From the IMG/VR virus record IMGVR_UViG_2799113093_000010: 64,000 bases of DNA, one strand, 5' to 3'. Below, one piece after another: positions 1 to 64,000 of this stretch. The translations under genes and the position numbers were made by a program. The notes below the pieces were generated by a model. That model was given only the letters and a program-made list of their open reading frames with translations, had not been told where the DNA came from and ran no database searches. Every line of letters begins with the position of its first letter. Within the stretch, counting starts at the first letter, position 1. This DNA comes from a virus (taxonomy: Duplodnaviria; Heunggongvirae; Uroviricota; Caudoviricetes).

Positions 1-2458
1 CGACGCCGGAAGGCGTGCCGGGTATTGCTGGTGCACCAATGAACAGCCGGCCGCCGAACGCGAAGTTTCCTGGCGATTGACCGTCGGGGGTAAAAGCGCC
101 GTTGAACCACGAGCCGCGGCCACCGTCGCCCGATGGGGCGAGTAGCAAGGCTGGAGTTCCGGTGGGAGGGGTGGTCGAATTCGCGTAGTAGAGCTGCGCG
201 TCGTTTCTTCCCAGAGCAACGCCGGAGGCGTATCGGGGGAATCCGCTAGTGGTGGTGGTGTGATACCAGTTGTAGGTCCGATTGGACCCGCCGCCTGGGC
301 CTCCCGCGGTTTCCTTTTCTGTGTAGATGCCGCCGTTGGTGACAAGGACGCTGAGCGTCGTTACACCCCAGTCGATGTCTACGCCGCGCTCTATGCGCTT
401 GGCGACCCATTGGCCGGCCCGACCGCCTTCACCGGAATATCCAGCGCCGCCGTCGCCGCCGCCGCCAGCTCCTCCGGCTCCCAGCCCGACCAGGTAGAGG
501 TACCTGCTCGTCGACGGGATCGTGTAGGTGAACCACTGCCCGGAGTAGCTTGGGCCGCCGGTGTAATTGAAGTCGGTCCACTGACTTTCGATCAGAACCT
601 CACCGAGAGCACCCCATGCCGGATTCAATTCGACAGATGTTCCGACCGAGGACGGCAGCGAAGTCAGTGATGCCCCACCGTCTTGAGTGAAGAACAATGG
701 CACCGGCTGAACTGATTCGAGCACCGACAGCATCGCGTTGTTGGTCAAGATCGGAGCTGCGGTGCCACCCACCTGGAGGGCACCGATGAATACCGTCTCG
801 CCGCGATCGACCGCGAAGAATGGGTCGGGAATGGCGAACGTCTGCACCTTCGACGCAGTGACACTGGACTTTTGGTTGCCGAGGTTGGTGTCGAGCACGA
901 TGTAGCCGCCGGAATCAATACGGAATAGCCCGATGAATAGCTGGGTCATCGTGTTCGTTGTGATGCCAACCTTCACCGATTTGTAGACGCGGGCGACATC
1001 GGGCGTGATCGGGATGAGCACCAACTTGCCCAGTGGCGGCGTGAACGTGCTGGACGCGTTGATGATTGGGAACGACACGTCGTCGTGGGTGCCGGTCGAG
1101 AGCCATCGGGGGGATCGGCGCGGGAGGTTGATCAGGTCGCTGGCGTAGATCGCGGCTGCTTTGGCGTCGTCGGCGGTCTGCTTCAGCGCAGCTGTGGCGG
1201 TGGCGAAGTCGTCGGTGTTCTTGCCCGACGCCGTGGTCCCGAAGACGACATTCCAGAAGCCGTCAATGATCTTGCCGAAGTCGCCGCCGAGGCTGGCGCC
1301 ACCGACAGGCGAGGTCACCTGTCCGTGCGGGAGCTGCCCCAGGAGCTTGTTCACCGCGAGCTGGCCGAGGTTGTTCAACCCTGAGAGCCGGTTCTGCACG
1401 TCGATGAAGGTCGCGCCGACCGTGCCGCCGATGGTGTCCTTCAGGGTTTGGATGACCGAGTTGCCGATGTTGCCGAGCTGCGAGGCGTCGAACTTGCCGT
1501 CCAGTCCCAAAGCCGCCAGGCGGCTTTGGATATCGAGGATGCCGGTATTGACGACGCCGCCCACCGCATCGAACAGCGACTTGAACAGGCTGATGATGGC
1601 CGTCAGGCCGGCGACGAATTCCTGTGGCAGGAGCCCGAACTTGGATGCGGACGCGTCGTCGAACCACACCGTGCCGGCGGTGCATGTGTTCGACACGGAC
1701 AGCCGCAGCCGCACCGAGTCGATGTTCATGTCGGGCGGCACGGTGGTGGTGCCGGTCAGCTGGGTCCAGGACGAGTTGGCGGCCGGCCCGGTGATCTTGG
1801 CGAGCGGCAGCGTCCCTCGCGGGGCGCCGGCTTCAAACATGGCGTATTCCAGCTTGATTGCGTCACCTGACGCGGCCATGCCTTGCCATTGCGTCCACAC
1901 CGATCCGCGGAGCTGTTGGCGTGCTCCGACCGGGATGTAGTTGGACAGCAACTCCTTCTCGATGCCGTCGGCGTCGGTCTTCGCGGAGCCGGGTGAAGAC
2001 TTGCCGGCGGTCGCATCCCACGACCACAGGCCTTGTCCCGACATCGAGATCGCCCCGTCGAATTTGGGGTTGGTCAGCAGCTCCGATTCGAGTTCGCCGA
2101 CGATCGACGAGATGGACACCTGTGAGATCTGGGTTGGCAGGATCTGTCCAAACAGGTTGAGCACGTTGATCGGCTGGCCGCCGTTGATCAGCTGGTCGAT
2201 CAGGTTCCGCAGGACCTCGGCGCTGGCGCCGACGTTGTGCACCCAGTCGACCAGCTCGCCTATCGGGTCGGTTGCTATCCCGAGCAGGGTGTCGATGAGG
2301 CGCTGGAACTGCTCTTGGAACTGCTTCGGGATCGCCTTGCCGAGGATGTCGCCGAGCGCGTCGATCTGCTTCTTGAGCGCTGGGTCGACGGCGAGTTCGT
2401 TGGTGGGGTCGTAGTCGACCTTGAACCCATGTGGGACAAGGTCGACCGCGCGTGGCAC
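1..2458 (-). CDS. minor tail protein, 3'-truncated at window edge (>=818 aa)
   Basis: Uninterrupted minus-strand frame from GTG at 2458 down to position 1. It is not in the ORF track because no in-window stop exists. The frame has a GC3-rich codon pattern. The start overlaps the upstream stop (TAGTG). The C-terminal region is Gly-rich (GAGGAGGGGDGGAGYSGEGG), as in mycobacteriophage minor tail proteins. Confidence 0.6.
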   Translation of the reverse strand, partial: MPRAVDLVPHGFKVDYDPTNELAVDPALKKQIDALGDILGKAIPKQFQEQFQRLIDTLLGIATDPIGELVDWVHNVGASAEVLRNLIDQLINGGQPINVLNLFGQILPTQISQVSISSIVGELESELLTNPKFDGAISMSGQGLWSWDATAGKSSPGSAKTDADGIEKELLSNYIPVGARQQLRGSVWTQWQGMAASGDAIKLEYAMFEAGAPRGTLPLAKITGPAANSSWTQLTGTTTVPPDMNIDSVRLRLSVSNTCTAGTVWFDDASASKFGLLPQEFVAGLTAIISLFKSLFDAVGGVVNTGILDIQSRLAALGLDGKFDASQLGNIGNSVIQTLKDTIGGTVGATFIDVQNRLSGLNNLGQLAVNKLLGQLPHGQVTSPVGGASLGGDFGKIIDGFWNVVFGTTASGKNTDDFATATAALKQTADDAKAAAIYASDLINLPRRSPRWLSTGTHDDVSFPIINASSTFTPPLGKLVLIPITPDVARVYKSVKVGITTNTMTQLFIGLFRIDSGGYIVLDTNLGNQKSSVTASKVQTFAIPDPFFAVDRGETVFIGALQVGGTAAPILTNNAMLSVLESVQPVPLFFTQDGGASLTSLPSSVGTSVELNPAWGALGEVLIESQWTDFNYTGGPSYSGQWFTYTIPSTSRYLYLVGLGAGGAGGGGDGGAGYSGEGGRAGQWVAKRIERGVDIDWGVTTLSVLVTNGGIYTEKETAGGPGGGSNRTYNWYHTTTTSGFPRYASGVALGRNDAQLYYANSTTPPTGTPALLLAPSGDGGRGSWFNGAFTPDGQSPGNFAFGGRLFIGAPAIPGTPSGV

Positions 2459-3558
2459 TAGACCGGGACCACCAGAATGAACAGCTGGGCGTTGGCCTTG
2501 TCGAACATGTACGCGCCCGGCGAGCCGTCGTTGTACAGGTTCACGTAGACGGTGCCGGCGTTCCCGGTGTGGTTCGCCGTCACCAGGCCGAGGGTGTTGT
2601 CGGGGGTGATCGCTGCGACCGGGTCGGTGGGTGAGGACGCGTGCGGCGACATCTGCGCCCACTGGGAGGTGTTACCGAAGCCGCGCGCGATCAGCGGACC
2701 AGAGGTGGGGTTACCGAGGCGCACCTCGCAGCCGATGATGAATGGGTCCGAATTCAGCTGCACGCCAGTGGCCTTGACCTTGCCCCACACCATCGGCTTC
2801 CAGTTGAACGGCTGCGCCGGGATCGCGAAGCTGCCGATCGGTGCGCGGGTGGAGACGCCCTGGAAGTTGGTGAACGCGGCCTCGGGCACTGTGAAGGGGC
2901 GAGGAAGGATCGCGCCCACGTCGAGCGGTGCCCACTTGGTGCCGTTGAACGCCAGCACCTGGCCAAGCCGCGGCGGGGTGGTCATGTCCACGTCGGGCGC
3001 CGACGCGATGTTCGTGGACGGACCGACCGGGCCGCGCGGGACCCGCAGATGCGCGATCACCGACGGCGTGTACGGGGAACCGGACTGCGACATGTACGAG
3101 TCCTGCGCACCGTCGGGGTCCAGAAGCTCAACACCCCAAGTGATTTCAGGGACAGGACCGACAGGCCCTTGAGAGCCCATCATCAGCACCTTGTAGTGGT
3201 CGCCGAACCACACGTATGCGCGGGACCCGACCATTACCGGTGGGTCACCCTCGTAGTGGTTCATGACCCAGTACTTGCCGATGTCTTCCTCGGTGTTCGT
3301 GAGGTTGGTGGGTAGGTCCTCGGGGTCGTCGATGGTGGACAGCTGCAGCCGCATCGCGAACGCGTTCTGCCCGGCCGGCCCCTGCGGACCCACCAGGGCA
3401 GGGATGGTGAGAGTCGCCTGATCGCCGGAGATTTCGATGGTGGCGCTGAAGCCGTCCGGTGTTTCGCCGTCGGACAGCACCGCGAACACGTGCGTGGTCG
3501 TCGTGATCGACTTCAAGTACTGCATCAGCCCGAGAGTTGGGGCCACAGGAGCGCTCAT
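2458..3558 (-). CDS. minor tail protein (366 aa)
   Basis: Long GC3-biased ORF in the tail gene block downstream of the tape measure gene; Gly/Pro-rich repeats (PQGPAGQ). Confidence 0.5.
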   Translation of the reverse strand: MSAPVAPTLGLMQYLKSITTTTHVFAVLSDGETPDGFSATIEISGDQATLTIPALVGPQGPAGQNAFAMRLQLSTIDDPEDLPTNLTNTEEDIGKYWVMNHYEGDPPVMVGSRAYVWFGDHYKVLMMGSQGPVGPVPEITWGVELLDPDGAQDSYMSQSGSPYTPSVIAHLRVPRGPVGPSTNIASAPDVDMTTPPRLGQVLAFNGTKWAPLDVGAILPRPFTVPEAAFTNFQGVSTRAPIGSFAIPAQPFNWKPMVWGKVKATGVQLNSDPFIIGCEVRLGNPTSGPLIARGFGNTSQWAQMSPHASSPTDPVAAITPDNTLGLVTANHTGNAGTVYVNLYNDGSPGAYMFDKANAQLFILVVPV

Positions 3559-4164
3559 CTAGTAGTCCTCCGGTCGTGGTTCGATGACTTCGCGGACCTT
3601 CGCGACGGTGTGCCATTCGGCGACCACCGGTACTTCTTCGCCGTCTCGGCGAGCAGCTGCACCGCGGACGTCGGGCGGCCGGAGCCGGTCGCCGCTGAAA
3701 TCGCCTGGCTGCAGATCGCGTTCGACGTCGTCGGGGGCCTTCACGTCCACCCACGTGCATGCGTTCTCGTACACCCCGGGGCCGTTGACGCGCCGCTTCT
3801 TGATCAGCGCCGGCGCCGAGCGACGAAACCCGTATAGCGCTGCCGTCCAGGCGATCCCGAGGGTGCCGGCGGTCATGGCGTTCAGGTCGTGGACGGTGCC
3901 GTTCTGATCGACTGGGTACTCCATGACCTCCAGCAGCTCCAGATAGGCGCGCTGGATGTCGCGCATGTCGGCGACTTTGGCGGCCTTGTCGCGGTCGAGT
4001 CCGGCCGCCAATCCGACTGCCATATCTGGGTCGTCCCAGTCCTCGCAGTCGTCGGCCTCCTGGCATACCGCGAGGTCCCGTTCGGACAGGAGCGTCCCGC
4101 GGCTGTCGCGCTCGGCACCGATCTGCCACACCGGGACCGGCTGCGGCTCTTGGTATTCGGTCAA
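3559..4164 (-). CDS. minor tail protein / hypothetical (201 aa)
   Basis: ORF with acidic N-terminus, position in the tail block, and 4-nt overlap with the upstream gene. Confidence 0.4.
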   Translation of the reverse strand: MTEYQEPQPVPVWQIGAERDSRGTLLSERDLAVCQEADDCEDWDDPDMAVGLAAGLDRDKAAKVADMRDIQRAYLELLEVMEYPVDQNGTVHDLNAMTAGTLGIAWTAALYGFRRSAPALIKKRRVNGPGVYENACTWVDVKAPDDVERDLQPGDFSGDRLRPPDVRGAAARRDGEEVPVVAEWHTVAKVREVIEPRPEDY

Positions 4165-5993
4165 AACAGAGTCCCCTCCCCGAGGAAGTGAGACAGGGTG
4201 GTCCAGACGGCTTGCAGGGCGCGGAGCCCGCGGGCGGTGGGGTCCTGCTTGGCGGTGTCGTCGCCGATGGACAGATGCACGGTGACTGGCTCTGTGCGCG
4301 ACCAGGTGCGGCGTATGGCGGTGATCTGGTCGGTGAAGATGATCCCGTGCTGCTCGAAGCCGGCGCGGTCCCCGAGTCCGACGTCGACGTCGACCACATG
4401 GGGTCGCCCGTTGATGACGGAGACGGTGAATCCCTGCCAGGCCCGGGTGTTGAAATGCCCCAGGCGCAGGGTGACTATCCCGGCCAGGGTGTAGGCGGTG
4501 CCGCCGCCCTTCTCGAAGTGCTCCTGCCAGGCCAGGTCGCCGACGCGGAGCGCCCGCATCGGATCAGTAAATCTTTGCCAAGCAAAAAGGGTGTTGTCCA
4601 GCTGCCCTTGGTAGAGGTTGTCGAGTCCCTCGCTGCCGTACTGCTGGTAGGCGCCGATTCCGTAGCTGATGACCTGCGCCAGTTGCGAGAGCGCGTACCT
4701 GATCGCGAACGTCTGGGCCTGGTTGACGATCTGCGGGCTGCGAGAGCCCGTCATGATCGTCTTGACTTCGCCCTTGTGCTGTCGACGCTCAGATTCGATG
4801 ATTCCGCTGTACTGGCCCTCGTACCAGATGGTCTTCGGCTTCTCCGGTGCGACGCCGAGAAGCTTGCGGAACAGCGGATCAGTCTCGCCGTCCTGATCCT
4901 GATCGAGGTTGAACAGCGTCTCGGTGATCATGTCGTCGAGCGTTGCTCCGATGAGGTTGATAACCCCGTCCGCGGCGGTGCCCGTCGGGCCGGTGACCCC
5001 CGACTTGTCCTCAACAGCAAATACAACACAGTTGCGGTGCGGGCGGGTGAGATCGTTGACCAGATCCTCGGCAACGGTGCCGCGCGCCAGGTCCACCAGT
5101 TCGGTGTGCGGGGAGTCCTCGTCCTCCTCCAGCCAGGTGTATGCCCGGAAGCCGCAGCCGGCGTCCTTGAGCATGTCGTCCATCGCCGAGTGCCAGTCGG
5201 TCCACGCGGCGCCGATCACCGACAGCCGGGACTGGTCCAGCAGTGGGTTCACGAACGCCACCTGCAGCGGCCACGACAGGGGGTCCAGGCCGGTGATGCC
5301 GCCGTTGATCCAGGCGAACGGGTTGAACGCGTTGGTGGGGATCGACAGCAGCGGGAAGAACAACCGGGCCAGGTTGATGAACATCGAAATCGACAGGATG
5401 GTGCGGGTGTTGCCCGGCAGCACCCACATCTTGGGCAGCTGAATTTCCGGTGGAAAAACTGGATTCGCTGCGAACAGAAGGTTTTTCGCGTGCTGGCGGT
5501 TGGAGATCGCTTCCAGCTCCAGGGTGTGGATGCCGGAGCTGTCGCGCTTGGCGATGACGCCGGTGACCTTGCCGCCCCAGCGGGTGCGCCACGACGTCTG
5601 CGTCGGGATCGGGTCGACGACGAGGTGCAGGTCCTCGTGGATCTTCGTCTGCTGCAGGATGAACTCGGTCAGCCAATTGTCGTATCGGATAACGCAACTG
5701 GCCTGCCCTGAGTCCGTCCATAGCTCCTCGACGGAGGCCTGACGCTCGCCCTGGACCTGGGCGACCTGCTTCATGTTCTTGTCGAACAGCCGCACCAAAG
5801 GCCTCTGCCGCGAAGCTGATTCGATGACGTCGCGGCGCCCGCGCAGATACCGGTACGCCGACATCGGGTCCAGATCGGGGTTCGGCTTGTCTTTCTGGCC
5901 GACCATTCCCTTCCAGGACTTGTCGAGCCAGCGCGTGAACTCAAGCGGCGCGGTGATCAGTCCGTGATCGACGCCGTCGAGCAGAGTGCTCAC
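4161..5993 (-). CDS. minor tail protein (610 aa)
   Basis: Large ORF immediately after the Dit-like gene. Its size and position fit a Tal-like tail tip protein. Confidence 0.5.
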   Translation of the reverse strand: MSTLLDGVDHGLITAPLEFTRWLDKSWKGMVGQKDKPNPDLDPMSAYRYLRGRRDVIESASRQRPLVRLFDKNMKQVAQVQGERQASVEELWTDSGQASCVIRYDNWLTEFILQQTKIHEDLHLVVDPIPTQTSWRTRWGGKVTGVIAKRDSSGIHTLELEAISNRQHAKNLLFAANPVFPPEIQLPKMWVLPGNTRTILSISMFINLARLFFPLLSIPTNAFNPFAWINGGITGLDPLSWPLQVAFVNPLLDQSRLSVIGAAWTDWHSAMDDMLKDAGCGFRAYTWLEEDEDSPHTELVDLARGTVAEDLVNDLTRPHRNCVVFAVEDKSGVTGPTGTAADGVINLIGATLDDMITETLFNLDQDQDGETDPLFRKLLGVAPEKPKTIWYEGQYSGIIESERRQHKGEVKTIMTGSRSPQIVNQAQTFAIRYALSQLAQVISYGIGAYQQYGSEGLDNLYQGQLDNTLFAWQRFTDPMRALRVGDLAWQEHFEKGGGTAYTLAGIVTLRLGHFNTRAWQGFTVSVINGRPHVVDVDVGLGDRAGFEQHGIIFTDQITAIRRTWSRTEPVTVHLSIGDDTAKQDPTARGLRALQAVWTTLSHFLGEGTLF

Positions 5994-7003
5994 CGGGAGC
6001 GCTTGTACCTCTGCGGCAAAATGACGGTGATCTTCGCTTGGGGGTCGGAGTGCTTCACCCGGATCTGGGCGATGGTCTTGGGAGCGACGCCTGACATGAA
6101 CCGCTTGTCGAACCGCTTCCAGATCGGCTCACCAGAGGCGGCCAGGTCGTGCAGGAAGAAGTCGAGAATCTTTGACTGCCTGGCGATCTTGTAGAAGATG
6201 TTGTCGACCGGGTCGTTGGATGCGGTCAGCGTGCGGGCAGTCGGATCAGTGTCCACGAGCACGTAGCCGTCGTTGGCCGTGATCAGCGGCAGCGGCACCA
6301 TACGGTCGCTGTTCCCGTCCTCCACCCAGCAGGTGCCGGGCGGCACGATGAACTGGGGGTACGAGGTGAGGTCGCCGCGGTTGGCAAGCGTCACAACGCC
6401 TTCGCCGCCGCCTGTGAAGTGTGCGGCGTTCTCGTGGGTGTTCTGCCAGGTCTTCCAGAAGCTCGGCTTGCTGTAGTAAGGCTTCTGCGCGATCCACGTC
6501 AGATTCCACGAGGCGAAGTTGTTGCCGAACGCGACTGGGTCCCGCTTCTGGCTGCCGCTGACGGTCTTCGCCGGCCGCACCCGAAGCCACCTCCACCCGG
6601 AGTAGCGGGTGTACACGCCGAGCCAGCCGTCGCGTTCTTCGTCTTGGCCTTGCCACCAACGGGATTCGGCCATCCGGTACTGGTAGTTGTTGTACGGGAT
6701 GGCGCGGCCACCGATCTTCACGCCGAGGTTGATTTCACGCTTGAGGACGTTGACGCGTTCCACGGTGGCGCCCATCTCATAAGCGCCCTCGGACAGCAGC
6801 AGCTCGAACGGCCAGTGGTGCTCGCCGTCGAACTCCTCCGCGAGATGCACGCCCTGGCGACCGGCGAGCGGGCCGCCATACAGGTCGTAGCGGAACCCGT
6901 CCGGGGTGATGTACATGAGGCGGGTTTCCAAGCCCTGCAACGCAGGCCGCAGCTTGTCCCAGTCGTCGTAGGCGGCAAGCTCGGCCTGGCGGATGAATCT
7001 CAA
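5990..7003 (-). CDS. minor tail protein, distal-tail (Dit)-like (337 aa)
   Basis: First ORF after the tape measure gene, with a 4-nt overlap. This is the typical position for a distal tail protein. Confidence 0.5.
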   Translation of the reverse strand: MRFIRQAELAAYDDWDKLRPALQGLETRLMYITPDGFRYDLYGGPLAGRQGVHLAEEFDGEHHWPFELLLSEGAYEMGATVERVNVLKREINLGVKIGGRAIPYNNYQYRMAESRWWQGQDEERDGWLGVYTRYSGWRWLRVRPAKTVSGSQKRDPVAFGNNFASWNLTWIAQKPYYSKPSFWKTWQNTHENAAHFTGGGEGVVTLANRGDLTSYPQFIVPPGTCWVEDGNSDRMVPLPLITANDGYVLVDTDPTARTLTASNDPVDNIFYKIARQSKILDFFLHDLAASGEPIWKRFDKRFMSGVAPKTIAQIRVKHSDPQAKITVILPQRYKRSR

Positions 7004-10000
7004 GGCAGCCCCGGTAGCGCGGACGAGAAGCTGCGGTCCCGTGACACCATGGGGCCGCGGATGGAGTCGGTGATCTCCTTGTCGGAGTGGCCGACCTGAC
7101 CGTTGAACTGGATCCGGTTGTCGTTGACGATGGGCTGCTGGCTGTTCGGCAGGTAGTTACCGACCTGGGGAAGCACCGACATCACGGTGTCTCCGACCGA
7201 CGAGATGCCGCCACCGCCACCGAAATCGAATCCGCCGAGTCCGCTGGACTGGAACGCTCCGCGCTGCGGACCGCCGTAGGCGTTCTGCGCCATCCTGCCG
7301 AAGACGTTCGCGCCGCCGGTGAACAACTTCCAGATGCCCCAGTCCATCGGGTTCGAGAACACGGAGCCGTCGAGTCCGAGGAATTCGAGGCCGCCCTTGA
7401 GCATGTCCTTGACCAGGCCTGCACCGTTCATGCCGCTACTGCCTTCCTTGGCGGCGGTGAACTTGCCGCGCTGTGCGTCCTGGAGGTCCTGGCGGGAGTC
7501 GCCTGCTTCGCGGCGAGCCTTGTCGGCGTCGCGGCGGGCCTTCTCCACGTTGTTGTCGGCCTGCATGACCTCAAGGTCCGAGGCTGCGGCGGTGAGGTTC
7601 TTGCGCTTCTCCTCGGCCTCCTTGACGTGGGCGTCGGCGTCGCGGATGCGCTGATCGGCATCGGCGACACGCTCCTGCGCTTCGCGAATCTGCTTGGGGT
7701 CCTGGGCGAAATAGCCCGGCTGGCCTTGCTCGTTGTAGCCGGGCGTGCCGACGCCGGGACCGTAGAACGGCCCGAATCCGTTGACCAGCGGCCCGGTACG
7801 CCCCCGGAGGTCGTACGTCGAGCCGCTGGGGCCAACGTAGGGACCGCTGTAGCCGCCGGACGACGATCCGCCCGACAGCCGCCCGTAAGAGTTTGCCGCG
7901 GCACCCTTTTGGGACTGGATCTCCTTCAGGTATGCCTGCCGGCCGCCGGCGAACGCAGCGTCCGCCGACAATGCACCCGGGGCCTGCTGCAGCCAGAAGA
8001 TGTTCTTCCAGATGTCGTCGGACGCCCCGGGCGAGGACATCTTGGACTGCAGCCGCTTGAAGAACTCGGCGATGTTCTGGTTCGGGTCGTCACGGCCCGC
8101 ATAGCTGCCGTCCTGCTGGAAGATCCCGTGCCAAGCACCCCCGCCGCCGTCCTGCATGACGAGCCCCGACTCCTGCATCGCCGTCGAGAGGATCGCTTGC
8201 GTCTGCTCCGGGGTGAACCCACGCTTGGTCGCCTCCCCGATGATCGCCGAAGCGATCTCGTCCTTCGACGAGCCGGCCGACAGGTTCCCGACACCGGCCG
8301 GCCCCGTCGCGCCAGCCGAGTAAGCGCCTGCGGGGAGCTGGCCACCGCCACCCAGCGGCTGCGCTGCAGCGACGTGAATGTGGTTGCGGTGATGAGCCAT
8401 CTCAGCTTCGCCATAGATCGCGCGGGCCGCCGCCCCCTCAGCCCGCTGGCCGCCCACGTTGAACCAGACACGTTGCGGGTCATCGAAAATGATCTGCGTG
8501 AGCTGATCACGCATCGACCACAGAATGTCGAGGTTGCGGCTGGACGGGTCGACGTCGATCGCGGTGCCCTTGGGGTGGTTCTTGCCGTCGTCGTCGTGGT
8601 CGGTCTTGGCGGCGGTCAGGATTGCGCTCGGGTTCTGCGTCTTCAGTGCCTCCCAGATCGACAGGTTGACGGTGCCGCCGCCCATGCGGTTGATTTCGTC
8701 TTGAGTGACGCCGTTGTAGCCGCCCTGGTCGAACACGCCGAGCATGTGCCCGGTCTGCGCCCAGATGTCGATGGACCGCTTACCGCCCTTGAGGGGGATG
8801 AAAGCCTCACCGCCAGTGGATGGTTCGGCCCATTGCACCAGACCGGCGCCAGCCACTGGTGGCTGGATCAATGCGGTGCGGGGGAGCTTGCCGTCGGCGA
8901 ACGACGACACCGAGTTCCAGACGTCGAAGATTCCGCCGGTGGCGCGCGGCGGCATGATCAGTACCGGGATCCCCGATGGCGGGAGCACCGGCATGACGCC
9001 GTTGGGTGCCCCGGTTCCAGGGGGGCCGATGACGGGCTCGGGCATAGCGGTGTTGCTCGGGTACAGCTTGTCGCTCCAGCCGCCCGAGAGGGTTCCCTTG
9101 CCGAGGTCGTTGAGCTTGCGCTCGGCGTCCTTGGTGTCGACGGTGACCGGTATTTCGACCTTCTTGCCGGTCGTCTTGTCCCGCCACGCATCCAGAACCT
9201 TCTGCCCCTCATCGGTTTTGGGGACAACCTGGAACTTGCCGTCGGGCAGCTGCTTGACCTCCAACCCGATCTTGTCGAGCTTCGCGGTGACTTCGGGCTC
9301 GTTGGTGTCGATGAAGACGGTGGTCTTGTCCTCGCCCAGCGACACCTTCGCCTTACCCAATTGGTCGGTCAGCTTCGCTGCGGTCTTGGCGCCGTCGCTG
9401 ACCTTGTCGAAGTAGTTGCGGACATCGTCACCCCGCTCCTGAAACATCTTCTTGAGGTCCTGGCCCTGTTTCTGCAGGTCCTTGCCCCACCCGTAGAAGT
9501 CGTCGGCGCGGGTGCGCTCCTGCTGCGCCTTCTCGTCGTTGCCGAGAATGTCGTCCCACACTGCGCGAACCTGCATCCACGCTCCGGCCACGTCACCAGT
9601 GGCCGCAATGATGTCGCCGACCGCTTCCACCAAGTCGCCGGCGAACATACCGACGCCCTGCCCGGCGTAGATCGCGATATCGCCCATCGCCTGGAAGAAG
9701 CCGACCAGATCCGACTGATGGGTGGACACCCAGTCGCCGAGGTGCTGTAGGCCGTCGTCGACGAAGCTGAACACCTCGCTGGACAACGGCTGCAATGCGT
9801 CAGATGCCTTGTTCTTCAGTATTTCCCACTCGTCGGAGAACGTCTTGGTGGCGTCGACGTCCTGCTTGATGGTGGTGCCCGTGCGCTGCAGCGCTTCGTC
9901 GAGCTTGCCGACGTCGAACACGTTGCGCTTGATCGCGTCGACGAATGCCAGACCGCCGCGGCCACCAAACAGCTTGTCGCCCAGCTTGATCGCGTCCGCG

Positions 10001-11289
10001 TCCTTGCCGGCCTGCGCGAGGCGACGGATCTCGTCGACCATCTCGCGGAACACCTGCGGGCCGCTCTTGCCGTTCCTGGCGAGCGTCGTCATGGCCTTGG
10101 AGAGCGGTTCGACCATCCTCGCCGGGTCCAAACCGGCCTCATCGAACAGCCCGAGAAGCGCGGTGGTCTGCCCTATGTCCATGCCGATCTGCTTCATGGC
10201 AGGGCCGGCCTTCGCCGCGATGTCCACCAGAGTGTTGACCGGTATCTGCGTGGCCTGATACGCGTTCTTCAACGAATCAAGCACCGATACTTGGTCTTTG
10301 GCCTCGATGTTGAACATGTGGAACAGCGAGCCGAGCTTGGACACGTTCACCGGCTCGCCGCTGATCCGTCCCAGGTTCGCGATGTTCGTGGTGACATCGA
10401 TCAGGTCGGTGCTGGCCAAGCCGAGGGAGCGGTGCACCTCGCCGGTCATCTTCCCGATTTCCTCGGTGGCCAAAGGAACTTGGTTCGCGACGGCCATGGT
10501 CGCCCGCTTCAGCTCCTCCAGCTCCGGGCCGGTGGCGCCGGTCTGGAACCGCAGCTTGGTGGACAACGCGTCATACGATTCGCCGAGGTCGTACAGGACC
10601 TTCATCGCTCCGGCAGATGCCGCCACCAGCCCGGTGATCGCGCCGATGGTTACCGAACCCACGGTTGCGCCGAGCGCCGCGGCACCGTTCTCGGCACCCA
10701 TCAGGGCTTCGCCCAGCGACCCCGCGTTCTTCCCGAGGCGCCCGAGCACACTGCCGACCATTTCGCCGCCGGAACCCAGCTTGCTGACGGACTTCTCGGC
10801 GCGGTCAAGGGCACCGCCGAGGACGTTCGCTGCGGTGCCGGCCACCTGCCGCATGGAGTTGTCCGCGGCACGCATCGACCGTTCGTGGTCGCCTTCAGCC
10901 TTGCGGAGCTTGTCCAGAGCGTCGAGGTGGGTTCGTTGTGCGCGAGCGAACGCCTCCTCGGCGGTCTTCCGTTGCGCCGCAGTGGCCGTCGCCTTGGAGC
11001 GAACCTCCTCCAGTTTCGTCTCGGCGACCTGGACGCGGCCGGCGGCGTCAGCCTCGGCCTTGCGTGCCTTCGCGACAGCGAGGCTCGCGACCTCAACCTT
11101 CTTGAGGCTGCCTTCGGCCCGGACCGCACCCTGCTCGACGTTCTGCGCGAGCTGCGAACCCATCACCTTGCTGGACCGGGTGAACGTGTCCTGCGCGTTC
11201 GACGCGATCTGCTGGACACCCTTGTCCAGGTTCGATGCCTCCGGCCAGAGGGAAACGAGAACCCTTGCCAGCTCGATTGTGTCGGTCAT
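7000..11289 (-). CDS. tape measure protein (1429 aa) with embedded lytic transglycosylase (SLT) motif
   Basis: Very long Ala/Gly-rich coiled-coil protein located between the chaperone and minor tail genes. An internal segment ...AILSTAMQESGLVMQ...GIFQQ... (around 7950-8300) carries the SLT catalytic E-S motif. Confidence 0.9.
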   Translation of the reverse strand: MTDTIELARVLVSLWPEASNLDKGVQQIASNAQDTFTRSSKVMGSQLAQNVEQGAVRAEGSLKKVEVASLAVAKARKAEADAAGRVQVAETKLEEVRSKATATAAQRKTAEEAFARAQRTHLDALDKLRKAEGDHERSMRAADNSMRQVAGTAANVLGGALDRAEKSVSKLGSGGEMVGSVLGRLGKNAGSLGEALMGAENGAAALGATVGSVTIGAITGLVAASAGAMKVLYDLGESYDALSTKLRFQTGATGPELEELKRATMAVANQVPLATEEIGKMTGEVHRSLGLASTDLIDVTTNIANLGRISGEPVNVSKLGSLFHMFNIEAKDQVSVLDSLKNAYQATQIPVNTLVDIAAKAGPAMKQIGMDIGQTTALLGLFDEAGLDPARMVEPLSKAMTTLARNGKSGPQVFREMVDEIRRLAQAGKDADAIKLGDKLFGGRGGLAFVDAIKRNVFDVGKLDEALQRTGTTIKQDVDATKTFSDEWEILKNKASDALQPLSSEVFSFVDDGLQHLGDWVSTHQSDLVGFFQAMGDIAIYAGQGVGMFAGDLVEAVGDIIAATGDVAGAWMQVRAVWDDILGNDEKAQQERTRADDFYGWGKDLQKQGQDLKKMFQERGDDVRNYFDKVSDGAKTAAKLTDQLGKAKVSLGEDKTTVFIDTNEPEVTAKLDKIGLEVKQLPDGKFQVVPKTDEGQKVLDAWRDKTTGKKVEIPVTVDTKDAERKLNDLGKGTLSGGWSDKLYPSNTAMPEPVIGPPGTGAPNGVMPVLPPSGIPVLIMPPRATGGIFDVWNSVSSFADGKLPRTALIQPPVAGAGLVQWAEPSTGGEAFIPLKGGKRSIDIWAQTGHMLGVFDQGGYNGVTQDEINRMGGGTVNLSIWEALKTQNPSAILTAAKTDHDDDGKNHPKGTAIDVDPSSRNLDILWSMRDQLTQIIFDDPQRVWFNVGGQRAEGAAARAIYGEAEMAHHRNHIHVAAAQPLGGGGQLPAGAYSAGATGPAGVGNLSAGSSKDEIASAIIGEATKRGFTPEQTQAILSTAMQESGLVMQDGGGGAWHGIFQQDGSYAGRDDPNQNIAEFFKRLQSKMSSPGASDDIWKNIFWLQQAPGALSADAAFAGGRQAYLKEIQSQKGAAANSYGRLSGGSSSGGYSGPYVGPSGSTYDLRGRTGPLVNGFGPFYGPGVGTPGYNEQGQPGYFAQDPKQIREAQERVADADQRIRDADAHVKEAEEKRKNLTAAASDLEVMQADNNVEKARRDADKARREAGDSRQDLQDAQRGKFTAAKEGSSGMNGAGLVKDMLKGGLEFLGLDGSVFSNPMDWGIWKLFTGGANVFGRMAQNAYGGPQRGAFQSSGLGGFDFGGGGGISSVGDTVMSVLPQVGNYLPNSQQPIVNDNRIQFNGQVGHSDKEITDSIRGPMVSRDRSFSSALPGLP

Positions 11290-11723
11290 GTGGTTACTCC
11301 TTTCCGTTCAGGCCCGAGAACACGTCCCGGTGTGGGTGGGGTGCGGGCGTAGTTCTCCGCGATCAGGCGGTCGAACTCGTCCATGGGGAGGGCGTCGAAG
11401 CTGTCGACGCGCTTGGGGTCGCGGCGCGGCGCTTCCTCGGGAACGCCGGGGCGGGGCATCCGGCGTTGCAGGTCAACGAGTCCCGTCTTCTGCTCCATCT
11501 GGGTCGCCAGAAGATGGGCTTCTTTCGTCCAGCCGCCGGCGGACAGGAACACCGAGCTATTCGGCGGCGCGGCAAGGACTATCGCCGCGAACTCGGTGAG
11601 GTCGAGACGGGTCCCAACATCAGATGCCCGGAACCCGAGGGCCAGAAGGTCGCGCTGAACAGCCAGCCAGTGGTCACCAACAATGCTGGTCAGCGCACCT
11701 ATTTTTCCGCTGAAAGCTTCGCT
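11286..11723 (-). CDS. -1 frame extension of tail assembly chaperone (G-T frameshift product)
   Basis: The -1 frame is open from 11723 down to 11286 with no stop and overlaps the end of the upstream chaperone ORF. The slip site is G GAA AAA TAG at about 11699-11710. This is the classic programmed frameshift arrangement upstream of a tape measure gene. Confidence 0.55.
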   Translation of the reverse strand, partial: SEAFSGKIGALTSIVGDHWLAVQRDLLALGFRASDVGTRLDLTEFAAIVLAAPPNSSVFLSAGGWTKEAHLLATQMEQKTGLVDLQRRMPRPGVPEEAPRRDPKRVDSFDALPMDEFDRLIAENYARTPPTPGRVLGPERKGVTT

Positions 11724-12061
11724 TCAGCGAACCACTCGTCCAGGAACTCGCGCATCTCAGCGGCCGGCAGCTGAACTACCTGGCGCTGGATAGCCTTTGG
11801 CACCTGGGCGTGGTCCATCCACACGAACGCCTGGAACTGGTCCGGGGCGTTGTACAGCTCCCACCAGAACTCGGTGGTCGGCGGACGGACCGCGATGATG
11901 CTGGGGAACACGATGGTGTCGCCGGTGGACGTTTTGTACTTGAACAGCTTCGTGCCGACCGGGTACGGAGAAGGAGCCCCCGCCGGAGCGGGGGTTCCCT
12001 TCTCGCCAACCGCGGCGGCAGCCGTCTTGCGCGGTGCGCGGCGCGCAGTCGTCTCGCTCAA
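11699..12061 (-). CDS. tail assembly chaperone (G-like, about 120 aa)
   Basis: ORF between the major tail and tape measure genes. A TTG start at 12061 overlaps the major tail stop (TTGA), preceded by GGTGACGG. It ends with AAAAAT AG next to an open -1 frame. Confidence 0.65.
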   Translation of the reverse strand: MSETTARRAPRKTAAAAVGEKGTPAPAGAPSPYPVGTKLFKYKTSTGDTIVFPSIIAVRPPTTEFWWELYNAPDQFQAFVWMDHAQVPKAIQRQVVQLPAAEMREFLDEWFAEAKLSAEK

Positions 12062-12639
12062 ACCGTCACCACGCCGTCGTTCCAGTACTGGTACCCGTGG
12101 TTGCCGTTCTCGTCGGGGAACGGCTTCATCGTGCACTCGTACGAAGCCAGCTCGGAGTGGACCCACTTGAGTGGGCCGACCGAGGTGATACGGCCGATCG
12201 GGATCACCAGGCGCATGCTGATCAGGTTGTAGAACCCGTCGACGATCCAGGCGCCGGTGTCGAGCAGCTTGGAATTCAGCTTCGCGGCCAGCTCAGCGCC
12301 GCTGGTGGTGGTCGCCGGGGTGACGGTGACGTTGCTGCTGCCGTGGACAGCCTTCTGCACGTCGGCGTTCATGACCTGCAGCAGGTTGAACTTCAGCTGC
12401 AGGCCGTACTTCTCCTGCAGCACCGCAACCAGGTCGCCACCCCAGTTGTTCTCTTCCTTGTTCGACCGGTCCTCGGTGCGTTCCACACCGGTGGCACCGA
12501 CGTGACCAAGGTTCTTGAACGCCGTGTCGGGAGCACCGATCGCCGTGGTGGGCAGCGTGGCACCGACTGCGGCGCGCAGGATGCCGCCGGTGACCCGCGG
12601 GGACGGGGCGGCCAGCTCCAGCACATTGTTGAGAGCCAT
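12058..12639 (-). CDS. major tail protein (193 aa)
   Basis: Position upstream of the chaperones; size and composition fit; strong RBS GAGAGGAAAG before the ATG. Confidence 0.7.
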   Translation of the reverse strand: MALNNVLELAAPSPRVTGGILRAAVGATLPTTAIGAPDTAFKNLGHVGATGVERTEDRSNKEENNWGGDLVAVLQEKYGLQLKFNLLQVMNADVQKAVHGSSNVTVTPATTTSGAELAAKLNSKLLDTGAWIVDGFYNLISMRLVIPIGRITSVGPLKWVHSELASYECTMKPFPDENGNHGYQYWNDGVVTV

Positions 12640-12667
12640 GCGGGCTTTCCTCTCGTGAAATACGAAA

Positions 12668-12689
12668 GGCCGCCCCGGACGGGACGGCC
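12668..12689 (-). terminator. GC-rich hairpin followed by a U-rich tract upstream of the major tail gene (possible attenuator/terminator)
   Basis: The sequence GGCCGCCCCGGACGGGACGGCC forms an imperfect stem. On the minus transcript it is followed by UUUCGUAUUUC, then the RBS of the major tail gene. Confidence 0.3.
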
Positions 12690-12715
12690 TTATCTCTCCC
12701 GCGCGGGGCGGTGAG

Positions 12716-13153
12716 CTATGGGGTGATGGGTGAGCCGATGGGCTGGCCCTGGACGATCCAGGTCACCATCGATCGATAACGCGGGACGTTCGGAACGTCT
12801 GGGTCATTGAGGCTGTGCGGCAAGATGTCTGCGTTCGCGAAGCTCACGAACCAGCCGTCGACGGTGTCGCCGCGAGCCGCTACCAGCAGCGCGGTCGCCG
12901 TCCGGGAGGTCAGGGACGCGGCCACCTCGTCCGGGTCGTAGCTGTGCATGATCACCGACCGGCTGAACTCCAGCGGGTTGAGCTGGTGGCCGCCGCCGTC
13001 CTCTAACTGGAGAATCTGCGACGGCTTGGTGCGGTTGGCTGGCGTCGGACGGACCCGGGTACCTATCGGGACCGTTATCTCGGTGCGGCCCTTCAGGAAT
13101 ATGCGGGCCAGAGCCTGCACGTCGGGCGACAGGATCGGGGGGTAGAGGCCCAC
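12716..13153 (-). CDS. head-tail connector / tail terminator-like protein (about 145 aa)
   Basis: A GTG at 13153 overlaps the upstream stop (TAGTG). The upstream part of the 196-aa track ORF is R-rich junk. Confidence 0.45.
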   Translation of the reverse strand: MGLYPPILSPDVQALARIFLKGRTEITVPIGTRVRPTPANRTKPSQILQLEDGGGHQLNPLEFSRSVIMHSYDPDEVAASLTSRTATALLVAARGDTVDGWFVSFANADILPHSLNDPDVPNVPRYRSMVTWIVQGQPIGSPITP

Positions 13154-13407
13154 TACGTCTGCCACCTCAAGGACGCGAGGCCCTTCATCAGCAGCGCGTG
13201 CTTCGCTTCCTTGGCGCGGGCTTCCGGGGTTTCGGCTGCCACGAAGGCGCGGGGCCGCTGGGTGCCCGGCTTGTCCTGCAGCGTGACCTCGAAGCCGTCG
13301 CCGCACAGCTCGGCGAGCTTGTCGGCGTAGTCCTTGACCACCTGGGCGTGCATGTGCCGGATCTGCTTGTAGGCGGCCATGTTGTAGATGATCTTGGGTT
13401 CGGCCAT
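13153..13407 (-). CDS. head-tail connector hypothetical protein (84 aa)
   Basis: ATG at 13407 overlaps the upstream stop (ATGA). The sequence MAEPKIIYNM... looks protein-like, whereas the 205-aa track ORF is a composite. Confidence 0.45.
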   Translation of the reverse strand: MAEPKIIYNMAAYKQIRHMHAQVVKDYADKLAELCGDGFEVTLQDKPGTQRPRAFVAAETPEARAKEAKHALLMKGLASLRWQT

Positions 13408-13766
13408 CAGCCGATCCGCCTCAAATGCAATGCGCCGCCGAACAACCGGCTGTACCGCTTCCACGGGCCGTTGCGCCAGTCGCTGTCCGCGCCTGGTCCG
13501 ACGACCTCGAACCGGTTGCCGACGATGTCCACTTCGTCGCGGCTGCCGTACACCTCGGGGGTCTTGACCAGCATCCGCAGCTCGGTTTCGTACCGGGAGA
13601 TGGTGTCTGGCGATACCGGCTCCTTGGCGTTCCGCGGGTAGAAGCAGATCACCTTGCGCGGCACCGGAACATCGGAAACGTGCCCGATGGGGTTGCCGTG
13701 CGCGTCCTCGCCAGCGTCGTCGACAAACTGGTAGTGCTGGATGGTGTACGGCTCGGGGTAGATCAC
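13407..13766 (-). CDS. head-tail connector protein (119 aa)
   Basis: Clean ORF with translational coupling on both sides. Confidence 0.5.
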   Translation of the reverse strand: MIYPEPYTIQHYQFVDDAGEDAHGNPIGHVSDVPVPRKVICFYPRNAKEPVSPDTISRYETELRMLVKTPEVYGSRDEVDIVGNRFEVVGPGADSDWRNGPWKRYSRLFGGALHLRRIG

Positions 13767-14317
13767 CCAATGCCCTTGATCTGGTAGTTGACCAGCCGGC
13801 TCCGTTGGCTCTCAGTCAAAGCTGTGCCGACGTCGCCGCGCAGCTTGATCTTGAACGGTCCGCCGTCGACCTCCGACGCGATGGAGGTCGGCAACTCGAT
13901 GGCCTTGGATGCCAGCTCCAAGATGACGGTCTTCACGTCGTCGGGAACCTCGGGGTATCCGTGTGTGAACGTCACCTTCGCGTTGCGACGCGACGGATAG
14001 CCGTAGACCGGCCAGTAGTAGCGGCGCGGCCACGACACCGTGTTCCGGTGGATGAATCCGGCTGGGTCCCAGTCGTAGTCGGCTGGGTCGAGCGTCAGGT
14101 CCTCCACCGTCACCGTCTCGACGTCGGTGACGTGCAGGGAGGGAAGCAGGATGGTTCCGAGCTGGCCGACGGTGCACGGCAGTTCCTCCTCGCGGCGGCT
14201 GGGCGCGATGTGCCATCCGCACCAGGCGCGGACCGTGGCCTCAGCAGCGTCGAGGAAGAACTGCTGGTCGCCGCTCTCAAACTTCGCCAGGTCAGCGGTT
14301 GTGACCAGCTCGGACAC
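13763..14317 (-). CDS. head-to-tail adaptor protein (184 aa)
   Basis: Position after the capsid gene; size and acidic N-terminus fit gp6-like adaptors. Confidence 0.5.
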   Translation of the reverse strand: MSELVTTADLAKFESGDQQFFLDAAEATVRAWCGWHIAPSRREEELPCTVGQLGTILLPSLHVTDVETVTVEDLTLDPADYDWDPAGFIHRNTVSWPRRYYWPVYGYPSRRNAKVTFTHGYPEVPDDVKTVILELASKAIELPTSIASEVDGGPFKIKLRGDVGTALTESQRSRLVNYQIKGIG

Positions 14318-14320
14318 CTG

Positions 14321-14632
14321 TTACGCCCCTGCGTCGGTCGGTGCAGCGTCCTTGACAGGCTCCGGCTCCTTGGCCGGCGCTGCAGGAGCTGCGGCCTTGG
14401 CCGGTGCCCTCTTCGCCTCTGCCACAACCGGCTTGGACGCAGTGGCGGGTGGCGCCGGGACAGCCTTCTGCTGCGCGGACGGCTCGTCCTTCTTCTCGAC
14501 AGGCTCGCCCCAGGCGGCGAGCTTCTCGTCGATCGCTGCGGTGTCCAGCCCATACCGTGCAGCGGTTACACGGTTCTCCTTCAGGGCTGCGACGGTGTCG
14601 GCCTTGAAGTCACGAATCAGGTTTTCTGCCAT
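14321..14632 (-). CDS. hypothetical protein with Ala/Pro-rich C-terminus (103 aa)
   Basis: ORF between the capsid and adaptor genes. Confidence 0.45.
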   Translation of the reverse strand: MAENLIRDFKADTVAALKENRVTAARYGLDTAAIDEKLAAWGEPVEKKDEPSAQQKAVPAPPATASKPVVAEAKRAPAKAAAPAAPAKEPEPVKDAAPTDAGA

Positions 14633-14667
14633 GAGATTTGTCTCCTCTCAAAGGGTTTGGAGGTGAA

Positions 14668-14705
14668 CCCCCAGCCCGATCCGGCTCGAACGGACGGGCT
14701 GGGGG
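14668..14705 (-). terminator. perfect 11-bp GC hairpin immediately downstream of the major capsid gene (RNA stability element/attenuator)
   Basis: CCCCCAGCCCG ... CGGGCTGGGGG with a 16-nt loop. It lies between the capsid stop (14718) and the next RBS (GAGAGGAGA). No U-tract follows. Confidence 0.4.
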
Positions 14706-14717
14706 TCACCTGGTGGG

Positions 14718-16091
14718 TCAGAACGTCGGCGCGGTGAGGCCGCTGATCTCGACCACGGACTGCGGGTAGCGCTCCGCGGTGAAGGCCAGGTAGCCGTACA
14801 CCTGCAGAGTCACCTGCAGGTTGTGGCCGCCCACCTCGTTGAGCACCCGGGTGCGGATACCCGACTCGAACAGCAGCAGGTCCGGGGCGCGCAGCACGTA
14901 CACCACGTCCTCGTCCGAGTTGGTCCCCAGGGTGGTGGGGAGGTTCGGGTCGGTGACCACGGGCAGGCCCTGGATTTCACCGACAACCTGCTGCGAGGCA
15001 ACAGCGTCGAGGGTGGCGACGTTGTTGAACGAGCGGCCGGCCGGCAGAACCAGCGGACGCTTCTGGCTGTCCAGCTGCCCGGTCAGCCACGCCCAGCGAC
15101 GCGGGTGCATAACCACGACGGTCGGCGACAGGAACCGCAGGGTGTGGACGCGCTGGATAGCGTCGGCCAGAGCCCCGTAGAACTTCGTCAGATCGACGGC
15201 GGTGACCGCGATGGTCTGGATACCCGGGGTGTTGTGAACACCCTTGACCTGCCCGGCGGTACCGGAACCGGTCAGGGTGGCCAGGTCCACCTTGGTGCCG
15301 TAATCCGCGATGAGGTCCTGGAACACGACCTCGTCGAAGTTGATCGGCGACTGATCCAGCAGCTGGATCGCGATGTTCTGCTCGCCGGCGATCGTGCGAA
15401 CATCCGCACGGATCTGGGCGTCCTGCAGGTCCTGCGAGGCGACGGCCGCGTTGTCGGCAGTCTGGGCTCCGACCAACGTTCCCCGGGTGACCTTGGGGAT
15501 GTTGATGCTGTCGGTGCCGGCGGGCAGGGGCTGCTGGGTGAGCAGGTTCGCGAAGGCGCGACCGGAGCGGGCCAGCTCGATGTACTGGCTCACCAGGTAG
15601 ATCGGCGGCACGAAGTAGCCGCCGTTGCCGTCGACGCGGTCCAGGGCACGGTAGTTCGCACCCTTGACGTCCACGGCGTGCCGACGCAGCCGCTCAGCAG
15701 CCGAACCGTCGGTGTCCTGGTTCATCGAGTACAGGACGAGGTCCTTGAAGTAGGACCGGCCGCTGCCCTTCTCGTATGCCGCGGCTTCCTTCACCTCGGC
15801 GATGCGGGCCTGCGCCTTGCGGACGGCCTGCGCCTGCGAGTCGAGGCGCCCGGAGCGCTCGATCTCGTCGGACAGTTCCTTGACGCGCTCGTCAAGGCCA
15901 TCGCACTCGGTCTGCTTCTTCGCGATCTCCGCGGTCTTGGCGCGGAATTCGACATCTTCCTCGGCAGACAGGTCCTCGCGGGCCTCTTCCTTGACGATGT
16001 CAGTGATGGCCTGTCGTTCGGCCATCAGCTTGTCCAGCTCCTCGCCGGCCTTGGCGCGCAGTGCAAGGAGCCGCTTCAGACGTTCCTCCAT
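14718..16091 (-). CDS. major capsid protein, HK97-fold, with N-terminal coiled-coil delta/scaffold domain (457 aa)
   Basis: Follows the prohead protease. The first roughly 100 aa are charged coiled-coil (MEERLKRLLALRAK...), consistent with a capsid that has its own delta domain. Confidence 0.85.
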   Translation of the reverse strand: MEERLKRLLALRAKAGEELDKLMAERQAITDIVKEEAREDLSAEEDVEFRAKTAEIAKKQTECDGLDERVKELSDEIERSGRLDSQAQAVRKAQARIAEVKEAAAYEKGSGRSYFKDLVLYSMNQDTDGSAAERLRRHAVDVKGANYRALDRVDGNGGYFVPPIYLVSQYIELARSGRAFANLLTQQPLPAGTDSINIPKVTRGTLVGAQTADNAAVASQDLQDAQIRADVRTIAGEQNIAIQLLDQSPINFDEVVFQDLIADYGTKVDLATLTGSGTAGQVKGVHNTPGIQTIAVTAVDLTKFYGALADAIQRVHTLRFLSPTVVVMHPRRWAWLTGQLDSQKRPLVLPAGRSFNNVATLDAVASQQVVGEIQGLPVVTDPNLPTTLGTNSDEDVVYVLRAPDLLLFESGIRTRVLNEVGGHNLQVTLQVYGYLAFTAERYPQSVVEISGLTAPTF

Positions 16092-16147
16092 GATGGGGAA
16101 CTCCTTTCAGTGGTTTGCCCTTGTGGGCGTGGTGTTTTCGGGGGATG

Positions 16148-16192
16148 CGCGCCCAGTGCCAGGGCTGTCCGCGGTGCCCGCCCAGTGCCAGG
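16148..16192 (-). repeat. 17-bp direct repeat GCCCAGTGCCAGGGCTG x2 in the protease-capsid intergenic region
   Basis: Copies at 16148-16164 and 16176-16192, lying between the terminator and the capsid start. Confidence 0.6.
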
Positions 16193-16212
16193 GCTGCGGC
16201 AGATTCCGGGCA

Positions 16213-16243
16213 ACAAAAAACACCCCGGGGATGCCGGGGTGTT
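16213..16243 (-). terminator. rho-independent terminator on the minus strand between the protease and capsid genes
   Basis: Perfect 10-bp stem AACACCCCGG/CCGGGGTGTT with a 5-nt loop. On the minus transcript it is followed by UUUUUUGUUG. Confidence 0.6.
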
Positions 16244-16301
16244 GAGTTGGTTGCCTGGAACGTTTTGTGGCGCGCCGGAATTGGCGCAGAGGGGAAGAGA
16301 G

Positions 16302-17186
16302 CTAGGCGACGCGGGTTGGGTCGATCTGGTTCAGCGCGTCCTCCAGGGACATGGGCTTGCCGTCGTCGGGTGCGAGCCCTTGGCGGCGCAGCGCCTCGTG
16401 CATCGACATGCCCTTGCGCTTCGGGGCCACCGTCTCAGCAGCAGCGGCTGCCGCTTCGGCGGCGCGCGCCGCGATGGCCTGAGCCTGCTTGGCTGCCTCG
16501 ATCAGGCGAGTACCGTGCGGGGCCTTGCCGATGCCGTCGAGCACCTGGCGGGCGCGGCGCAGCAGGTCGCTGTCCGAGCGCACCTCGGCGAGCTGCTGCG
16601 GGGTGCTGTCCGCAATCACCTTGAGCGCCTGATCAATCGACTTCAGCTCCGCGCTGGTGGTCGGGTTTGCGCCGAAATTCACTACCGACACGTCACCCTT
16701 GTGCAAGGACACCTCGGTGATGGTGCGATGCGCATAGTCGTCGTCGGGGAAGGCGTCGGTGGCCGTCCACTTCTGGGTCTTCACCCGGAACGCGAACGAC
16801 ATCTCGTCCATGTCGCCGCGCCGCATCTTGGCTTCGAGCCGCTGCACGTCCGGGTCCGACCGGTCGAGCTTCGCCTCCACCTTCAGCCCATGGCTGTCGG
16901 TGGACAGGGCCAGGGTGCCGGACTTGGTGCGCGCCAGCGGCATTCCCTCATGGTTGATGAGCAGATGCAGGTCCGGCTTCTCGCGCAGGGTCTTGTCGAA
17001 CGCCGACTTGTCCAGCTGCTCGATCCAGCCGCCCTCTGCGGGGCCGCCATACATCTCGTATGGCTCGAACGTGGACGCATACCCGGTCAGAATCAGCTCG
17101 TCGGAATCGTCGCTGACGCGCAGCTCGAACTGCCGCGCGGGCAGATGACGTTCCTCGCGGACGTCAATGAGGTTGTTGCGGTTCAT
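16302..17186 (-). CDS. capsid maturation (prohead) protease, HK97 family (294 aa)
   Basis: Lies between the portal and capsid genes and overlaps the portal gene by 4 nt. Confidence 0.8.
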   Translation of the reverse strand: MNRNNLIDVREERHLPARQFELRVSDDSDELILTGYASTFEPYEMYGGPAEGGWIEQLDKSAFDKTLREKPDLHLLINHEGMPLARTKSGTLALSTDSHGLKVEAKLDRSDPDVQRLEAKMRRGDMDEMSFAFRVKTQKWTATDAFPDDDYAHRTITEVSLHKGDVSVVNFGANPTTSAELKSIDQALKVIADSTPQQLAEVRSDSDLLRRARQVLDGIGKAPHGTRLIEAAKQAQAIAARAAEAAAAAAETVAPKRKGMSMHEALRRQGLAPDDGKPMSLEDALNQIDPTRVA

Positions 17187-18493
17187 TGCTCGTTGTCCTC
17201 CTCGTCCGGTTCCTGCTCCACGTCGTCTTCGGCGTCGGGGATGTCGTCTTCCGGTTCGTTATCGGTGGGCTCCGGGTCTTCACCGCTCTGCTGCCCGTTC
17301 GCGGGTGTCCAGCCGAGCGGGCCAAAGTTGATGGGCTGAATTCGGCCGTCCCCGTATGGAACTGGCGGAAGGTCCTCGAAGGCGCGGATATCGTCGACGC
17401 TGTAGGCGCCCATCTCGCGGCCCATCTTGTACGCCTCGAAGCGGGACTTCATGTCGCCACGGAGCAGACCGTCCAGGTTGAACTTGACGAACGTGCCGCG
17501 GGGAAGCATCTGAGAGAACGCTTGCTCGATGCACGTCAGCCACGGCTGCAGCGTGAACTTCACGAACCCGAGGGTCTGCTGCTCGATGCCGGTGCCCCAG
17601 GAAGTGGTCTTGGCGACATCGCCTATCATGTGGGGAGGGATGCGGAACAGCATCGCGATCTCGCCCCGCTGATACTTTCGAACCTCAAGGAACTGAGATT
17701 CTGTGGGGGACAAAGCAATTGGACGCCACTTCACGCCCCCGGACAGGATCGCAGGACGTCGCCGGCCTTGGTGGCTGGCGATCCACTGCTGCATGATGTG
17801 CTTGGCCTGGTCCTGGTCAAGGTTCTCCGAGGTTTCCAGAACCGACGACGGGTTCGCCGAGTCTTTGAAATAGTTCAGGCCGTACCGTTCGGCGGCCAAC
17901 GCGATCCCGATGGCCGCGGCGGCACGCTGCACCGGTGACATACCGAGCGCGGCATCGGCGATGGGATACCGCTTCATATGCACCATGTCGCCGCTGCGGA
18001 TCGTCTCGCCGTCGACCCGATAGGTCGGCTCCATCCAGCTGCGCCTGTCGGTGACGGTGACGGTCACAAAGTCCGGGTGCACCGGCATCAAACCGCGCGG
18101 ATATCCCATGCTGTCCCGTGACACAACGAGATTGAAGGCGTTTCCGGTGACGGCCATGGCCTCCATCAGCATCCACAGCCACTCGAACAACGTGCAGTCC
18201 ACAAACGGCTGCTGCACAAACAAGGGCTGCGGATCCAACAAGACCCGGCGCTGGCCTTGCTGCTTGTATGCGACCAGTTGCAGGGACGCGATGGTGTCGG
18301 CGAGCAGGGTGACGCAGGCGGTGAACGCGGCGACCTGAGTTTCCCGGGCGCCGCGCGGGGTCACGCTGTAGCTGTTCGACCCCCACGGATACATGGCGTC
18401 GTCCTCGGCCGGCGACGGCACGAACGACGAGCTGGTCAGCACCCGCTCCTCGGCGGCCGGTGGCCGGGCGAAGGCGCGGGACAGGAAGCTCAC
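17183..18493 (-). CDS. portal protein (436 aa)
   Basis: Position after TerL; size; very acidic C-terminal tail (EDPEPTDNEPEDDIPDAEDD). Confidence 0.85.
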   Translation of the reverse strand: MSFLSRAFARPPAAEERVLTSSSFVPSPAEDDAMYPWGSNSYSVTPRGARETQVAAFTACVTLLADTIASLQLVAYKQQGQRRVLLDPQPLFVQQPFVDCTLFEWLWMLMEAMAVTGNAFNLVVSRDSMGYPRGLMPVHPDFVTVTVTDRRSWMEPTYRVDGETIRSGDMVHMKRYPIADAALGMSPVQRAAAAIGIALAAERYGLNYFKDSANPSSVLETSENLDQDQAKHIMQQWIASHQGRRRPAILSGGVKWRPIALSPTESQFLEVRKYQRGEIAMLFRIPPHMIGDVAKTTSWGTGIEQQTLGFVKFTLQPWLTCIEQAFSQMLPRGTFVKFNLDGLLRGDMKSRFEAYKMGREMGAYSVDDIRAFEDLPPVPYGDGRIQPINFGPLGWTPANGQQSGEDPEPTDNEPEDDIPDAEDDVEQEPDEEDNEQ

Positions 18494-18696
18494 TCGCTAA
18501 CCCCCGTACTCACAGCCATTTTCGGGGGGTCCAGCGCCAAACCGACCACGATCAGCGCGATTCCGCCGACAATCAGCCCCAACCACGGGGCAACCAGCCA
18601 GAATCCGCCCACAATCGCGGCGACACCGACCAGCTCCACCGTCACTGACAGCACCGAAATCAGCGAGATATGCGCTGGCGCAGCGGAATCCGCCAC
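18490..18696 (-). CDS. small membrane protein (68 aa, two predicted TM helices)
   Basis: Hydrophobic segments LISVLSVTVELVGVAAIVGGFWLVAPWLGLIVGGIALIVVGLAL. Coupled between the TerL and portal genes. Confidence 0.45.
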   Translation of the reverse strand: MADSAAPAHISLISVLSVTVELVGVAAIVGGFWLVAPWLGLIVGGIALIVVGLALDPPKMAVSTGVSE

Positions 18697-20306
18697 TACT
18701 CGCCGCCATCCTTAAGCCACTCCATGATCTCCTCCTCGGTGGGCCATTCGTGAATGTTCGGGACCTTCTTTGGTTCCTCCAGGCCATGGGACTCAGCCCA
18801 CGCCGCCGCGGCGCACGCCAGCAGCGGAGAAGCATCGACCGGCGACCCCTTGCGGTCGAAAACCCATGCGTCGCCGAGTGGTCGGGCGCCCGTCGACGCT
18901 GCCGCTGCATCCAGAGCAGGGGAGGGACGGTGCCGGATATTGCGTTGGATGACCTTGTCGAACAGGTCCCCGCAGCCCTTCGTGAGGTCTGAACCGCCCC
19001 ATTCCAGTACGGGGATACCGGCTTTCACCATGTCGGGGATGAGGCCGGACACGGGGGCGCCGCGCACCTGCGCCGCGACGGCCTGGAACTTGCCGACGCG
19101 TTCCTCGGTGGTGAACCAGGGGACTATCCAGTCGGTGCCGCGCTCGGCCGCCGCAATCTCGATGTGCAGCAGCCCATCTTGGCGCCGCGACGCGATTGCA
19201 ATGTAGGAACGGGACCGTTCGAAGTTCACATCAACTGCAGCCCACACAGGTGCCCCCTCAGCCCGCCTGGATTGCGGGTCGATCGTGGCCTCCCAGTGCT
19301 CGGCCGGGAGAATGCCGGGGGCGAGGGTGTCCACCCACTGGCACAGGTGCTCGGTCTTGAAGCCGGCGATGTCGGCGCGCTTGGCCTCCAACTTCGCGGC
19401 GAGCGCGTCCTCGTCCCAGCCGGGCAGCCATCCCATCGCCGGGTTGGCCATCGGCCAGAACTCGCGCTCGGTCGGGTCGGAGTCGTCGGGGACCGACCAC
19501 TCGAACAGGCCAGTCAGCGTTTCCGACGTGGTCCGCGAGAAGATGTCGGTCAGGCAGCCGTCGCGCAGCGACCGCAGCACCACCGACCGTTTGTCGCCGG
19601 CGTTCGATGCCGCAACAACCTGGCTGTTCTCCCGGGCAGTTGTGGTGGGCGCCACCGCATCCCAGGTGAGCCAGTCGTGGTGCTCACGCAGCTCGTCCAT
19701 CTCGGCAAGGTCCACCGACAGCGATCGGCCGGCCTTGCGGTTCGCGGCCATCGCCCGCCACACCCGCTTGCCGGTCAAGAACATGGCGTGCTTGCCGTTC
19801 GCGGTGCGGTGCCACCGGAACTCGGACTTCAGGACCGGGCATTCCTTGACGTCGTCGACGACCTCGCCCAGCGTCGCCTCGGCGTACTCCAGGCCCTGCG
19901 CGGTGACGAGCACAGTCTTGGCTGGCGGCGGCTTCCCGGGAACGAACTTGCCGGTCGGATTGACATACATTCGCCAGAGCCCAAGTCCCTTGAGCCACTG
20001 GGTCTTTCCGTTCTGGCGCGCGATGAGAACGACGACAGTGCGGAACCTGAATCCGGTGCCGGTGGCGCTCTTTTCCAGAGCGTGGATATACAGCCACTTC
20101 TGGTAGGGCAGCAGCTCCCAGTGCAGGACGTTCTCAAGGAAGTCAATGCACGAAAAGCCCCACGACGTAGCCGAATTGAGGCCGCAGCCGCACATGCAGC
20201 CGTCTGGGAGGCCTTTGTCGCAGTGCTCAGGTAGCGGTGGTGTGAATAGCCGTGGGGTGGTGGAACCCTTAAGCGTTCTGTCGAGAACGCCAGGCGGCGA
20301 GGTCAC
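18696..20306 (-). CDS. terminase large subunit (536 aa)
   Basis: Walker A-like motif VLIARQNGKT; C-terminal nuclease-like region; canonical position upstream of the portal gene. Confidence 0.9.
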   Translation of the reverse strand: MTSPPGVLDRTLKGSTTPRLFTPPLPEHCDKGLPDGCMCGCGLNSATSWGFSCIDFLENVLHWELLPYQKWLYIHALEKSATGTGFRFRTVVVLIARQNGKTQWLKGLGLWRMYVNPTGKFVPGKPPPAKTVLVTAQGLEYAEATLGEVVDDVKECPVLKSEFRWHRTANGKHAMFLTGKRVWRAMAANRKAGRSLSVDLAEMDELREHHDWLTWDAVAPTTTARENSQVVAASNAGDKRSVVLRSLRDGCLTDIFSRTTSETLTGLFEWSVPDDSDPTEREFWPMANPAMGWLPGWDEDALAAKLEAKRADIAGFKTEHLCQWVDTLAPGILPAEHWEATIDPQSRRAEGAPVWAAVDVNFERSRSYIAIASRRQDGLLHIEIAAAERGTDWIVPWFTTEERVGKFQAVAAQVRGAPVSGLIPDMVKAGIPVLEWGGSDLTKGCGDLFDKVIQRNIRHRPSPALDAAAASTGARPLGDAWVFDRKGSPVDASPLLACAAAAWAESHGLEEPKKVPNIHEWPTEEEIMEWLKDGGE

Positions 20307-20712
20307 TTACCGGGGCGCCTTCAGCGTCGTCGGTGTCGTCAGTGTCTCCGTCGAGCGGAGGCTCGGGCGGCTCCGCGTTGCCCGGTCCGCCCGCGGGAAT
20401 GTCGAGTCCGTAGAGCCGGGCCTGCTGGGCGAGAATCCGCCGGCACACTTCCGCCGAGCGGTGGTCCCCGGCCAGCGCCTTCGGGAAGTGCGCTTTGAAC
20501 AGGGCTTCAGTGCGCTCCACGTACACGTCGAACGCCTGATCCACCAGACGATCCCGGCGCCGGGCAGCCTTGGCCATCTCCCGCTTGATGATCGCGTCGA
20601 CACTCGCCACCGACGCCAGATCCACAGCCTCGGCGATCTGCCGATAGGTCGCGCCGGCCACGAACAGCTGCAGGACCTTCGCGTCCCGCTTCGCCCGCTC
20701 CGGCCCCTTCAC
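20269..20712 (-). CDS. terminase small subunit (about 147 aa)
   Basis: GTG at 20712 overlaps the upstream stop (GTGA). HTH-like N-terminus (ATYRQIAEAVDLASVAS) and acidic C-terminus. The upstream 180 aa of the 324-aa track ORF overlap the methylase gene in another frame. Confidence 0.6.
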   Translation of the reverse strand: MKGPERAKRDAKVLQLFVAGATYRQIAEAVDLASVASVDAIIKREMAKAARRRDRLVDQAFDVYVERTEALFKAHFPKALAGDHRSAEVCRRILAQQARLYGLDIPAGGPGNAEPPEPPLDGDTDDTDDAEGAPVSDLAAWRSRQNA

Positions 20713-21950
20713 GCGCCGCCAGCCAACGACACTTCGCGGCCGTCGAGCACCGGCACCACACCGGTGTGCTCCTCGAACCGGCGCGCGATCACATCGGCGT
20801 ACTTCGGGTCCAGCTCCACGCAGAACGCCCGCGCACCGAGGCCCTGCGCCGCGATGAGCGTCGACCCCGACCCGGCGAACGGATCGAACACCACGCCGCC
20901 CCGAGGGCAGGAGTTCGTGAGCATCGCGGCCACGAGAGCGACGGGCTTCATCGTGGGGTGCTGCTCGTTGCGGGCCGGCTTGTCGACCTGGAACACCGTG
21001 GCCTGGCTGTTGTCGCCGAACCAACGCTCGCCGCCGCGCCCCAAACGGCCATCGCCCCCCGGAGTGAATCCGTACAGTATCGGCTCGTGTTTGTAGTGGT
21101 AGTCCGATCGGCCCATGACGATCGTGTTCTTCACCCACACCAAGTTCTGCCGCACCAGCAGCCCGGCGTCGCGCATCGCGCCCTCGAACGTCACCCGCTC
21201 GGTATCGGCGTGCGCGACGTACACCGGCGCCCCGGGCGCGCACACCGCGGCGACCGTCGCGAACGCGTCATCGAGCAGCCCCCGCAGCCCAGCGGCTCCG
21301 TCGTTCTGGATCGTGAGCGCCTTCTTGGTCTTGCCGACGTAATCCACCCCGTATGGGGGGTCCGTCCAGACGCAGTCGGCGCGCACATCGCCGAATAGGC
21401 GCTCCACAACCAGGTCCGTGTCGGTCGACGAGCCCACCAGCAGCCGGTGCGGTCCCAGCTCCCACACCTTGCCCAGCTCGGACACCGGCTCTTCCGGGCT
21501 CGCCGGGACGTCATCGGGATCCGTCAGCGGCGCATCCGGGAACAGGTCGCGCCGCAGCTCCTCCAGATCGGCGTCCGAGTAGCCAGTGCCCTCCAGGTCC
21601 TCCAGCGAGTCCAGGAGCGCGAACAGCTCGTCGTCGTCATAGTCGCCCAGGTCCGCCAACTTGTTATCTGCAGCAACGATCGCCTTCGCACGCTGGTCAT
21701 CGACGTCAACGAACCAGACCGAAACCTCACTCCAGCCGAGTTTGCTGGCAGCCCGCAGCGTGTGGTTACCCGCCAGAACCTCGTTTTGGCGCCCCGTCAG
21801 CGAACCCCGATTGACCACGAGTGGCTTGTACTGGCCGTTCACAGCCAACGACTCCGCGATGGCGTCGATGCGACCGCGCCGAGGGTTGCCCTCAAACAAG
21901 CGCAGATCGGCCACGGACACCATTGCCGCGGAGTTAGCTGTGATCGACAC
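20709..21950 (-). CDS. ParB-like nuclease domain fused to N6/N4 DNA methyltransferase (413 aa)
   Basis: N-terminal ParB/Srx-like region. The C-terminal part carries DPPY (VWTDPPYGVDY) and an AdoMet-binding motif (VVFDPFAGSGSTLIAA). Confidence 0.8.
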   Translation of the reverse strand: MSITANSAAMVSVADLRLFEGNPRRGRIDAIAESLAVNGQYKPLVVNRGSLTGRQNEVLAGNHTLRAASKLGWSEVSVWFVDVDDQRAKAIVAADNKLADLGDYDDDELFALLDSLEDLEGTGYSDADLEELRRDLFPDAPLTDPDDVPASPEEPVSELGKVWELGPHRLLVGSSTDTDLVVERLFGDVRADCVWTDPPYGVDYVGKTKKALTIQNDGAAGLRGLLDDAFATVAAVCAPGAPVYVAHADTERVTFEGAMRDAGLLVRQNLVWVKNTIVMGRSDYHYKHEPILYGFTPGGDGRLGRGGERWFGDNSQATVFQVDKPARNEQHPTMKPVALVAAMLTNSCPRGGVVFDPFAGSGSTLIAAQGLGARAFCVELDPKYADVIARRFEEHTGVVPVLDGREVSLAGGA

Positions 21951-22318
21951 TCAGTCTCCGTTTCTGTTCGTTTTCGCAGGAGGGGGAGGCCCTATTGCCG
22001 GGCGCCGGGACCGGGTAAGGGTTGCCTCGGAGATTTGACCCCGCCCCCCCGGTCGCATATCCGCAGGTCGTGCGGCCTTTTCGGGTGGGCTGTGACGCGG
22101 GGTGTCTGTTACCGCTGTGCATAGCGGCTGACCTGCGGCTTTGTAGGCTCGCCCTAGCGCTTTGCTGGCCCTTGGGGAAAGTTTGCTGGCGCTCGGCGCT
22201 GCATGGGCGTGGGGTGTCGTCGGCTGCTGCTGAGGTCGCTCAGGAGGACGGTCTGCGTGGCTCTGGTGACCGTCTGCCTGGTGCGTGCGGCTCTGGCACA
22301 GCTAACTATCCGGTGCTG
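21951..22318. other. 368-bp noncoding region; candidate cos / packaging initiation region
   Basis: No plausible ORF. Flanked by the HNH gene on one side and the ParB-methylase, TerS and TerL genes on the other. Contains the G/C run GACCCCGCCCCCCCGGTCGC (22037-22056). Confidence 0.35.
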
Positions 22319-23227
22319 CTACCAGGCTTCGGACGGCTGACCTATCTGGATGTGGGGTTTGCTGTCGCCGCGCTGGGTGTTGCAGTGCAGGTGCGCTGGT
22401 CGGAAGTTGAGCGGGTCCATCGCCAGATCAGGGCGTTCCTTGACGGTCTGTGCGTGGTCCACGCTGAAGCTGTCCGGGTGCGGGAAGGTCAGCGAGTAGT
22501 CGATCGGCCGGTTGTCTAGCCAGCAGATCGCCTGCGTGGCTTCGCACTGGGCACGGAAGTCGGCCTTCAGCTTGCGGTAGGCGCGGCCTTCGGGACGTCC
22601 GGTGGTGTTGTTGAGGTACGGCATCGCAGCCGGGTCGAACGCTGCGGTCGGGTCAGGGTCGGCGCCGTCGTCGTAGTCCGGTGTCTGGTCGACGGTGGGT
22701 GGAGCGTCTGGGTGCTGCTCGTACCAGCGGTGGACAGCCTGCAGCATCCAGGACGGTCGTTCCTTCTTGGCGCGGGGTACCACGACGTCGCGGCCAGGAT
22801 CGATGACGATGACCTGGGCACCGAGCGCCTTGTAGCGGGTCAGGGTCTGGTCGCTGGGTGTGGAGTGGATGACGTACACGTTGGTGTCGGCGATGAGGCG
22901 CAGGGCGGCGTCGATAGCGGCTTGCCGTGCTGCCTGGGTGACCGTCTTCACGTGCTGCGTGTGGTCGTGCTGGCTGCCGTGCGGTGGGGTCAGGGTGCAA
23001 GCCAGGGCGTCGAAGTCGATCGTGATGTCACCGGTACGGGCGTTGGCCTGCACCCAGGTGGACTTGCCAGCAGCAGGCGGCCCGGTCACCACGAACAGCA
23101 CTACACGCCCTCGAACATGAGCGGTGTCTGGCTGTGCGTGCGGTCGTTGCAGTTCCCGGTCACCGTGATCTGCCCGCACGTGGCGCAATGCAGTACGGCG
23201 CCGCTCGTGCATGGATACCAGATCCAC
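22319..23227 (-). CDS. P-loop kinase/ATPase domain fused to HNH endonuclease
   Basis: Walker A VVTGPPAAGKST near the N-terminus. C-terminal HNH-like region (SVDHAQTV...HLHCNTQRGD). The start is uncertain; a GTG near VVLFVV is possible. Confidence 0.7.
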   Translation of the reverse strand: MDLVSMHERRRTALRHVRADHGDRELQRPHAQPDTAHVRGRVVLFVVTGPPAAGKSTWVQANARTGDITIDFDALACTLTPPHGSQHDHTQHVKTVTQAARQAAIDAALRLIADTNVYVIHSTPSDQTLTRYKALGAQVIVIDPGRDVVVPRAKKERPSWMLQAVHRWYEQHPDAPPTVDQTPDYDDGADPDPTAAFDPAAMPYLNNTTGRPEGRAYRKLKADFRAQCEATQAICWLDNRPIDYSLTFPHPDSFSVDHAQTVKERPDLAMDPLNFRPAHLHCNTQRGDSKPHIQIGQPSEAW

Positions 23228-23510
23228 GGGCCTGGACAGCTGACAGAACCTCTCGACTGGTTGGCCTGGTCTTTCATCGGATAAGGCCAGGTCGTGATCG
23301 CAGATGTTCTCGAGCTGTGGTGATACCGCTGAGTAGGCGCAGCAGGGGACGCTTCCACCGCGGTGCGGTCAGGTACCGCATGGTGGCCTGCACGTTGGTG
23401 AGCATTGCGAGCGTCCGTCCGACTGGGTCCTGCGCGACGGGCTGGCTGGTGTCGACGTGGACGATGCCGGTGCGCGGGTCCACCCCACGCCACGAGCTGA
23501 GGCGTGTCCA

Positions 23511-23945
23511 TCAGCGGGTGCTGGGTGGCTTCAGGGTGTCTGCGTCGCCGACGCACGGGCAGGAGTCCATGGTGTCGCCGCCGTGCCATGGATGTGCGGG
23601 CTCAGGGCACTCGCCGGGTGTGTGGGGCTGGTGGGGGCCGCAGTACCCGCACAGCGGGTCCGGTGCCGGAACGTCAGGGCGTTGCACGAGGACGTGGACC
23701 CGGTGCCAGGTGTACTCGGAGACGTCGCCGGCGACCTGACCGGACAGTGCTGTCAGCTGCTCCTGCTTGAGGGTGGCCAGGTTGAGGATGCTGTGTGCGT
23801 ACGTGACCAGGACAAGGCCCTCGGCGTTCGCCTTGTTCTCCCACCACTCGCGGTGCAGCCACAACCACACGTCGGAGTCGGCGTCCGGTGGCAGCGGGGT
23901 GATCTGGGTGTACTCGCGCTCGTCGATCGGCTCGGTGCTCACCAT
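23511..23945 (-). CDS. hypothetical protein (about 144 aa, Cys-rich C-terminus)
   Basis: Real start is probably MVSTEPIDE... (ATG at 23945). The upstream part of the track ORF is junk. Confidence 0.4.
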   Translation of the reverse strand: MVSTEPIDEREYTQITPLPPDADSDVWLWLHREWWENKANAEGLVLVTYAHSILNLATLKQEQLTALSGQVAGDVSEYTWHRVHVLVQRPDVPAPDPLCGYCGPHQPHTPGECPEPAHPWHGGDTMDSCPCVGDADTLKPPSTR

Positions 23946-24391
23946 GTCACCCGCTCGTGGGATCGGGGCGCGTAGTAGATGCGTGTTGGTGGACCCCACA
24001 GCAGCTCCAGCGGGAACTCGACGTCGTCGAACACGTAGGTGTCCCACTTGTGGGTTGGGGCGGCGCTCCGGGCCTTCATGGAGCGGAAGGTGACCTTGCC
24101 GCCAGAACGGTGCTCCACCACGGCGGCACTGTTCGTGTCGGTCACGCGCAGTTGGTCGATGTCCGGCGACAGGTGCTCGTGGACCAAACGCCGGAGCGCC
24201 TCACAGGCGATTGGCCAGTTCACCGTCTCGTAGCGCACCTTGCGCCCGCGCCGGATCTCGCCAGCGACGAGGTCGAGCAGCAGATGGGTCTTGCCGTACT
24301 GGCGGTCGCCCTTGATCTCGATGAGCGTGACCCGCTCGGGTGCGGTCACAGCGAGTCTTCGGGAGTGCGGGCGATAGCTGCGTTGGCCCAC
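23939..24391 (-). CDS. hypothetical protein with Walker A-like motif (GDRQYGKTHLL)
   Basis: ORF with a P-loop-like motif; start uncertain. Confidence 0.4.
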   Translation of the reverse strand: MGQRSYRPHSRRLAVTAPERVTLIEIKGDRQYGKTHLLLDLVAGEIRRGRKVRYETVNWPIACEALRRLVHEHLSPDIDQLRVTDTNSAAVVEHRSGGKVTFRSMKARSAAPTHKWDTYVFDDVEFPLELLWGPPTRIYYAPRSHERVTW

Positions 24392-24675
24392 ATCAGGGCC
24401 TCCTCCAGCTTCGTCATCGCCAGGGCCTTCTCGCGGCCCGGTGGCAGCACGGCGTCGAGCTGGTGTGCCAGCGCACTGGCACCCGTCCGTACAGCCTCGT
24501 GGACCTGGACCTTCGCATCGGAAGGGCGGTGGTAGTCGAAGCGGTTGTTGATGTCGGCCGTCGAAGCCGGGGTGTTGTGGAACACGACAGGATCTCCTTG
24601 TAGCCAGGTGTGGAAGGTGACGGCGATACCGGACTCGGCGATGGCCATCTGCATGTGCGCGTCGATCACGGGCAT
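24346..24675 (-). CDS. hypothetical protein (about 109 aa)
   Basis: The C-terminal portion of the 165-aa track ORF, starting MPVIDAHMQ..., looks genuine. Confidence 0.35.
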   Translation of the reverse strand: MPVIDAHMQMAIAESGIAVTFHTWLQGDPVVFHNTPASTADINNRFDYHRPSDAKVQVHEAVRTGASALAHQLDAVLPPGREKALAMTKLEEALMWANAAIARTPEDSL

Positions 24676-24956
24676 GGGACGGTCAACATGACCGTGAAGA
24701 ACATGGGGCGCGCGCCCGCGGCAGCGGTGAGGCTGGCCTGCACGTCGGCGGTGATCAGGTCCGAGTCCGTGCACAGCAAAGCTGGACGTATCTGGCGGGC
24801 ACGGAGCCGCAGCGCGGCGGTGCGGGTTGGGACGATCAGCCACTGCTTGCGGTCGACGCCCAGCGCGTCCAGAAGGCGTTCGCCCTGCTGCACCGTGCGG
24901 GCCAGCAGCACACCCGGCAGCTCCGTGCGCTGGAACGGCAACACCGCGGCGGTCAT
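24666..24956 (-). CDS. hypothetical protein (about 96 aa)
   Basis: ATG at 24956 overlaps the upstream stop (ATGA). The rest of the 210-aa track ORF is R/P-rich shadow. Confidence 0.35.
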   Translation of the reverse strand: MTAAVLPFQRTELPGVLLARTVQQGERLLDALGVDRKQWLIVPTRTAALRLRARQIRPALLCTDSDLITADVQASLTAAAGARPMFFTVMLTVPCP

Positions 24957-25450
24957 GACCCGGGCGGCGGATTCTGGGTGAACCAGTCCTGGTACCGCGA
25001 CGCGTCCAGGAACGGATACCGCTGCACCGTGGTCAGGTTGACCGTTGCGCCGCCGGCGGTCGGTGCCTTGATCGCGAACGGCCGCCACGTCCGGTCGCCG
25101 CGGTTGAACACCACGTTCGTGAACGAGATGTCGATGTACAGGTCTTCGGTCCAGCCCAGCAGCGGGGTGTTCGCGATCAGCTTCAGGTTGAGGGTGCCGT
25201 CGAGCTGCTTGAGTTGACCCTCGTCGAGACGTGCCGTGAAGGTGTCCAGCGCGAAGTCCGTCGGGCGCGGGTTGTAGTTCGGGGCGCGGAACGCCCACCC
25301 GGCCGGCACCCGGTACCGGAACAGCATGGTCGCGGTGACCGGGCGAATGTCCGGTTCGTTGTCCGGGTCCGTGACGCGGTCAGCGACGCCGGCCCACGCG
25401 TCATAGGAGACGGTGAACGACTCGGGCGAGGCGAGCGCCGGGCCGGTCAC
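24953..25450 (-). CDS. hypothetical protein (165 aa)
   Basis: Protein-like composition; coupled to neighbouring genes. Confidence 0.45.
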   Translation of the reverse strand: MTGPALASPESFTVSYDAWAGVADRVTDPDNEPDIRPVTATMLFRYRVPAGWAFRAPNYNPRPTDFALDTFTARLDEGQLKQLDGTLNLKLIANTPLLGWTEDLYIDISFTNVVFNRGDRTWRPFAIKAPTAGGATVNLTTVQRYPFLDASRYQDWFTQNPPPGS

Positions 25451-25794
25451 TTGCTGTCGGCGTCCTCAACGGCAGCGGAACCGATGCACAGGCCCTCGGG
25501 TGCGTCGTCGGGAAAGTGGCCGACCTCGCCGGGACCCATGTCGACGCCGTCCACGGTGACGGTGGCGGACAGACCGGTGTAGGCGTCGCCGGTGTGGACC
25601 GTCTCCAACACGTGCGGCTGATCGGTGTCGAAGGCCGGGATCACCGGGGCGTCAGCGGCGGCGACAGCCTCCGGGATCTCCTGAGTGGCAGCGAACGTGA
25701 ATGTGCCGTCGTCGGCCAGGTCGTGGGTGTAGGCCGCGACGGTCTGGCAGTAGATGACCTTGTCGTTGACGCGGACCTCAACGGTTGCGCTCAT
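25447..25794 (-). CDS. hypothetical protein (about 115 aa)
   Basis: Start at MSATVEVRVNDK...; the upstream track extension is junk. Confidence 0.4.
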   Translation of the reverse strand: MSATVEVRVNDKVIYCQTVAAYTHDLADDGTFTFAATQEIPEAVAAADAPVIPAFDTDQPHVLETVHTGDAYTGLSATVTVDGVDMGPGEVGHFPDDAPEGLCIGSAAVEDADSK

Positions 25795-26326
25795 CGGGTT
25801 CTCCTTCGGTGATGACGGGGGTGATGTCGGTGCGGTCGGACAGCATGTCCAGGGCGAGGTCGATGGGGACGCCTTGCAGCCATATCGGGACAGCAGGATT
25901 TGGCATCGCGTCGAGTCTCCTTGTGCCACAACATGTTTAAACTTCCCGTTGTGCGTGCGCAGCGCACCCTCTCCCTGGAGATAAGTCGGGTGTCCTGGGT
26001 GTCGGCCCCGTCTCCGTTCAACAGCAAGAACGGATACCGACTGGGGCCTGATAGCTGCGGCGCCCGCGCGAGGGGCTGGCCGGCGGCCGTGCGCTTATCG
26101 GTGATGTAGCCGGGTTGACGCGACGCACAGACGGGAAGTGGCCTCGGGAAACGAGAGAGCCCCGACCGCTGGGGGTTAGCAGTCGGGGCTCAGCTATCGG
26201 CGCGAAGATACAGCTTCGCTTGCCCACCTGTATAACACGTCACAGCGACCAGCGACGGCAACGCTCACCGAGTGGGTGTGTCGTGCTGATTCGACGCTGG
26301 TTATCCGTGCGGGAGCCTTTGCGTCA

Positions 26327-26581
26327 TCACACTTCCCGTAGCTGCGGTATTGCGCTGATCGGCAAATCCAAGGCGTGCCATAGCCGGAGCACTGTGAAGA
26401 TCCCTGGATTGCGGGTTCGGCCTTCCTCAATCTTCCGGATCGTTCCAAGCGATAGGTCGGTGGAGCGCACCAGATCGTCCAGAGTGACGCCGCGACTCCG
26501 GCGCGCGAAGGCAACATACTCGGCGAGGCTTTCCTCCGGACGTGGCGCGCGGCAGCGAGGCAGCTTCGTCTTGATGCTCAC
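26327..26581 (-). CDS. XRE-family helix-turn-helix transcriptional regulator (84 aa)
   Basis: HTH segment GVTLDDLVRSTDLSLGTIRKIEEGRTRNP. It heads the leftward late block and is divergent from the Dam gene. Confidence 0.7.
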   Translation of the reverse strand: MSIKTKLPRCRAPRPEESLAEYVAFARRSRGVTLDDLVRSTDLSLGTIRKIEEGRTRNPGIFTVLRLWHALDLPISAIPQLREV

Positions 26582-26703
26582 GCTGACCTCCCGTCCGACT
26601 CGTTCTGATCGCTACTATTTTAACGCCCGGTTCGTAGCGTTCTGCTTGTAGCGCCCAAGTATTAACGCTATGATAGTCGCAACTTTAGAGAACGGAGCGC
26701 AGG
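26582..26703. promoter_or_regulatory. divergent intergenic region (HTH gene leftward, Dam gene rightward), locally AT-richer with TTAACGC repeats
   Basis: TATTTTAACGCC and AGTATTAACGCTATGATAGTCGC; contains TATGAT, a -10-like hexamer. Confidence 0.35.
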
Positions 26704-27501
26704 ATGACCGAGGTAGTTGCGGCCCCGTCGAAACCGCCAGCGGCACTGCGGTATCCAGGGGCTAAGTGGTCGCTCGCGCACCTGATCGCCGAGAACTTTG
26801 GCCCTCACTACCACTACGTCGAACCCTACTTCGGCAGCGGCGCAATCTTCTTCTCCAAACCGCCGTCGCCTCACGAGGTGCTCAACGACCTGAACGGACA
26901 AGTCGTTAACCTGTGGAAGATGCTCAGGGACCGTACGGAAGACCTGTGCTGGGCGCTGGAAACAACGCCATGGAGCAGGGACGAGTACAGCATCTCCGAC
27001 GAAGTGACTGGCGATGACCTCGAAGATGCACGGCGTTTCGTCGTACGTGTCTGGCAGGCCCACGCAAGCGATCTCGCGAAGAAGACGGGGTGGAAGAACC
27101 GCGGTGTGCACCAACGGGCAGGCGGTATGTCGCACCGCTGGCAGAAGGTGCCCGACCAACTTCGAGCGCTTGCATGGAGATTGTCGGACGCGGAGATTGA
27201 GAACCGCGACGCCATATCGGTAGTCAAGCGATTCAACGGGCCTGATGTACTGATCTATGCCGACCCTCCTTACCTCCACGAGACACGGACACAGCGGATG
27301 TACGGCGAGGAAGTGGATATAGCTCACCACAAGGAGCTATTGGAAGCGTTAGAGGAGCATCGCGGGCCGGCGGTTATCAGCGGCTACTCGAACGACCTCT
27401 ACGACAAGACGCTTAAGAAGTGGCGTCGCGTAGCGATGAAGGCTCCCAAGGTTGAGAAGGGTGCAGCCCGCGCCGAAGTCATCTGGATCAAGTCAGTTTG
27501 A
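26704..27501 (+). CDS. Dam-family (alpha-class) N6-adenine DNA methyltransferase (265 aa)
   Basis: Motif I YFGSGAIFF near the N-terminus and DPPY (VLIYADPPYLHE) at about residue 185. Its order and spacing match Dam/DpnM. RBS GAGAACGGAG. Confidence 0.85.
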   Translation: MTEVVAAPSKPPAALRYPGAKWSLAHLIAENFGPHYHYVEPYFGSGAIFFSKPPSPHEVLNDLNGQVVNLWKMLRDRTEDLCWALETTPWSRDEYSISDEVTGDDLEDARRFVVRVWQAHASDLAKKTGWKNRGVHQRAGGMSHRWQKVPDQLRALAWRLSDAEIENRDAISVVKRFNGPDVLIYADPPYLHETRTQRMYGEEVDIAHHKELLEALEEHRGPAVISGYSNDLYDKTLKKWRRVAMKAPKVEKGAARAEVIWIKSV

Positions 27502-28288
27502 AGGCTCCCGGCCATAGGTGCGGGAAGTACTCCTTCGCCCTGGTCGCTGGGCTAACGATGGGCGGCTTCTCTAGGGCGAAGCGTGGGGTGACCCACTCAG
27601 CCCAATCCAGCGGTGGCCACCACTTCAGTTGTCCCCCACTGTTTGGAAACCACTGCCACAGCCTGTGTTTACGGCTCCCGATCTGGACAAATCCGTCGAT
27701 CCGAGTTTTCGTGGACTCCCAGGTGATTCCGCCAATGGGATTGAACCCGTACAGGTCCAATTTGTAGCAGGACAGCTGGAATTCGCTCCAATTCGAGCTA
27801 CGCGACAGGATGAGGTATTTACTGCCATCGAGGGCGATATCGTGTTCGGCCGCCGCTAGCTTGTGCCAGGTGGTGATCAGCTCGATGATCGCGGGCCCGG
27901 CCAACTGCGGCTCTGTCACCCAGTTAATCTGCCGATCCAGCAGGTACTCCCTGAACTTCGCGGCAGAGTTGCTGAGCTCGACGAATGCGGCCTTCATGGA
28001 GGCAGGCGCGAACGCCGCCATCTTGCACGAAACCCCGAAGTTCTTCCCGTGGGGGACAAATCGCGTCACGTCGAAAACCCCCTTGTTCTCGGCCGCAACT
28101 CCACCAATGATGCTCGCCAGTCCGCGCTCGAAGTCTCGGAACCCTGGCATAGAACCCTGTGTTGTCTGGTTCTGACCTGATCCGTCCCGGTAGGTGCTCA
28201 GCACCAGCCGAAGTGCTTCCAACTCAACAGGGTTCAGCGCTCTGTCGCGAATTGGCAAGAGCGCGGCGGCGGCTGCCTTGGAACTCAC
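27488..28288 (-). CDS. hypothetical protein, convergent with and overlapping the Dam gene by 14 nt (candidate restriction partner)
   Basis: Last gene of the leftward early block; 266 aa with no recognisable motif. Confidence 0.45.
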   Translation of the reverse strand: MSSKAAAAALLPIRDRALNPVELEALRLVLSTYRDGSGQNQTTQGSMPGFRDFERGLASIIGGVAAENKGVFDVTRFVPHGKNFGVSCKMAAFAPASMKAAFVELSNSAAKFREYLLDRQINWVTEPQLAGPAIIELITTWHKLAAAEHDIALDGSKYLILSRSSNWSEFQLSCYKLDLYGFNPIGGITWESTKTRIDGFVQIGSRKHRLWQWFPNSGGQLKWWPPLDWAEWVTPRFALEKPPIVSPATRAKEYFPHLWPGAFKLT

Positions 28289-28383
28289 CCTGACCGCCTA
28301 TTTCGCCTAGTCCACACTGAGAGGTTCATAGATCTGTTCCTACAGCACACCACTGACAAACAGTCTCTTGGGGCGTCCGACCC

Positions 28384-28779
28384 TCAGCGACGGCGCTGGG
28401 CGACCGTGTGTAGGGCGAGTAGCGCGCCAGCAAGACCCGGGGCATCGACGATCGGGATCCGCGACGGGAACCCTGCAAGAGCGAGCCGGTTGTCCTGGTC
28501 GATGAACACCTCGCCGTCCGCGCACGGCTGCTCACTCAGCGGCACCCGCACTGACCAGCCTCCGTACCCGTCTGGGTCGATGTTGGGCAGCTGCACCAGC
28601 ACGTAGCCCTCACTGGCGAGCAGCGCCGGCAGGACGGAGGCGATCCGGTCGGCGACCTCGTCGGCCGAGCGGACATGCATGTAGGCCGGAGGGTCGCTGA
28701 TGAAGCGTGGTGTGACGTGGCGGCTCACCAGATCGGGTATGCCTGCGATCAGCCGGGTCAGCACCGCGCGGGCCGTCAT
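28384..28779 (-). CDS. hypothetical protein (131 aa)
   Basis: Coupled (4-nt overlap) immediately downstream of the nucleotidyltransferase gene. Confidence 0.45.
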   Translation of the reverse strand: MTARAVLTRLIAGIPDLVSRHVTPRFISDPPAYMHVRSADEVADRIASVLPALLASEGYVLVQLPNIDPDGYGGWSVRVPLSEQPCADGEVFIDQDNRLALAGFPSRIPIVDAPGLAGALLALHTVAQRRR

Positions 28780-29603
28780 GGACTGGTTGTACTCGCCCCC
28801 ACCGACAGGCCACCGACCTCAGCGGCAGGCGTCGCCCAGTGCTCCGTGTACATGTCAACGAGCCAGTCGTCGACCTTCGCCCAGTTGGCTTCCTCGGGCA
28901 GGTCGGCCGTGTTGACCAGATGCTCAAGGTCGCAGGTGATCTCGTCGAGCCGGTCCATCACCTCACGAAGTGACACTTCGCCAGCCCGGACCCGCAGCAG
29001 ATACTCGCGGTGCTCGGCGAGCATCGGCAGGTTGACCCGACCGTCCCGCATCGCTTCGCATCCCTGCAGCCCGAGGCGGATCGCGTGGTAGGCGTACTTG
29101 GTGTCGAAGCCGTACTGGGCGACCAGCTCGGGCCGGTTGGTATGCCGGTGGTGGGTTCCCTCGATCCCGCCACGCTGGCGGTTCAGGTAACCCAGGAAGC
29201 GCTCGCCGGCTGCCTTCGTCACGAACATGTCCGATGCTGCCTGCAGCTGCTCGCCGGCGCGGGTTCTGGTCACGACCTCCGCGTCCGGGAGCCACAGCAG
29301 CAACAGCACCGTCGGATTGCCTGCGGCGGCCAGCCTTGTCCACTTCCGCAGCGAGTAGATGACCAAGTCGAGGTCACCCGGTCCAGAGCGGGCTCCGTCA
29401 GGCTGCGTGCGGTAGATGTACTGCTCGAACTTCTCCAGGCCGATCACGGCCTCGGCTGGTTCGATGCAGATACCCATCTCGTCGCGGTCATCGTCACCGG
29501 TCGTGACGCCGTGCAGGCCAGAGCCGACCTGCCCGAGCAGGATGGTGTTGGCGACCGCGATCTCCCGGTGCCGTGGTGTTCCGTGCCGCTCTTCGGTGCT
29601 CAT
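28776..29603 (-). CDS. Pol-beta superfamily nucleotidyltransferase (275 aa)
   Basis: N-terminal signature LGQVGSGLHGVTTGDDDRDEMG (GS...DxD) plus a third acidic strand (DLDLVIY) about 40 aa later. Confidence 0.6.
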   Translation of the reverse strand: MSTEERHGTPRHREIAVANTILLGQVGSGLHGVTTGDDDRDEMGICIEPAEAVIGLEKFEQYIYRTQPDGARSGPGDLDLVIYSLRKWTRLAAAGNPTVLLLLWLPDAEVVTRTRAGEQLQAASDMFVTKAAGERFLGYLNRQRGGIEGTHHRHTNRPELVAQYGFDTKYAYHAIRLGLQGCEAMRDGRVNLPMLAEHREYLLRVRAGEVSLREVMDRLDEITCDLEHLVNTADLPEEANWAKVDDWLVDMYTEHWATPAAEVGGLSVGASTTSP

Positions 29604-29623
29604 CAGTTGACTCTCCTAGTAGG

Positions 29624-30043
29624 TCATCGGTTCGTGCCGCGAGGTGGTCTACCCAGGGGGCAGGTGAGTGACTGTTCCCAGCACCACTCGGCGGGAGGTG
29701 GGCGGCGGCAGCGTAGGCATAGCTCGGGGTCGACGCGGCGAGGCGAGAACATGTGAGCGACGTCGGCGTGGGCGACGACCAGCGATGCGAGTAGGAGTGA
29801 GTGGACAACGACCTTCCCGCTGGGTAGTTGGACCGGCACGTGGGGTTCCAGGACGCGGACCGGGATGCCGCCTAAGGCCGTGTAGGTGCTCCCGCAGGTC
29901 GAGGTGTATGGACTGGTGGATGCGACGATGGCCTCCAACTGTTCCTGGGTGAGGTACAGGGTGCCCTCGATGTACTGGCGATGCTCCAGCTTCGCGGATG
30001 GGGCGTAGTCGCTGACCATCTGGATTACGTCGGCTAAGTCCAT
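29624..30043 (-). CDS. hypothetical protein (about 139 aa)
   Basis: ORF starting MDLADVIQMV... Confidence 0.4.
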   Translation of the reverse strand: MDLADVIQMVSDYAPSAKLEHRQYIEGTLYLTQEQLEAIVASTSPYTSTCGSTYTALGGIPVRVLEPHVPVQLPSGKVVVHSLLLASLVVAHADVAHMFSPRRVDPELCLRCRRPPPAEWCWEQSLTCPLGRPPRGTNR

Positions 30044-30471
30044 GGGTCCGCCCGCCAATGGTTCATGTTGTTGCCAGGGTGTCGGTGGTCGCCGCGGCGG
30101 CTGATCTGCTGCCAGTCCATCCGCAGCGGCAGCAGCGGCGGCCGATCAATCAGGAGGTCCACCGCCGCCAGTTCTTCCAGGCAGTCCAAGGTCGGCAGCC
30201 CGTGAGGAAACCCGTGGTCGATCGGCTCGGCCATCTTCAGGCGGTATTCCGCCGGCCACACATCGCAACGAGCACCTCCACGGAACTCCAGCGTCAGGTA
30301 GAAGCCCTGGCTGTCGAAATCGACGTGCAGCGTGACCATCTCCATGCCCCGGGCTTTGGCGGTGCGGTTGTCGCGCAGGTTGGGTCCGAGACGCCACCAG
30401 CAGTCGTTTGGGCTGGGCAGCCGGCGCGCGATCACCGGCTTCGGCTCCGACACGGGTGCGACGTCACTCAT
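30034..30471 (-). CDS. hypothetical protein (145 aa)
   Basis: ORF; coupled to neighbours. Confidence 0.4.
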   Translation of the reverse strand: MSDVAPVSEPKPVIARRLPSPNDCWWRLGPNLRDNRTAKARGMEMVTLHVDFDSQGFYLTLEFRGGARCDVWPAEYRLKMAEPIDHGFPHGLPTLDCLEELAAVDLLIDRPPLLPLRMDWQQISRRGDHRHPGNNMNHWRADPWT

Positions 30472-31369
30472 TTGGCTGCAGTCCTCGGAATCCCATCCAG
30501 AACCGCACCCCGGGCGCCAAGGTGATCAACGCAAGCATCTTGTGCTCTGGGTGGAAGTAGATTTCCACTGTCACCGGCATGTTGGGGAAGTGGTCGACGT
30601 TGTCTCGGCTGACAAGAGCGAAGGGTAAGCGTCTCTCTCCATCGAGCAGCGCGTACGCGACGGGGCGCTTGATAATGACGGCACCGTGTCCCTGGCATTC
30701 GATGAACAAACGCGCTGTTGTCCAGGATTGGTCGTGTTCGGCGACGCATCTCAGATGCATCTCGGCGGTTTCAATCCGCGCCGTCGGGATCGGGCCGCGC
30801 TCGGATGGCTCGTAGGTGGCCGAGAGCCGGTGCTGCGGCACGATGACGGAGCGCGCCCACTGAATTTCAGATCGGACCGGCGCCGCGGGTACCGGTGGCA
30901 GCTCCGGCTCCCGCAGATACTCGATGCCCAGCGAGGCAGCGTCGTCGTTGAACGACCATCGGCCGCCCGAGCCACCAGCACCGCCCTGCGCCGTCACGGT
31001 GCCGGGTGCTCCCCGTGTCACCCACGCGCTTTGGACGCGCGCGTAGCCGCCGCGCAGGGGCGGCATCGGCTGTCCGTTGAGCTGTATCCCGTCGGTGTCT
31101 CGTCGGTCGGCGCGAGTGTCCACGTCGCCGCCGGCGGTGGCGAACACGTCGCCCTGGCGTCGGTCGGCGGTCGTCACTGGCGACCCTGACTTACCTGTCA
31201 CGCCGGGGCAGCCGTTCTGGGTGAGCCCATGCCAAGGAGCTCCACACTGGGAGCACTCGTCCTGGTTGATGTTGTTGTCGTAGCCCGACCGCTCCCGATA
31301 CGGACGATCCATCTGCTCATCGATCAGCGCGCCGATCGCATCGATGACATCGTCCTCAGGGTTTCTCAT
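30464..31369 (-). CDS. hypothetical protein (about 301 aa) with N-terminal Cys cluster (CSQCG...GCPG)
   Basis: ATG at 31369 overlaps the upstream stop (ATGA). The first 58 aa of the track ORF are R-rich junk. Confidence 0.45.
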   Translation of the reverse strand: MRNPEDDVIDAIGALIDEQMDRPYRERSGYDNNINQDECSQCGAPWHGLTQNGCPGVTGKSGSPVTTADRRQGDVFATAGGDVDTRADRRDTDGIQLNGQPMPPLRGGYARVQSAWVTRGAPGTVTAQGGAGGSGGRWSFNDDAASLGIEYLREPELPPVPAAPVRSEIQWARSVIVPQHRLSATYEPSERGPIPTARIETAEMHLRCVAEHDQSWTTARLFIECQGHGAVIIKRPVAYALLDGERRLPFALVSRDNVDHFPNMPVTVEIYFHPEHKMLALITLAPGVRFWMGFRGLQPNE

Positions 31370-31671
31370 CGGTGCGCTTTCTCCCAGGCACATAGCCGAT
31401 CCCAGGCGACCATCAAGTTGAGGTTCGGGGGTCCGGCGAGTTGGCCGTCGACGACGTGCAGCGCGGTGTATCCGGGGGAGAAGTGGGTGAGGCCCGTCTG
31501 GCTGGATACACCGCCGCCGTACGCGTCGCCCTCGATCTCCCACTCGACGACCGGTCCGCCGTCCGGTGCCACAATCACGATGCGCTCCACGACCGTCGTA
31601 TCAGCGACGCGGTGGGCTAGCTGCACCAGACGCCACGCCAGCCAGCGGCGGATGCCTAGCTTCCGGATCAT
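31366..31671 (-). CDS. hypothetical protein (101 aa)
   Basis: ORF; coupled. Confidence 0.4.
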   Translation of the reverse strand: MIRKLGIRRWLAWRLVQLAHRVADTTVVERIVIVAPDGGPVVEWEIEGDAYGGGVSSQTGLTHFSPGYTALHVVDGQLAGPPNLNLMVAWDRLCAWEKAHR

Positions 31672-32108
31672 TGGCCCTCCCTGATGAGCGCGGCCAGCAG
31701 GGTGGCTGTCTCCGCAATGACGTCGAGTGAGATGGCCATGGCTTCGTCGATGCTGTTGGGGTTCTGCTGGAGAGTGCTGGCCGCTGCGGCGAGACTGCTG
31801 ATGCCGCCCACTATCAGCGCCCGACGTTCTATGGCCGCCGCCTTCGGGTCATCAGCCCGGTACAGATAGACGGAGTCCGCATAGGCGTAATCGTTGGCGC
31901 GGCGCCGGAAGTGGTCGTCCTTCTGGTCGTAGTCGGCGCGTCGGAAGCGGAGCAGTTCCTTGTCGTCGGCGTCGACCACCACGATGTCCCGGGCGAGGAT
32001 GCGGGCTACGGTGCCACGTTTGACGATGCTGGTGTAGTAACGCCGGTCCTGCACCTGGATGACTTCGGCGCCGACGGTCATCCAGTCCGGCAGTCCGTCC
32101 GCACTCAT
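31668..32108 (-). CDS. hypothetical protein (about 146 aa)
   Basis: ATG at 32108 (MSADGLPDW...) overlaps the upstream stop (ATGA). Confidence 0.4.
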   Translation of the reverse strand: MSADGLPDWMTVGAEVIQVQDRRYYTSIVKRGTVARILARDIVVVDADDKELLRFRRADYDQKDDHFRRRANDYAYADSVYLYRADDPKAAAIERRALIVGGISSLAAAASTLQQNPNSIDEAMAISLDVIAETATLLAALIREGQ

Positions 32109-32320
32109 GGACGGTCCTTGACGATCTGGGCGATCAGCTCCGGTGAGCAGCCAACCGCGCCGGCGAGCGACGCGTACGTCCACTCGGATCGCTTCTCGGC
32201 CCACAACTCGCGCACCAGGTCGTTGCGCTGGGTCCGGTGCTGACGCGCCACCTGCGACGAGTCGAACGACATCCGGTGATGCTCGCGGGCCTGCTGAGCA
32301 CGTGGGTCCACCGTCACCAC
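32105..32320 (-). CDS. small helix-turn-helix protein (71 aa)
   Basis: HTH-like segment TYASLAGAVGCSPELIAQIV. Confidence 0.45.
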   Translation of the reverse strand: MVTVDPRAQQAREHHRMSFDSSQVARQHRTQRNDLVRELWAEKRSEWTYASLAGAVGCSPELIAQIVKDRP

Positions 32321-33042
32321 CCGAACTCGGTGGGCACGTACACCTGGGTTTGGGAGCGTATGAAATCCGACTCGCGGGGCGGCTGGTCGGACTCAGTAAC
32401 CCGGATCAGGAGCCGCCAACCGCGGGTCTTGGCTGCAGTCGCGGTGTGGATGTTCCACCAGTCCCACGACAGCCACTGGCCGGGCGCGGCGTCCAGGAAG
32501 TCGTGATCGTCCAGGTGCTCGGCGGCGTTCACCGCCTCCGACATCTCGCGGTACAGGCCCGAGTCCTCGCCGTGCTCCAGCCCGATGATGAACGGGCAGC
32601 GCATGAACCGGGTTGGGCAGTCGTTACCGACATGGATGGTGTGGAACCGCGGCGCATACCCCCGAGACTCCAGGTCCGCTTGAATCGACAGCGACGGCGC
32701 ACCCGTGTTCGAGGCGCTCGCCGACATCAGGCTTGCCTCGTGGTCCGTATCGCCGACCCGGCGTGGCACGCCGTCGGTGTGCCAGCCCGGGATCGCAGGG
32801 ATGAACCCGGGCAGCAGCATCGACACCTTCGTATCGACATGCACGTGCTTGTGGTCGCCGACGATCGGTGCCTGCTCCAGACAGCGGCGCACCGCGGGTC
32901 CCCCGAACAGAAGCGCGTTCTCCAGGCTCGCGCGCTCCAAGTTCGGGGTCGCCGGGATGCACATCAGGTCGCGGAACCCGAACACGTCGGTAACCGACGG
33001 TCCGAGTTCCACCGGCGTGACGTTGAACGTGTACGACTTCAC
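32314..33042 (-). CDS. putative Fe(II)/2-oxoglutarate dioxygenase (PhyH-like), paralog A (about 242 aa)
   Basis: GTG at 33042 overlaps the Ro60 stop (GTGA). Motifs GWHTDG (HxD), distal FHTIHVGN, and an Arg about 9 aa later. Paralogous to 42247..42954. Confidence 0.45.
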   Translation of the reverse strand: MKSYTFNVTPVELGPSVTDVFGFRDLMCIPATPNLERASLENALLFGGPAVRRCLEQAPIVGDHKHVHVDTKVSMLLPGFIPAIPGWHTDGVPRRVGDTDHEASLMSASASNTGAPSLSIQADLESRGYAPRFHTIHVGNDCPTRFMRCPFIIGLEHGEDSGLYREMSEAVNAAEHLDDHDFLDAAPGQWLSWDWWNIHTATAAKTRGWRLLIRVTESDQPPRESDFIRSQTQVYVPTEFGW

Positions 33043-34766
33043 AGGTCGCCGCGGGAGAAATCGGCCAGCAGCTGCGGCACTGCGGAGTCGAACCCGGACA
33101 CGTCGAGCTGCCCCGGGTCGGTCGGATCCGCGATGCTGTTGCCGGTCGCGGTCATCGCGACAACCACCAGGCGTGCATCGATGCCCATGGTGTCCCGGTA
33201 CTCGCGGAGCGCCTGGTGCGGATGCATCGACCCGTAGAACGTCTCGTTGTCGGTGTAGACGTGGAACGTGTCGATCTCGATCCGGTTCTTGCGCGCCCAG
33301 ATCATCGGCAGCGCGCAGTCGGTGTTCCCGAAGTCCAGCTCGCCGGTGTAGCGGCACACGTCGTCGAGACGCCGGCGCGGGGTGATGTCCAGCGGCGCCA
33401 CCGCCGTCGCATACCCGCGGAAGTGGCCGGTGCGCGAATGCACGTAGCTGCCAGGCCCGGCGGTGAAGCCGATGATCTGGTGATCCGTCTCGACGTTGGC
33501 AGTGACCAGCGCCAGGGCGGCTGCGGCCTCGCGGCACGACACCGGCAGCCCGGACACCGACCGCGTCATCGACCCGGACACGTCCAGAGCCAGCAGCGTC
33601 CGCTTACCGGCAGGCTCGACCGCGCCATAGGCGTTGTAGAACGCGGCATCGAGCGCGTCGACGATCCGCGCCACCGGCATCCAAGTGGAGTCGCCGCGCG
33701 CCGAGTGGCCCGACGCGTAGGTGCGCAGCGCCACCAGCGCGTTGATCGGATGCACGCGGCCCTTCCGCAGCCGCTCGGAGTCCTGCAGCTGCGCGGCGAC
33801 CTTGTTCCCGATGGTGCCGGCGAGGACACCGAGGCGAGTCAGGCGCGGCAGCTGCCGCATCAGCGCAGTCTGGGGCAGACCGTGCTCGATCAGCGCCTCC
33901 CACACCTCCGGCTTGGTGAGCGCGGCGTCGGGCAGCGCCTCCCACGGAAGAGCGTTGCCACGCTTGATGATCTTCACCCAGTCCCGCGCCGTGGTGGCAC
34001 GCTGCGCGTCCTCGAAGTCGGCGATGATCGCCAGCGGGTGGCCGTCGCTCAGCTCGATATCGGGCAGCTTGGGGCGTGCGGTGTTCCGGTCGCCGGCCTT
34101 CAGCTCGTCCGGGTTCAGCTCGCGGACCTTGTCGGCGTAGTCGTTGAGGCCCTTGCCGACAGCCCAGTTGAACGCGAGGCGCCGCGCCGGGTCCTTCGTG
34201 ACGGGCGAGGAGAGCCGCAGCAGGTCGCGGTGCATCCATCCCTCGCGCTGCCGGTACTTGACCAGCTGGTAGGCGACACGGTCGACGCCCTTGTCCAGAT
34301 ACCAGGAGCCGACCGCACGCTTCATCGCCGGACCCCAGCCACGGAACTGCTCCATGTACTTCACGAACAGGTACAGGTGGGTGCCGGTGCGCGCCACGCT
34401 GGGCAGAGCGGCAGCCGCGGCGCGGCGTCCCTCCACGTCATCGGAGGCTGCGGCGACCGCGAGCGCGAACAGCGCCGGGTTCTGCTTCGGCGCCCGGCCA
34501 GCGACCGACACCTCCACGATGTGCTGCACCAGCCGCACCGGATCCGCGGCGGCGGCACGGAACACCACCTCGGCGTTCTCCCGAGTCAGCTCGGCCGCGT
34601 TGGTGTAGTAGGTGCCGCCGTCGGTACCCAGCGTCAGGAACCGGTGCAGCCTCACCTCGTCGGACACCGCGAACGCGAACCCGCCGGCCGCGTTCTTCAC
34701 CTGCCGGGGGTCCGCCTTCACCGTCTGCGCGGTGCGGCGGGTGCTGATCGTCGAAAGAACGTCCAT
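33039..34766 (-). CDS. rsr: Ro60 ortholog (Rsr): TROVE domain plus C-terminal vWA domain (about 575 aa)
   Basis: TROVE-like N-terminal region (MDVLSTISTRRTAQTVKADPRQVKNAAGGFAFAV..., HLYLFVKYMEQFRGWG). vWA MIDAS motif LALDVSGSMT. RBS CAGAGGAGA before the ATG at 34766. The 115-aa upstream extension in the track ORF overlaps the ncRNA array and is rejected. Confidence 0.8.
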   Translation of the reverse strand: MDVLSTISTRRTAQTVKADPRQVKNAAGGFAFAVSDEVRLHRFLTLGTDGGTYYTNAAELTRENAEVVFRAAAADPVRLVQHIVEVSVAGRAPKQNPALFALAVAAASDDVEGRRAAAAALPSVARTGTHLYLFVKYMEQFRGWGPAMKRAVGSWYLDKGVDRVAYQLVKYRQREGWMHRDLLRLSSPVTKDPARRLAFNWAVGKGLNDYADKVRELNPDELKAGDRNTARPKLPDIELSDGHPLAIIADFEDAQRATTARDWVKIIKRGNALPWEALPDAALTKPEVWEALIEHGLPQTALMRQLPRLTRLGVLAGTIGNKVAAQLQDSERLRKGRVHPINALVALRTYASGHSARGDSTWMPVARIVDALDAAFYNAYGAVEPAGKRTLLALDVSGSMTRSVSGLPVSCREAAAALALVTANVETDHQIIGFTAGPGSYVHSRTGHFRGYATAVAPLDITPRRRLDDVCRYTGELDFGNTDCALPMIWARKNRIEIDTFHVYTDNETFYGSMHPHQALREYRDTMGIDARLVVVAMTATGNSIADPTDPGQLDVSGFDSAVPQLLADFSRGDL

Positions 34767-34793
34767 CGGTGTCTCCTCTGAAATGCGGGTGGG

Positions 34794-34869
34794 GGCAGCG
34801 CGGGCGTGTGAATGACAGCCGGGTTGGTTCCGTTCGAAGGGGATAACCGACCGTCGTCCTGCTCGCGCC
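34794..34869 (-). ncRNA. truncated Y-RNA-like unit (YrlB-like; Ro-binding helix motifs without tRNA-like domain)
   Basis: Carries the GAGCAGGACGACGGUCGGUUAUCC and CACACGCCC motifs shared with the three units upstream. It lacks a T-arm and D-arm. It lies immediately 5' of the rsr RBS. Confidence 0.35.
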
Positions 34870-34902
34870 ACCCCCAACTGGGGCTGTGGCTCGTGTCGCG
34901 AG

Positions 34903-35047
34903 GCGGTGTGGGCGTGTGTTTGCCGACCGGTGTTTTTAGGCGTCCTAGGCCGCTGGACGACGGGGCCGCTATGCAGTCCCGGCAGGATTCGAACCTGCGT
35001 ATCCCGCTCCCGATGCGATAACCGATTGAGCGTCCTGCTCACACCGC
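34903..35047 (-). ncRNA. Y-RNA-like tRNA-mimic ncRNA, unit 3 (YrlA-like)
   Basis: Read on the minus strand it shows, in order: a 5' helix strand with GAGCAGGACGC...CGGUUAUC; a T-arm GCAGG-UUCGAAU-CCUGC; a capped acceptor-like hairpin; a D-arm GUCC-AGCGGCCUA-GGAC; and a 3' strand (CACCGGUCGG...CACACGCCCACACCGC) complementary to the 5' end. Confidence 0.5.
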
Positions 35048-35063
35048 TACGCGACGTTTGTGG

Positions 35064-35205
35064 GGTTGATGCGGGCGTGTGTGTGCTGACCGGGGTTAAG
35101 TGCTCTGCCAACTGAGCTACAGCCGCGAAGCGACTGACGGGACTCGAACCCGCGACCTCTCCATTAGAAGTGGATAACCGACCTGCGTCCTGCTCGCATC
35201 AAACC
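35064..35205 (-). ncRNA. Y-RNA-like tRNA-mimic ncRNA, unit 2 (YrlA-like)
   Basis: T-arm CGCGGG-UUCGAGU-CCCG. Acceptor-like 7-bp hairpin CAGUCGC-UUCG-GCGGCUG with a UUCG tetraloop. D-arm UAGCUCAGUUGGCAGAGCA. Its termini pair (GGUUUGAUGCG / CGCAUCAACC). It carries the conserved GCAGGUCGGUUAUCC motif. Confidence 0.55.
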
Positions 35206-35222
35206 GCTATTGAGTTGTCTGA

Positions 35223-35358
35223 GGATGGCGTGGGCGTGTGGAGTGCTGACCGGTGTTTGATCATTGCTCTGCCAGTTGAGCTATACCCCGCGAGCGGGGT
35301 AGCGGGATTCGAACCTGCGACGGTGATAACCGACCTGCGTTCTGCTCACGCCATCCGC
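35223..35358 (-). ncRNA. Y-RNA-like tRNA-mimic ncRNA, unit 1 (YrlA-like)
   Basis: T-arm GCAGG-UUCGAAU-CCCGC. Perfect 7-bp acceptor-like hairpin UACCCCG-CUCG-CGGGGUA. D-arm UAGCUCAACUGGCAGAGCA. Terminal helix GGAUGGCGUG / CACGCCAUCC. GGUCGG / CCGGUC pairs with G-U wobbles next to GUUAUC. Confidence 0.55.
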
Positions 35359-35442
35359 TATGAAGTTGTGTCAGGGTTCGTGCGTCAGTTAACTCATCGA
35401 GGTACCTTCCGCGTGTTCTCTGGGGTGTTGCTTACCTGTCCA

Positions 35443-35470
35443 ACTGTATGGATTTACAGCCTGGTGGCAA
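35443..35470 (-). promoter_or_regulatory. candidate sigma-A-type promoter for the Y-RNA/rsr transcript (TTGCCA-N16-TACAGT on the minus strand)
   Basis: The -35 element TTGCCA is the reverse complement of 35465-35470. The -10 element TACAGT is the reverse complement of 35443-35448. It lies in a 175-bp noncoding stretch upstream of unit 1. Confidence 0.3.
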
Positions 35471-35551
35471 CCCATTTACGGATGCCGCTGCAAACCGTTA
35501 GCCTGGCCGCAGCCACGTTCGGTATGTCGATTTCAGCGAACACGCAGGTAG

Positions 35552-35986
35552 TCACCCGATCGGCTTCGCGGCCTGGATACGGCGTTGCTGACGGCGCCGG
35601 TTGTACGCCTGCACGTCCGCCCACCGATACCGCGGCCCGTCCGGCGTCTCCACCGCCAGCACCCCGTCCTTGCCCTGCCGGGCGCGGCTGTTCCACTGGC
35701 GCACCGCCGCGGCCGACAGGTGCACCAGCGCCGCCACGTCCGTAGCGGTGAGCAGGTCGTCGTCGTCCGGCTGGTTCACCATCGGCACCATCCAGTAGCG
35801 ACCCTGGTCCTGCCACTGCCGATCCAGATCGGCCACCGCCGACAACGCTTCGTGATCGGGATCCAGATACGCCAGATACTCGACCAGGATCTCCGCGGTC
35901 CGCCGATAGGAGCGTGCGATCCGGCGAGCCTCATCGACCGGCGAATCCCCCGGGTAGCGGTACACCTTCGATTCATCGCTCAAGAC
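35552..35986 (-). CDS. helix-turn-helix DNA-binding protein (about 144 aa)
   Basis: GTG start at 35986. HTH-like segment LLTATDVAALVHLSAAAVRQW. The upstream part of the track ORF is R/H-rich junk. Confidence 0.45.
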   Translation of the reverse strand, partial: VLSDESKVYRYPGDSPVDEARRIARSYRRTAEILVEYLAYLDPDHEALSAVADLDRQWQDQGRYWMVPMVNQPDDDDLLTATDVAALVHLSAAAVRQWNSRARQGKDGVLAVETPDGPRYRWADVQAYNRRRQQRRIQAAKPIG

Positions 35987-36369
35987 AGGCGCTCCTTCCC
36001 GCCGTAGGCGAGCAGCAGACCGATGCCGGGTAACCCGTCTCGAACCACGTCGGCGGTGTAGGTGCCGTCGATGGCCTTGTCGCACCACGCGGACACGGTG
36101 ACCAACGTGACGGTTCGCCGCGCCGGGTACACCGCCCACGTCTCCTGCGGGAACTGAAGTGCGCCCGGCAGCTGGGCCGGCGCGACCTCGAACGGCTTGT
36201 CACCGAGCCATTCCTTGACATCGAGCAGAGGTGCCTCGCCGGCCAGCGCGGTGGCGAGCCGGTAGAACTTCTCGGCTGTTTCGCGCTCCAGGTCCTCCAG
36301 GTCCTCCAGGTTGGCGGTCACGGGAGTAGCCGCCACAGCGTTGGCTGGCATTTCTGGCAGACGCCCCAT
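35980..36369 (-). CDS. hypothetical protein (about 129 aa)
   Basis: Start MGRLPEMPANA...; acidic LEDLEDLERE segment. Confidence 0.4.
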   Translation of the reverse strand: MGRLPEMPANAVAATPVTANLEDLEDLERETAEKFYRLATALAGEAPLLDVKEWLGDKPFEVAPAQLPGALQFPQETWAVYPARRTVTLVTVSAWCDKAIDGTYTADVVRDGLPGIGLLLAYGGKERLS

Positions 36370-36575
36370 TCGGTGAGGGCGCAACACACCTGGCACGTTG
36401 GGTTTCCGCCGGCGTCCGGGTCGTCGGTGTCCCAAGGGCTGGGGCAGCGCAGGTGCGCGACCGTAGGCGGGATAAGGCTCTTGCACGTGGAGCCCTGGTC
36501 CGGTGGTTCAGCGCGCTCCACCCGCACGAAGAGGTCCCCGTCCTTGATCGCGACGGGGCAGCGTTCGCACTTCAC
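36318..36575 (-). CDS. Cys-rich zinc-ribbon-like small protein (about 85 aa)
   Basis: GTG at 36575 overlaps the upstream stop (GTGA). Cys pairs CERC...CKS...CQVCC...CQKC. Confidence 0.4.
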   Translation of the reverse strand: MKCERCPVAIKDGDLFVRVERAEPPDQGSTCKSLIPPTVAHLRCPSPWDTDDPDAGGNPTCQVCCALTEWGVCQKCQPTLWRLLP

Positions 36576-37576
36576 GCCGACTCCTTCACCGTCGACGCAC
36601 GCCGATCCTCCGGCGCCCGGTGCGGCTCCGGGCCTTCGGTGAGCGCCAACACCACCACGTCGGCGAGCTGCAAACCGAGCCGAGCCGCATCCGCACCAGG
36701 CTTCGCCGCGTCCTCCTTCACCCGCTCGGTGCCGGAGCGAAGCTGATCGAGCCGCCAATACGCCTCAGCCAGCAGCCATTTCAAGATGTCCATCTGAACC
36801 CTCTCCTTCTGTGCGTCGGTGATCAGTCCCTGCAGCCACTCGTATTCGTGTTCCTGCCACCACGACCCGCATGCCGTGCAGTCGTAGGTGGTGGTGCCGT
36901 CCCAGCGGCCGACCGCATGCGCATGGCACTGCGGGCATTCGCCGTTGTCGTGAGCGCGGAGCCGCTCCAAACCCATCTCCAGATAGACAGCGCGGGACAC
37001 GTCCGCGATAGCGAGCGCCACCTCCACGCCGTCCATCTCGGTCAGCTCCCGCGGCTGCCCGGTCGAAGCCCAGCCGTCGTCGCCGTCCGGGACCGGCGCC
37101 CACCGCACCATCGCTTGCTCCTGCTGGGCCAACAGCACGGCGAGGTTCGGTTCGAGCACCTTCACGGCGCGCTCGACGGTGGCCTTCTCGTGCGCGGGGA
37201 ACCCGAGGCGGCCGTGACGCTGCTTGCCGTCCAGATTCAGGGCCTGCTCCACCATCTCGACGGCACGATCGGACAGCTCAACGATCCGCTGCTGCAGCGC
37301 CTCCCGGCGCGTGTTGATCGGGATGGTCAGCTCCCGGGTCATCGCCACCCGAGCACCTTGGGATGGCCGGCGCTCGCCGATTCCCTCGTGCAGGCGGCGC
37401 CAGTCCCGCGGCAATCCCTTGATGGCGCGCCGCAGTTTCTCCAGGCAGCCGTCGCACAGCGGGCCGTCGATGATCATGCCGCCCTGCGGATCACCGGTTT
37501 CCGGGTGACGGTGCACCATGTCCCGGTTCACACACCGCGGACCCCAGGCGCACCGATGCTTGTCGTACACGGTCAC
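36572..37576 (-). CDS. hypothetical protein with Cys-rich N-terminus (about 334 aa)
   Basis: GTG at 37576 overlaps the upstream stop (GTGA). Cys motifs CAWGPRC...CDGC and later CPQCHAH...CTAC. Confidence 0.45.
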   Translation of the reverse strand: MTVYDKHRCAWGPRCVNRDMVHRHPETGDPQGGMIIDGPLCDGCLEKLRRAIKGLPRDWRRLHEGIGERRPSQGARVAMTRELTIPINTRREALQQRIVELSDRAVEMVEQALNLDGKQRHGRLGFPAHEKATVERAVKVLEPNLAVLLAQQEQAMVRWAPVPDGDDGWASTGQPRELTEMDGVEVALAIADVSRAVYLEMGLERLRAHDNGECPQCHAHAVGRWDGTTTYDCTACGSWWQEHEYEWLQGLITDAQKERVQMDILKWLLAEAYWRLDQLRSGTERVKEDAAKPGADAARLGLQLADVVVLALTEGPEPHRAPEDRRASTVKESA

Positions 37577-37899
37577 GGGAACTCCACCTCCGGGCGCGGA
37601 GGGCACGTCACGTGCAGCAGCTGGTTGACCGTCGTGAACCCCTGCACCTGGCGCGGATTCTCGAAGTCGATCTGCACCGTCTGATAGCGCTCCCCGATTT
37701 GGATGAACTGGCCGCACCGATCACACAGCGGTCGCGGCACCGCATCTCCAAGGGCAACGAGGTGCAGCTTGCTATCGGCCAACCGCACCAACCGCTGGCC
37801 ACAGCACGGAGACACCCAGCCGCCGCCGTGGAGCGCCGCAACCACGTCCACAGGGGTCCGGCCGCACTTGCACGTCACCGCAAGGCCAGGCGTCGTCAC
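37573..37899 (-). CDS. Cys-rich small protein (about 108 aa)
   Basis: GTG at 37899 overlaps the upstream stop (GTGA); RBS GGAGGGAA; Cys motifs CKC...CC...CDRC. Confidence 0.45.
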   Translation of the reverse strand: MTTPGLAVTCKCGRTPVDVVAALHGGGWVSPCCGQRLVRLADSKLHLVALGDAVPRPLCDRCGQFIQIGERYQTVQIDFENPRQVQGFTTVNQLLHVTCPPRPEVEFP

Positions 37900-38336
37900 G
37901 TTCCCTCCTGTTCCCAGGCGTGGTCGCAAGTAATGCAGGTCCGCAGCACATACCGGCGCTGCGGAAAATCGACCCATACCCAGTCGTCGACCCACGTGTC
38001 GTATTCGGGGATCGTCAGGTGATGGCCGGCCTCGGTCCCGCACAGGTCGCAGCGCACCCACCCCATGAATCGGATCGAGATGCGGAACGGTGACGTCTTT
38101 CTGTGGAACCAGTCCGGCGAGTTCTCCCGCGCGTTCGGCGGCCACACCCGGATATCGATCGCCGCTGGAAACCACATCGGCGCGAGGTCCACTTCGTCTC
38201 CGGGGTGCAGCGTGTCCTCCACCACGCAGCGGATGGGGGCGTCGTGGCTTATCACCACCTCGTAGGGGAGCGGCCACTGCTTCCCGTTGCGCTGCAACAA
38301 CATCTGATACCGCTCAATCGGATAGGCGGTCATCAA
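37896..38336 (-). CDS. hypothetical protein (146 aa)
   Basis: Protein-like ORF, Trp-rich. Confidence 0.45.
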   Translation of the reverse strand: MMTAYPIERYQMLLQRNGKQWPLPYEVVISHDAPIRCVVEDTLHPGDEVDLAPMWFPAAIDIRVWPPNARENSPDWFHRKTSPFRISIRFMGWVRCDLCGTEAGHHLTIPEYDTWVDDWVWVDFPQRRYVLRTCITCDHAWEQEGT

Positions 38337-38710
38337 GCACCCGCCCGCTCTGCCAGAGTGAACCGTCTCGTCAGCTCAGCGAAGATCAGCTCAGAAACCC
38401 GCTCGATGCTGCCCTGTGTGTGGAGGAAGGCAGCCGGCGCCTTGGCTCTCTCGATGGTCAGCTCTCGCGAAATCAAGCTCAGCACAGCTATTTCCATCGC
38501 CCGCTCCTTCTCCTTACGTTCGGCGTCGGCGCGGAGTTCGCTCGCCGCCTTCCGCAGCTCGACCGGCGACCAACGGACTTCCTCCCCGTACTTGTATCCA
38601 CCGACAGCCGCGTGGAAGACGTTCATCACGCGGGACATGATGTCGGCAGTCTTCTCCAGGTCGTTCGCCATCTCGCGGAGTGCTTCGGGCGTCACAACGG
38701 ACTCGTTCAT
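38333..38710 (-). CDS. hypothetical protein (about 125 aa)
   Basis: ATG at 38710 (MNESVVTPEALREM...) overlaps the upstream stop. Confidence 0.4.
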   Translation of the reverse strand: MNESVVTPEALREMANDLEKTADIMSRVMNVFHAAVGGYKYGEEVRWSPVELRKAASELRADAERKEKERAMEIAVLSLISRELTIERAKAPAAFLHTQGSIERVSELIFAELTRRFTLAERAGA

Positions 38711-38919
38711 TTCATCAGCTCTTTCTGTTGGGTCTTGATGTAATCGGTTGCAATGGCGTCGGTTACATGCCTGACAGCCGCCGCGTGATCGCCGTACGCC
38801 GCCTCGTGCATCGAGTAACCGGGCCGGAAAACCAGCCAAGGAAACAACACCGGCGCGCCGTGCTCGTAGATCGCGAACTCCCCAGGACGCCTGGTCCGTA
38901 TCCGCCAGCGCACCTTCAC
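38707..38919 (-). CDS. hypothetical small protein (about 70 aa)
   Basis: GTG at 38919 overlaps the upstream stop (GTGA). Confidence 0.3.
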   Translation of the reverse strand: MKVRWRIRTRRPGEFAIYEHGAPVLFPWLVFRPGYSMHEAAYGDHAAAVRHVTDAIATDYIKTQQKELMK

Positions 38920-39308
38920 CGCACACCTGCCGGGTGATGCACGCACGACCGGATCAGATGCTCCACCTTCGTCATCTCCGCACCACACGTCGAGCACGTC
39001 GACGGGTATCCGGTCAGCACCGTCCGATACAAGCGGCGCGCGATAAGCATCTTCGCCAGGACGCGCGTGCCCTCAGCGCAAGGGCCGCAAAACAATTCGA
39101 CCTGATCACCGTTCGCGTTGGTATTCGGCCCGTCGCACATGTCCAAGGCGTGTGCCTCGATCACGAACGTGGCCGGCTCCCCGCACATCTTGTCGCCGTG
39201 CCGGTGCTGGCAGCCGACGCCGCGGCCCTTCCACTCCGACTCCATGCCCGACAGCTGAGAGTCCACGAGCGCCGCCATCTCGGCTTCCGACAACCGTTCC
39301 GTGGTCAT
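38916..39308 (-). CDS. hypothetical Cys-rich protein (about 130 aa)
   Basis: Start MTTERLSEAEMAAL...; several Cys/His residues (CQHRHGDKMC...CGPC...CSTC). Confidence 0.4.
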   Translation of the reverse strand: MTTERLSEAEMAALVDSQLSGMESEWKGRGVGCQHRHGDKMCGEPATFVIEAHALDMCDGPNTNANGDQVELFCGPCAEGTRVLAKMLIARRLYRTVLTGYPSTCSTCGAEMTKVEHLIRSCVHHPAGVR

Positions 39309-39468
39309 CTTGGTACCCCGAGCAATTCGCGGATCTTCTGCACGTGGTGATCTGCACCATAGAGTCGCGCGGCCAACTCCTCCCTGGTTTTCGACAGCCG
39401 CGCCAACTTCAGCTCGCACTCGGCGCGCATCAGCAGCTCCACCATCTCCGGTAGCGCCCACTCGGGGA

Positions 39469-39909
39469 TCACGACTCGGCCCCGGCCTCGATGAGCTTCT
39501 CAGCCCAGGCGACAGCGACCGCCGCGACCTGAATCAGCTCCGCGCACAGGTTGAATCGCAGCGCTCCCGCCGCCTCCGCACCCATCCGATGCGTCTTCAG
39601 GTCCAGATGAGTTGCGGCGTCGATCGCCTCCGCGACCTCCTCCACAAGGATGTGCCCCCACGTCACCTCGCCCTCTTGGGCGGCCTTCTGGCATAGGTAT
39701 TTTGCACGGATCGCGGTGGGGATCCCGTACTCCTGGGCCATGCGTTCCGGGGTGCATCCGCCCTGGCGTTGCGTGAGCACGGTGTCCACGTTGTGGTGGT
39801 TCTGGTTGCCCCACTTCGCGGTCTGCGCCAGGCGCTCGTAGACGATCATCTGCAAGACGCGACGAGTGGGGGAGGTGGTCGTGTCGACGGCCGGTTCGAT
39901 GGGCATCAC
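39469..39909 (-). CDS. hypothetical protein, possibly MazG-like all-alpha NTP pyrophosphohydrolase (146 aa)
   Basis: EE..E..D-type acidic helix ILVEEVAEAIDAATHLD; weak evidence. Confidence 0.3.
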   Translation of the reverse strand: MMPIEPAVDTTTSPTRRVLQMIVYERLAQTAKWGNQNHHNVDTVLTQRQGGCTPERMAQEYGIPTAIRAKYLCQKAAQEGEVTWGHILVEEVAEAIDAATHLDLKTHRMGAEAAGALRFNLCAELIQVAAVAVAWAEKLIEAGAES

Positions 39910-40469
39910 GACTCACCGCATCCCGCGTCGCCGAACTCATCCCACGGGACGAACCGGTCAACGTAGTGGCGCGGCGACGCACCCGGCCACGCAGGTCCGC
40001 TGCACCAGAAGCCCCACAGCCGGGTACGCGGCCCAGTGACGATCAACGTCCAGCAGGGCAGCGCGCGTAGGCGCGGCCGGATACGGGTGCGCTCCACGGA
40101 CGTGGCCGGCGCCTTGACCAGCTCGACGCGGTGCCGCCATAACGCCGGCCGGAATACCAGCGGGCGGTCGCCCCAGAACAAGCGCCATAGCTCCGGTGCC
40201 GACCGAACCGAGCGGCCGTCGTCGGTGACCTCGATGTACTGCCCCCACAACACCAGCGACAGAAACCACCACGGATGGTCATGAAGCGCCCGGTCATCGT
40301 CGTCGCGTAGGAACTTGTGGAGGTAGACGTTCAGCCAACGGTTCCTCGGGATCACGTACCAGCGCAGCAGGTACGGGGGTTCGCCTTCCGAGCCGATGGG
40401 CTGGTGGGGTTCCAGCCGGACCCACTTCCGCAGCCATCGGTGGTTGTTCGGTCCTGTGGTGGTGCTCAT
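39906..40469 (-). CDS. hypothetical protein (about 187 aa)
   Basis: Start MSTTTGPNNHRWLRKW...; Trp-rich. The upstream 118 aa of the track ORF are P/R-rich junk. Confidence 0.4.
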   Translation of the reverse strand: MSTTTGPNNHRWLRKWVRLEPHQPIGSEGEPPYLLRWYVIPRNRWLNVYLHKFLRDDDDRALHDHPWWFLSLVLWGQYIEVTDDGRSVRSAPELWRLFWGDRPLVFRPALWRHRVELVKAPATSVERTRIRPRLRALPCWTLIVTGPRTRLWGFWCSGPAWPGASPRHYVDRFVPWDEFGDAGCGES

Positions 40470-40638
40470 CGGTTCTCCTTGGCTGCTGGTTGGTTGGGTC
40501 GTTGCTTCTGGTGCAGTGGCATCACGCCGTCGCGGCGGATCCGGTACGAGCGCTGGCAGGTTGGGCAGTAGGCGCGGCCTTTGCGCGGTCGGGTGAGCGG
40601 GACCTTGCCGCTGCCGGCGCATACCTCGTCGCGGGCGT

Positions 40639-41283
40639 TCACCGCTGGTCCTGGAGGCGCCCGAAGGCGCGGAGCACGGCAGCGGCGGCCTCAACGGAGT
40701 CCCACGCGGAACGGTCTCCGCTGTTGCGGTCCGGGTGGGCTCTAGCTCGTGCGGCTCGGTAGACCTTGTCGAGCGGCGAATTTTTGTCGCCAGCGGCAAG
40801 CCGGAGGTGGAGTTCAGCGTCATCGGCGGATTGGCCTCCGGGGGCTGGAGCTCCTGCGGAAGGGAGTTGCTTCCACCCGTCGTACTGCTGCCCGGTTTGG
40901 GTGACGCCGTAACGGTCCACCTTGCGGAGCGCTTCGAGCGCGAGGGCGATGGCGCGGAGGTTGTCCTGCCAGTTGGTGAACGTGTCGCAGGGGAACGACA
41001 GTGGTCCTGTGCGGGATTCGATGTTCAGGATGACGCCGGGGTGCTCGGGTTTGGCTGTGGCGCGGGGCATCCCGTCGATACGGAAGTCTTGCTCGCGCAT
41101 CGCGATTTGGAGGATGGCTGGCGCGTTCTGCCTGCCGCTTCCGAGGTACCAGAGTTCCCGGTCGAGCAGGTTGAGGGTTTCGCTCCACTGCGCGGAGAAG
41201 TTCGAGCGGCGGCGTTCCTGGGTGAGCTGGTGCGGCCAGGCGGTGATCGGGCGCAGGGTCATGTTCGTGGGGTAGCTCGTCAT
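40639..41283 (-). CDS. J-domain (DnaJ-like) protein (about 214 aa)
   Basis: C-terminal J-domain with HPD motif (KVYRAARARAHPDRNSGDRSAWDSVEAAAAVL). ATG at 41283 overlaps the stop of the initiator-like gene (ATGA). Confidence 0.6.
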   Translation of the reverse strand: MTSYPTNMTLRPITAWPHQLTQERRRSNFSAQWSETLNLLDRELWYLGSGRQNAPAILQIAMREQDFRIDGMPRATAKPEHPGVILNIESRTGPLSFPCDTFTNWQDNLRAIALALEALRKVDRYGVTQTGQQYDGWKQLPSAGAPAPGGQSADDAELHLRLAAGDKNSPLDKVYRAARARAHPDRNSGDRSAWDSVEAAAAVLRAFGRLQDQR

Positions 41284-42218
41284 GCGGACTCCTTGGGTGC
41301 TTCGGGGTTGCATTGGCAGCGGCGGAGGCTGTCGTGGTCGTTGTCGATCCAGCCGCGTCCCCCGCAGTCGGTGCAGGCGGCGATGCGGGCGCGGCGTTCG
41401 GCTTTCTCGCGGGCGGGGCGTTCGGCGTCCCAGGCTTCGCGGCGTTCGCGGTGGCGCTGGCATGCGCGGCACGGGTCGTCGGTGCCGCCGGGGTGCTTTG
41501 GGCAGAATTCGGGGGGCGGCGCGGAGCGCTCCCCAACCCAGGTACCTACGGAAGGTGAGATAACACCCTGACCCTCACCCTGACCCGACCCTGAGGCGAA
41601 CCCTTCTCCAAAGGGTTTCGGGAAGGGTTCCATTTCCCCAGGTGGCGGAAACCCTTCCGATAACCCTTCATCAAAGCCTTCTGTAAAGGGTTCAGGAAAG
41701 GGTTCCGATAACCCTTGGGTAAGGGTTCCCAAGTGCGCCAACGCTTCCGCGTGTGCCCGCTTCAAGTTGTCACGGAGCTTCACTGCCTTCGGGCTTTCGC
41801 CCGCGATGGAGGGCAGCGGTACTCGCTCCAGCTCCTCGGCGAGGATGTACGCGAGTTTCGGCGACTCCACGTGGCCCGCCGAGCGGAGCGCGGACAGCAT
41901 CACGTTGGGCTGCTTTCCGACCTCGTCTCGGCGCATGAACGACCGCACCAAGGTTTCCCCGGTGTCCTCGTCGGTGAACACGTACCGGCTGCGCTCCAGC
42001 CGGACCAAGGCCTCCTCGACGGCCGACTCCTGGGGTATGCGCCCGCGCTGGCGGAGGGCCTTCCGCCAGCGCCGCATGTTGATCGGCTGCACCCCGGCGT
42101 AGTTCATGGCCGGTTGTGCGATCAGCACACAGAACAGGAGCTTGTCGAACACCTCCTGCGCGCAGAAGTCCTCATCGGTCCACATCGAGAACCACATGCG
42201 CCCGTACTCGCGAGGCAC
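41280..42218 (-). CDS. putative replication initiator-like protein with internal repeat-encoded linker and C-terminal zinc ribbons (about 312 aa)
   Basis: GTG start at about 42218 after the RBS GGAAGGGGAG. N-terminal globular domain. Low-complexity linker EPFPEPFTEGFDEGLSEGFPPPGEMEPFPKPFGEGF encoded by the repeat array at 41560-41730. C-terminal Cys pairs CPKH...CRAC and CTDC...CQC. Confidence 0.45.
   Translation of the reverse strand: MPREYGRMWFSMWTDEDFCAQEVFDKLLFCVLIAQPAMNYAGVQPINMRRWRKALRQRGRIPQESAVEEALVRLERSRYVFTDEDTGETLVRSFMRRDEVGKQPNVMLSALRSAGHVESPKLAYILAEELERVPLPSIAGESPKAVKLRDNLKRAHAEALAHLGTLTQGLSEPFPEPFTEGFDEGLSEGFPPPGEMEPFPKPFGEGFASGSGQGEGQGVISPSVGTWVGERSAPPPEFCPKHPGGTDDPCRACQRHRERREAWDAERPAREKAERRARIAACTDCGGRGWIDNDHDSLRRCQCNPEAPKESA
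41599..41727. repeat. iteron-like array: 9 copies of AAGGGTT/AACCCTT in both orientations; extended consensus GGAAGGGTTCC
   Basis: Copies at 41599, 41611, 41623, 41650, 41662, 41686, 41698, 41710 and 41721. An adjacent CCCTGA hexamer tandem lies at 41566-41594. Confidence 0.7.
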
Positions 42219-42246
42219 TACCGCTCCCCTTCCGTCTTGTTGTTGT

Positions 42247-42954
42247 TCACCAGCCGAACTCCGTGGGTACATACACCTGCGTCTGGGACCGGATGAATCC
42301 CGAATCCAACGGGGGCTGGTCTGATTCCGTCACCCGGATGAGGAGCCGCCATCCACGCCAATCCGCAGGCGTCGCGGTGTGGACGTTCCACCAATTCCAC
42401 GAAAGCCACTGCTCCAGAGGAGAATCCAGATACGCGCCTCGCTCGGAATATGGCGCGCTCTCAACCTTTTGTGACAGTTCGCGATACAGGCCCGAGTCCT
42501 CGCCATGTTCCAGGTCAACGACCCACGGTTTGCGCATGAACCTTGTTGGGCAGTGGTTTCCGACATGGATGGTGTGGAACCGGGGCCGGTACCCCTTCGC
42601 ATCTTGGGCGCCCTGAGCCTTCATAGATGGAGGGCCAGCGTTGAACGGTGATCCGACCTGCTCCGTTACGGTGTGGAGACGTGGGACGCCATCGGTGTGC
42701 CAGCCCGGTATCGCCGGGATGAAGCCCGGCAGCAGCAGAGATACCTTCGTGTCCACGAACACGTGCTCGTGGTCACCGACTATCGGGGCTTGCTCCAAGC
42801 AGCGCCGCACCGCAGGGCCACCGAACAGCACCGCGTTCTGCAGGCTCGCGCGCTCCAGGTTTGGTGTGGCCGGCAGGCACCCCCGCTCCTGCGCGTAGAA
42901 CTCGACGTGCGCGCCGTGCTTTGGCGGCTCAACGTTGAATGTGTAGGCGGTCAC
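42247..42954 (-). CDS. putative Fe(II)/2-oxoglutarate dioxygenase (PhyH-like), paralog B (about 235 aa)
   Basis: GTG at 42954 overlaps the upstream stop (GTGA). Motifs GWHTDG, FHTIHVGNHCPTRFM. About 70% aa identity to 32314..33042, with near-identical 3' ends. Confidence 0.45.
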   Translation of the reverse strand: MTAYTFNVEPPKHGAHVEFYAQERGCLPATPNLERASLQNAVLFGGPAVRRCLEQAPIVGDHEHVFVDTKVSLLLPGFIPAIPGWHTDGVPRLHTVTEQVGSPFNAGPPSMKAQGAQDAKGYRPRFHTIHVGNHCPTRFMRKPWVVDLEHGEDSGLYRELSQKVESAPYSERGAYLDSPLEQWLSWNWWNVHTATPADWRGWRLLIRVTESDQPPLDSGFIRSQTQVYVPTEFGW

Positions 42955-43388
42955 CGGACTACCTGCCACGGCTTGTCGTCGCGGACCTTCCAGCCGAGGC
43001 CGGGGAGCTCGGGCCCACTTTCGACTTCCACCTGCTTGTCGCTCGGCGGCTGGACCACGAGCCATGTCAACCTCTGTTCAGCGTCCGAGTAGTAGCGGCG
43101 GGCGAAGCGCCCGTCCCCGTGGGTAGCGACGGTGCCCTCGGGCAGGCCCAGCCGGGAGGTGTTGATGGCGCAAAGGATTACGCGGAGGACCTCGGCGCGG
43201 CCTGCATAATGAAGGCCGCCGTTCGCCTGGTTGCAGTTGGCCTTCAGCCAAGCTCCGGTGAGTAGCTTGTCCAGCGCGATCGTGGCCGCCAGTCTCTCGC
43301 GGTCGTTGATGGTGACGCGGCCATCTAGATACCCCGGGGTGTTGTCGGTCTGTTGTTCTGCGGCGGTGATCATTTCGCTGAGGTCCAT
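42951..43388 (-). CDS. hypothetical protein (about 145 aa)
   Basis: RBS CAAGGAGAACCC before the ATG at 43388. Confidence 0.45.
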   Translation of the reverse strand: MDLSEMITAAEQQTDNTPGYLDGRVTINDRERLAATIALDKLLTGAWLKANCNQANGGLHYAGRAEVLRVILCAINTSRLGLPEGTVATHGDGRFARRYYSDAEQRLTWLVVQPPSDKQVEVESGPELPGLGWKVRDDKPWQVVR

Positions 43389-43437
43389 GGGTTCTCCTTG
43401 GTCGATGCTGTTGTCCGTCGGGCATGTCGGCGGCGCC

Positions 43438-43758
43438 TCATCGCGGAACCCAATGGATGAGTCCCTGCCAGGTGCTGCGGTATTCGTCAACGGCCTTCTG
43501 CGCCCGGTCGCGGCTCCAGTCGCAGGACTTCCACCACTCGACGGCGTGCCACACGCTGCGAAGGTCCTTCAGGGGAGCGGCTTCCCAGTCGGCGTGCAGC
43601 TGGTTGAAGCGATCAACCAGCGCCCGGGTGTCCCGAGCAGCTCGACTACCAGGAAACGATGCGTCGAGAGTGTCAGCCATCTCATGCAAGCTGCCCATGG
43701 CTCCCAGGACGTCGTCGAGGTCCTTGCAGTACAGGTAGTCGAAGCTGCCGCCGCTCAC
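43438..43758 (-). CDS. hypothetical protein (106 aa)
   Basis: Protein-like, Trp-rich ORF. Confidence 0.45.
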   Translation of the reverse strand: MSGGSFDYLYCKDLDDVLGAMGSLHEMADTLDASFPGSRAARDTRALVDRFNQLHADWEAAPLKDLRSVWHAVEWWKSCDWSRDRAQKAVDEYRSTWQGLIHWVPR

Positions 43759-44111
43759 CGGGCGTCTCCTGCCCAGCCGTGGCAGCAGCCATCGCAGCCA
43801 TGAATCCCCATGCCCTCATAGGGATTCGACGGCGGATACAGGTCGTCGATCACGTCCGCGCTAATGGGTGGCCGCCACTCCTTCGCAGCCTTCGTCCAGA
43901 ACTCGAACTGGTCCGGGTCCGGGTGCCCGACACCATGAGGGCAGGTGCGCTCGAACAGCTTTCGGTCGTTGCGCCACACCAGCGGCCACGTCCGCATGTG
44001 GTGATCGGACGGGTTGTGGATCACGCACCGCGTCCCGACGCAGTTGTCCATCGGGTGCACGTTCACCAGCAGGTTCCCCTCGGTGCCGGTCACGAACGGC
44101 TTTTCGCTCAT
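43755..44111 (-). CDS. hypothetical Cys/His-rich protein (118 aa)
   Basis: CHG...CDGCCHGW motif; coupled to neighbours. Confidence 0.45.
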   Translation of the reverse strand: MSEKPFVTGTEGNLLVNVHPMDNCVGTRCVIHNPSDHHMRTWPLVWRNDRKLFERTCPHGVGHPDPDQFEFWTKAAKEWRPPISADVIDDLYPPSNPYEGMGIHGCDGCCHGWAGDAR

Positions 44112-44572
44112 GCCGGCACCGCCTGCCCGGCCGCGCGGTAGGCGAGTGCCTGAACCACCCGCTGCGGCAACGGCTCCGGTGTCTTGTTGATCGCGGTCTT
44201 GCGGACCACCTCAACCCGGCCGTTGGGATGCACCCACCACAGCCCGCATCCGTACACCGGTGGCTGGTCGATCAGCCCGGCCGGGACGGCGTACACGTAG
44301 CGGTGCACGACCTTCCGCCACGGATGCACCTTGCGCCACGATTCACGGCCTGCGTCGGCCTTGGACACCTTGATCTCGATCGTGGTCCGTTCGAGAGTGT
44401 CGAACATCAGCGCATCGATGCGGCGGGTCTGCGGCTCCAGCAGCGTGAACTTGCCGGCGTCGGGGTTGTCGGCGTTCCAGTCCACGTAGTCGTCGACGAT
44501 CACCACCTCGGGCACCAGGGCGGCCGAACGGTGATGCCAGCGCAGCGCGTCCAGGACGTCTTTCGCGGTCAT
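44108..44572 (-). CDS. hypothetical protein (about 154 aa)
   Basis: ATG at 44572 with RBS GGAG. The upstream 244 aa of the 398-aa track ORF overlap the phosphoesterase gene and are rejected. Confidence 0.45.
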   Translation of the reverse strand: MTAKDVLDALRWHHRSAALVPEVVIVDDYVDWNADNPDAGKFTLLEPQTRRIDALMFDTLERTTIEIKVSKADAGRESWRKVHPWRKVVHRYVYAVPAGLIDQPPVYGCGLWWVHPNGRVEVVRKTAINKTPEPLPQRVVQALAYRAAGQAVPA

Positions 44573-44586
44573 CTGCTCCGACGCGG

Positions 44587-45216
44587 TCACCACTCGGCTC
44601 CCAGCTGCTCGATGCCTTCGGCGAGCACGTCGATGTTGACCGGCGACATGTGCCAGGCGTCCACGCCGACATGGAGCTGCCGCTGGTGCACGTGCGGCAG
44701 GAAACTCGACCGAGAATGGGTGTGCCCGTGCAGCAGCCACTCGCCCTCGTCCCGAAGCCGATACTGGTTGTACCGCTGCTCCGTGGTGTGGTCGCCGCGG
44801 TACGGCAGATGCGACAGCAGCGCAGTGTGGCCGCCGACACGGCGCCGCGCGAACGGCTGCACCGAATGGAACACCTCCAGGTACAACGGCTGCCACTTGT
44901 GGGCGTCCCGATACATGGGGTGCACCCGGTCGTGGTTGCCGGGCACGAGGTGCTTCTCGCCGGGCCGGGCCGCGATCCATTCCAGCGCGTTCCGTTGTGC
45001 TGCTGACGATCCGGCACTGATGTCGCCCAACACCCACACCTGATCGCCAGGCTGAACAACGGCGTCCCAGTTGTGGGCGAGCAGGCCGTCGTTCCAAGCG
45101 ACCGCAACGTCCTGGGACATCTTCCAGGAGAGAAGGACACCAGCTCGCTCGGCGCGATCCAACGCCACCAGCAGATGTCCGATATGGAGGTCGGAGGTGA
45201 ACCAGACAGTCGTCAT
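44587..45216 (-). CDS. calcineurin-like metallophosphoesterase (209 aa)
   Basis: Motifs WFTSDLHIGH, GDISAG, GNHD and GHTH. Confidence 0.75.
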   Translation of the reverse strand: MTTVWFTSDLHIGHLLVALDRAERAGVLLSWKMSQDVAVAWNDGLLAHNWDAVVQPGDQVWVLGDISAGSSAAQRNALEWIAARPGEKHLVPGNHDRVHPMYRDAHKWQPLYLEVFHSVQPFARRRVGGHTALLSHLPYRGDHTTEQRYNQYRLRDEGEWLLHGHTHSRSSFLPHVHQRQLHVGVDAWHMSPVNIDVLAEGIEQLGAEW

Positions 45217-45647
45217 CGCGTGCTCCCCACCAAGACTTCGCTAGGGGAACTGCTGGGTTGCACCAGCATCCGTGTACGGCGCTCGGGCCGCGGGAACAGG
45301 CCATCCATGCCGGGTGGATCGCGGCGTGGACGTGGTTCCCCGTTTCCGCCGTCGTCCGGGCCGCGGAACTCGATGCAGTGGTACTGGTCCCCGAATCGGT
45401 ACTCGGGTTGCTCCATCCACTCGGTTGGCGTCTTGCCGTTCAGGGCGGCGCAGATCAGAGGGCAGCCGCCGGGGAACTCGGTGGGCGCCGTCTTGCGCTT
45501 GCCCTCTTCGTAGCGGCGCCAGGCCAGCTCGGCAGGGTTATGGCAGCGGTAACACCAGTTCTCCATCCAGCCATGGCCCTCGGTGCCGTTCGAGAACGGT
45601 GAACGGTCGCGGGCAGTGTCCATAATCTCGGCGTAGGTCCGCATCAC
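45213..45647 (-). CDS. hypothetical protein (144 aa)
   Basis: ORF; stop overlaps the phosphoesterase start (ATGA). Confidence 0.4.
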   Translation of the reverse strand: MMRTYAEIMDTARDRSPFSNGTEGHGWMENWCYRCHNPAELAWRRYEEGKRKTAPTEFPGGCPLICAALNGKTPTEWMEQPEYRFGDQYHCIEFRGPDDGGNGEPRPRRDPPGMDGLFPRPERRTRMLVQPSSSPSEVLVGSTR

Positions 45648-45856
45648 TGGTGGCCCGTCACGAGTTCAAGCTCGTCGGCCTTGTACCAGCGGAATGCGTC
45701 GGCCAGACGCTTGGCTGCGTCAGGGTGGTCGGCGTCGGGCCGCAGGTAGTACAGGCCGTCTTCCACTCCGCGTCGTGGAACGACAGCGACCCGGTATACC
45801 TTCTTGCCCTTGCCGATTCGCACCAGAGCGTTTCGGGGAATCCGCTTCTTCGCCAT
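45644..45856 (-). CDS. hypothetical small basic protein (about 70 aa)
   Basis: Start MAKKRIPRNALVRIGKGKK...; coupled. Confidence 0.4.
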   Translation of the reverse strand: MAKKRIPRNALVRIGKGKKVYRVAVVPRRGVEDGLYYLRPDADHPDAAKRLADAFRWYKADELELVTGHQ

Positions 45857-46179
45857 CACGCCGCCCACTCGCGAACAGTCGTCCCGTCCGGGCATTCGAG
45901 AATTAGCGCGGGGTCCTCGGGCCGGTCGGGTCGACCACCGAATCTGACTGGCCACCGCCACACGCGCGTAGGGTCGGCGTGCAGGAGCGAGAGCACCCAC
46001 CCTTCGCCGACGTCGCGAAGTGAGGGGTCGGAGTCGAATACGGCTCGTACCCATAGGCGTTCACCAGTGGGCGACTCGACGATCACGGTTGCGCCGTTGA
46101 GCGCATCGAATTCCTCGGTGAATGCGCCCTCGACTTCCAGTAGGTCGTCGCTGGCTCCGTACAGAACTATTTCGCTCAT
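45856..46179 (-). CDS. hypothetical protein (107 aa)
   Basis: Acidic ORF. Confidence 0.4.
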   Translation of the reverse strand: MSEIVLYGASDDLLEVEGAFTEEFDALNGATVIVESPTGERLWVRAVFDSDPSLRDVGEGWVLSLLHADPTRVWRWPVRFGGRPDRPEDPALILECPDGTTVREWAA

Positions 46180-46180
46180 G

Positions 46181-46393
46181 TCAGTTCACTCCGTAGGTGG
46201 CGATCTTGTGGGGGTGGTGTGCGCCGAAGAACAGGGCCTCGATGCATGCGGCGCAGCACTTCTGGATGGTTGGTCCGTCGACCATGAATGGGCTGTTTAT
46301 GGTGCGGCCGTTGACTTCGGCGGCAGGGAGGACGCCTTGTCCGGCGCAGCACAGGCAGTCGTCGCCGGTGTCGGGTAGGTCGTCGATCGCCAT
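46181..46393 (-). CDS. Cys-rich small protein (70 aa)
   Basis: CLCCAG...CCAAC motifs. Confidence 0.35.
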   Translation of the reverse strand: MAIDDLPDTGDDCLCCAGQGVLPAAEVNGRTINSPFMVDGPTIQKCCAACIEALFFGAHHPHKIATYGVN

Positions 46394-46601
46394 CTGGTTA
46401 TCTCCTTGGAGTTGAGGCTGTTTGGGTTATCCGCCGCCGGATATTTCGCCGGCGTCGTGTCTGACATTCGGATTGACGGCGTTGGCGATGGCCTGGCAGT
46501 CGGGGCAGACGCTGATCACGAACCTGGCGCGGAACTCGCCGTCGCACAGCTGGCAGAAGAAGTAGAACCAGGTCAGGGATGGCTTGCGGAGCATCAGTTG
46601 G

Positions 46602-46793
46602 TCACCAGCACTCTCCGTTGTGGACGAGGCGGCAGCTGCCGCACACGTCCTGAAGATTGATGGGCTCCAGTGGGTCTGGGCAGTCGGCGTGGACGACGTT
46701 GTCGTCGTCGTACCGGCACGAGTCACCGACGTGAATCGGCTCGGCGCAGTTCTCGCACTCGCCCTCGTATTTGGCGGTGAACACGGCCGTCAT
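46602..46793 (-). CDS. Cys-rich small protein (63 aa)
   Basis: CENC...C...C...CGSC motif set. Confidence 0.4.
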   Translation of the reverse strand: MTAVFTAKYEGECENCAEPIHVGDSCRYDDDNVVHADCPDPLEPINLQDVCGSCRLVHNGECW

Positions 46794-47062
46794 AGCAGCC
46801 CCTCGACAGGCGGGTGCTCACCGAGCACGGCATCCATCTCTATATCGGCCGCACCCGAGCCTGGGAACCGGAACGTCGTGCGGACCCGCTCAGTGACGAC
46901 CACCCGGTGGCCCTGCAGCGACTTGTGGCGCTTCGCGAAACCGTCCGCCTTGCCGCGGTCGGAATGCGGGAACACCCACTCGGGCTTGCCGCCGTCCGCC
47001 GGCTGGCAGTCGGCGCACTCCGCTACCCACAGCCAATCCGACCCCTTCGTCTGTCCGGTCAT
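46790..47062 (-). CDS. hypothetical protein (90 aa)
   Basis: ORF; ATGA coupling. Confidence 0.4.
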   Translation of the reverse strand: MTGQTKGSDWLWVAECADCQPADGGKPEWVFPHSDRGKADGFAKRHKSLQGHRVVVTERVRTTFRFPGSGAADIEMDAVLGEHPPVEGLL

Positions 47063-47337
47063 CGACGGTGCTTCCGGCGCTGCCGACGATTCGGGCCGAG
47101 GTGCACCGCCTGCCGAGGCTGGTTGGCCGGCGGTGTCTGCTTCGGCGGGATCGTGCGGAACGAGACGCGGGTGATGTCGCTGTCCGGCAGATACGTTGCG
47201 GCGACGGGCACGTAGTAGGCGCCGAACATGTCGGGTCCGAACGGATGGGTGTCTCGCATGATGTGGTCGGCGATGTCCCCGCGGTAGTTGAGGGTGTTCC
47301 GGTTCGCGCCGGGGAACAGGTCGGTGAAGTCAGCCAT
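47059..47337 (-). CDS. hypothetical protein (about 92 aa)
   Basis: Start MADFTDLFPG...; upstream extension rejected. Confidence 0.4.
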   Translation of the reverse strand: MADFTDLFPGANRNTLNYRGDIADHIMRDTHPFGPDMFGAYYVPVAATYLPDSDITRVSFRTIPPKQTPPANQPRQAVHLGPNRRQRRKHRR

Positions 47338-47818
47338 CGGTTGCCGCCTTTCGGTCGAGTTCTTCGCATGCGATACACAGGGTTTTGGTGACCCCGAGCC
47401 GGGTTCCCTTGCACGCGTTCGGCTTGCCGCGCTGCTCGCAGTCGGGCGGCGCGGTCCAGCCGTTGATGTAGTCGCGGGAGATACCGATCTGCCGGGCCGC
47501 GTCCTTGGTGAGCTTGCGGTCCTCGCTATCCCAGTCACACTGCGGCTCCAGCCATTCCGCGAACGCCCGGACCTTTTCGAGGTCAATAGCGCGAGGTTGG
47601 CCGGGCCACTCGTGCGGATCTTCTTCCTGCACCTTCGTGACGAGACGGCCGGAAGGGACGTTGCACACCATCCACACGGCAGCGTTGAGGCTCAACTCGT
47701 CGGTGTCGCGGTTCACCATGATGCAAGGGGCCGCAGCCAGGTGTTCGGTCAGCTGGACGGCGGACACCGTGACCGTCTGGCCTTCTTCGTTGGGGATATC
47801 GAGCTGGATTATCGTCAT
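47330..47818 (-). CDS. hypothetical protein (162 aa)
   Basis: Protein-like ORF. Confidence 0.45.
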   Translation of the reverse strand: MTIIQLDIPNEEGQTVTVSAVQLTEHLAAAPCIMVNRDTDELSLNAAVWMVCNVPSGRLVTKVQEEDPHEWPGQPRAIDLEKVRAFAEWLEPQCDWDSEDRKLTKDAARQIGISRDYINGWTAPPDCEQRGKPNACKGTRLGVTKTLCIACEELDRKAATDG

Positions 47819-48099
47819 GCCGGCAGCTCCGGCTCCAGCGTCGCCAGGACAGGCTTGATGATCCGCGCGGGATCGATGTCGACGGCGAGTTCCGCTGTGA
47901 TAGGGGAGAATTCGTCGGAAGTGATACCTACCCCGATGCGGACGGTGACCTGGTCGCGTTCGAGCTTGGCGGGCCGGTTGGCGCGGTACCCGACGATGCG
48001 GACACCGCTCACGGGCTTCAGCCCGTTCTCATCGACGCGCCCGTAGTGGCTGCGGGTGGCTTCCAGGATCAGGTAACCGGTGGCGGTGTGCTTGGTCAT
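47815..48099 (-). CDS. hypothetical protein (94 aa)
   Basis: ORF; coupled. Confidence 0.4.
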   Translation of the reverse strand: MTKHTATGYLILEATRSHYGRVDENGLKPVSGVRIVGYRANRPAKLERDQVTVRIGVGITSDEFSPITAELAVDIDPARIIKPVLATLEPELPA

Positions 48100-48473
48100 C
48101 GAGCACCTGCCTTCTTCGACCCGAACAGGCGCCCGAACTCCACCATCGGCTCCATCGGCGAATACACGTCACCCGGGCACGCCTCGACCAACACCTCGTC
48201 GCCCCAACGCTTCGCGGCGGCACGACCCCACTGCTTGACCTTGTCGTCGCGGCAGTCGGTGGGCTGCATACTCGCCAGCCAGCCGAACTGATCGGTGAGG
48301 TACTTGCGACACACGTCCGCGGCCCGCGGCATCTGCGGCACGTACAGCTCGTGACCCACCATGAACGACAGCAGCCGCTGCACGTCGCCGAGCGTCGAGA
48401 TCAATCCTTCGGGTAGCCCGTTGGCGACAGTGAGCACTGCCGCCAACGGGAACCGCTCCTTGCGGACACCCAT
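48096..48473 (-). CDS. hypothetical protein (125 aa)
   Basis: ORF. Confidence 0.4.
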   Translation of the reverse strand: MGVRKERFPLAAVLTVANGLPEGLISTLGDVQRLLSFMVGHELYVPQMPRAADVCRKYLTDQFGWLASMQPTDCRDDKVKQWGRAAAKRWGDEVLVEACPGDVYSPMEPMVEFGRLFGSKKAGAR

Positions 48474-49298
48474 TTAGATAGCCCGGATAACTTCTGGCGC
48501 AGGACCGTAGACCAGCTTCAGGGTTTCGGGCAGCTTGGCCACTTCGGCGTCGAACGCAGCGTCCTTGACGTCTGCGGCCCGATCCAGCTTGTAGCCCAAC
48601 TCCAACCCCTGCGAACTGGTCCGGTACCGCAGCAGCGCACTCAGCTCGAAGCTCGCGCCCCGCTCATAGACGGGGAGACGCAGCTCGAACCGCTCGGGCA
48701 CCTCGACCGTGCCGCCCTTGCCGCCGGCGGTGGCCGTGGTTTCCTCTCGGTACTCGAACTGAATCTCGCCGGAATTCACCCGCTGCCCGGACTCGAACGA
48801 CACGTTGCGCTTCGTCTGGAATGTCTGCGCAACCTCCATCAGGTCCGCGGCCGGAGGCGCGGTGATGCACGACAGCCCGTCCTCCAGGTGCTCCGCGAAC
48901 TTGAGCTGCGACAGAAGCTGGCCGTTCTTGCTGGACCAGTGCTGCCACTCCCGGGACACCTGGAGGTCCAACACGATTCGGTGATCGCGCCAGCCGTTGT
49001 AGTTGAGCACCGCCGTCACGGTGTCGTTGGACCGGTTGGCGAACGCAATCGCATCCAGCTCAGCGAGCTGGGTGAGCAGCAAGTTGAAGCTGCCCACGTC
49101 GAGTACGAGGCTGGTGCCGCGGTCGCGGCGCGGATTCGGTAGGTACTCCTCCAGCGACTCGAACTCCCGAGTCTCGTCGTCTCGGGTCACGTAGGACACA
49201 AGGTGCTGGTTGTCGGGTACCACCGAGTCGATACCACGCGCTCCGGCGCGGGTCAGCTCGGCGACAGCGTCAGCCTCGGTACGGATTTCGTCGGTCAT
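48474..49298 (-). CDS. hypothetical protein (274 aa)
   Basis: Long protein-like ORF. Confidence 0.45.
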   Translation of the reverse strand: MTDEIRTEADAVAELTRAGARGIDSVVPDNQHLVSYVTRDDETREFESLEEYLPNPRRDRGTSLVLDVGSFNLLLTQLAELDAIAFANRSNDTVTAVLNYNGWRDHRIVLDLQVSREWQHWSSKNGQLLSQLKFAEHLEDGLSCITAPPAADLMEVAQTFQTKRNVSFESGQRVNSGEIQFEYREETTATAGGKGGTVEVPERFELRLPVYERGASFELSALLRYRTSSQGLELGYKLDRAADVKDAAFDAEVAKLPETLKLVYGPAPEVIRAI

Positions 49299-49302
49299 AG
49301 AG

Positions 49303-49671
49303 TCACGCTTCCTTTACGGCGGGAGGGGTGGCCGGCACGGATGGCACGGCCTGGATGGAGGAGAAATCGAGCTGGCTCGGATCGGACCGGGATACGTTGC
49401 CGTCCTTGTCCACGAACCACAGCGATGTCTGCCGAGATGCCTTCGGCGGGTTGACCACCACGTCGTCCTCGATGGTCAACATGACGGTGTTCTTCTGTTC
49501 GGCGACCTTCAGCTTGAGCGTCAACGTCCCGGACTTTCCGGTCGCCTTGACCGCCTCGACCACGTCGTGGAGGCCCTGCGTCAGCTCCTCGTGGACGCGG
49601 CCCTTGTTCAGCTCCCGCAGGAAGTCGGCGAACGGCCGAACGAACTTCGGGTCCTCATCGGGTGTGGTCAT
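49303..49671 (-). CDS. hypothetical protein (122 aa)
   Basis: ORF. Confidence 0.4.
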   Translation of the reverse strand: MTTPDEDPKFVRPFADFLRELNKGRVHEELTQGLHDVVEAVKATGKSGTLTLKLKVAEQKNTVMLTIEDDVVVNPPKASRQTSLWFVDKDGNVSRSDPSQLDFSSIQAVPSVPATPPAVKEA

Positions 49672-49970
49672 TCGGGGTCGCCGCCCTTCTTCAGTCCGTA
49701 GGTGAGGAACTGGGCGAAGGCGCTGTCCCGCAGGTGTTCTGGGAGCAGGGTTTCGATCATCATTCGCGCGGTGGACTGGGCCAAGAAGTAGCCGACCCGA
49801 AGTGCGGCTTCGCCCTGCTCACGTATGCCCGTCTCCTGCTTGACGGCGATTTGGTGGACCACCGGCAATACGGAGTCGATGACGATCTGTTCCTCCGGGG
49901 TTGGCTTATGCATCCGCTTCCGCGGTGGCCCATCCACCTCGGGGGGTGGGCTGATCTCTGTGTCCAACAT
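49668..49970 (-). CDS. hypothetical protein (100 aa)
   Basis: ORF. Confidence 0.4.
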   Translation of the reverse strand: MLDTEISPPPEVDGPPRKRMHKPTPEEQIVIDSVLPVVHQIAVKQETGIREQGEAALRVGYFLAQSTARMMIETLLPEHLRDSAFAQFLTYGLKKGGDPE

Positions 49971-49994
49971 GGGTTTTCCTCTCTTGGTTGGGTG

Positions 49995-50882
49995 TTACTT
50001 GGTGGGTGCGGGGATCGTGGCGAGTGCGCCGGTGCCGGGCCAGCAGCCCCATGGCGACATGCTCTTGTCCAGGGCCTTGGTGATGCAGTTGGCGACGATC
50101 ACGTTGGGGTCGTTGGACACCGAGGACGCGAGGATGCGGTTGGCGTCGGCCTGTGCCTGCGCGGTCTGCTTCGCCTGCTCGGCCTTGGCGGTGTTGGCGC
50201 GCTCCGCGTTCAGCTCATTGATGCGCTGCTCGGTGCCCTGGTCGTACTCGATCGTGGGGACCGCGACGTCGATCACGTCGACCTGCGCACCTACCAGGCC
50301 GCGGAGCTTGCCGGCGGCGTCCTTCGCGAATACCTCCAGCGGTAGCCCGTTGGCCCATTTGGTGGCCAGCGGATCGAGCTGGGAGAACACGTCGTTCAGT
50401 GCGACCTGCAGGTTGCGGGTGATCAGGTTGGTGCGGACGTTGTCGAAGGACCGATATTGCACGTACAGGTCTGCGGCGGCGTCCTGCTTGATCTGCCAGC
50501 GCACCGACACGTCGGCGTCGGCGGTCGAGCTGTTCCCGAGCCGGACCTTGATGCGGTGGTCGCCCTCGTACTTGTCGATTTGGACGGCGGCGTCCATCTC
50601 GTCAACCGTCGCCCAGGGCTTCTTCCAGTGCAGCCCGTTGGAAAGGGTTTCCCCCGAGGGCTTCCCGAACACCGTCTCGATGCCGACCTTGCGGGTGCCG
50701 ACCACGGTGAAGCACCCGAGGAACAGGAACACCAGCGCCAGGATCACGCCGAGGAATCCGGCACCCATGGATGCGACGGCGCCTTCGGAGTCGTGGACAA
50801 GGAACTTCGTTCCTATACCGCCGAACAGCAGCAGCAGCGCTATGCCGCCTATGACAAGGAATGTGATGAATTCCCAGGACAT
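49995..50882 (-). CDS. SPFH/band-7 (prohibitin-stomatin-like) membrane protein (295 aa)
   Basis: N-terminal TM helix FITFLVIGGIALLLLFGGI followed by a band-7-like body and an Ala/Gln-rich coiled coil (RANTAKAEQAKQTAQAQADANR). Confidence 0.6.
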   Translation of the reverse strand: MSWEFITFLVIGGIALLLLFGGIGTKFLVHDSEGAVASMGAGFLGVILALVFLFLGCFTVVGTRKVGIETVFGKPSGETLSNGLHWKKPWATVDEMDAAVQIDKYEGDHRIKVRLGNSSTADADVSVRWQIKQDAAADLYVQYRSFDNVRTNLITRNLQVALNDVFSQLDPLATKWANGLPLEVFAKDAAGKLRGLVGAQVDVIDVAVPTIEYDQGTEQRINELNAERANTAKAEQAKQTAQAQADANRILASSVSNDPNVIVANCITKALDKSMSPWGCWPGTGALATIPAPTK

Positions 50883-50886
50883 TTGG

Positions 50887-52104
50887 TTAGTTCTCCTTCT
50901 GTTGGGTGGGGAAGTCGGCCGCGAGAAGTGCGGTCGCCTCGTCTTCGGACAGGTCGTTAAGGTCCGAAATCTCTCGGTTGATCACCGTTTTGATCTGGGC
51001 GTACGTCGTGGCCGCCGCCTCCTTGGTGCGGAGCGAGTAGCCGGCGTTGCCCAGGAGCCCGCGCAGGGTGCCCAGGTCCTTCTTGGTGGCGAGGTACTCG
51101 CCTTGCGAATTGACCTCTGCAGCAGGGTCATCGGACGTTGCGGCGCCGGACGGTGGCGGCGTGGAAAGCACACCGTCCGGCGCGGGGACCTCCTCGGCCG
51201 CGGGCTCTGTAGCACCGACACCCTGTTCCGGGTGCTCTGAGGTGGGTGCCAGATCACCGGCTGACGGTGCCTCGGGGTCCTTCTGTGTTGGCTTCGTGGG
51301 TTCGGCAGCGCGCGAAGTGATGTCGGCTTCGGTCAGCTGCGCGGTGGACGTGAAGACCTCGGTCTTGTCCATCCCGTCGCGGGTAATGGAGGTGTAGGTG
51401 ATACCCATCTGCGCGACGTCGCCGGCGTCCCAGGAGCCGCGCTTCTTCCCGATCTTGGCTTCCATCTGTGCCTGGGTGATACCCAGCTCCTGCCGGAACT
51501 TCGACACCATGGTTTCGATGCGGTCCTTGAGCGGAACGCCCTCGCCGTTCTCCAGGGTGTTGCGGCACAGGTCCTGCGCCATCTCGGTGAACCACTTCGG
51601 GAGGATCGCCGAGATGCATTCGCGGACAGCGCGAGCACCGGCGTTGTTGTTGTTGTTCGTGATGTCGCCGAGGTCGGTCAGCTCCTCGCGTCGGCCGCGC
51701 GCCATGCGGGCGTGCGGGACGATGAAGGTGCGGGTGGCGCGAGTGTTGGTCTGGACATCCCATGCCCATGCCTGGATCTCAGACTCGGCCTTGACGTCGT
51801 CGCGGTGCAGCTCGTTGACGCCGTATTGGACGTTGCCCCACAGTCGGGCCAGCTCGCGCATGAGGTGCACGGACGGGCCGGTGCCGCGGTTGGGTACCTG
51901 GTAGAACGCCTGCGCGGCCATAGCCATGCGGCTGCAGGTGTCCCGCATCTCGGCTTCGGCGCGGTTGAGGTCGCGTGGAATCTGCTGGGCCACAATCACG
52001 GCGGACTGCACTTCGGCGACGGCGCGGGACTGCTCCACCGAGGTCACCTGACTGATGGCGGTGCGCGGTGCGGCGGCGATGGGCTGGTAAGGGGTGACGG
52101 TCAT
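50887..52104 (-). CDS. RecT-like single-strand annealing protein (about 405 aa)
   Basis: Immediately downstream of, and coupled to, a PD-(D/E)xK exonuclease gene (RecE/RecT-type pair). Start MTVTPYQP...; long acidic Pro-rich C-terminal tail. Confidence 0.5.
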   Translation of the reverse strand: MTVTPYQPIAAAPRTAISQVTSVEQSRAVAEVQSAVIVAQQIPRDLNRAEAEMRDTCSRMAMAAQAFYQVPNRGTGPSVHLMRELARLWGNVQYGVNELHRDDVKAESEIQAWAWDVQTNTRATRTFIVPHARMARGRREELTDLGDITNNNNNAGARAVRECISAILPKWFTEMAQDLCRNTLENGEGVPLKDRIETMVSKFRQELGITQAQMEAKIGKKRGSWDAGDVAQMGITYTSITRDGMDKTEVFTSTAQLTEADITSRAAEPTKPTQKDPEAPSAGDLAPTSEHPEQGVGATEPAAEEVPAPDGVLSTPPPSGAATSDDPAAEVNSQGEYLATKKDLGTLRGLLGNAGYSLRTKEAAATTYAQIKTVINREISDLNDLSEDEATALLAADFPTQQKEN

Positions 52105-53000
52105 GCTTCGAGATCTCCTTCTTGCTGGTAGATGGCGTAACTGGGTAGGGACACGGAGTGGATGCCGTCGCCGTAGCCGGGCCACTGGTCGGTGCCGGCG
52201 CAGTGGGCGTAGACGTCGATGGCTTTCCGGTTTCGGCGTCGTCCGAGGTCGACGTCGCGGGCGTCCAGCTCGACGACCGTCACTGGGTATGGGGCGGTCT
52301 TGGACTGGACGATGAACACGAACGCGGCGTCGTCGGCGATCTCGGTGGCGGCCAAGCCGTCGAGGTACCAGGCGACTTGCATGTGGTAGCCGTATTCGGC
52401 TGCCGCCTTGGAGAAGTGGCCTGGGTATGCGGAGGTCGCGGTCTTGTAGTCGACGACGATCAGCCGGTTGCGTCCGGGGTTGGGCAGCCAGTCGGGCCGG
52501 AATCGGAGTCGTACACCGGTGGCCGGGTCGTGCCAGTACCCGGACAGCTCGGGGGTGCCGTCCGATAGCAGCATGCGTGCGATCGGATGCTCGTGCACCT
52601 TGGCCGCCATCGCCTTGGCCTTCTCGACCTCCGCGATGTGCACAGGCACCTGGCCGCGAGCGCGGGCCTCGTCAACTGCCTGCTTCCATCCGGCCGTCGA
52701 CGTCGGCGCGTCCGATACCGAGCCGTCTTTCTTCAACCCGTGCACGGCCGGGTCGAGGACTGCTATGTCGCTGCCCTCGCCGAGCACGTACTTGTGGGCC
52801 AGGTGTCCGAAGTCGTACTGCGGCTTTGGTTTCGGCGGCTCGTTTCGCTGGTGGTCGAACAGTTCCGGGCTCGACGGCGGCAGGAGGCCGCGGGCACCGG
52901 AGGACGAGAGGCTGAAGCGGTCGGCGTGGTACACCTCGTCCGGGATGCCGGCATACACGCCGTCTGCTGCCGGGATCTCGATGTCCTCGGTGGTGGTCAC
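52101..53000 (-). CDS. RecE/RecB-family PD-(D/E)xK exonuclease (299 aa)
   Basis: Motif LIVVDYKTAT (D...DYK) plus downstream QVAWY. Confidence 0.65.
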   Translation of the reverse strand: MTTTEDIEIPAADGVYAGIPDEVYHADRFSLSSSGARGLLPPSSPELFDHQRNEPPKPKPQYDFGHLAHKYVLGEGSDIAVLDPAVHGLKKDGSVSDAPTSTAGWKQAVDEARARGQVPVHIAEVEKAKAMAAKVHEHPIARMLLSDGTPELSGYWHDPATGVRLRFRPDWLPNPGRNRLIVVDYKTATSAYPGHFSKAAAEYGYHMQVAWYLDGLAATEIADDAAFVFIVQSKTAPYPVTVVELDARDVDLGRRRNRKAIDVYAHCAGTDQWPGYGDGIHSVSLPSYAIYQQEGDLEA

Positions 53001-53353
53001 GCGTTGCGTCCCTTCGGCAGGTAGTTGTTGTGCAGCACCAGCTCCCGGCCGTCAGGCAGCTTCACCGGTGTGCCGGTGGGGGTTTGGCCATGCTTGATGG
53101 TCAAACCGACCGACTCGGCCCACGCGGGTCGCGTGGTCGCAAAGTGGTGGCAGCTACGGCAAATCCAGATGATGTTGGCCGGGCACCAGCCGCCGCCTTG
53201 GGAACGGTTCTCCCGGTGGTGCATGTCGACGGCCTTCTTCTTGCCGCAGTACTCGCACAGCCCGGTCGGGTTGCGGCCCTTCACGTGCTCGCGGGTGTTC
53301 TCCTCGTTCCAGACGGAGATATACGGCTCGGCCCAGACGTCGTCGACGGTCAT
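52997..53353 (-). CDS. HNH endonuclease (about 118 aa)
   Basis: Motif CEYCGKKKAVDMHHRENRSQGGGWCPANIIWICRSCHH (Cys4 plus HH). Confidence 0.7.
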   Translation of the reverse strand: MTVDDVWAEPYISVWNEENTREHVKGRNPTGLCEYCGKKKAVDMHHRENRSQGGGWCPANIIWICRSCHHFATTRPAWAESVGLTIKHGQTPTGTPVKLPDGRELVLHNNYLPKGRNA

Positions 53354-53553
53354 TCGCCGCTGTCCTGGCTCGGGCGTACCACGTTGTCGCGGACCCACTT
53401 ACGTGCCGCGGCTGCGGCTGCAGCCTTGGTGGGGTGTGGCTCGCTGTTGTAGTGGATGGTTCCGCGCGGGGATGTCCACTGCCACGACCAGCCCTTGTTG
53501 TCGCGCCGCTCGTAGGGGATAACAACGCCGGGGATGTCAGCCTTGCTCATGCT
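53350..53553 (-). CDS. hypothetical small protein (67 aa)
   Basis: Start MSKADIPGVVIPYERRDNKGW...; the upstream 228 aa of the track ORF are R-rich junk. Confidence 0.4.
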   Translation of the reverse strand, partial: SMSKADIPGVVIPYERRDNKGWSWQWTSPRGTIHYNSEPHPTKAAAAAAARKWVRDNVVRPSQDSGE

Positions 53554-54356
53554 GCGGTGTCTTTCTTCTTGAGGCGAATCAGAGCGCGCTGCACGGACTT
53601 TGGTTTCACGCCGCCCATCCGCTCGGCGATCTGCTGCTCGTCGGTGATCCCGAGGTCGAGGTAGTCGCGGTACAGCTCCATGGCGTCCTGGGGCCGCTTG
53701 CCGCGGAGATGGTGTTTGGCGGCTGGGTCGTCGATTTCGTCGTCGCTCCAGGCGATCGGTGGCACCCAGCCGGCGCGCTCGGCGTGTGCCCGGGTTCGCT
53801 GGTGTCCGCCGTCCTTCTCCTGTAGCTCCAGGTAGAGGGCGGCGACCCGTCGGGCGATCCCGACCGTGACGTTCTTGCGTGAGCCGCGGTACAGGTCTTT
53901 CAGCGCGAGGGTGCTGGGAAGGTCGAGGCGGCGCGCTAATTCGTCCCGTGACCAACCAACCGCGGCGAGCGCTCGCAGGCGCCGAACTGTTCCCGTGGGA
54001 TCGATCCGTGCACCTTCGGCCATTTCCGGTCCGAATGGGCACTTCGGGATGGCGACGGCGAGGATGGTGGCCGCGTTGTCGCGGCGGATACGCCGGTTGG
54101 TCCCCTGCGCCAACAACGCGATCGACCGAGAGTTGAGGCTGCACAGCTTGGCGATGCGTGCCTTTCCTACGCCGGCGGCTACGAGCCGGTGCAGATGTTC
54201 CCGCGCTGGTGTCGCGTCGATCATCATGTGTTCCCAACGGCCGTAGGCGATTTGACGCCGCCGATGCGCGGTGTAGTGGGTGTTGCAGAGGCCGCGAGCG
54301 CCTGCCGGCTCGGTGCAGCCCTCGAATCCGCAGATGCCGCTCACTGCCCGCCCCAC
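53547..54356 (-). CDS. DNA-binding protein with Cys cluster and HTH-like region (269 aa)
   Basis: N-terminal CGFEGC...C motif; basic/helical body; C-terminal segment SVQRALIRLKK. Confidence 0.45.
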   Translation of the reverse strand: MGRAVSGICGFEGCTEPAGARGLCNTHYTAHRRRQIAYGRWEHMMIDATPAREHLHRLVAAGVGKARIAKLCSLNSRSIALLAQGTNRRIRRDNAATILAVAIPKCPFGPEMAEGARIDPTGTVRRLRALAAVGWSRDELARRLDLPSTLALKDLYRGSRKNVTVGIARRVAALYLELQEKDGGHQRTRAHAERAGWVPPIAWSDDEIDDPAAKHHLRGKRPQDAMELYRDYLDLGITDEQQIAERMGGVKPKSVQRALIRLKKKDTAA

Positions 54357-54492
54357 CCCACCCAGTTGGCTCCGAGCGCGAAAACCACAGCGGGCACCAG
54401 CCAGATACCGTCAGCCGTTCCCGCGCCGGCGATCACGCAGGTGAATGAGAGCCCGAGCGGCACGATCAAGGCGATGTTCCGGGCACGCTGCT

Positions 54493-54789
54493 TCACGACG
54501 CGTCTCCAAGCGGGCTCGGTGCCTGGCCGCGCGCAAACCGCTGGATGCTGTTGCGGGCGTGGTTGCTTCGTGCCTGGCGACGCAGTGCGGCGGCGTTCTC
54601 GCGCCGGGCCTGACGCGCAGCCCGGTTCTTTCGGCGGCGCTCCTGCACCACCTCCTCTGGCACCGTGCCGGCGTAGGTGTTCATCAGCTGCAGCGCGAAC
54701 AGCACCCCGTGGCCCAGCGACCGCATGTCGGCGTTCGCTTTCTTGTGCAGTGTGGTGAGCGGCGATTCCGGCTTTGGGTTGGTGTTCAC
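54493..54789 (-). CDS. hypothetical basic protein (about 98 aa)
   Basis: GTG at 54789 overlaps the DnaQ-like gene stop (GTGA). Confidence 0.35.
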   Translation of the reverse strand: MNTNPKPESPLTTLHKKANADMRSLGHGVLFALQLMNTYAGTVPEEVVQERRRKNRAARQARRENAAALRRQARSNHARNSIQRFARGQAPSPLGDAS

Positions 54790-55385
54790 TTCGACTCCTG
54801 ACGTGCGACAGCGAGGGTGTGGAGGACTTTGAAGCAGGCGGCCGTGGCGTAGACATCGCCGAGCGCGGTGTGCTCTGCCTTGTTCTCGATGTGGAGGCGC
54901 TCGCACACGGAGTGCAGGCCCGGAATCTTGCGGGGGTCGATCCCGAAAACACCTGCTGCGTAGGCAGATATGTCGGGCATGCGGTACTTCCACAGCTCGC
55001 ACGCCGGCGGCGGTGCGTCGCGACCGAAATACGTGGCGTACGCCAGGTCGTGCCCGGCCTTGATCATCCGAGCGTCGAAGCTGGGGTTCGCCGCGGCGAG
55101 CACGTTGCCCTTCAGCATCTCGATGAGCTGCTGGTATCGGACCCAGGTCCCGGACACACTCTCGCTGTACTTATAGACCTCCCGCTCGTAATAGCGGTTG
55201 ATGCGCAAGGCATCGCCGTCGGCGCGTCCCATCTCCGGGCCCGCGAGGAATGGCACGAAGTACAACTCCTGTCCGGTGTCCACGTTCAGAGCAGCGACCT
55301 CGATCGGGAAGTGCTTTCCGTGAATCAGGCCGGTGGTTTCGACGTCGACCACGATCAGCTGGCCGGTCACGCTGCGGCCTGCCAA
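54786..55385 (-). CDS. DnaQ-like (DEDDh) 3'-5' exonuclease (199 aa)
   Basis: Exo I motif LIVVDVETTG; Exo III HTALGDVYATA. Confidence 0.7.
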   Translation of the reverse strand: MAGRSVTGQLIVVDVETTGLIHGKHFPIEVAALNVDTGQELYFVPFLAGPEMGRADGDALRINRYYEREVYKYSESVSGTWVRYQQLIEMLKGNVLAAANPSFDARMIKAGHDLAYATYFGRDAPPPACELWKYRMPDISAYAAGVFGIDPRKIPGLHSVCERLHIENKAEHTALGDVYATAACFKVLHTLAVARQESK

Positions 55386-55526
55386 ATCTGCTTCGGGGTT
55401 CCGTGTTTGGCGGCTAGCTCGTCCCAGATCGGGTGTGGGCTGGCGGGTTTCGGCTTCTCGGGCTGCTCGCCGAAAAGGATGCGGCGCAGACGCGGATGGT
55501 TGTCGAGCATGGGTATGGGTTCTCCT

Positions 55527-55898
55527 TCAGATGGTGGTGTCGAAAGCAAGCTGGCCGGTGCCTGTGCCGCCGAGGCGGTAGTACATTTCCCCGATCCCCT
55601 TGGGGGTCAGGTGAATCTGTTTGGGTCGTTCTTTGGTTTCCCCTGTGGGCGTTAGGTATTCGCCGCCGGGGTAGAGCTTCAGATAGCCGAGGTCGACGGC
55701 TTCTTCGTAGGCGATCCAGCGGTGGTCACGGCCTCGGAAGATCCACTCCTCGCTGGCCATCGCCTCGAACAGTTGGTCGCGGCCGACGGTGATCGGCGGT
55801 ACCAGCGAGAGCATGTACGCGGCTGCCGCGATGGTGTGGTCGCCGACGAGATCGGCAAGGAGCCTTGGTAACTCGGGGCGTTGAATGATCCGAGCCAT
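55527..55898 (-). CDS. hypothetical protein (about 123 aa)
   Basis: Start MARIIQRPELPRLL... Confidence 0.4.
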   Translation of the reverse strand: MARIIQRPELPRLLADLVGDHTIAAAAYMLSLVPPITVGRDQLFEAMASEEWIFRGRDHRWIAYEEAVDLGYLKLYPGGEYLTPTGETKERPKQIHLTPKGIGEMYYRLGGTGTGQLAFDTTI

Positions 55899-55994
55899 GT
55901 CGCGCTCACCGCCCACCAGCCACATACACCCAGTAGCCCCCGGCGATCAGGCCCAGCACCCACGCCGTCCAGCCGAGCCCGCGCAATAGCAGCT

Positions 55995-56339
55995 TCATAC
56001 CGTCCGCCCCGAATCTCGCGTAGCGCCATAGGCGTTCGCGATCCGCCGCAGCATCGGGATGTGCTCCGGGCAGTACAGGTAGGAGGACTGCGCGATCACC
56101 TGCCCGGCCTGGTATCTGCTTAAGCCGTCGTTGACGATGGCGTTCACCAGGATCCGCACCCCTGTCAGATCGGGGGAGGCTGTGAGCACCACGCACACCT
56201 TCTGCCCGTTGAGGGCGGTGTAGGTATCGACCGGGTCTGCGTGCGCCCCGGGTGGTTCGGCGAGCAGCATGGCTGCCAGCGCTGCGCCCGCTGCCAGGAA
56301 CCCGGTCACCACATGGCGTCCGGCGTTGCGGCGCTTCAT
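55995..56339 (-). CDS. secreted small protein with signal peptide (114 aa)
   Basis: N-terminal MKRRNAGRHVVTGFLAAGAALAAMLLAEPPGAHA. Followed, with an ATGA overlap, by a 30-aa hydrophobic peptide ORF (55906..55998). Confidence 0.45.
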   Translation of the reverse strand: MKRRNAGRHVVTGFLAAGAALAAMLLAEPPGAHADPVDTYTALNGQKVCVVLTASPDLTGVRILVNAIVNDGLSRYQAGQVIAQSSYLYCPEHIPMLRRIANAYGATRDSGRTV

Positions 56340-57202
56340 CGGAGCTGCTCGGGCTTCGGAGCAGCCACCTGCGGGAAGTTGGTCTTGTTCCAGCCGCCCT
56401 TGGTCTGCTGGAGCTTCGCCACGTTGTGCCCGGCCAGCCAGTGGTTGAAAGCGATCACGAAGTAGCCGACCGCCTCGCCGTCGGGCATCTTGAAGCCCTC
56501 GCCACGCACCCGGTCCAGCCGGTTACGCAGCGCCAGGATCGGTGACCCGCTCTGCAGGCCAACCCCGTCGAGTACCCGCTGGAAGAACGCTGCCGTGACC
56601 TCGATGCCGTGGACCCGCGCGATACCGGCGAACACCGCCATCACCAGGCCGCGTCGGGCCTTGATCCGCGTGTACTGGCTACCGCGCCGGATCAGCTCGA
56701 ATACCTCCGGGTTGTCGTGGCCCCACTGCACGATGTCGGTGGAAGTGACTGCCCCGGTGGCTTTCTCGGTGTAGAACCAGCCGCGTTCCCAGGTGATCAG
56801 GGTCTTGATCGCGGAGGCATCCGACTTGGATGCGTCGATGCCGGCCAGGTTGAGCTGGTCGGCGGCCGACCGTTTGGTGCCCTGATCCATGGTCGTCTGC
56901 GCCTCGGGCGGCAGACCCCAGATCACGAGCGACTCGATCGTCGCGCCGCACAAGATGATGGCGTGGAGCCGGTGCTGACCGTCCAGCAGCGTTCCGTCGA
57001 CCGCGAACTTGATGGCCTCGCCGTTCAGTTGCCAACGGCCGCACTCGATATCGGCGGCGAACTGCAGGACCTTGTTCTCCGCCAGCGGCCGGTTGTGGGT
57101 GTTGTACTTCAGGTACTGCTCGGCCACCACCGGGTCGATAGGGACGATCTCGGTTGTGATCTCAGGCTGGGGCGGTCGCCGCAGCGGGATAGCATTGGTC
57201 AC
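56336..57202 (-). CDS. ParB/Srx-like (DUF262-type) DNA-binding/nuclease domain protein (288 aa)
   Basis: DGQHRL motif in the N-terminal domain. Confidence 0.5.
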   Translation of the reverse strand: MTNAIPLRRPPQPEITTEIVPIDPVVAEQYLKYNTHNRPLAENKVLQFAADIECGRWQLNGEAIKFAVDGTLLDGQHRLHAIILCGATIESLVIWGLPPEAQTTMDQGTKRSAADQLNLAGIDASKSDASAIKTLITWERGWFYTEKATGAVTSTDIVQWGHDNPEVFELIRRGSQYTRIKARRGLVMAVFAGIARVHGIEVTAAFFQRVLDGVGLQSGSPILALRNRLDRVRGEGFKMPDGEAVGYFVIAFNHWLAGHNVAKLQQTKGGWNKTNFPQVAAPKPEQLR

Positions 57203-58134
57203 GAAGCATCTCCTTGGTTGGGTGTTGAGGGGAACTTCTCGATGACGCGTTGCACCGCGTCACGCGCGCGGACTAGGTCGCTGAGCCGTAACCCGGCGAT
57301 CTGGTCCGCGTACTTGTCGAAGCGGTCGTCGGACGTCAGTGCCTCCAGCCGCTTCACCGCCTTCGCGAGCGCCAAGGTGGCGTCGTCGAAGGAGTCCGTG
57401 AGCGGCTTCCGGCGCGCCTGCGCGGGCGCAGGCTCGGGTTCAGCCGCGGGTTCCAACAGCTCGTCGCAGTAGCGGTGGACGTCGTCGAACTCGTCGAACC
57501 GCTGCCGGTCGTCGTCGGTTGCGTTGTCGTACAGCACCGCTCGGGCACCGCAGGGGCACATCGCCATCGAGGTGATCTGCGGCTCGACACCCTGGACCGC
57601 CGGCGCGTTGCTCTGCACGATGTAGCCGTCGCCGCTGATGCGCAGCGACGGTGCGAATGGCCCGGAGCCTGTCCCGCCTTGAGACATCGGGGCAGGCTCC
57701 GGCTGCACTGGGGTGACCGGCAGGTCGGGGACCACCGAGAGATGAGGCCGCGCGGGCTGCGCAGCGGCGTACGTCTTGCCGTCGGTCCCGGTGACCGCCG
57801 CAGGTGTTCCATTTGAAACACCTGGCGTGATCGAGCGGTGCACCGTGGCCGGGCTGACCCCAGTGGCCGCTGCGATGGCGCGGGTCGAAAGGCCGGCGTC
57901 GCGCAGCGACTGCACCACCTCGGTGCGGGTTTCACGCGGGAGGCGGAACCAGGTCGAGCCGAACTCACGCTCGCAGTAGGTGTCCCAGCTCGTGTAGCCG
58001 AGGACTGCCCAGGCTCGCTGCGTGTACGCCTTCACGACGAGTTCCCAGGCGCGGTCGATGCAGGTGCGGATGCTCTCGGTGAGATCTCGTGCTGCGCTTG
58101 GCGACATCGCAGTAGCGCTGACGTTGCTCATCAC
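57199..58134 (-). CDS. helix-turn-helix DNA-binding protein (311 aa)
   Basis: Sigma-r4-like HTH LRDAGLSTRAIAAATGVSPATVHRS. Confidence 0.5.
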   Translation of the reverse strand: MMSNVSATAMSPSAARDLTESIRTCIDRAWELVVKAYTQRAWAVLGYTSWDTYCEREFGSTWFRLPRETRTEVVQSLRDAGLSTRAIAAATGVSPATVHRSITPGVSNGTPAAVTGTDGKTYAAAQPARPHLSVVPDLPVTPVQPEPAPMSQGGTGSGPFAPSLRISGDGYIVQSNAPAVQGVEPQITSMAMCPCGARAVLYDNATDDDRQRFDEFDDVHRYCDELLEPAAEPEPAPAQARRKPLTDSFDDATLALAKAVKRLEALTSDDRFDKYADQIAGLRLSDLVRARDAVQRVIEKFPSTPNQGDAS

Positions 58135-58385
58135 GCGGCCAGATCGTTCAGCGCGGGCAGCAGGTCGACCGGCCGGACCTTGAGCGCCGCGGCAGCTCGC
58201 AGCAGCGTCTTGACCGTGATGTTTTCCGAGTTGATCTGTGCGGACAGGGTGCTGCGGGCGATCTGGGTGCGCCGGGCCAGCTCGGCGATGTTGACGCGCT
58301 GCCGACCCATCTCTGCGCGGATTGCCGTCGCGCAGTCGTCGTCCGCTCGCGGCGGACCAACTAATTTCGGTATGGATGCGTGCAC
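58131..58385 (-). CDS. Cro-like XRE HTH regulator (84 aa), first gene of the leftward early block
   Basis: HTH segment VNIAELARRTQIARSTLSAQINSEN. Divergent from the CI-like gene. Confidence 0.65.
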   Translation of the reverse strand: MHASIPKLVGPPRADDDCATAIRAEMGRQRVNIAELARRTQIARSTLSAQINSENITVKTLLRAAAALKVRPVDLLPALNDLAA

Positions 58386-58476
58386 ACGTTCAACATGCCC
58401 GAAATCCGGTCAAACATCAAGTCAAAACGCAACCCATTGAAAATATGGACATTGGCGCCTGATGATGTGAACTCTC
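58386..58476. promoter_or_regulatory. divergent CI/Cro-type control region with inverted and direct repeats
   Basis: GTCAAA appears twice (58409, 58422). The inverted repeat TCAAACATCA (58410-19) / TCATGTTTGA (58467-76) brackets the intergenic region. TTGAC is repeated at the start of the CI-like gene. Confidence 0.4.
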
Positions 58477-58824
58477 ATGTTTGAGTTGACGTTGACCGGA
58501 TCCGGGCATACTGTTCGTGATATGACCACTTTGATGGAAACGTGGCCCGAGCCAGATCGGGCAACGATTGGTGAGCGTCTACGCGCTTACATGGGGGTGC
58601 ACAAGATCAGCCGCGCGAAGCTCTCGCTCGCAAGCGGAATCTCCCGCACGGCTTTGGGGCTCAAACTTGACGGACTCAGCCCCTACACAACTGAGGACTG
58701 CAAGGCGATCGGCGACGCTCTCAACAAGAGCTGGTTTTGGGTATTGACCGGCCAAGAGCTGCCCGCACCAGACCCCGGCGACGGTGGCCCCGGAGTGCCC
58801 GGTAACTCCGAATCAGAAGGTTAG
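58477..58824 (+). CDS. CI-like XRE-family repressor (115 aa; start may be the internal Met at 58522)
   Basis: HTH segment IGERLRAYMGVHKISRAKLSLASGISRTALGLKLDG. Divergent from the Cro-like gene. Its 3' end runs into attP. Confidence 0.6.
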   Translation: MFELTLTGSGHTVRDMTTLMETWPEPDRATIGERLRAYMGVHKISRAKLSLASGISRTALGLKLDGLSPYTTEDCKAIGDALNKSWFWVLTGQELPAPDPGDGGPGVPGNSESEG

Positions 58825-58850
58825 GGGTTCGAATCCCTTCGGGCGCACCA
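58806..58850 (+). other. attP common core: 3' 45 nt of a tRNA (anticodon loop to CCA; anticodon CCG, tRNA-Arg-like)
   Basis: Sequence CUCCGAA (anticodon loop with CCG), UCAGA, variable loop AGGUU, T-arm AGGGG-UUCGAAU-CCCUU, acceptor 3' strand CGGGCGC, then A and CCA. There is no matching 5' acceptor strand upstream. It lies 69 bp from the integrase gene's 3' end. Confidence 0.6.
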
Positions 58851-58918
58851 TCTATCAGGCGAAATTGGTATCTATAGGGCAGGCGACACGCCCATGAACT
58901 GATACTTTCCCGCTACTT

Positions 58919-60082
58919 TCAGGCGCTACTTTCCCAGTACTGCTCAAGGGCGCCGCGAGCATCCGGTCCCTGGGTCTGCCGCTGTAGGTAGTGAGCCTCG
59001 GTGGTCGCCAGCTTGGCGTGGGACAGCTGCTGCTGGGCCTTGTCCGGGCCGTGGGCGTCGCGGATGACCGTGGCAACTGTGCGCCGGAAGCTGTGCGGCG
59101 TGACCCAGTTCAGTTCTTCGGGCAGGGCCGCGCGGAGGGCTCGCCGTAGGTTGGCCAGGCTTACCCATCCGCCATCTCGATTGACGAACACGGGTCCGTC
59201 CATACCCGACTCCCCGATGAGTGCTGTCAGCGTCTCTACACCGAACTTGGGCAAGATCACGGTGTGCGCGGGGGCATCGGACTTCCGCTCTTCCTGACGA
59301 TGTAGGGGCTTTCCTGCGATGCGACCGTGGTCGATCAAGGTACCGGTGATGGTGAGCGTCGGCGGGTCGGCAAGAAGGTCTACATCGCACCACCGAGTGG
59401 CAAGTACTTCATTCGGGCGGCACCCGGTGGCTACGAGCAGGTCTACGAACGCGGGCAGAAGGCGTCCAGGGCGCGGCCCCGGCGCCTTCCGCTCGGCGTA
59501 CTCGCGAACGGCGGCACGGATCTGTCTAAGCTCTGTCGCGTCGGCTGAGCGAGGCTTTCTCCTGCCGGTGCCGACTGTCTTCGTCTCGCGTATCGGATTG
59601 ACGGGCACCACGTCGAACCGGCACGCCATTGAGTACATCCCCGTCAGCACCATCCGCAGCCGTTTGGCCTGACTCTTAGATGCCATGCCTTGGATGTAGT
59701 TGTGAGCGTCTTGAGTCTCCAGCTCGATGACTCGCAAGGATCCCAGCTGCGCTGCGCCGTGCGTCCTCCAGACCGCCCGATACTGATCAACCGTCTGTTG
59801 CTTAACGCCGTCCTCGGCAGCCTTTGTTTCGACCCATAGGTCGAACAGGTCGCCGAGGGCGGTTTTTTCGTTCACCAGCTGACCAGTTTTCGGTGTCCGG
59901 CGTTTCGCCAAGTGCCGTTGTAGGACGCGTCGAGCATCCTCGGCTGACTTCTCGCTGGACCGCTCTACCCGGCGTCGCTTGCCGTCCGAATCGCGTACGT
60001 AGGTGCTCGCGAAAAACTTTCCACCAGAGGACCGTTGGGTAATGCGGCCATGCTCGCCGGGGCGGAGACGTTCTCTAGGCAT
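58919..60082 (-). CDS. int: tyrosine integrase (387 aa)
   Basis: Catalytic-domain motifs TPHSFRRTVAT and LSHAKLATTEAHY (R...HxxR...Y). Confidence 0.9.
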   Translation of the reverse strand: MPRERLRPGEHGRITQRSSGGKFFASTYVRDSDGKRRRVERSSEKSAEDARRVLQRHLAKRRTPKTGQLVNEKTALGDLFDLWVETKAAEDGVKQQTVDQYRAVWRTHGAAQLGSLRVIELETQDAHNYIQGMASKSQAKRLRMVLTGMYSMACRFDVVPVNPIRETKTVGTGRRKPRSADATELRQIRAAVREYAERKAPGPRPGRLLPAFVDLLVATGCRPNEVLATRWCDVDLLADPPTLTITGTLIDHGRIAGKPLHRQEERKSDAPAHTVILPKFGVETLTALIGESGMDGPVFVNRDGGWVSLANLRRALRAALPEELNWVTPHSFRRTVATVIRDAHGPDKAQQQLSHAKLATTEAHYLQRQTQGPDARGALEQYWESSA

Positions 60083-60824
60083 CCGGCTCGATCTCCCATC
60101 CGCGGTTTGCCATTTCTGCCGTGAGGCGTTCTAGGTCCGCCCGATCAAGGTCGGCCATTGAGCGGATCGCGGCCGGGTTGGCGTCGACAAAGGTCGCTTG
60201 CTGCTCCTCTGACATCGCCGCCACCCTCTCAGCTAGGGCGATGGAATCCTGCAAGATATTCCGTCGGCGTGACAGTTTGATCCGTCGCAGGTTGTCGCGC
60301 TCATCGTCGATCCGGTGGGGGTCTGTTGACCCGTCGATGGAAGACCGGCTGATCTCGCCAGAGAACCACCGCGCAGCCACTATGGACCGGGCGGGCTGCT
60401 GTGGAAGTAGGTCCACTTCGCCATCCGGTAGGGCTGGATAGAGCAACGCGAGAGGTGGCATGTTCATAGCCGCAGCCAAGACGATGAGTTCGGCAACATC
60501 CAGCTTTCCCGACCGGTTGTTGTTCTCGATCTTGGATATTGCAATGCGGCTAATCGGATACCCAAGCGCCGCAGTGCGTTCCCCCATCGCCTCGGCTGTC
60601 AGGTTGTACCGGCGCCGGTAGTCGTAGAGAACCTTTCCTACGCGCGTCGCAATCGCCAACTGCCAGGCCTTCGCATCTACATCAACATGTGGCACCGCCT
60701 TAGTGTCGCATGAGTTCGACCAGAATGCGCCACGCCCGCGCGTATTCGATTGTATTCGGGTCCGTCCGCGCGTAGCATGTAAAGCGACCCCAGGGGCTGT
60801 GTATGGACCAGAATGCAATTTCAT
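60075..60824 (-). CDS. XRE-HTH regulator upstream of and co-directional with int (start uncertain, probably near 60680)
   Basis: HTH segment LTAEAMGERTAALGYPISRIAISKIEN. The first roughly 45 aa of the track ORF are R-rich and overlap a repeat-bearing regulatory region. Confidence 0.5.
   Translation of the reverse strand: MKLHSGPYTAPGVALHATRGRTRIQSNTRGRGAFWSNSCDTKAVPHVDVDAKAWQLAIATRVGKVLYDYRRRYNLTAEAMGERTAALGYPISRIAISKIENNNRSGKLDVAELIVLAAAMNMPPLALLYPALPDGEVDLLPQQPARSIVAARWFSGEISRSSIDGSTDPHRIDDERDNLRRIKLSRRRNILQDSIALAERVAAMSEEQQATFVDANPAAIRSMADLDRADLERLTAEMANRGWEIEPDA
60708..60816. promoter_or_regulatory. 11-bp direct repeat GACCAGAATGC x2 in the regulator/xis divergent region
   Basis: Copies at 60708-60718 and 60806-60816. 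Followed by the xis RBS AAGGAGG. Confidence 0.35.
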
Positions 60825-60867
60825 AGCCGTCTACCAGGGGATTTTCTAGAGCTAAGGAGGCTCAGCA

Positions 60868-61065
60868 ATGGATGAATTAGCCGCGCAGATTAACGCGCGT
60901 CTCTATCCGCTCGAAGAGGTTATGGACCGGTTGCTAGTTGGCCGCACCAAGCTCTATGAGTTGATAGCTAGCGGCCAGCTACGCAGCTTCAAAGTCGGCA
61001 AGAGGCGGGTGGTGTCGGACGCTGCCCTCCGCGAATTTATCGCCGCACTGGACACCGCAGCATGA
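60868..61065 (+). CDS. xis: excisionase (MerR-like HTH) (65 aa)
   Basis: Motif PLEEVMDRLLVGRTKLYELIASGQLRSFKVGKRRVV. Strong RBS. Adjacent to int. Confidence 0.7.
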   Translation: MDELAAQINARLYPLEEVMDRLLVGRTKLYELIASGQLRSFKVGKRRVVSDAALREFIAALDTAA

Positions 61066-61212
61066 AGCACCTGGCGCAGGAATCTCATCCCGATTTAGGT
61101 CTCGATCCTGCCGCCGACCTGACCGAAGACATGCGAATGGCCCCCGTAATTCCTGGTGCGTCAACACCGGGCGAGGGCCACTCCGACTACCCATCTGAGA
61201 ACAGGAGTCACC

Positions 61213-61905
61213 ATGAATCTACAGCCATCTGAGCGTTCACGGCAAGCTCTGTGCTGCGAATGCGGCCAGCTGCGAACATGTGTCCACCCCCGTAACCACG
61301 TGCTCGGTGGCTTGGGGCTCTACACGCCATTCGGTGACGGGCACCGCGAGGTGTGCGAGCTGAAATGCGACCACTGCGGACGACGTACCCGCCATGCCCT
61401 TCTCATGCGCGCTTACCAAGACCATGACGAGTGCATGCAGAAAGTGGCCCTCGGTGACCCCCACGATGGTTACACGGATGCCGAGTTGGATCGGTTGCGC
61501 GATAACTACCGAAACGGTCTGCCCCGCAACCCGTTTCTTGAGCACATGTTCTACACGGCGGACCTAGAGAAGGCGCGCGCCGCAGGCGATACGACCGCCA
61601 GAACGCTATGCGGAGAGGTTGTTGAGATAGACGACAGCCGCTTCGACTACGGGGCTATGCATGAGGTTCAGGACTACCGGGCGCCGGGCGAGGTTCGGGA
61701 CCAGGAATACGAAGACCCCAAGACGGGCCTGTGGTGGGTTGAGCAGGAATGCGTTGACTGCCTACGCATTTCGAATCAGATGGCCGCGAGATCCAAGCGT
61801 GATGAGCTATTGGGCGCTTTGTCGAACCTCCTAGCCAACCTACAGAACTATGACACGGCTTCGGTGGAACGGCTGCTGTCGGCGGTACAGGCGGTGGCAC
61901 GGTGA
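61213..61905 (+). CDS. hypothetical Cys-rich protein (about 230 aa)
   Basis: RBS GAGAACAGGAG before the ATG at 61213; motif CCECG...C...CDHCG. Confidence 0.45.
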   Translation: MNLQPSERSRQALCCECGQLRTCVHPRNHVLGGLGLYTPFGDGHREVCELKCDHCGRRTRHALLMRAYQDHDECMQKVALGDPHDGYTDAELDRLRDNYRNGLPRNPFLEHMFYTADLEKARAAGDTTARTLCGEVVEIDDSRFDYGAMHEVQDYRAPGEVRDQEYEDPKTGLWWVEQECVDCLRISNQMAARSKRDELLGALSNLLANLQNYDTASVERLLSAVQAVAR

Positions 61906-62213
61906 ACGTCAAATCGATGCCCATACAGGACATTCACGACGAGTTGTTCCGCCGCATGGTGGAGAACTATGACGCCACGGTTCCGTGCCAGCATCACGGC
62001 GGCTGTGACCGTCCGGCGAAGTGGGTGGCGGTGTTTCACGGAACCTGCCCAAGCGTCGCAGTGTGCACCCGCCACATGAAAGCGTGGGTGGCGACGATGA
62101 CCGAGGGGGTACGTGAGGGCCAGGACCTGGCGTGCTACCAGTGTCATCGGCGCTTCTTTTTCACCCTTAGTGAGCTGGTCACGTTCCACCGCCTCGACAG
62201 GGCAGGTGGGTGA
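61902..62213 (+). CDS. hypothetical Cys/His-rich protein (103 aa)
   Basis: GTG start overlaps the upstream stop (GTGA). Confidence 0.4.
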   Translation: MNVKSMPIQDIHDELFRRMVENYDATVPCQHHGGCDRPAKWVAVFHGTCPSVAVCTRHMKAWVATMTEGVREGQDLACYQCHRRFFFTLSELVTFHRLDRAGG

Positions 62214-62399
62214 GTGCACTTGGACTACGCCGAAGAGCTAGGGAGCCCCGCACGGGCCACCGCATACACGGTGACAGGCGCTGATCTGCGCGACTGCCCC
62301 GAGTGCGGTGAGCCTGCGGGGCTCCCGTGTAAGTGGCCTAACGGGCGGCGACGAAACATGCCCTGTTGGTCGCGGTGGCACCCTAAGGAGGCCGCGTGA
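62214..62399 (+). CDS. hypothetical small protein (61 aa)
   Basis: CPECGEPAGLPC motif. Confidence 0.35.
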   Translation: MHLDYAEELGSPARATAYTVTGADLRDCPECGEPAGLPCKWPNGRRRNMPCWSRWHPKEAA

Positions 62400-63151
62400 G
62401 CGAGTGGCATCGGCACACATGGAACAAAGGCATGCTCCGCTCTACGGACTTCTCGGCGGCGGACAAGCTGGCGCTGTGCTTCTGCGCGGTCTACTCGACG
62501 TACGGCACCGAGGACACGTTTAGCGTGCGCCAGAGCACCATTGCGGCCAATACAGGGCTAAGCGAGCGGTCGGTCCGGCACGCATTCAAGTTGGCCCGAG
62601 AGCTGGGCTGGCTGGAGCTGGTCACGGAGCGTCAGCGCGGCAGCCGAGGGAAGTCGGATCAGTATCGGCTAGTAATACCCGACACTGTGTCGCCTACTTG
62701 CCCCGTAGAAGTACCGGCAGAATATGCCGCTACTCCGATCGGTTTACCGGCAGAGAATGCACCCGAGTACCGGCAAAATATGTCAAAAGTACCGGAAGAG
62801 ACCGAAGCTCCTACCAGCGGAAATGACGCGCCTTTAGGTTATGTACTTAGGTTTTTAGAGGAGGGTGCGGCGACGCCGCCCCCCGCCCCCCTTCTCGATC
62901 ATCTCGGACAACCCCGCTGTCGTAAGCACTTCGGCGTAGAGAACCCACCCGACTGTCCGCCGTGCGGTCTGGAACGCGAACGCAAAGAGACCCTTGATCG
63001 ATTCAAGGCCGACCGCATCGAGGCAGAGCGCCGCGCCATCCGGGCCGCTATCGACAGCTGCCCCAACAAATGCGACGACGCGGGACGGCTAGACGACCTA
63101 TCCGATTGCCCCCTGCACCCGAACTTCCGACAGAAGAGGGACGTGGCATGA
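62396..63151 (+). CDS. winged-helix DNA-binding protein (251 aa)
   Basis: wHTH-like segment FSVRQSTIAANTGLSERSVRHAFKLARELGWLELV; C-terminal Cys cluster. Confidence 0.5.
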   Translation: MSEWHRHTWNKGMLRSTDFSAADKLALCFCAVYSTYGTEDTFSVRQSTIAANTGLSERSVRHAFKLARELGWLELVTERQRGSRGKSDQYRLVIPDTVSPTCPVEVPAEYAATPIGLPAENAPEYRQNMSKVPEETEAPTSGNDAPLGYVLRFLEEGAATPPPAPLLDHLGQPRCRKHFGVENPPDCPPCGLERERKETLDRFKADRIEAERRAIRAAIDSCPNKCDDAGRLDDLSDCPLHPNFRQKRDVA

Positions 63152-63315
63152 CGCAATTACGCCTGTATCAGAACTGCCCCATCTGCTACCGGTTGGTCAA
63201 CTCCTACGAATCGGCACCACGCCGATACGGCCATGACGCCTGCGGTAAGGCCCTTTTGAGCTGGAACTGGGAAGCCATGGACGACGACACCACTACCGAA
63301 AGCCAAGCGCAATGA
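63148..63315 (+). CDS. hypothetical small Cys protein (55 aa)
   Basis: ATGA coupling; motif CPICY...C. Confidence 0.35.
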   Translation: MTQLRLYQNCPICYRLVNSYESAPRRYGHDACGKALLSWNWEAMDDDTTTESQAQ

Positions 63316-63584
63316 CCAATGATGACGACGATCTGACAGCCGAAGAATGGGCCGAGGTATGCGTAGTGGCAGCCAGATTCGATTGGATCGTCACGCCTCC
63401 AACGAAGGCCGCCGATCTACTGCCGAAGATGCTGGAGATAAACGCACTCCAAAAGCTGGAGAACGAAATCATGGATGCCCACGGCGACTGGTTAGCGAGC
63501 ACCCGTCAGTACTTCGAGGAACGCGGGTGGCCCTGGACCACAGAGGAACTCAATAGGCGCTACCAGTTGGGGCAATGGCAGTGA
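63312..63584 (+). CDS. hypothetical protein (90 aa)
   Basis: ORF. Confidence 0.4.
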   Translation: MTNDDDDLTAEEWAEVCVVAARFDWIVTPPTKAADLLPKMLEINALQKLENEIMDAHGDWLASTRQYFEERGWPWTTEELNRRYQLGQWQ

Positions 63585-63991
63585 GCCGACTTGCTGAGGC
63601 GCGTGAACAGGCAGCGCAGGCGAAAGCTCAAGCGCTGGAGGATCAGCCGTGGTCCACGTTGTGTGATGTCTACGCGAGTGAGGGGGGTGTGGTGGCAGTG
63701 CCCACCCCCGCCGCGTCGGAGTTGATGGGTCGGCGGATGGCGTTCGACATGCTGGCATCCTCAGGTAACGCCGAGGACGTGCACCGCGTGTTCTACGAGT
63801 ACGTCTCGATTGTGGGTTCGCCCGCGTATGTGCTGCCGGTAGTGACCGGGGCGCTGATGGTGCTGGCGATAGAGATCTGCCAGGCCATGATTGGCGAGCT
63901 GGAGAACAAGAGCGACCCCGATCAACGCATCCATCTGGCCGACGCCGCGCGCATCGCGTGGTCTCTGCGGCTTGAGGGGGGCTCCGTTTGA
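63575..63991 (+). CDS. hypothetical protein (138 aa)
   Basis: ORF. Confidence 0.4.
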   Translation: MAVSRLAEAREQAAQAKAQALEDQPWSTLCDVYASEGGVVAVPTPAASELMGRRMAFDMLASSGNAEDVHRVFYEYVSIVGSPAYVLPVVTGALMVLAIEICQAMIGELENKSDPDQRIHLADAARIAWSLRLEGGSV

Positions 63992-64000
63992 AGAAGGCCG

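What the first reader, a model, noticed from the sequence alone, without database searches (positions are those of the whole stretch)
33039..35375. Phage-borne Ro60 (Rsr) gene preceded by a tandem array of three tRNA-mimic Y-RNA-like ncRNAs
The 575-aa protein has a TROVE region and a C-terminal vWA MIDAS motif (LALDVSGSMT), so it looks like a Ro60 ortholog. The 600 bp immediately 5' of its RBS, on the same strand, contain three about 140-nt modules. Each has a near-consensus T-arm (GGUUCGAAUCC type) and a D-arm (UAGCUCAGUUGGCAGAGCA type). These are arranged as a circular permutation of a tRNA: T-arm, then acceptor-like stem closed by a tetraloop, then D-arm. A long helix formed by the module termini stands where the anticodon stem would be. 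This architecture matches what has been described for bacterial YrlA-type Y RNAs that Ro60 binds. Three full modules in a row, plus a fourth truncated one, all upstream of rsr inside a temperate phage, is an unusual dosage and arrangement. The function may be RNA quality control or decay, possibly with host exoribonuclease, or tRNA mimicry during infection.
Basis: partly seen in the sequence, partly recalled or inferred. Interest (0 to 1): 0.8.

Follow-up and report, generated by a model that had tools for sequence, protein, structure and literature searches.

The report
Phage Ro60 gene with four Y RNAs
A temperate mycobacterial-type phage carries a gene for the ring-shaped RNA-binding protein Ro60, preceded by four small tRNA-mimicking "Y RNA" genes; this partnership is already known, and related prophages carry similar multi-gene arrays of up to seven.

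Summary
The 565 nt upstream on the same strand hold four Y-RNA units: three tRNA-like ones (135, 142 and 150 nt) and one 82-nt hairpin. A covariance model built only from other loci finds these four units and no other significant match in 64 kb (E 1e-32 to 6e-12). The proposed fold is backed by covariation: 92.8% of cells pair against 37-46% when partners are slid, and 20 of 38 pairs show compensatory changes.

This is a known kind. YrlA-type Y RNAs next to Ro60 were reported in 254 bacteria and 22 phages (Chen 2014). M. smegmatis YrlA and YrlB are cut from one precursor upstream of rsr.

Three corrections apply:
- Unit 4 belongs to a conserved short class and is not a truncated copy.
- Units 2 and 3 also carry an anticodon-arm-like hairpin.
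- The array is not unusual among relatives. Chromosomal loci have 1-3 units and related prophages have 2-7, with unit types in a conserved order.

I found no paper describing such arrays. The function (a Ro60-Y RNA particle that recruits host exoribonuclease) is inferred, not shown.

The parts
33039..34766 (-). Ro60/Rsr gene (575 aa): TROVE ring plus a C-terminal vWA domain with MIDAS motif DVSGS. ATG at 34766-34764, GAGGAG ribosome-binding site at 34778-34773.
   Evidence: Pfam TROVE 3.6e-49 and vWA_Ro60 3.4e-60. PDB 1yvp 5e-102 and 2nvo 5e-101. Translation, sequence.
35222..35356 (-). Y RNA unit 1 (135 nt), tRNA-like with no anticodon-like hairpin. Terminal stem 35347-35356 pairs with 35223-35232. 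T-arm 35302-35318, closed acceptor-like stem 35284-35301 (7 bp, CUCG loop), D-arm 35266-35281.
   Evidence: R2 104.5 bits, E 2.2e-23. Rfam YrlA 34.3 bits, full length. Coordinates. It has an A.C mismatch in the T-stem and an uncompensated A15.C48.
35063..35204 (-). Y RNA unit 2 (142 nt), counterpart of M. smegmatis YrlA. Anticodon-like hairpin 35160-35174 (loop CUUCUAA), T-arm 35137-35153, 7-bp acceptor-like stem 35120-35136, D-arm 35102-35117.
   Evidence: R2 143.4 bits, E 9.6e-33. Rfam YrlA 39.2 bits. 89-92% identical to unit 2 of L018, L019 and L028. Coordinates.
34900..35049 (-). Y RNA unit 3 (150 nt). Hairpin 35004-35018 (loop AUCGGGA), T-arm 34982-34998, 9-position acceptor-like stem with an A.C mismatch 34961-34981, divergent D-arm GUCC/GGAC 34942-34958.
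   Evidence: R2 96.9 bits, E 1.5e-21. Rfam YrlA 20.5 bits. 79% identical to unit 3 of L018 and L028, which have the same A.C position in the stem.
34792..34873 (-). Y RNA unit 4 (82 nt). Short hairpin class that keeps the Ro-binding helices but has no T or D arm. It ends 25 nt before the Ro start codon.
   Evidence: R1 55.8 bits although it was not in that model's seed. R2 56.9 bits, E 6.3e-12. In the short-unit family, 17 pairs are predicted and 9 show compensatory changes.
35443..35470 (-). Candidate promoter (TTGCCA, 16 nt, TACAGT) about 90 nt upstream of unit 1.
   Evidence: Consensus scan: 1 site found against 0.3 +/- 0.6 in shuffles. No terminator-like site on the minus strand between this site and the Ro gene. 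Weak evidence; inferred.
32314..33042 (-). Downstream gene (242 aa, function unknown). Its GTG start overlaps the Ro TGA stop (cTGTGAag), which suggests co-translation.
   Evidence: Sequence, translation. phrog_1843 3.6e-63, no Pfam match.
28776..29603 (-). RlaP-family RNA-repair nucleotidyltransferase, same strand, 3.4 kb downstream of Ro. Possibly functionally linked.
   Evidence: PF10127 1.7e-33. A homolog (68% aa identity) also lies downstream of Ro in L018, L019 and L028.

Best explanation
This is a phage-encoded Ro60-Y RNA module.

Proposed steps:
1. A single transcript starts upstream of unit 1 and runs through the four Y-RNA units into the Ro60 gene (inferred).
2. Host RNases cut out four small RNAs of about 80-150 nt. 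This is inferred from M. smegmatis, where YrlA and YrlB upstream of rsr come from one precursor and YrlA is cleaved by RNase P in its 7-bp acceptor-like stem.
3. Each RNA presents the same bulged terminal helix (5' GAGCAGGACG ... 3' CACACGCC) as the docking site for the phage Ro60 ring (inferred from Ro-Y RNA structures and footprinting in other species).
4. Three of the RNAs display a circularly permuted tRNA-like domain. The fourth is a plain hairpin.
5. By analogy with the D. radiodurans, S. Typhimurium and Thermus phage phiLo systems, the Y RNA tethers Ro60 to a host 3'-5' exoribonuclease (PNPase). That would redirect structured-RNA decay or quality control during infection. Different Y RNAs may offer different effector-binding modules.

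What is shown here: the identity of the protein, the presence and fold of the four RNAs, and their conservation with Ro60. What is inferred: transcription, processing, Ro binding and PNPase recruitment.
For: - Ro60 identity.
- Four units found by a leave-window-out covariance model, and no other significant match in 64 kb. Independent Rfam YrlA matches.
- Fold supported on 20 MAFFT-aligned units. 92.8% of cells pair against 82.4 +/- 0.7 in shuffles and 37-46% when slid. 20 of 38 pairs have double changes, and all 7 acceptor-like stem pairs covary. RNAalifold independently recovers the terminal, T, acceptor-like and D helices.
- The Levitt 15:48 tertiary pair covaries: G:C in 14 units, A:U in 3.
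- Linkage to Ro60: all 135 model hits in 38 Ro60 loci lie on the Ro60 strand, and 134 are immediately upstream. The last unit ends 18-35 nt before the start codon.
- Units are orthologous across prophages and more similar to their positional counterparts (79-92%) than to each other (42-73%).
- No minus-strand terminator between the units and Ro.
[quoted passage not shown] Phage phiLo Ro60 binds two upstream Y-like RNAs and forms a complex with host PNPase (PMC12135203).
Against: - No expression, processing or binding data exist for this locus.
- Rfam YrlA scores (39.2, 34.3, 20.5 bits) are below the gathering score of 69.
- NCBIfam Rsr scores 494 bits against a cutoff of 900.
- The published 5' motif GNCGAAN0-1G is not matched exactly. 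Here it reads GCAG(G/A)ACG.
- Unit 1 has two defects in the tRNA fold: an A.C in the T-stem and A15.C48.
- Single-sequence folding energies are not distinguishable from shuffles for U2-U4.
- The promoter call is a weak consensus match.
- PNPase recruitment is known for only a few systems. The PNPase-binding element of mycobacterial Y RNAs is undefined.
Confidence: 0.75

Rival explanations
1. Counter-defence or RNA-repair platform. The array is a repertoire of tRNA mimics. These act as decoys for host tRNA-targeting nucleases, or as scaffolds that bring damaged tRNAs to the nearby RlaP nucleotidyltransferase. Ro60 serves as the platform. The module would not primarily work by tethering PNPase.
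For: - U2, U3 and 10 other distinct units have a hairpin with a 3-bp covarying stem and an invariably 7-nt loop. U sits at loop position 2 in 12 of 12, and a purine at position 6 in 11 of 12. A 5-nt AGGUC-type linker follows, so the element resembles an anticodon arm.
- The 'anticodon' triplets differ between units and between orthologs.
- D-arms of different tRNA classes occur within the arrays.
- An RlaP RNA-repair nucleotidyltransferase lies on the same strand downstream of Ro here and in L018, L019 and L028.
- RlaP adds 1-2 nt to damaged RNA 3' ends (PMC12776372). Ro/TROVE has been described as an RNA-repair platform with a tRNA-like partner in phages (PMC7824862).
Against: - No RNA ligase, polynucleotide kinase or RtcB was found in the ORFs scanned around the locus.
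- RlaP is absent within 4 kb of Ro in the M. abscessus prophages that have the longest arrays.
- ARAGORN accepts the un-permuted units even when the hairpin is shuffled (176 of 200 and 72 of 200), so that call is not specific evidence for an anticodon arm.
- Nothing here shows nuclease targeting.
Confidence: 0.15
2. The region is mainly a structured cis-acting 5' leader of the Ro60 mRNA. For example, Ro60 could bind its own leader near the ribosome-binding site for autoregulation. It would not be a set of processed, trans-acting small RNAs.
For: - The units directly abut the ribosome-binding site. Unit 4 ends 14 nt before GAGGAG.
- No terminator separates them from the gene.
- The last unit always ends 18-35 nt from the start codon across loci.
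Against: - In M. smegmatis the homologous upstream RNAs accumulate as discrete Rsr-bound species (PMC4201824).
- Each unit has its own closing terminal stem with covariation.
- Seven-unit arrays span about 1 kb, which is hard to explain as a leader.
- The two roles are not mutually exclusive.
Confidence: 0.07
3. The units are decayed tRNA genes. They would be remnants of a phage tRNA array with no relation to Ro60.
For: - T- and D-arms are near tRNA consensus.
- GenBank annotates the ortholog of unit 2 in prophiGD43A-5 as tRNA-Thr.
- Sparky has real tRNA genes directly upstream of its Y RNAs.
Against: - ARAGORN finds no tRNA in the window, and the Rfam tRNA model scores 20.7 bits against a threshold of 29.
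- The arm order is always permuted.
- The non-tRNA terminal helices are conserved and covary.
- Units are strictly linked to Ro60 on the same strand in 38 loci.
- The short class has no tRNA parts at all and is still conserved.
Confidence: 0.03

Closest known systems
Mycobacterium smegmatis YrlA and YrlB with Rsr (Chen et al. 2014, RNA 20:1715)
   Same: - Y RNAs lie directly upstream of rsr on the same strand.
- Same YrlA layout: 5' strand, GGUUAYC, hairpin, T-arm, 7-bp closed acceptor-like stem, D-arm, 3' CACACGCCC.
- Unit 2 nearly matches the published YrlA probe regions.
- A shorter Y RNA lies closest to the gene.
   Different: - Four units here instead of two.
- The short unit here lacks the T-arm that M. 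smegmatis-type YrlB has (L002 and L010 second units).
- The Ro-binding 5' motif is GAGCAGGACG here and GAGCCGGAYG in host-type units.
- The element is phage-borne.
Salmonella Typhimurium YrlA (Rfam RF02553; tRNA-like domain solved by crystallography)
   Same: - Circularly permuted tRNA-like domain in the order T-arm, acceptor-like stem-loop, D-arm.
- YUAY element.
- The termini pair to form the Ro60-binding helix.
- Unit 1, which has no hairpin, aligns to the full model.
   Different: - Scores reach only 20-39 bits against a gathering score of 69.
- Units 2 and 3 have a longer anticodon-like hairpin where Salmonella has a short V region.
- The acceptor-like stem is 7-9 bp here.
- The locus is not in an rtcBA operon under RtcR control.
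Cluster C1 mycobacteriophage YrlA (ET08/Bxz1 type) and other phage Ro60 loci
   Same: Phage-encoded Ro60 with an upstream YrlA. 355 phage records carry a Ro-like protein. The C1-type locus L036 has one tRNA-like unit and one short unit.
   Different: - C1 phages are large lytic myoviruses with 2 units. This is a temperate siphovirus-type prophage with 4.
- Ro60 is only about 55% identical.
Thermus phage phiLo Ro60 with Yrl1 and Yrl2 (NAR 2025, PMC12135203)
   Same: - Phage Ro60 with multiple Y-like RNAs immediately upstream.
- The proposed mechanism is capture of host PNPase in a Ro60-Y RNA-PNPase complex.
   Different: - The phiLo RNAs were defined by a CGAA motif and a stem-bulge-stem shape, and no tRNA-like domain was reported.
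- Two RNAs there, four here.
- Biochemistry exists for phiLo and none for this locus.
Deinococcus radiodurans Rsr-Yrn1-PNPase (RYPER)
   Same: A Ro60 ring is tethered by a Y RNA to an exoribonuclease. Several small RNAs are encoded upstream of rsr.
   Different: Yrn1 has a different arm order and lacks a clear D-arm (Chen 2014). No PNPase link was tested here.

Membership tests
Ro60 / Rsr (TROVE protein) | TROVE (HEAT-repeat ring) domain | tested here: met
   PF05731 3.6e-49, residues 23-346.
Ro60 / Rsr (TROVE protein) | C-terminal vWA domain with MIDAS motif (DxSxS) | tested here: met
   PF25045 vWA_Ro60 3.4e-60. DVSGS is present in the translation.
Ro60 / Rsr (TROVE protein) | Full-length homology to structurally solved Ro60 and Rsr | tested here: met
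   1yvp (X. laevis) 5.2e-102 over residues 14-571. 2nvo (D. radiodurans Rsr) 5e-101.
Ro60 / Rsr (TROVE protein) | NCBIfam equivalog NF041674 (RNA-bind_Rsr) above its curated cutoff | tested here: not met
   493.8 bits against a cutoff of 900, although the alignment is full length and E is 5e-148. The protein is a divergent phage ortholog.
YrlA-type Y RNA | Rfam RF02553 score at or above the gathering threshold (69 bits) | tested here: not met
   39.2, 34.3 and 20.5 bits. Validated-type relatives also fail: host-type L002 46.2, C1 phage L036 36.1, Sparky 36.6.
YrlA-type Y RNA | Encoded within 4 kb of a Ro60 ortholog on the same strand (criterion of Chen 2014) | tested here: met
   The units lie 25-590 nt upstream of the Ro start on the same strand. 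The same holds for 135 of 135 hits in 38 loci.
YrlA-type Y RNA | GNCGAAN0-1G motif near the 5' end (proposed Ro60 contact) | tested here: not met
   All four units read GCAG(G/A)ACG, which departs at two specified positions. Host-type units read GCCGGAYG. C1 phage and YrlB-type units read GCCGAA(A/G)G. The position and context of the motif are conserved.
YrlA-type Y RNA | 5' and 3' ends pair into a helix that carries the Ro-binding site | tested here: met
   Terminal helix: 10 pairs, 93% paired, 4 with double changes. Inner helix: 9 pairs, 87% paired, 3 with double changes. The short class behaves the same way.
YrlA-type Y RNA | Conserved T-arm and D-arm with an intervening acceptor-like stem-loop, plus YUAY before the V region | tested here: met
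   Met for U1-U3. T helix 99% paired, acceptor-like helix 96% paired with 7 of 7 pairs covarying, D helix 99% paired. UUAU is present in all four units. U4 lacks T and D arms and is not YrlA-type.
YrlA-type Y RNA | tRNA-like tertiary Levitt pair 15:48 with compensatory G:C or A:U | tested here: inconclusive
   Across 18 distinct units: G:C 14, A:U 3, A:C 1. The single exception is window U1. U2 and U3 have G:C.
YrlA-type Y RNA | Bound by Ro60/Rsr in vivo; tRNA-type modifications; RNase P cleavage or CCA addition | not testable with these tools
   This needs immunoprecipitation, Northern blots and modification mapping. It has been shown only for M. smegmatis and S. Typhimurium.
Short Y RNA class (YrlB / Yrn2-like hairpins) | Long hairpin with the Ro-binding helices and a small apical loop, encoded next to a tRNA-like Y RNA | tested here: met
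   U4 aligned with 10 short units from other loci gives 17 pairs, 9 with compensatory changes. Unlike M. smegmatis-type YrlB, it has no T-arm.
tRNA | Detected as a tRNA gene in native arm order | tested here: not met
   ARAGORN finds 0 genes in the window. The Rfam tRNA model gives 20.7 bits against 29. Units are called tRNA only after in-silico un-permutation, and that call tolerates a shuffled hairpin.

The most novel reading that the evidence does not exclude
Mycobacterial prophages maintain ordered arrays of 4-7 distinct Y RNAs. Several of these are complete circularly permuted tRNAs that include an anticodon-arm mimic, with different 'anticodons' and different D-arm classes. Under this reading the arrays work with a co-evolved phage Ro60 (altered docking motif GAGCAGGACG) and, in some lineages, an RlaP nucleotidyltransferase. 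Together they would form a counter-defence system that decoys host tRNA-targeting nucleases or repairs their damage, and would not be a general RNA-decay adaptor.
Probability: 0.12. Interest if true: 0.8.

Novelty: new member of a known kind. Interest (0 to 1): 0.4.

Why it matters
Ro60-Y RNA particles are conserved from bacteria to humans, and Ro60 is a major lupus and Sjogren autoantigen. What the tRNA-like domain of bacterial Y RNAs does is still unknown.

This locus adds little on its own, because phage Ro60 with YrlA has been known since 2014. The comparison it prompted is more useful:
- Temperate mycobacterial prophages, including those of the pathogen M. abscessus, carry ordered arrays of up to seven different Y RNAs.
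- Chromosomal rsr loci carry about two.
- The tRNA-like parts within an array are diversified.

That gives a natural set of variants for asking what each Y RNA recruits and why a phage would need several. It also flags a recurring annotation error: one ortholog of unit 2 is deposited as tRNA-Thr.

Tried and rejected
- ARAGORN and Rfam at gathering thresholds on the whole window found nothing. The locus becomes visible only with relaxed Rfam thresholds or a clade-specific model.
- Single-sequence MFE folding recovers the cloverleaf parts only partly, and the z-scores are weak. I did not use it as evidence.
- In-silico un-permutation followed by ARAGORN calls U2 as tRNA-Arg(tct) and U3 as tRNA-Pro(cgg). 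The shuffle control shows the call survives scrambling of the hairpin in 88% and 36% of trials. I rejected it as evidence for an anticodon arm. The comparative loop and stem pattern is the real evidence.
- I looked for RNA ligase, kinase or RtcB partners in ORFs from 20.7 to 38.9 kb. Only RlaP turned up.
- I searched for a published description of multi-unit Y-RNA arrays in mycobacterial prophages and found none in the held library. The supplementary tables of Chen 2014, which list loci with several YrlAs, are not held. The 2020 Annual Review is not held either. Prior mention therefore cannot be excluded.
- No close DNA match to the window exists in the phage collection. The best is prophiGD43A-5 at 78% identity over 15% of a 24-kb query. 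The exact Ro protein occurs on 8 Logan contigs.

Full report
**1. The observation**

On the minus strand, window:33039-34766 is an ATG-started ORF of 575 codons. A GAGGAG ribosome-binding site sits at 34778-34773. The protein matches Pfam TROVE (3.6e-49) and the Ro60-specific vWA domain (3.4e-60). It matches the solved structures of Xenopus Ro60 (5e-102) and Deinococcus Rsr (5e-101) over its whole length, and it contains the MIDAS sequence LALDVSGSM. It is a Ro60 ortholog. Its NCBIfam Rsr score (494 bits) is below the strict equivalog cutoff of 900, which fits a divergent phage copy.

**2. The four upstream units**

Upstream on the same strand, four units share a 5' block AGCAG(G/A)ACG..CGGTTATC and a 3' block CCGG(T/C)..CACACGCCC.
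- U1 35222-35356 (135 nt).
- U2 35063-35204 (142 nt).
- U3 34900-35049 (150 nt).
- U4 34792-34873 (82 nt).

U1-U3 contain, in order, a T-arm (GGUUCGAAUCC type), a closed 7-9-bp acceptor-like stem, UA or UC, and a D-arm. Spacers between units are 13-26 nt, and U4 ends 25 nt before the Ro start codon.

**3. Is it more than chance?**

ARAGORN finds no tRNA in the window, and no Rfam family reaches its gathering score. With relaxed thresholds the Rfam YrlA model hits U2 (39.2 bits, E 5.8e-7), U1 (34.3 bits, full length, E 1.6e-5) and U3 (20.5 bits, E 0.15).

I then collected Ro60 loci from elsewhere: 16 from one-per-species genomes, 21 from IMG/VR, and prophiGD43A-5. A covariance model built only from 22 units of those loci, with RNAalifold's own consensus structure, finds U2, U1, U3 and U4 in the 64-kb window at E 9.6e-33, 2.2e-23, 1.5e-21 and 6.3e-12. 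The only other match has E 0.76. The units are real, and there are four of them.

**4. Structure**

Single-sequence folding is not convincing (z-scores -1.97 to -0.28). Comparison with other loci is.

I aligned 20 units with MAFFT, so the alignment was not fitted to any structure, and named a 38-pair structure. It comprises the terminal stem, a G-C clamp, the inner helix, the hairpin, the T-arm, the acceptor-like stem and the D-arm.

| Measure | Observed | Control |
|---|---|---|
| Cells forming a standard pair | 92.8% | 82.4 +/- 0.7 in shuffles; 37-46% when 3' partners are slid |
| Pairs with changes on both sides | 20 | 12.0 +/- 1.8 in shuffles |
| Acceptor-like stem pairs that covary | 7 of 7 | - |

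RNAalifold independently predicts the terminal, T, acceptor-like and D helices. The tRNA Levitt pair (15:48) covaries as Chen et al. described: G:C in 14 distinct units and A:U in 3.

The short class to which U4 belongs is also a conserved structure, with 17 pairs of which 9 have compensatory changes. U4 is therefore a distinct short Y RNA and not a truncated module.

**5.

- U2 and U3 carry a hairpin between GGUUAUC and the T-arm. Chen et al. call it the V arm.
- Across 12 distinct units this hairpin has a 3-bp stem that covaries: CCA/UGG, CGC/GCG, CUC/GAG, CGA/UCG, UCC/GGG.
- Its loop is always 7 nt. U sits at position 2 in 12 of 12 and a purine at position 6 in 11 of 12. A 5-nt AGGUC-type linker follows.
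- This pattern looks like an anticodon arm plus variable loop. U2 and U3 are then complete permuted tRNAs, with the Ro-binding helix emerging between the D-arm and the anticodon-like arm. Only U1 fits the simpler picture in which the terminal helix stands in for the anticodon stem.
- When I un-permuted the units in silico, ARAGORN called tRNA-Arg(tct) for U2 and tRNA-Pro(cgg) for U3, and nothing for U1. My control showed the call usually survives shuffling of the hairpin (176 of 200 and 72 of 200). I do not count it as evidence.
- U3 has a divergent D-arm (GUCC/GGAC with loop AGCGGCCUA) and a 9-position acceptor-like stem. The stem has an A.C mismatch at the same place as in its orthologs.
- U1 has an A.C in the T-stem and an uncompensated A15.C48.

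**6. Context**

The window is a temperate siphovirus-type phage or prophage, with nearly all genes on the minus strand.
- Structural and replication genes: minor tail, tape measure, major head, portal, large terminase, replication initiator, and a RecT-like region.
- A tyrosine integrase lies at 58919-60082.
- A tRNA 3'-fragment sits next to the integrase at about 58792-58850. It is probably the attachment core.

The Ro60 module sits among early or middle genes. The gene after Ro overlaps its stop codon (phrog_1843, function unknown). An RlaP RNA-repair nucleotidyltransferase lies 3.4 kb downstream on the same strand (PF10127, 1.7e-33). It is also found downstream of Ro in the three closest five-unit prophages. 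No RNA ligase or kinase was found nearby. A weak sigma-70-like site lies about 90 nt upstream of U1, and no minus-strand terminator separates the units from Ro.

**7. Is the array unusual?**

Model R1 gave 135 hits in 38 Ro60 loci. All were on the Ro60 strand, and all but one were immediately upstream.

| Loci | Units per locus |
|---|---|
| 16 loci from one-per-species genomes (L002-L017; mostly Mycolicibacterium/Mycobacterium, plus Nocardia, Actinomyces and MAGs) | 1-3, usually 2 (a YrlA plus a YrlB with a T-arm, as in M. smegmatis) |
| Sparky, a cluster C1 phage, and three other viral contigs | 2 |
| L034, L035 | 4 |
| L018, L019, L028, L033 | 5 |
| M. abscessus-type prophages, including prophiGD43A-5 | 5-7 |

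Four units is therefore more than at host loci and mid-range for temperate mycobacterial prophages.

The units are not recent duplicates. U2, U3 and U4 are 89-92%, 79% and 79% identical to the positional counterparts in L018, L019 and L028. They are only 42-73% identical to each other. The viral loci are closely related to one another, so these counts are not independent samples.

**8. Comparison with what is known**

- Chen et al. 2014 (PMC4201824) reported 355 putative YrlAs near Ro60 in 254 bacteria and 22 phages. They noted loci with several copies. They also showed that M. smegmatis Rsr binds YrlA (147 nt) and YrlB, that both are processed from one precursor upstream of rsr, and that YrlA is cleaved by RNase P and receives CCA.
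- U2 is nearly identical to the published M. smegmatis YrlA probe regions.
- A 2025 study of Thermus phage phiLo showed a phage Ro60 binding two upstream Y-like RNAs and assembling with host PNPase.
- The Rfam threshold failure is not informative. A host-type YrlA scores 46.2 bits and a C1-phage YrlA 36.1 bits against the same cutoff of 69.
- One defining feature is not met exactly. The 5' motif GNCGAAN0-1G reads GCAG(G/A)ACG in all units of this clade, against GCCGGAYG in host-type units. This could reflect co-evolution with the phage Ro60.

I file the RNAs as YrlA-type (U1-U3) and short-class (U4) Y RNAs on the strength of architecture, covariation and linkage. Binding and processing remain untested.

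**9. Mechanism and verdict**

The most likely mechanism has four steps:
1. The array and the Ro60 gene are co-transcribed.
2. Host RNases process the transcript into four small RNAs.
3. Each RNA docks on the phage Ro60 through the conserved bulged helix.
4. The Y RNAs recruit a host exoribonuclease, or gate access to the Ro60 cavity, and so remodel structured-RNA turnover during infection.

Identity and architecture are shown here. The rest is inferred by homology.

The main rival (about 0.15) is a tRNA-decoy or RNA-repair role linked to RlaP.

Novelty: this is a new member of a known kind. The recurring ordered arrays of up to seven diversified units in prophages are a modest extension, and I could not find them described in the papers I could search. 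Interest 0.4.

Noticed in passing
L001:5996-6074 (Mycobacterium phage prophiGD43A-5, MW584167, gene 51): The GenBank record annotates a tRNA-Thr(tgt) here. It is really the 5' half of the Y-RNA unit orthologous to window U2 (Ro-binding strand, anticodon-like hairpin, T-arm). This is a likely recurring misannotation in Ro60-bearing phages.
   Followed up: partly
L020-L029, L037, L001 (M. abscessus-type prophages), about 1 kb upstream of Ro60: These prophages carry arrays of 5-7 Y-RNA units in a conserved order. The arrays include types absent from the window: a unit with T-arm and acceptor-like stem but no D-arm, and a unit with a tRNA-Leu/Tyr-like 3-bp D-stem (GCAGAGCGGCCUAAUGC).
   Followed up: partly
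window:28776-29603 (-): An RlaP-family RNA-repair nucleotidyltransferase (PF10127, 1.7e-33) lies 3.4 kb downstream of Ro60 on the same strand. The same linkage occurs in L018, L019 and L028, with no RNA ligase nearby.
   Followed up: partly
window:24346-24843 (-): This ORF has an Acb2/Tad1 hairpin domain (PF24729, 3.9e-22). It is a candidate sponge for cyclic-nucleotide immune signals (anti-CBASS/anti-Thoeris).
   Followed up: no
window:58787-58893 (+), next to integrase 58919-60082 (-): A tRNA 3'-fragment-like sequence (anticodon arm, variable loop, T-arm, ...gggcgcacca) sits beside the tyrosine integrase. It is probably the attachment-site core. G+C also drops after about 58 kb.
   Followed up: partly
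window:26704-27501 (+) and 20709-21950 (-): A Dam-like D12 N6-adenine methyltransferase lies on the opposite strand to almost everything else. A ParB-domain/DNA methyltransferase fusion lies just before the small-terminase/HNH-like ORF and large terminase gene.
   Followed up: no
L030:3299-3550 (Mycobacterium phage Sparky): Genuine tRNA genes (Rfam tRNA 62.5 and 57.3 bits, plus a tRNA-Sec-like hit just below that model's threshold) lie directly upstream of Sparky's two Y RNAs and Ro60. A tRNA cluster and the Y RNAs are contiguous there.
   Followed up: no
window:35222-35356 (-), unit 1: U1 is the only one of 18 distinct units with an uncompensated Levitt position (A15.C48). It also has an A.C mismatch in the T-stem. 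Its terminal stem matches the first unit of L018, L019 and L028, but its interior is different. It may be a decaying or remodelled unit.
   Followed up: partly
window:33039-33042 (-): The Ro60 stop codon overlaps the GTG start of the next gene (cTGTGAag). That gene belongs to phrog_1843, of unknown function. It was not found within 4 kb downstream of Ro60 in any of the 38 related loci searched.
   Followed up: partly

What the first reader, a model, noticed from the sequence alone, without database searches (positions are those of the whole stretch)
34794..35358. Shared sequence blocks in the Y-RNA-like modules resemble the metazoan Y-RNA Ro-binding helix, plus a truncated fourth unit
All four units carry GAGCAGGACG-N3-5-GGUCGGUUAUC on the 5' strand and CACCGGUC...CACACGCCC on the 3' strand. 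GGUCGG can pair with CCGGUC using two G-U wobbles, next to GUUAUC. This is reminiscent of the conserved GGUCCGA ... GUUAUC stem of vertebrate Y RNAs that Ro60 contacts. Unit 4 (34794-34869) keeps only this helix and lacks the T-arm and D-arm, like a YrlB-type short Y RNA. The arrangement suggests module duplication followed by decay, and gives four potential Ro-binding sites.
Basis: seen in the sequence. Interest (0 to 1): 0.55.

Follow-up and report, generated by a model that had tools for sequence, protein, structure and literature searches.

The report
Four phage Y RNAs beside Ro60
The repeated blocks are real and belong to four Y RNA-like genes just upstream of a phage Ro60 gene, a kind of locus already described in mycobacteria and their phages.

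Summary
Window 34790-35356 (minus strand) holds four Y RNA-like units directly upstream of a Ro60 gene (TROVE + Ro60 vWA domains, 33039-34766, minus strand) in a temperate mycobacteriophage or prophage.

The repeated blocks are real. Each occurs four times, only here, always on this strand and in alternating order.

I compared 73 distinct homologous units from 39 phage and bacterial loci. Both comparative tests support one fold:
- **P1:** a terminal stem made of unit-specific flanks plus GAGC:GCCC from the two blocks.
- **Internal loop:** an asymmetric loop, 5' AGGA(C) opposite 3' N2-4-ACAC.
- **P2:**

So the proposed helix is confirmed by covariation. By position, however, it matches the "upper" or anticodon-like stem. 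The counterpart of the metazoan GGUCCGA and bacterial GNCGAAN0-1G Ro motif is the other block, GAGC(A/C)GGA, lying in P1 and the loop.

Unit 4 is not a decayed copy. A 59-69 nt hairpin unit without a T-arm sits last before Ro60 in every phage-type locus examined.

Verdict: new members of the known YrlA/YrlB Y RNA class (Chen et al. 2014). Two details look new: a conserved 3' ACACGCCC block, and a lineage-wide C-to-A change in the motif.

The parts
35223..35356 (-). Unit 1, YrlA-type Y RNA-like gene. P1 5' strand GGAUGGCGUGAGC 35344-35356. 5' loop AGAAC 35339-35343. P2 5' strand GCAGGUCGG 35330-35338. T arm 35302-35318. Acceptor-like stem 35284-35301. D arm 35266-35281. P2 3' strand CCGGUCAGC 35245-35253. 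3' loop ACUCCACAC 35236-35244. P1 3' strand GCCCACGCCAUCC 35223-35235.
   Evidence: Rfam YrlA sub-threshold hit at 35240-35347, 34.3 bits, E = 2.1e-5. MFE z = -3.67.
35063..35205 (-). Unit 2, the canonical YrlA-type unit and closest to the experimentally studied M. smegmatis YrlA. P1 5' strand UUGAUGCGAGC 35192-35202. 5' loop AGGAC 35187-35191. P2 5' strand 35178-35186. Variable-arm-like hairpin UCCACUUCUAAUGGA 35160-35174. T arm 35137-35153. 7-bp acceptor-like stem 35120-35136. D arm 35102-35117. P2 3' strand 35085-35093. 3' loop ACACACAC 35077-35084. P1 3' strand GCCCGCAUCAA 35066-35076.
   Evidence: (YrlA 39.2 bits, E = 7.8e-7). 88% identical to L004_1945.
34903..35047 (-). Unit 3, YrlA-type with a different D arm (UCGUCCAGCGGCCUAGGACG). 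P1 5' strand GCGGUGUGAGC 35037-35047. 5' loop AGGACG 35031-35036. P2 5' strand CUCAAUCGG 35022-35030. T arm 34982-34998. Acceptor-like stem 34961-34981. D-like arm 34938-34960. P2 3' strand CCGGUCGGC 34922-34930. 3' loop AAACACAC 34914-34921. P1 3' strand GCCCACACCGC 34903-34913.
   Evidence: (YrlA 20.5 bits, E = 0.2). 77% identical to L004_2101.
34790..34876 (-). Unit 4, short hairpin-type Y RNA-like gene with no T or D arm. P1 5' strand UGGGGGUGGCGCGAGC 34861-34876. 5' loop AGGAC 34856-34860. P2 5' strand GACGGUCGG 34847-34855. Apical part 34823-34846. P2 3' strand CCGGCUGUC 34814-34822. 3' loop AUUCACAC 34806-34813. P1 3' strand 34790-34805.
   Evidence: MFE -46.1 kcal/mol, z = -4.03. Short orthologues in the same last position in other phages. 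77% identical to L004_2413.
33039..34766 (-). Ro60 orthologue, 575 aa, with TROVE and Ro60 vWA domains. The ATG is at 34766 and a GGAG ribosome-binding site lies about 8 nt upstream. Unit 4's stem ends 23 nt before the ATG.
   Evidence: Pfam TROVE 3.7e-49 and vWA_Ro60 3.4e-60. PDB 1YVP X. laevis Ro60 5e-102 and 2NVO D. radiodurans Rsr 4e-101. Start codon checked.
35443..35470 (-). Candidate promoter TTGCCA-16-TACAGT, about 85 nt upstream of unit 1. It overlaps the perfect palindrome CTGTA-N6-TACAG (35444-35459).
   Evidence: 1 site found, 0.1 expected. The palindrome is unique in the window. It occurs once in each of 8 phage loci, upstream of the first unit.

Best explanation
The region encodes four separate Y RNA-like non-coding RNAs on the minus strand. 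They are probably transcribed from one promoter (35470-35443) together with the downstream phage Ro60 gene and then processed.

Each RNA has three parts, in this order:
1. **P1**, a terminal stem that joins its 5' and 3' ends. It is built from unit-specific complementary flanks plus GAGC:GCCC taken from the two conserved blocks, with an A.C mismatch in all four window units.
2. **An asymmetric internal loop.** The 5' side is AGGA(C), which reads CGGA in host and other phage relatives. This is the clade's version of the GNCGAAN0-1G / 'CGAA' Ro-recognition motif. The 3' side ends in the conserved ACAC.
It continues through GUUAYC into the effector module.

The effector module is a circularly permuted tRNA mimic in units 1-3 (T arm, then acceptor-like stem, then D arm). 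In unit 4 it is a plain hairpin.

**Inferred:** The phage Ro60 ring most likely binds P1 and the loop, as Ro60 binds the lower stem of vertebrate Y RNAs. P2 would act as the anticodon-stem-like spacer. The head would tether Ro60 to host tRNA-binding or RNA-decay factors such as PNPase.

**Shown here:** the sequence blocks, the covariation-supported helices, the adjacency to Ro60, and the similarity to the YrlA T and D arms.

**Not shown:** Ro binding, RNA processing and effector recruitment.
For: - **Blocks and unit order:**
- **Covariation of P1 + P2:** 73 distinct anchored homologues (alignment A1) give 89.4% paired cells against 79.2% in shuffles (0 of 500). The covariation score is 0.366 against 0.166 (0 of 500). 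Slid controls give only 24-39% paired. Eleven of 18 pairs carry double changes, for example UA:44/CG:26 and GC:33/AU:32/CG:5 in P1, and CG:21/UG:17/UA:15/GC:9 in P2.
- **Independent prediction:** RNAalifold, given no structure, recovers P1, P2, the T arm, the acceptor-like stem and the D arm in 18 canonical units (13 of 36 pairs compensatory). It recovers P1 and P2 in 14 short units (7 of 15 compensatory).
- **Energetic cost:** forcing P1 and P2 costs 0 to 4.4 kcal/mol in the window units.
- **Ro60 gene:**
- **Rfam YrlA:** partial matches to the T, acceptor-like and D arms with E = 7.8e-7, 2.1e-5 and 0.2. The model aligns its ggCgaAUG motif to GCAGAACG.
- **Link to experiment:** the published M. 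smegmatis YrlA 3' probe is complementary to ...CUCACACGCCCACAUCACC. The Rsr-bound host RNA therefore contains the 3' block and the P1 3' strand.
- **Published architecture:** phage and actinobacterial Yrl RNAs are described as a 5'-3' stem flanking a large bulge that carries CGAA, giving a stem-bulge-stem shape (PMC12135203). The vertebrate Ro60 site is the lower stem with a bulged C and an opposite bulge (PMC4726728).
Against: - No unit reaches the Rfam YrlA gathering score: 39.2, 34.3 and 20.5 bits against 69.
- The literal GNCGAAN0-1G motif is absent. The assignment of the Ro site rests on position and alignment, not on a binding test.
- The inner 4 bp of P2 (U.G, C-G, G-C, G-C) and GUUA are invariant in 71-73 of 73 units. 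That is more than a helix needs, so a protein or tertiary contact there, possibly Ro60 itself, is not excluded.
- Many of the 73 sequences are paralogues or come from closely related prophages, so the number of independent substitutions is lower than the cell counts suggest.
- Transcript ends, processing and expression are untested.
Confidence: 0.8

Rival explanations
1. One reading: GGUCGG:CCGGUC, with the adjacent GUUAUC, is the Ro60-binding helix and is homologous to the vertebrate GGUCCGA stem. That would give four Ro sites located in P2.
For: - The helix is real.
- Its inner part UCGG:CCGG, including a conserved U.G wobble, and the following GUUA are almost invariant (71-73 of 73). This suggests recognition beyond simple pairing.
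- P2 directly abuts the conserved loop, so a Ro footprint could reach into it.
Against: - Ro60 sites described so far lie in the stem formed by the RNA's 5' and 3' ends, next to a bulged C. Here that stem is P1.
- The block resembling GGUCCGA and GNCGAAN0-1G is GAGC(C/A)GGA.
- P2 matches in position the anticodon-like stem of YrlA (nt 15-27 and 83-93 in S. Typhimurium).
- GGUCGG has no bulged nucleotide.
- No metazoan Y RNA model matches at E up to 10.
- Neither GGTCCGA nor TTGACT occurs in the region.
Confidence: 0.13
2. The repeated blocks are DNA-level protein-binding sites, such as operators or iterons, with no RNA-level pairing.
For: The short conserved blocks recur at roughly 110-160 bp intervals in a non-coding stretch.
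Against: - The blocks occur on one strand only and in strict 5'-block then 3'-block order.
- The sequences flanking them differ between units yet stay complementary within each unit. Compensatory changes are seen across 73 homologues, and slid controls collapse to 24-39% paired.
- T-arm and D-arm motifs lie between the blocks.
Confidence: 0.02
3. The units are tRNA genes or decaying tRNA pseudogenes in a phage tRNA cluster, unrelated to Ro60.
For: - The T-loop and D-loop consensus sequences are present.
- The Rfam tRNA model scores 20.7 bits on 35129-35197.
- ARAGORN and GenBank call the homologous unit a tRNA-Thr in prophiGD43A-5. ARAGORN calls one a tRNA-Arg in L019.
Against: - ARAGORN finds no tRNA in the window.
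- The arm order is permuted: T arm, then closed acceptor-like stem, then D arm.
- Every unit carries the Ro-motif block and the P1/P2 frame.
- The units sit on the Ro60 strand directly upstream of Ro60 in 39 loci.
Confidence: 0.03

Closest known systems
Mycobacterium smegmatis YrlA and YrlB (Rsr-bound Y RNAs; Chen et al. 2014, PMC4201824)
   Same: - They are encoded directly 5' of the Ro60 orthologue on the same strand.
- The 5' motif block, the T arm, a 7-bp acceptor-like stem and the D arm are all shared.
- The published probes show the host RNA carries CCACUUCUAAUGG and CUCACACGCCCACAUC. These match unit 2 and the 3' block plus P1.
- Mycolicibacterium loci L025-L038 show the same P1-loop-P2 frame.
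   Different: - The window has four units rather than two.
- The motif reads GAGCAGGA, not GAGCCGGA.
- The window's short unit has no T arm. The published YrlB probe matches the 95-98 nt second unit of the Mycolicibacterium loci, which has one.
- No binding data exist for the phage RNAs.
YrlA-like RNAs of mycobacteriophages (e.g. ET08; 22 bacteriophages listed in Chen et al. 2014)
   Same: These are phage-encoded Ro60 genes with adjacent YrlA-like RNAs, found by homology search.
   Different: - The window is a temperate siphovirus-type phage or prophage (tape measure, portal, terminase and integrase genes). It is only distantly related to the deposited phages: the best hit, prophiGD43A-5, is 72.6% identical over the array.
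- I could not check whether arrays of 4-7 units, the 3' ACACGCCC block or the C-to-A variant were noted in that paper's supplements, because they are not held.
Salmonella Typhimurium YrlA (Rfam RF02553; tRNA-like domain structure PDB 6CU1)
   Same: - Both have a modular design: a Ro-binding stem and loop formed by the two ends, an anticodon-like stem, and a T/acceptor/D tRNA mimic without a free CCA end.
- Rfam aligns the T, acceptor-like and D arms.
   Different: - Scores fall far below the gathering threshold.
- The pairing of the motif block that the Rfam model imposes on these units has no covariation support here (0 double changes, 67.7% against 66.6% in shuffles).
- The mycobacterial units have an additional variable-arm-like hairpin and a conserved 3' block.
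Thermus phage phiLo Yrl1/Yrl2 with phiRo60 (PMC12135203)
   Same: - Phage Ro60 has Y RNA-like genes just upstream.
- The RNAs show a 5'-3' stem, a large bulge carrying the motif, and then a second stem.
- The authors propose that the phage hijacks host PNPase.
   Different: - The motif is CGAA there and AGGA/AGAA here.
- No tRNA-like heads are reported for phiLo.
- phiLo has two units, not four.
- The phiLo RNAs were tested by EMSA and cryo-EM; these were not.
Vertebrate Y RNAs (lower-stem Ro60 site: 7-bp helix, bulged C, 3-nt opposite bulge)
   Same: - An end-to-end stem is followed by an unpaired pyrimidine or A and an opposite-strand bulge.
- The 5' strand G-R-N-C-C/A-G-(G)-A resembles GGUCCGA.
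- The partner protein is a clear Ro60 homologue (E = 5e-102 to X. laevis Ro60).
   Different: - No sequence-model match.
- No UUGACU 3' strand.
- The loop is 4-6 nt opposite 6-9 nt, not a single bulged C.
- These are bacterial-type transcripts with tRNA-like heads.
- GUUAUC is not part of the described Ro60 site.

Membership tests
Bacterial/phage Y RNA, YrlA type (Chen et al. 2014; Rfam RF02553) | Encoded within about 4 kb of a Ro60/TROVE orthologue and on the same strand | tested here: met
   The units span 34790-35356 (minus strand). The Ro60 CDS is 33039-34766 (minus strand) and has TROVE + vWA_Ro60 domains.
Bacterial/phage Y RNA, YrlA type (Chen et al. 2014; Rfam RF02553) | GNCGAAN0-1G motif near the 5' end | tested here: inconclusive
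   The literal motif is absent. The aligned position reads GCAGAACG in unit 1 and GCAGGACG in units 2-4. Chromosomal Mycolicibacterium homologues read GCCGGAYG, so the clade as a whole deviates from the literal consensus.
Bacterial/phage Y RNA, YrlA type (Chen et al. 2014; Rfam RF02553) | tRNA-like module ordered T arm, acceptor-like stem, D arm | tested here: met
   Met for units 1-3: Rfam alignments with E = 2.1e-5, 7.8e-7 and 0.2, and an RNAalifold consensus with a covarying acceptor-like stem. Not present in unit 4.
Bacterial/phage Y RNA, YrlA type (Chen et al. 2014; Rfam RF02553) | Reaches the Rfam gathering score (69 bits) | tested here: not met
   Scores are 39.2, 34.3 and 20.5 bits. 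The same model also misses the chromosomal Mycolicibacterium loci and all the phage loci tested. The threshold therefore does not discriminate within this clade.
Bacterial/phage Y RNA, YrlA type (Chen et al. 2014; Rfam RF02553) | Bound by the Ro60 orthologue in vivo or in vitro | not testable with these tools
   This needs RIP or EMSA. Only the M. smegmatis homologue has been tested (PMC4201824).
Short Y RNA (YrlB / Yrn2 type) | A second, shorter RNA at the Ro60 locus that carries the Ro motif in a long hairpin without a full tRNA-like module | tested here: met
   Unit 4 has an 87-nt span and P1-loop-P2 plus an apical hairpin. Short units of 59-69 nt occupy the last position in every phage-type locus examined: L001-L021, L023 and the window. 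They share P1 and P2 with covariation. This is a class defined by architecture, not a sequence family. The second unit of the Mycolicibacterium loci, which the published M. smegmatis YrlB probe matches, has a T arm; unit 4 does not.
Metazoan Y RNA (Rfam Y_RNA) | Lower stem with GGUCCGA / UUGACU, a bulged C and an opposite 3-nt bulge | tested here: not met
   Neither GGTCCGA nor TTGACT occurs in the region. No metazoan Y RNA model appears among the matches at E up to 10. There is only an architectural analogy, with P1 and the loop.
tRNA | Cloverleaf detectable by ARAGORN or Rfam tRNA at threshold | tested here: not met
   ARAGORN finds 0 genes in the window. The Rfam tRNA model scores 20.7 bits against a threshold of 29.

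The most novel reading that the evidence does not exclude
The C-to-A change at position 5 of the Ro-recognition block (GAGC-A-GGA instead of GAGC-C-GGA) is found in every unit of the window and of the related M. abscessus prophage arrays. All units in bacterial genome contigs and in Sparky-type phages keep C.

This could be a specificity switch that makes the phage Ro60/Y RNA particles orthogonal to the host Rsr/YrlA system. The clade-specific 3' ACACGCCC block and the invariant UCGGUUA/CCGG would then be extra determinants. The arrays of 4-7 Y RNAs with different tRNA-like heads would let one phage Ro60 dock onto several host tRNA-handling or RNA-decay factors.
Probability: 0.12. Interest if true: 0.6.

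Novelty: new member of a known kind. Interest (0 to 1): 0.3.

Why it matters
The main value is for annotation and follow-up design.
- The Rfam YrlA model misses these RNAs at its threshold, even in mycobacterial chromosomes.
- ARAGORN calls one homologue a tRNA, and GenBank annotates it as tRNA-Thr, gene 51 of prophiGD43A-5.
- The covariation-backed P1-loop-P2 model, and the placement of the likely Ro site in P1 and the loop, give a concrete framework for mutagenesis of phage Ro60/Y RNA particles.
- It also gives a better seed for a covariance model of actinobacterial and phage Y RNAs.

Biologically, the locus adds another temperate mycobacteriophage that carries a complete Ro60 plus multi-Y-RNA cassette. 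This fits the recently proposed idea that phage Ro60 RNPs co-opt host RNA-decay enzymes (PMC12135203).

Tried and rejected
1. **Rfam at gathering threshold** on the whole window gave nothing. Only the permissive run was informative.
2. **The Rfam-model-style pairing** of the 5' block (GCAGG) with the CCGGUCAGC strand was rejected. It has 0 double changes and is no better than shuffles.
3. **A GGA:UYC mini-helix inside the loop,** seen in the unit 4 MFE fold, is not conserved. The loop 3' sides vary (ACACACAC, ACCCACAC, CUUCACAC and others).
4. **Pattern scans of viral contigs** for the A- and C-variants of the 5' block returned mostly single chance hits. With 15 specified bases the pattern is too short. 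Only three contigs had true 5-hit arrays (L051, L115, L116), two of them already held. The scans say nothing about how widespread the variants are.
5. **The Chen et al. 2014 supplements** (lists of phage hits) are not held, and two reviews are not held. I therefore could not check whether multi-unit phage arrays or the 3' block were already tabulated.
6. **The literature search for Ro-like genes in M. abscessus prophages** found nothing.
7. **I did not map the C/A switch onto Ro60 contact residues.** The A lineage is a single clade, so any clade-specific substitution would look correlated.
8. **Coordinate note:** my Ro60 query (33039-34775) carried three extra N-terminal residues. The true ATG is at 34766. 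This does not affect the results.
Full report
**What is in the sequence**

All features lie on the minus strand. GAGCAGRACG occurs four times in the 64-kb window: 35347, 35195, 35040 and 34864 (5' ends on the minus strand). Chance expectation is 0.52, and no shuffle of 100 reached four. CACACGCCC also occurs four times, at 35240, 35081, 34918 and 34810.

The two blocks alternate strictly. Each 5' block is followed by GGTTATC. Units 1-3 also contain a GGTTCGA(A/G)TCC T-loop.

- The spacer between GAGCAGGACG and GGUCGG is 2 nt in three units.
- Unit 1 reads GAGCAGAACG.
- Unit 3 has AAUCGG.
- CACCGGUC is exact only in units 1 and 3.

**Context**

The window is a temperate siphovirus-type mycobacteriophage or prophage. 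It encodes a tape measure protein, a minor tail protein, a major head protein, a portal, a large terminase and an integrase. Its best but distant relatives are M. abscessus prophages prophiGD43A-5 and prophiT37-1 and phage Sparky.

Unit 4's closing stem ends 23 nt before an ATG at 34766. That ATG opens a 575-aa Ro60 orthologue. It has TROVE (3.7e-49) and Ro60 vWA (3.4e-60) domains. It matches X. laevis Ro60 at 5e-102 and D. radiodurans Rsr at 4e-101.

ARAGORN finds no tRNA in the window. Rfam at gathering thresholds finds nothing. In the permissive run the YrlA model (RF02553) matches units 2, 1 and 3 at 39.2, 34.3 and 20.5 bits, with E = 7.8e-7, 2.1e-5 and 0.2. The matches run through the T arm, the closed acceptor-like stem and the D arm. 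No metazoan Y RNA model appears.

**Homologues**

The Ro60 protein retrieved 21 IMG/VR loci and 16 bacterial genome loci, mostly Mycolicibacterium and Mycobacterium. Three annotated phage loci were added.

The stretch upstream of nearly every Ro60 gene holds the same kind of unit:
- Bacterial contigs carry two or three units. These are one of 116-124 nt with the tRNA-like head and one of 68-98 nt, and L034 has an extra 61-nt unit.
- Phage and prophage loci carry two to seven.

The published M. smegmatis probes tie this to experiment. The YrlA 3' probe is complementary to CUCACACGCCCACAUCACC. The YrlA 5' probe is complementary to CCACUUCUAAUGG. The YrlB probe matches the second, T-arm-bearing unit of the Mycolicibacterium loci. 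The 3' block and the strand after it are therefore part of an RNA known to be bound by Rsr.

**Structure**

By eye, each unit's flanks are complementary and differ between units:
- Unit 1: GGAUGGCGUG / CACGCCAUCC
- Unit 2: UUGAUGCG / CGCAUCAA
- Unit 3: GCGGUGUG / CACACCGC
- Unit 4: GGGGGUGGCGCG / CGCGCUGCCCCC

To test this without alignment bias I cut fixed windows anchored on the blocks from 73 distinct units. The result is a gap-free alignment (A1). I then counted two helices.

P1 is five flank pairs plus G1:C9, N2:N8, G3:C7 and C4:G6 of the two blocks. It is 90.0% paired, and 6 of 9 pairs show double changes (UA:44/CG:26; UA:46/CG:18; GC:33/AU:32/CG:5).

It is 88.9% paired, and 5 of 9 pairs show double changes (GU:33/AU:22/GC:12/UA:5; CG:21/UG:17/UA:15/GC:9).

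| Measure (P1 + P2) | Observed | Shuffled | Shuffles reaching observed |
|---|---|---|---|
| Cells paired | 89.4% | 79.2% | 0 of 500 |
| Covariation score | 0.366 | 0.166 | 0 of 500 |

Sliding the 3' partners by 1-3 columns drops pairing to 24-39%.

RNAalifold, given no structure, recovers P1, P2, the T arm, the acceptor-like stem and the D arm in 18 canonical units. It recovers P1 and P2 in 14 short units. Forcing P1 and P2 on the window units costs 0-4.4 kcal/mol, and for unit 2 it yields the expected arms.

The rival pairing implied by the Rfam model's fit, 5' block with CCGGUCAGC, has no compensatory change and is no better than shuffles.

What remains unpaired is an internal loop. Its 5' side is 4-6 nt, (A/C)GGA(N). 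Its 3' side is 6-9 nt, ending in ACAC or ACAY.

Its identification as the Ro-binding stem is not supported, for these reasons:
- The vertebrate Ro60 site is the lower stem formed by the two RNA ends, with a bulged C and an opposite bulge (PMC4726728).
- Bacterial Y RNAs carry GNCGAAN0-1G near the 5' end. Chen et al. compare this to GGUCCGA.
- Phage and actinobacterial Yrl RNAs are described as a 5'-3' stem flanking a bulge with CGAA, followed by another stem (PMC12135203).
- In these units the end-to-end stem is P1.
- The block that resembles GGUCCGA is GAGC(C/A)GGA. Its GAGC is paired with GCCC, and the next nucleotide is unpaired.
- Rfam aligns its own motif to this block.

P2 sits where S. 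Typhimurium YrlA has its anticodon-like stem, nt 15-27 and 83-93.

One caveat remains. UCGG:CCGG, including the U.G wobble, and GUUA are invariant in 71-73 of 73 units. A contact there, possibly with Ro60, is not excluded.

**Unit 4 and the 'decay' idea**

In every phage-type locus the unit closest to Ro60 is a 59-69 nt hairpin without a T-loop. These short units share P1 and P2 with covariation.

Unit 4 folds at -46.1 kcal/mol with z = -4.0.

Each window unit is closer to a counterpart in another phage than to its neighbours:

| Window unit | Best counterpart | Identity |
|---|---|---|
| Unit 1 | L001_3334 | 73% |
| Unit 2 | L004_1945 | 88% |
| Unit 3 | L004_2101 | 77% |
| Unit 4 | L004_2413 | 77% |

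Identity between units within the window is only 42-69%. The unit types are therefore old and conserved. Unit 4 is a maintained short class comparable to YrlB or Yrn2, not a degraded copy.

**Mechanism**

*Shown:* four structured RNA genes with a common P1-loop-P2 frame, next to Ro60. Three carry a permuted tRNA mimic.

*Inferred:* they are co-transcribed with Ro60 from a promoter-like site, TTGCCA-16-TACAGT at 35470-35443, and then processed. Ro60 binds P1 and the loop. The heads tether Ro60 to host factors, by analogy with Rsr-Y RNA-PNPase in bacteria and the phiLo phage system.

**Novelty and score**

Y RNA-like genes next to Ro60 in mycobacteria and mycobacteriophages were described in 2014. 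These are new members of that kind.

I did not find three details described in the papers I could read:
- the conserved 3' ACACGCCC block, which pairs into P1;
- the A-for-C change at block position 5, present in all units of the window and of the M. abscessus prophage lineage and in no other lineage examined;
- arrays of up to seven units.

The 2014 paper states that only the 5' strand of the Ro-binding helix is recognisable in M. smegmatis.

These details are modest and untested. Interest is 0.3.

Noticed in passing
window 35443-35470 (minus strand); L003, L016-L021, L024: A promoter-like site TTGCCA-16-TACAGT overlaps a perfect palindrome CTGTA-N6-TACAG (35444-35459). The palindrome is unique in the window. 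It recurs once, just upstream of the first Y-like unit, in 8 other phage loci. It may be an operator controlling the Y RNA/Ro60 cassette. The M. abscessus prophage loci have a different palindrome there (GCTATAC-CGCG-GTATAGC in L001).
   Followed up: partly
window units at 35343, 35191, 35036, 34860 (block position 5); L001-L015, L023 against L003, L016-L040: Position 5 of the 5' block is A in every unit of the window and of the M. abscessus prophage lineage. It is C in every unit from bacterial genome contigs and from the Sparky-type and other phages. This is the nucleotide that follows the GAGC:GCCC pairs, the position analogous to the bulged C of vertebrate Y RNAs.
   Followed up: partly
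L001 2996-3074 (MW584167.1 gene 51); L019 1856-1933: ARAGORN calls the 5' half of the canonical Y-like unit a tRNA: tRNA-Thr(tgt) in L001, also annotated that way in GenBank, and tRNA-Arg(tct) in L019. These are probably mis-annotated YrlA-like RNAs.
   Followed up: partly
L001, L003, L004, L019, L020, L025, L033, L035: The Rfam YrlA model (RF02553) reports none of the mycobacterial or phage units at its gathering score, not even the chromosomal Mycolicibacterium ones. The family model seems not to cover this clade.
   Followed up: partly
window about 35369-35364 and 35218-35213 (minus strand); spacers in many loci: An ACAACU-like motif lies 16-26 nt upstream of the 5' block in 36 of 87 distinct spacers, including those before units 1 and 2. 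UAGCGG precedes units 1-3 in the window. These may be processing sites. Their significance was not tested.
   Followed up: no
A1 columns 30-36 and 41-44; window e.g. 35327-35333 and 35250-35253: UCGGUUA and its partner CCGG, including a U.G wobble, are invariant in 71-73 of 73 units. This is more conserved than the presumed Ro motif itself and remains unexplained. It could be a tertiary or protein contact, or the kink of the anticodon-like stem.
   Followed up: no
window 33039-35111 (minus strand) and 34812-35115 (plus strand): Mechanical ORFs run across the RNA units: a 690-aa TTG-start extension of Ro60 and two 69-aa plus-strand ORFs. They are artefacts of high G+C content. The real Ro60 start is the ATG at 34766.
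   Followed up: yes
window 35552-36139 (minus strand): The gene upstream of the Y RNA array matches a PHROG of unknown function (phrog_1969, 3.8e-23). It also matches an excisionase/transcriptional-regulator family weakly (phrog_66, 1.3e-6). It could be a regulator of the cassette.
   Followed up: no

Follow-up and report, generated by a model that had tools for sequence, protein, structure and literature searches.

Why should nine exact copies of one heptamer be packed into the middle of a putative replication-initiator gene? The window (the whole stretch of 64,000 nucleotides analysed here) looks like an integrated Mycobacterium abscessus prophage, with an integrase gene at 58919-60082, and it contains 14 copies of AAGGGTT/AACCCTT relative to 2.6 expected from shuffles, a number matched in 0 of 100 shuffles of the 64 kb. 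Nine of these copies, five on the plus strand and four on the minus strand, form a single array (starts at 41599, 41611, 41623, 41650, 41662, 41686, 41698, 41710 and 41721); the five others are scattered singletons, and no second cluster of the motif is present in the window. The count thus confirmed the nine-copy array in both orientations given in the preliminary description of this DNA. With AAGCCTT at 41674-41680 taken as a degenerate tenth copy, the gap in the register closes, and the ten sites, counted from the 41721 end, have start-to-start spacings of 11, 12, 12, 12, 12, 12, 27, 12 and 12 nt. The extended palindromic consensus proposed for the repeats holds roughly, in the form nGAAsssTT(T/A/C) on the coding strand, with perfect GAASSSTTC in two copies only; the strict palindrome was accordingly rejected as a site definition, since it fits 2 of the 10 sites. 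The neighbouring CCCTGA hexamer tandem is real as well, and the whole set of repeats lies within the coding sequence of a minus-strand open reading frame (Table 1), the array corresponding to codons 164-208 and the hexamer tract to codons 210-218, which together encode GTLTQGLSEPFPEPFTEGFDEGLSEGFPPPGEMEPFPKPFGEGFASGSGQGEGQG.

Table 1. Positions of the repeat array, its flanking elements and the surrounding genes in the window
Feature	Position	Strand	Description
Putative replication initiator gene	41280..42218	-	312 aa, GTG start; winged-helix N-domain, disordered linker, C-terminal Cys/His zinc ribbon
N-terminal globular domain	41721..42218	-	Residues 1 to about 166; presumed origin-binding
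Iteron-like array	41599..41727	both orientations	Ten sites, core (G)AAsssTT, 12 bp period; evidence from counts, recoding, conservation and use of other reading frames in homologs
Central spacer element	41631..41645		Coding strand CCACCTGGGGAAATG; splits the array 7 + 3
G/T-rich tract	41564..41591		6-nt period; coding strand GGGTCGGGTCAGGGTGAGGGTCAGGGTG (CCCTGA tandem)
Downstream conserved block	41515..41558		Candidate unwinding/loading region; anchored alignment of 17 homologs
TCACCT	41553-41558		In downstream block; falls in each of the three reading frames, depending on the homolog
GTTGGGGAG	41529-41537		In downstream block; GTTGGGGRG in homologs
CG-rich run	41515-41528		End of downstream block
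C-terminal domain	41280..41528	-	Residues about 231-312; long helix and Cys/His-rich beta hairpin; pLDDT 85-94
Gene downstream of the initiator	40639..41283	-	214 aa; N-terminal alpha/beta domain, C-terminal J-domain-like region; HPD at residues 183-185

Annotation places the gene in a family of replication initiators, in agreement with its earlier description as a putative initiator gene. Its product (hereafter Rep) gave a full-length profile match to phrog_3171, 'replication initiation protein' (E=1.9e-83; residues 20-326 of the 330-aa open reading frame aligned with profile positions 2-314 of 331), a name that is an annotation and not a tested function. A tblastn search with the protein matched 176 phage records, including phages of Gordonia, Mycobacterium, Arthrobacter and Rhodococcus among the matches listed, and many of the matches are annotated as 'RepA-like replication initiator' or 'replication initiation protein'. 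At E<=1e-3, the family comprises 2,417 cluster-50 representatives. A recorded protein of Mycobacteroides abscessus is 97% identical, and a single record in the plasmid collection matched; in a scan of the genome collection, the single-protein query recovered no relatives and an alignment-based query recovered 8 loci. Neither the window protein nor any of 66 aligned homologs matched Pfam, and the NCBIfam, PDB sequence-profile and Foldseek-PDB searches with Rep gave no matches. The GTG start agrees with the N-termini of the homologs. Within 41000-42600, no sigma-70-like promoter and no intrinsic terminator were found, and the window contains no tRNA.

An AlphaFold2 model built on the 66 homologs (mean pLDDT 85) has the three-part build that had been proposed for the protein, with a linker between two confident domains. 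The N-domain (about residues 10-166) is predicted confidently, in the order helix-strand-helix-helix-hairpin that is typical of winged helices; the linker is modelled as disordered, with pLDDT values of 65 at residues 181-190 and below 50 at 194-230. The C-domain carries the conserved residues C239, H242, C250, C253, C282, C285 and C301, and is presumed to recruit host replication proteins; it is replaced by unrelated C-termini in three homologs (P0040 and L009/L011). In this model, the array begins where the last N-domain helix ends and continues through the low-confidence linker.

The repeats of the array are selected as DNA and not as peptide, a conclusion supported by five independent lines of evidence. 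Codon choice in the linker departs from that of the window, with GAA used at 8 of 8 positions (background 24%), TTT at 5 of 7 (6%) and TTA at 2 of 3 (0.5%), and the G+C content of the linker is 53% relative to 69% in the remainder of the gene. When the same peptide was recoded with window codon usage, no more than five copies of the heptamer appeared in any of 200,000 trials, compared with the nine observed. Among five close IMG/VR relatives (92-97% amino acid identity; four distinct gene sequences), 8 of the 9 cores are invariant; variable sites amount to 3 of 63 in the cores versus 15 of 66 in the spacers (Fisher P=0.004), and variable third codon positions to 1 of 19 in the cores versus 77 of 269 elsewhere (P=0.014). 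Linker substitutions in these relatives are mostly non-synonymous, the opposite of the remaining gene. Furthermore, the enrichment of the rare codons GAA and GTT in the linker recurs in homologs of the E-P-F type and of the Gordonia type, where GAA makes up about 65-90% of the Glu codons of the linker versus 14-47% in the remaining gene; no such enrichment is apparent in the clade with the GGGACCC core, whose linker has too few Glu codons. The E-P-F/E-G-F repeats of the linker are a by-product of in-frame GAA-CCC-TTy and its reverse complement GAA-GGG-TTy, and one array copy in the window is translated as G-T-L. We propose that the encoded peptide is a mere flexible tether.

Homologs carry an array at the same position of the gene, down to about 24% protein identity, with cores that are specific to each clade. 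The core GAACCCTTC/GAAGGGTTC, with a peptide of the EPF/EGF type, occurs in Rhodococcus, Mycolicibacterium, Gordonia soli and phage PinkCoffee, and GAACCCTTC was also assigned to Mycobacterium and Gordonia homologs; Gordonia phages and Williamsia carry GAAGGGATC together with its exact reverse complement GATCCCTTy, translated as E-G-I paired with D-P-F. Other M. abscessus prophages have GGGACCC, encoding GPT/GPS, and one homolog (L049, 56% identical overall) has ACATCCC/GGGATGT with a peptide that lacks EPF. The AACCCT/AGGGTT core that is read as E-P-F/E-G-F in the window is read as N-P-x/K-G-x in Actinoallomurus (L010), Yoshi, Thimann, Walrus and L003, and the array of prophiGD05-2 has a period of 11 nt, a unit that cannot be a codon or peptide repeat. 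A linker peptide maintained over scrambled DNA, the pattern that had been set beforehand as the refutation of a DNA-level role, is not what these homologs carry: the DNA array is kept and the peptide may differ entirely. Near relatives (P0010, P0012 and P0016) differ in unit number by blocks of 4 or 8 codons, and the order of repeat orientations differs among homologs. No clear array was found in some remote relatives (Taptic, Vibaki and the Amycolatopsis loci L009/L011).

The common denominator across the clades is little beyond a CCC/GGG triplet, A/T flanks and the 12-nt phase. A simple co-variation of the repeat core with overall N-domain identity was considered and is contradicted by the homologs themselves, as L049/P0002, 66% identical to the window protein in this domain, has CATCCC, whereas the Gordonia soli homolog, at 49%, has the same AACCCTT as the window. 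The core thus does not track N-domain similarity, and the determinants of specificity are not evident.

The conserved DNA extends beyond the array. At the place equivalent to the central spacer element, 12 of 18 representative homologs have CCTG(G/C)(G/C)(G/A/C)AAA, encoded by rare codons; among them are the GGGACCC clade and the homolog with the CATCCC core. The tract with the 6-nt period is family-wide and keeps its position while being translated differently by lineage, as GTT GAG (V-E), GGT CAG (G-Q), GGT TCA (G-S), AGG GTA (R-V) or GGG GTA/GGG GAA (G-V/G-E); of the 5-8 Val codons in the linker, 4-6 are the rare GTT, relative to 0-3 of 9-19 in the remaining gene. Downstream of the tract, the elements follow in a fixed order across 17-18 representatives, namely TCACCT, a stretch of lower G+C (about 15 nt between TCACCT and GTTGGGGAG in the window), GTTGGGGRG and the CG-rich run. 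Local G+C in this block is about 53-55%, compared with 68% for the remaining gene. No truly AT-rich unwinding element was found, the minimum G+C of about 40%, taken over 40 nt, lying inside the array. By their position, the flanking elements are candidates for a melting or loading region. Three other readings of these elements were considered and rejected: a G-quadruplex is not a conserved feature of the tract (five G3 runs in the window, GG runs only in the homologs), a -1 frameshift site at CCT GGG GAA A would require an in-frame X XXY YYZ heptamer, which is absent, and the tract and TCACCT, read as an internal start or a Shine-Dalgarno sequence, have no in-frame start codon.

We consider it likely that the array is the core of the prophage replication origin, embedded in the linker-coding middle of the initiator gene. 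The preliminary description had put forward a candidate origin on the plan of lambda O, and the DNA-level conservation of the array, the annotation of the family and the three-part protein all argue for it; from these we infer that Rep binds the array and that the origin fires there, with the functions outlined below for the flanks and the C-terminal domain. Upon induction, the initiator would be made, and its N-terminal winged-helix domain would bind the ten (G)AAsssTT sites packed at 12-bp intervals, probably as a dimer because the sites are near-palindromic (GAA-N3-TT). The bound initiator would then form a nucleoprotein complex of the kind seen in the lambda O-some or with RepA_N proteins on their Rep boxes, and this complex would destabilise the adjacent block of G/T-rich hexamer tract, TCACCT and lower-GC stretch, and the C-terminal zinc ribbon would recruit the host helicase or primase. 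The scan of genes at 33-60 kb found RecE/RecT-like and DnaQ-like genes and none for a helicase, primase or polymerase, so that a host-recruiting initiator would be needed. GC skew across the window showed no origin-type switch, a measure that is confounded here by the near-uniform gene orientation.

The origin of lambda consists of four inverted-repeat iterons of 18-19 bp with a distinctly AT-rich region after them, unlike the window with its ten short sites and no strongly AT-rich region. The likeness is that of a phage initiator gene carrying iterons in an interdomain segment: in lambda O, the in-gene origin repeats lie between a DNA-binding N-domain and a C-domain that recruits the loader (PMC7157519). 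Neither the window protein nor the 66 homologs matched the Pfam family Phage_rep_O, and no P-like loader gene lies next to Rep in the window, where the downstream gene is J-domain-like; in Thimann alone, an annotated helicase loader gene follows a distant family member, as P follows O in lambda. The nearest parallel with a solved structure, and the one described best, is the RepA_N initiator pSK41 Rep, whose N-terminal domain binds four Rep boxes located centrally in rep, whose central segment is encoded by the origin and serves as a dispensable linker, and whose C-terminal domain binds DnaG (PMC5703833). A RepA_N initiator is also the best structural match of the window N-domain, a likeness with no sequence-level or Foldseek-PDB support: PF06970 matched neither the window protein nor the 66 homologs, and the structures 4PTA/4PT7 were not found by the profile search of PDB sequences at E values up to 10. 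As in the RepA_N initiators (pSK41 Rep and pTZ2162 RepA; PDB 4PTA/4PT7), the repeats are central in rep; in the window protein they lie within or adjoining the low-confidence linker of the model. The two families differ in that RepA_N initiators of low-GC Firmicute plasmids use four longer A-tract Rep boxes, whereas the window family, from actinobacterial phages and prophages of high GC, has ten sites of 7-9 bp spaced with a 12-bp period and a Cys/His zinc ribbon as C-terminal domain.

Two further groups of initiators were compared. Those of the Rep_3 plasmids (RepA/RepE/pi) rely on iterons of about 19-22 bp that are direct repeats and lie outside the gene, in contrast to sites of 7-9 bp in both orientations inside it, and the Rep_3 Pfam model matched neither the window protein nor the 66 homologs. 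The RepA of the cluster A parABS mycobacteriophages (Miko, Rachaly and Jeeves) is likewise an actinobacteriophage initiator with a 'RepA-like' label, for which an origin has been suspected in or next to repA and no repeats were found (PMC7157519). It belongs to a different family, related to the pMSC262-type plasmid RepA, and these three phages are not among the listed tblastn matches of the window protein; furthermore, it maintains extrachromosomal prophages, whereas the prophage in the window carries an integrase.

Protein-level selection on an E-P-F/E-G-F motif or on a low-complexity linker, with no function of the DNA, would fit the recurrence of EPF/EGF/EDF-type linkers in many homologs, but we regard it as very improbable and as largely refuted here: rare codons are used throughout, synonymous recoding fails to reproduce the repeats, synonymous sites in the cores are conserved while intervening residues change, homologous arrays encode unrelated peptides (GPT/GPS, HP/GM and NP/KG), an 11-nt period exists, and the peptides obey a reverse-complement logic (E-G-I with D-P-F, R-P-S with G-G-S). 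Equally little credence goes to a feature of the mRNA, either a rare-codon pause between domains or an RNA structure formed by the inverted copies. The rare-codon cluster does fall exactly at the domain linker, and folding of the segment is somewhat more favourable than that of shuffles (z=-2.4 for RNA, -2.6 for DNA); against this, a pause needs no exact heptamer in both orientations, Rfam gave no match in 40500-43000, and the different orientation orders among homologs imply that there is no conserved pairing scheme. Slippage or duplication might also have produced the array as a neutral tandem repeat in a linker that tolerates it. The changes in unit number among near relatives would suit such a history, which is nevertheless highly unlikely, as inverted copies cannot arise by slippage, the cores are conserved where spacers diverge, and arrays are still present at about 24% protein identity.

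The main alternative to an origin, in itself unlikely, is an operator or copy-control site at which Rep blocks its own transcription or 'handcuffs' copies, replication starting elsewhere in the prophage. Conservation at the DNA level would be equally expected in that case, the iterons of iteron plasmids serve both initiation and control, and an AT-rich unwinding element is not obvious; on the other hand, the window has no second motif cluster, and the conserved flanking block suggests more than an operator. Moreover, in-gene repeats constitute the origin in lambda O (PMC7157519) and in pSK41 (PMC5703833), the two known cases. The sites could instead serve another protein and be lodged in a linker that tolerates them; nucleoid or replication factors of the host, proteins for partition or packaging and the J-domain neighbour would be candidates. 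This we hold to be quite improbable: the minimal common core across clades and the lack of simple co-variation with N-domain similarity speak for it, whereas the array stays with the gene family through differing neighbourhoods in Mycobacterium, Gordonia, Rhodococcus, Williamsia and Actinoallomurus, the J-domain gene is unlinked to Rep in most phages, and clade-specific cores speak against a conserved host factor.

To our knowledge, the replication origins of actinobacteriophages are largely undefined, and no description of this array was found in the searchable literature, where the one related study concerns the different RepA of the cluster A phages (PMC7157519). The design of an origin within an initiator linker is known; the family, its short sites in 12-bp phase and the flanking elements appear not to have been described previously. 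If the array is a true origin, it would extend the in-linker design to a third lineage that is sequence-unrelated to the lambdoid phages and the Firmicute RepA_N plasmids, and would provide a natural example of DNA-site constraints writing a low-complexity protein linker. Rep with about 230 bp could then serve as a compact portable replicon for the genetics of M. abscessus, Gordonia and Rhodococcus, and the clade-specific cores (AACCCTT, GAAGGGAT, GGGACCC and CATCCC) could give compatible vector sets.

A more far-reaching and doubtful possibility, which we offer tentatively, is a multi-part origin common to a large uncurated family of actinobacterial phage initiators, with the hexamer tract as a new element for single-stranded DNA loading or melting. 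Its parts would be the array of short sites, the central CCTGGGGAAA, the 6-nt-periodic G/T tract, TCACCT and the GTTGGGG-CG block, and the tract might be functionally comparable to the DnaA-trios of bacterial oriC. Were this the case, the coding of the linker would be dictated by overlapping cis-acting DNA, with the same sites falling in any of the three frames, depending on the lineage.

The stop/start overlap of the initiator with the gene downstream was borne out, as that gene overlaps the Rep stop codon by ATGA. Its product gave a weak Pfam DnaJ match (E=0.067) and four weak PDB sequence matches, all of them J domains, and 'J-domain-like' is a reasonable designation. The case for the chaperone-assisted loading module that had been proposed on this basis is weak, as the J-domain-like neighbour stands but linkage to Rep is confined to this lineage: the five close relatives are the only ones in which the gene adjoins Rep, whereas it is 2 kb upstream in Malachai, is about 10 kb from Rep on the other strand in Gordonia phages such as Fugax, and occurs in 32 records of Microbacterium phages, a genus absent among the listed Rep matches. 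The J-domain protein was consequently rejected as an obligate partner of Rep across the family. P1 RepA is activated by DnaJ and DnaK, which also remodel the lambda O-P-DnaB complex, and a role of the J-domain protein in activating the Rep of this prophage is therefore no more than possible.

The homolog P0002, encoded at locus L049, shares 56% identity with the window initiator overall and 66% in the N-domain. Its iteron-like cores read ACATCCC/GGGATGT at the positions where the window has AACCCTT, with the 12-nt phase unchanged. The central element is nearly unaltered, as are the hexamer tract, TCACCT and GTTGGGGAGCGCG. L049 looks like a natural specificity switch inside an otherwise fixed origin scaffold.

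The repeat unit itself differs in a sub-family that includes prophiGD05-2 and Gordonia phage Walrus, in which GAACCGTGnnn spans 11 nt, approximately one helical turn; all three frames are therefore used per unit, giving an 11-residue peptide repeat. Among near relatives from Rhodococcus (P0010, P0012 and P0016), the number of repeat units varies by blocks of 4 or 8 codons. The C-terminal domain is unrelated in P0040 (Rhodococcus cerastii) and in the Amycolatopsis homologs L009 and L011; in these Amycolatopsis genes the position of the array is taken by the 13-nt palindrome GTGGAAATTCCAC and an A-tract. The coding (minus) strand of the window hexamer tract, GGGTCGGGTCAGGGTGAGGGTCAGGGTG (41564-41591), contains five G3 runs with loops of 2-3 nt, a canonical G-quadruplex-type motif; this motif may be incidental, because the tract in the homologs has GG runs only.

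Coordinates of homolog loci and of window genes
Feature	Coordinates	Strand	Remark
Homolog P0002	L049:3040-3240		ENA metagenome scaffold
prophiGD05-2	L003:2925-3035		11-nt repeat sub-family
Gordonia phage Walrus	L044:1914-2005		11-nt repeat sub-family
Gordonia phage Thimann, initiator locus	L047:2511-3008		distant relative
phrog_850 gene	33039-35111	-	'RNA-binding protein', 690 aa
phrog_4786 gene	39906-40823	-	'cysteine dioxygenase', longest ORF
Exonuclease VIII (RecE)-like gene	50887-53000	-	
DnaQ-like exonuclease gene	54786-55385	-	
Tyrosine-integrase-like gene	58919-60082	-	

In Thimann, a gene annotated 'helicase loader' directly follows the initiator gene, an order like that of lambda O-P, whereas the window has no such arrangement. 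The longest phrog_4786 ORF of the window shares ~185 nt with the end of the J-domain gene (40639-41283, minus strand), and with its PHROG match starting at residue 120, the real start probably lies further downstream. The tyrosine-integrase-like, RecE-like, DnaQ-like and phrog_850 genes of the window make up a prophage context. Nearly all genes between 2.4 and 58 kb occupy the minus strand, and the gene adjoining the RecE-like gene is weakly RecT-like in its C-terminal part. The G+C content falls to ~0.60 at 26-28 kb and past 60 kb.
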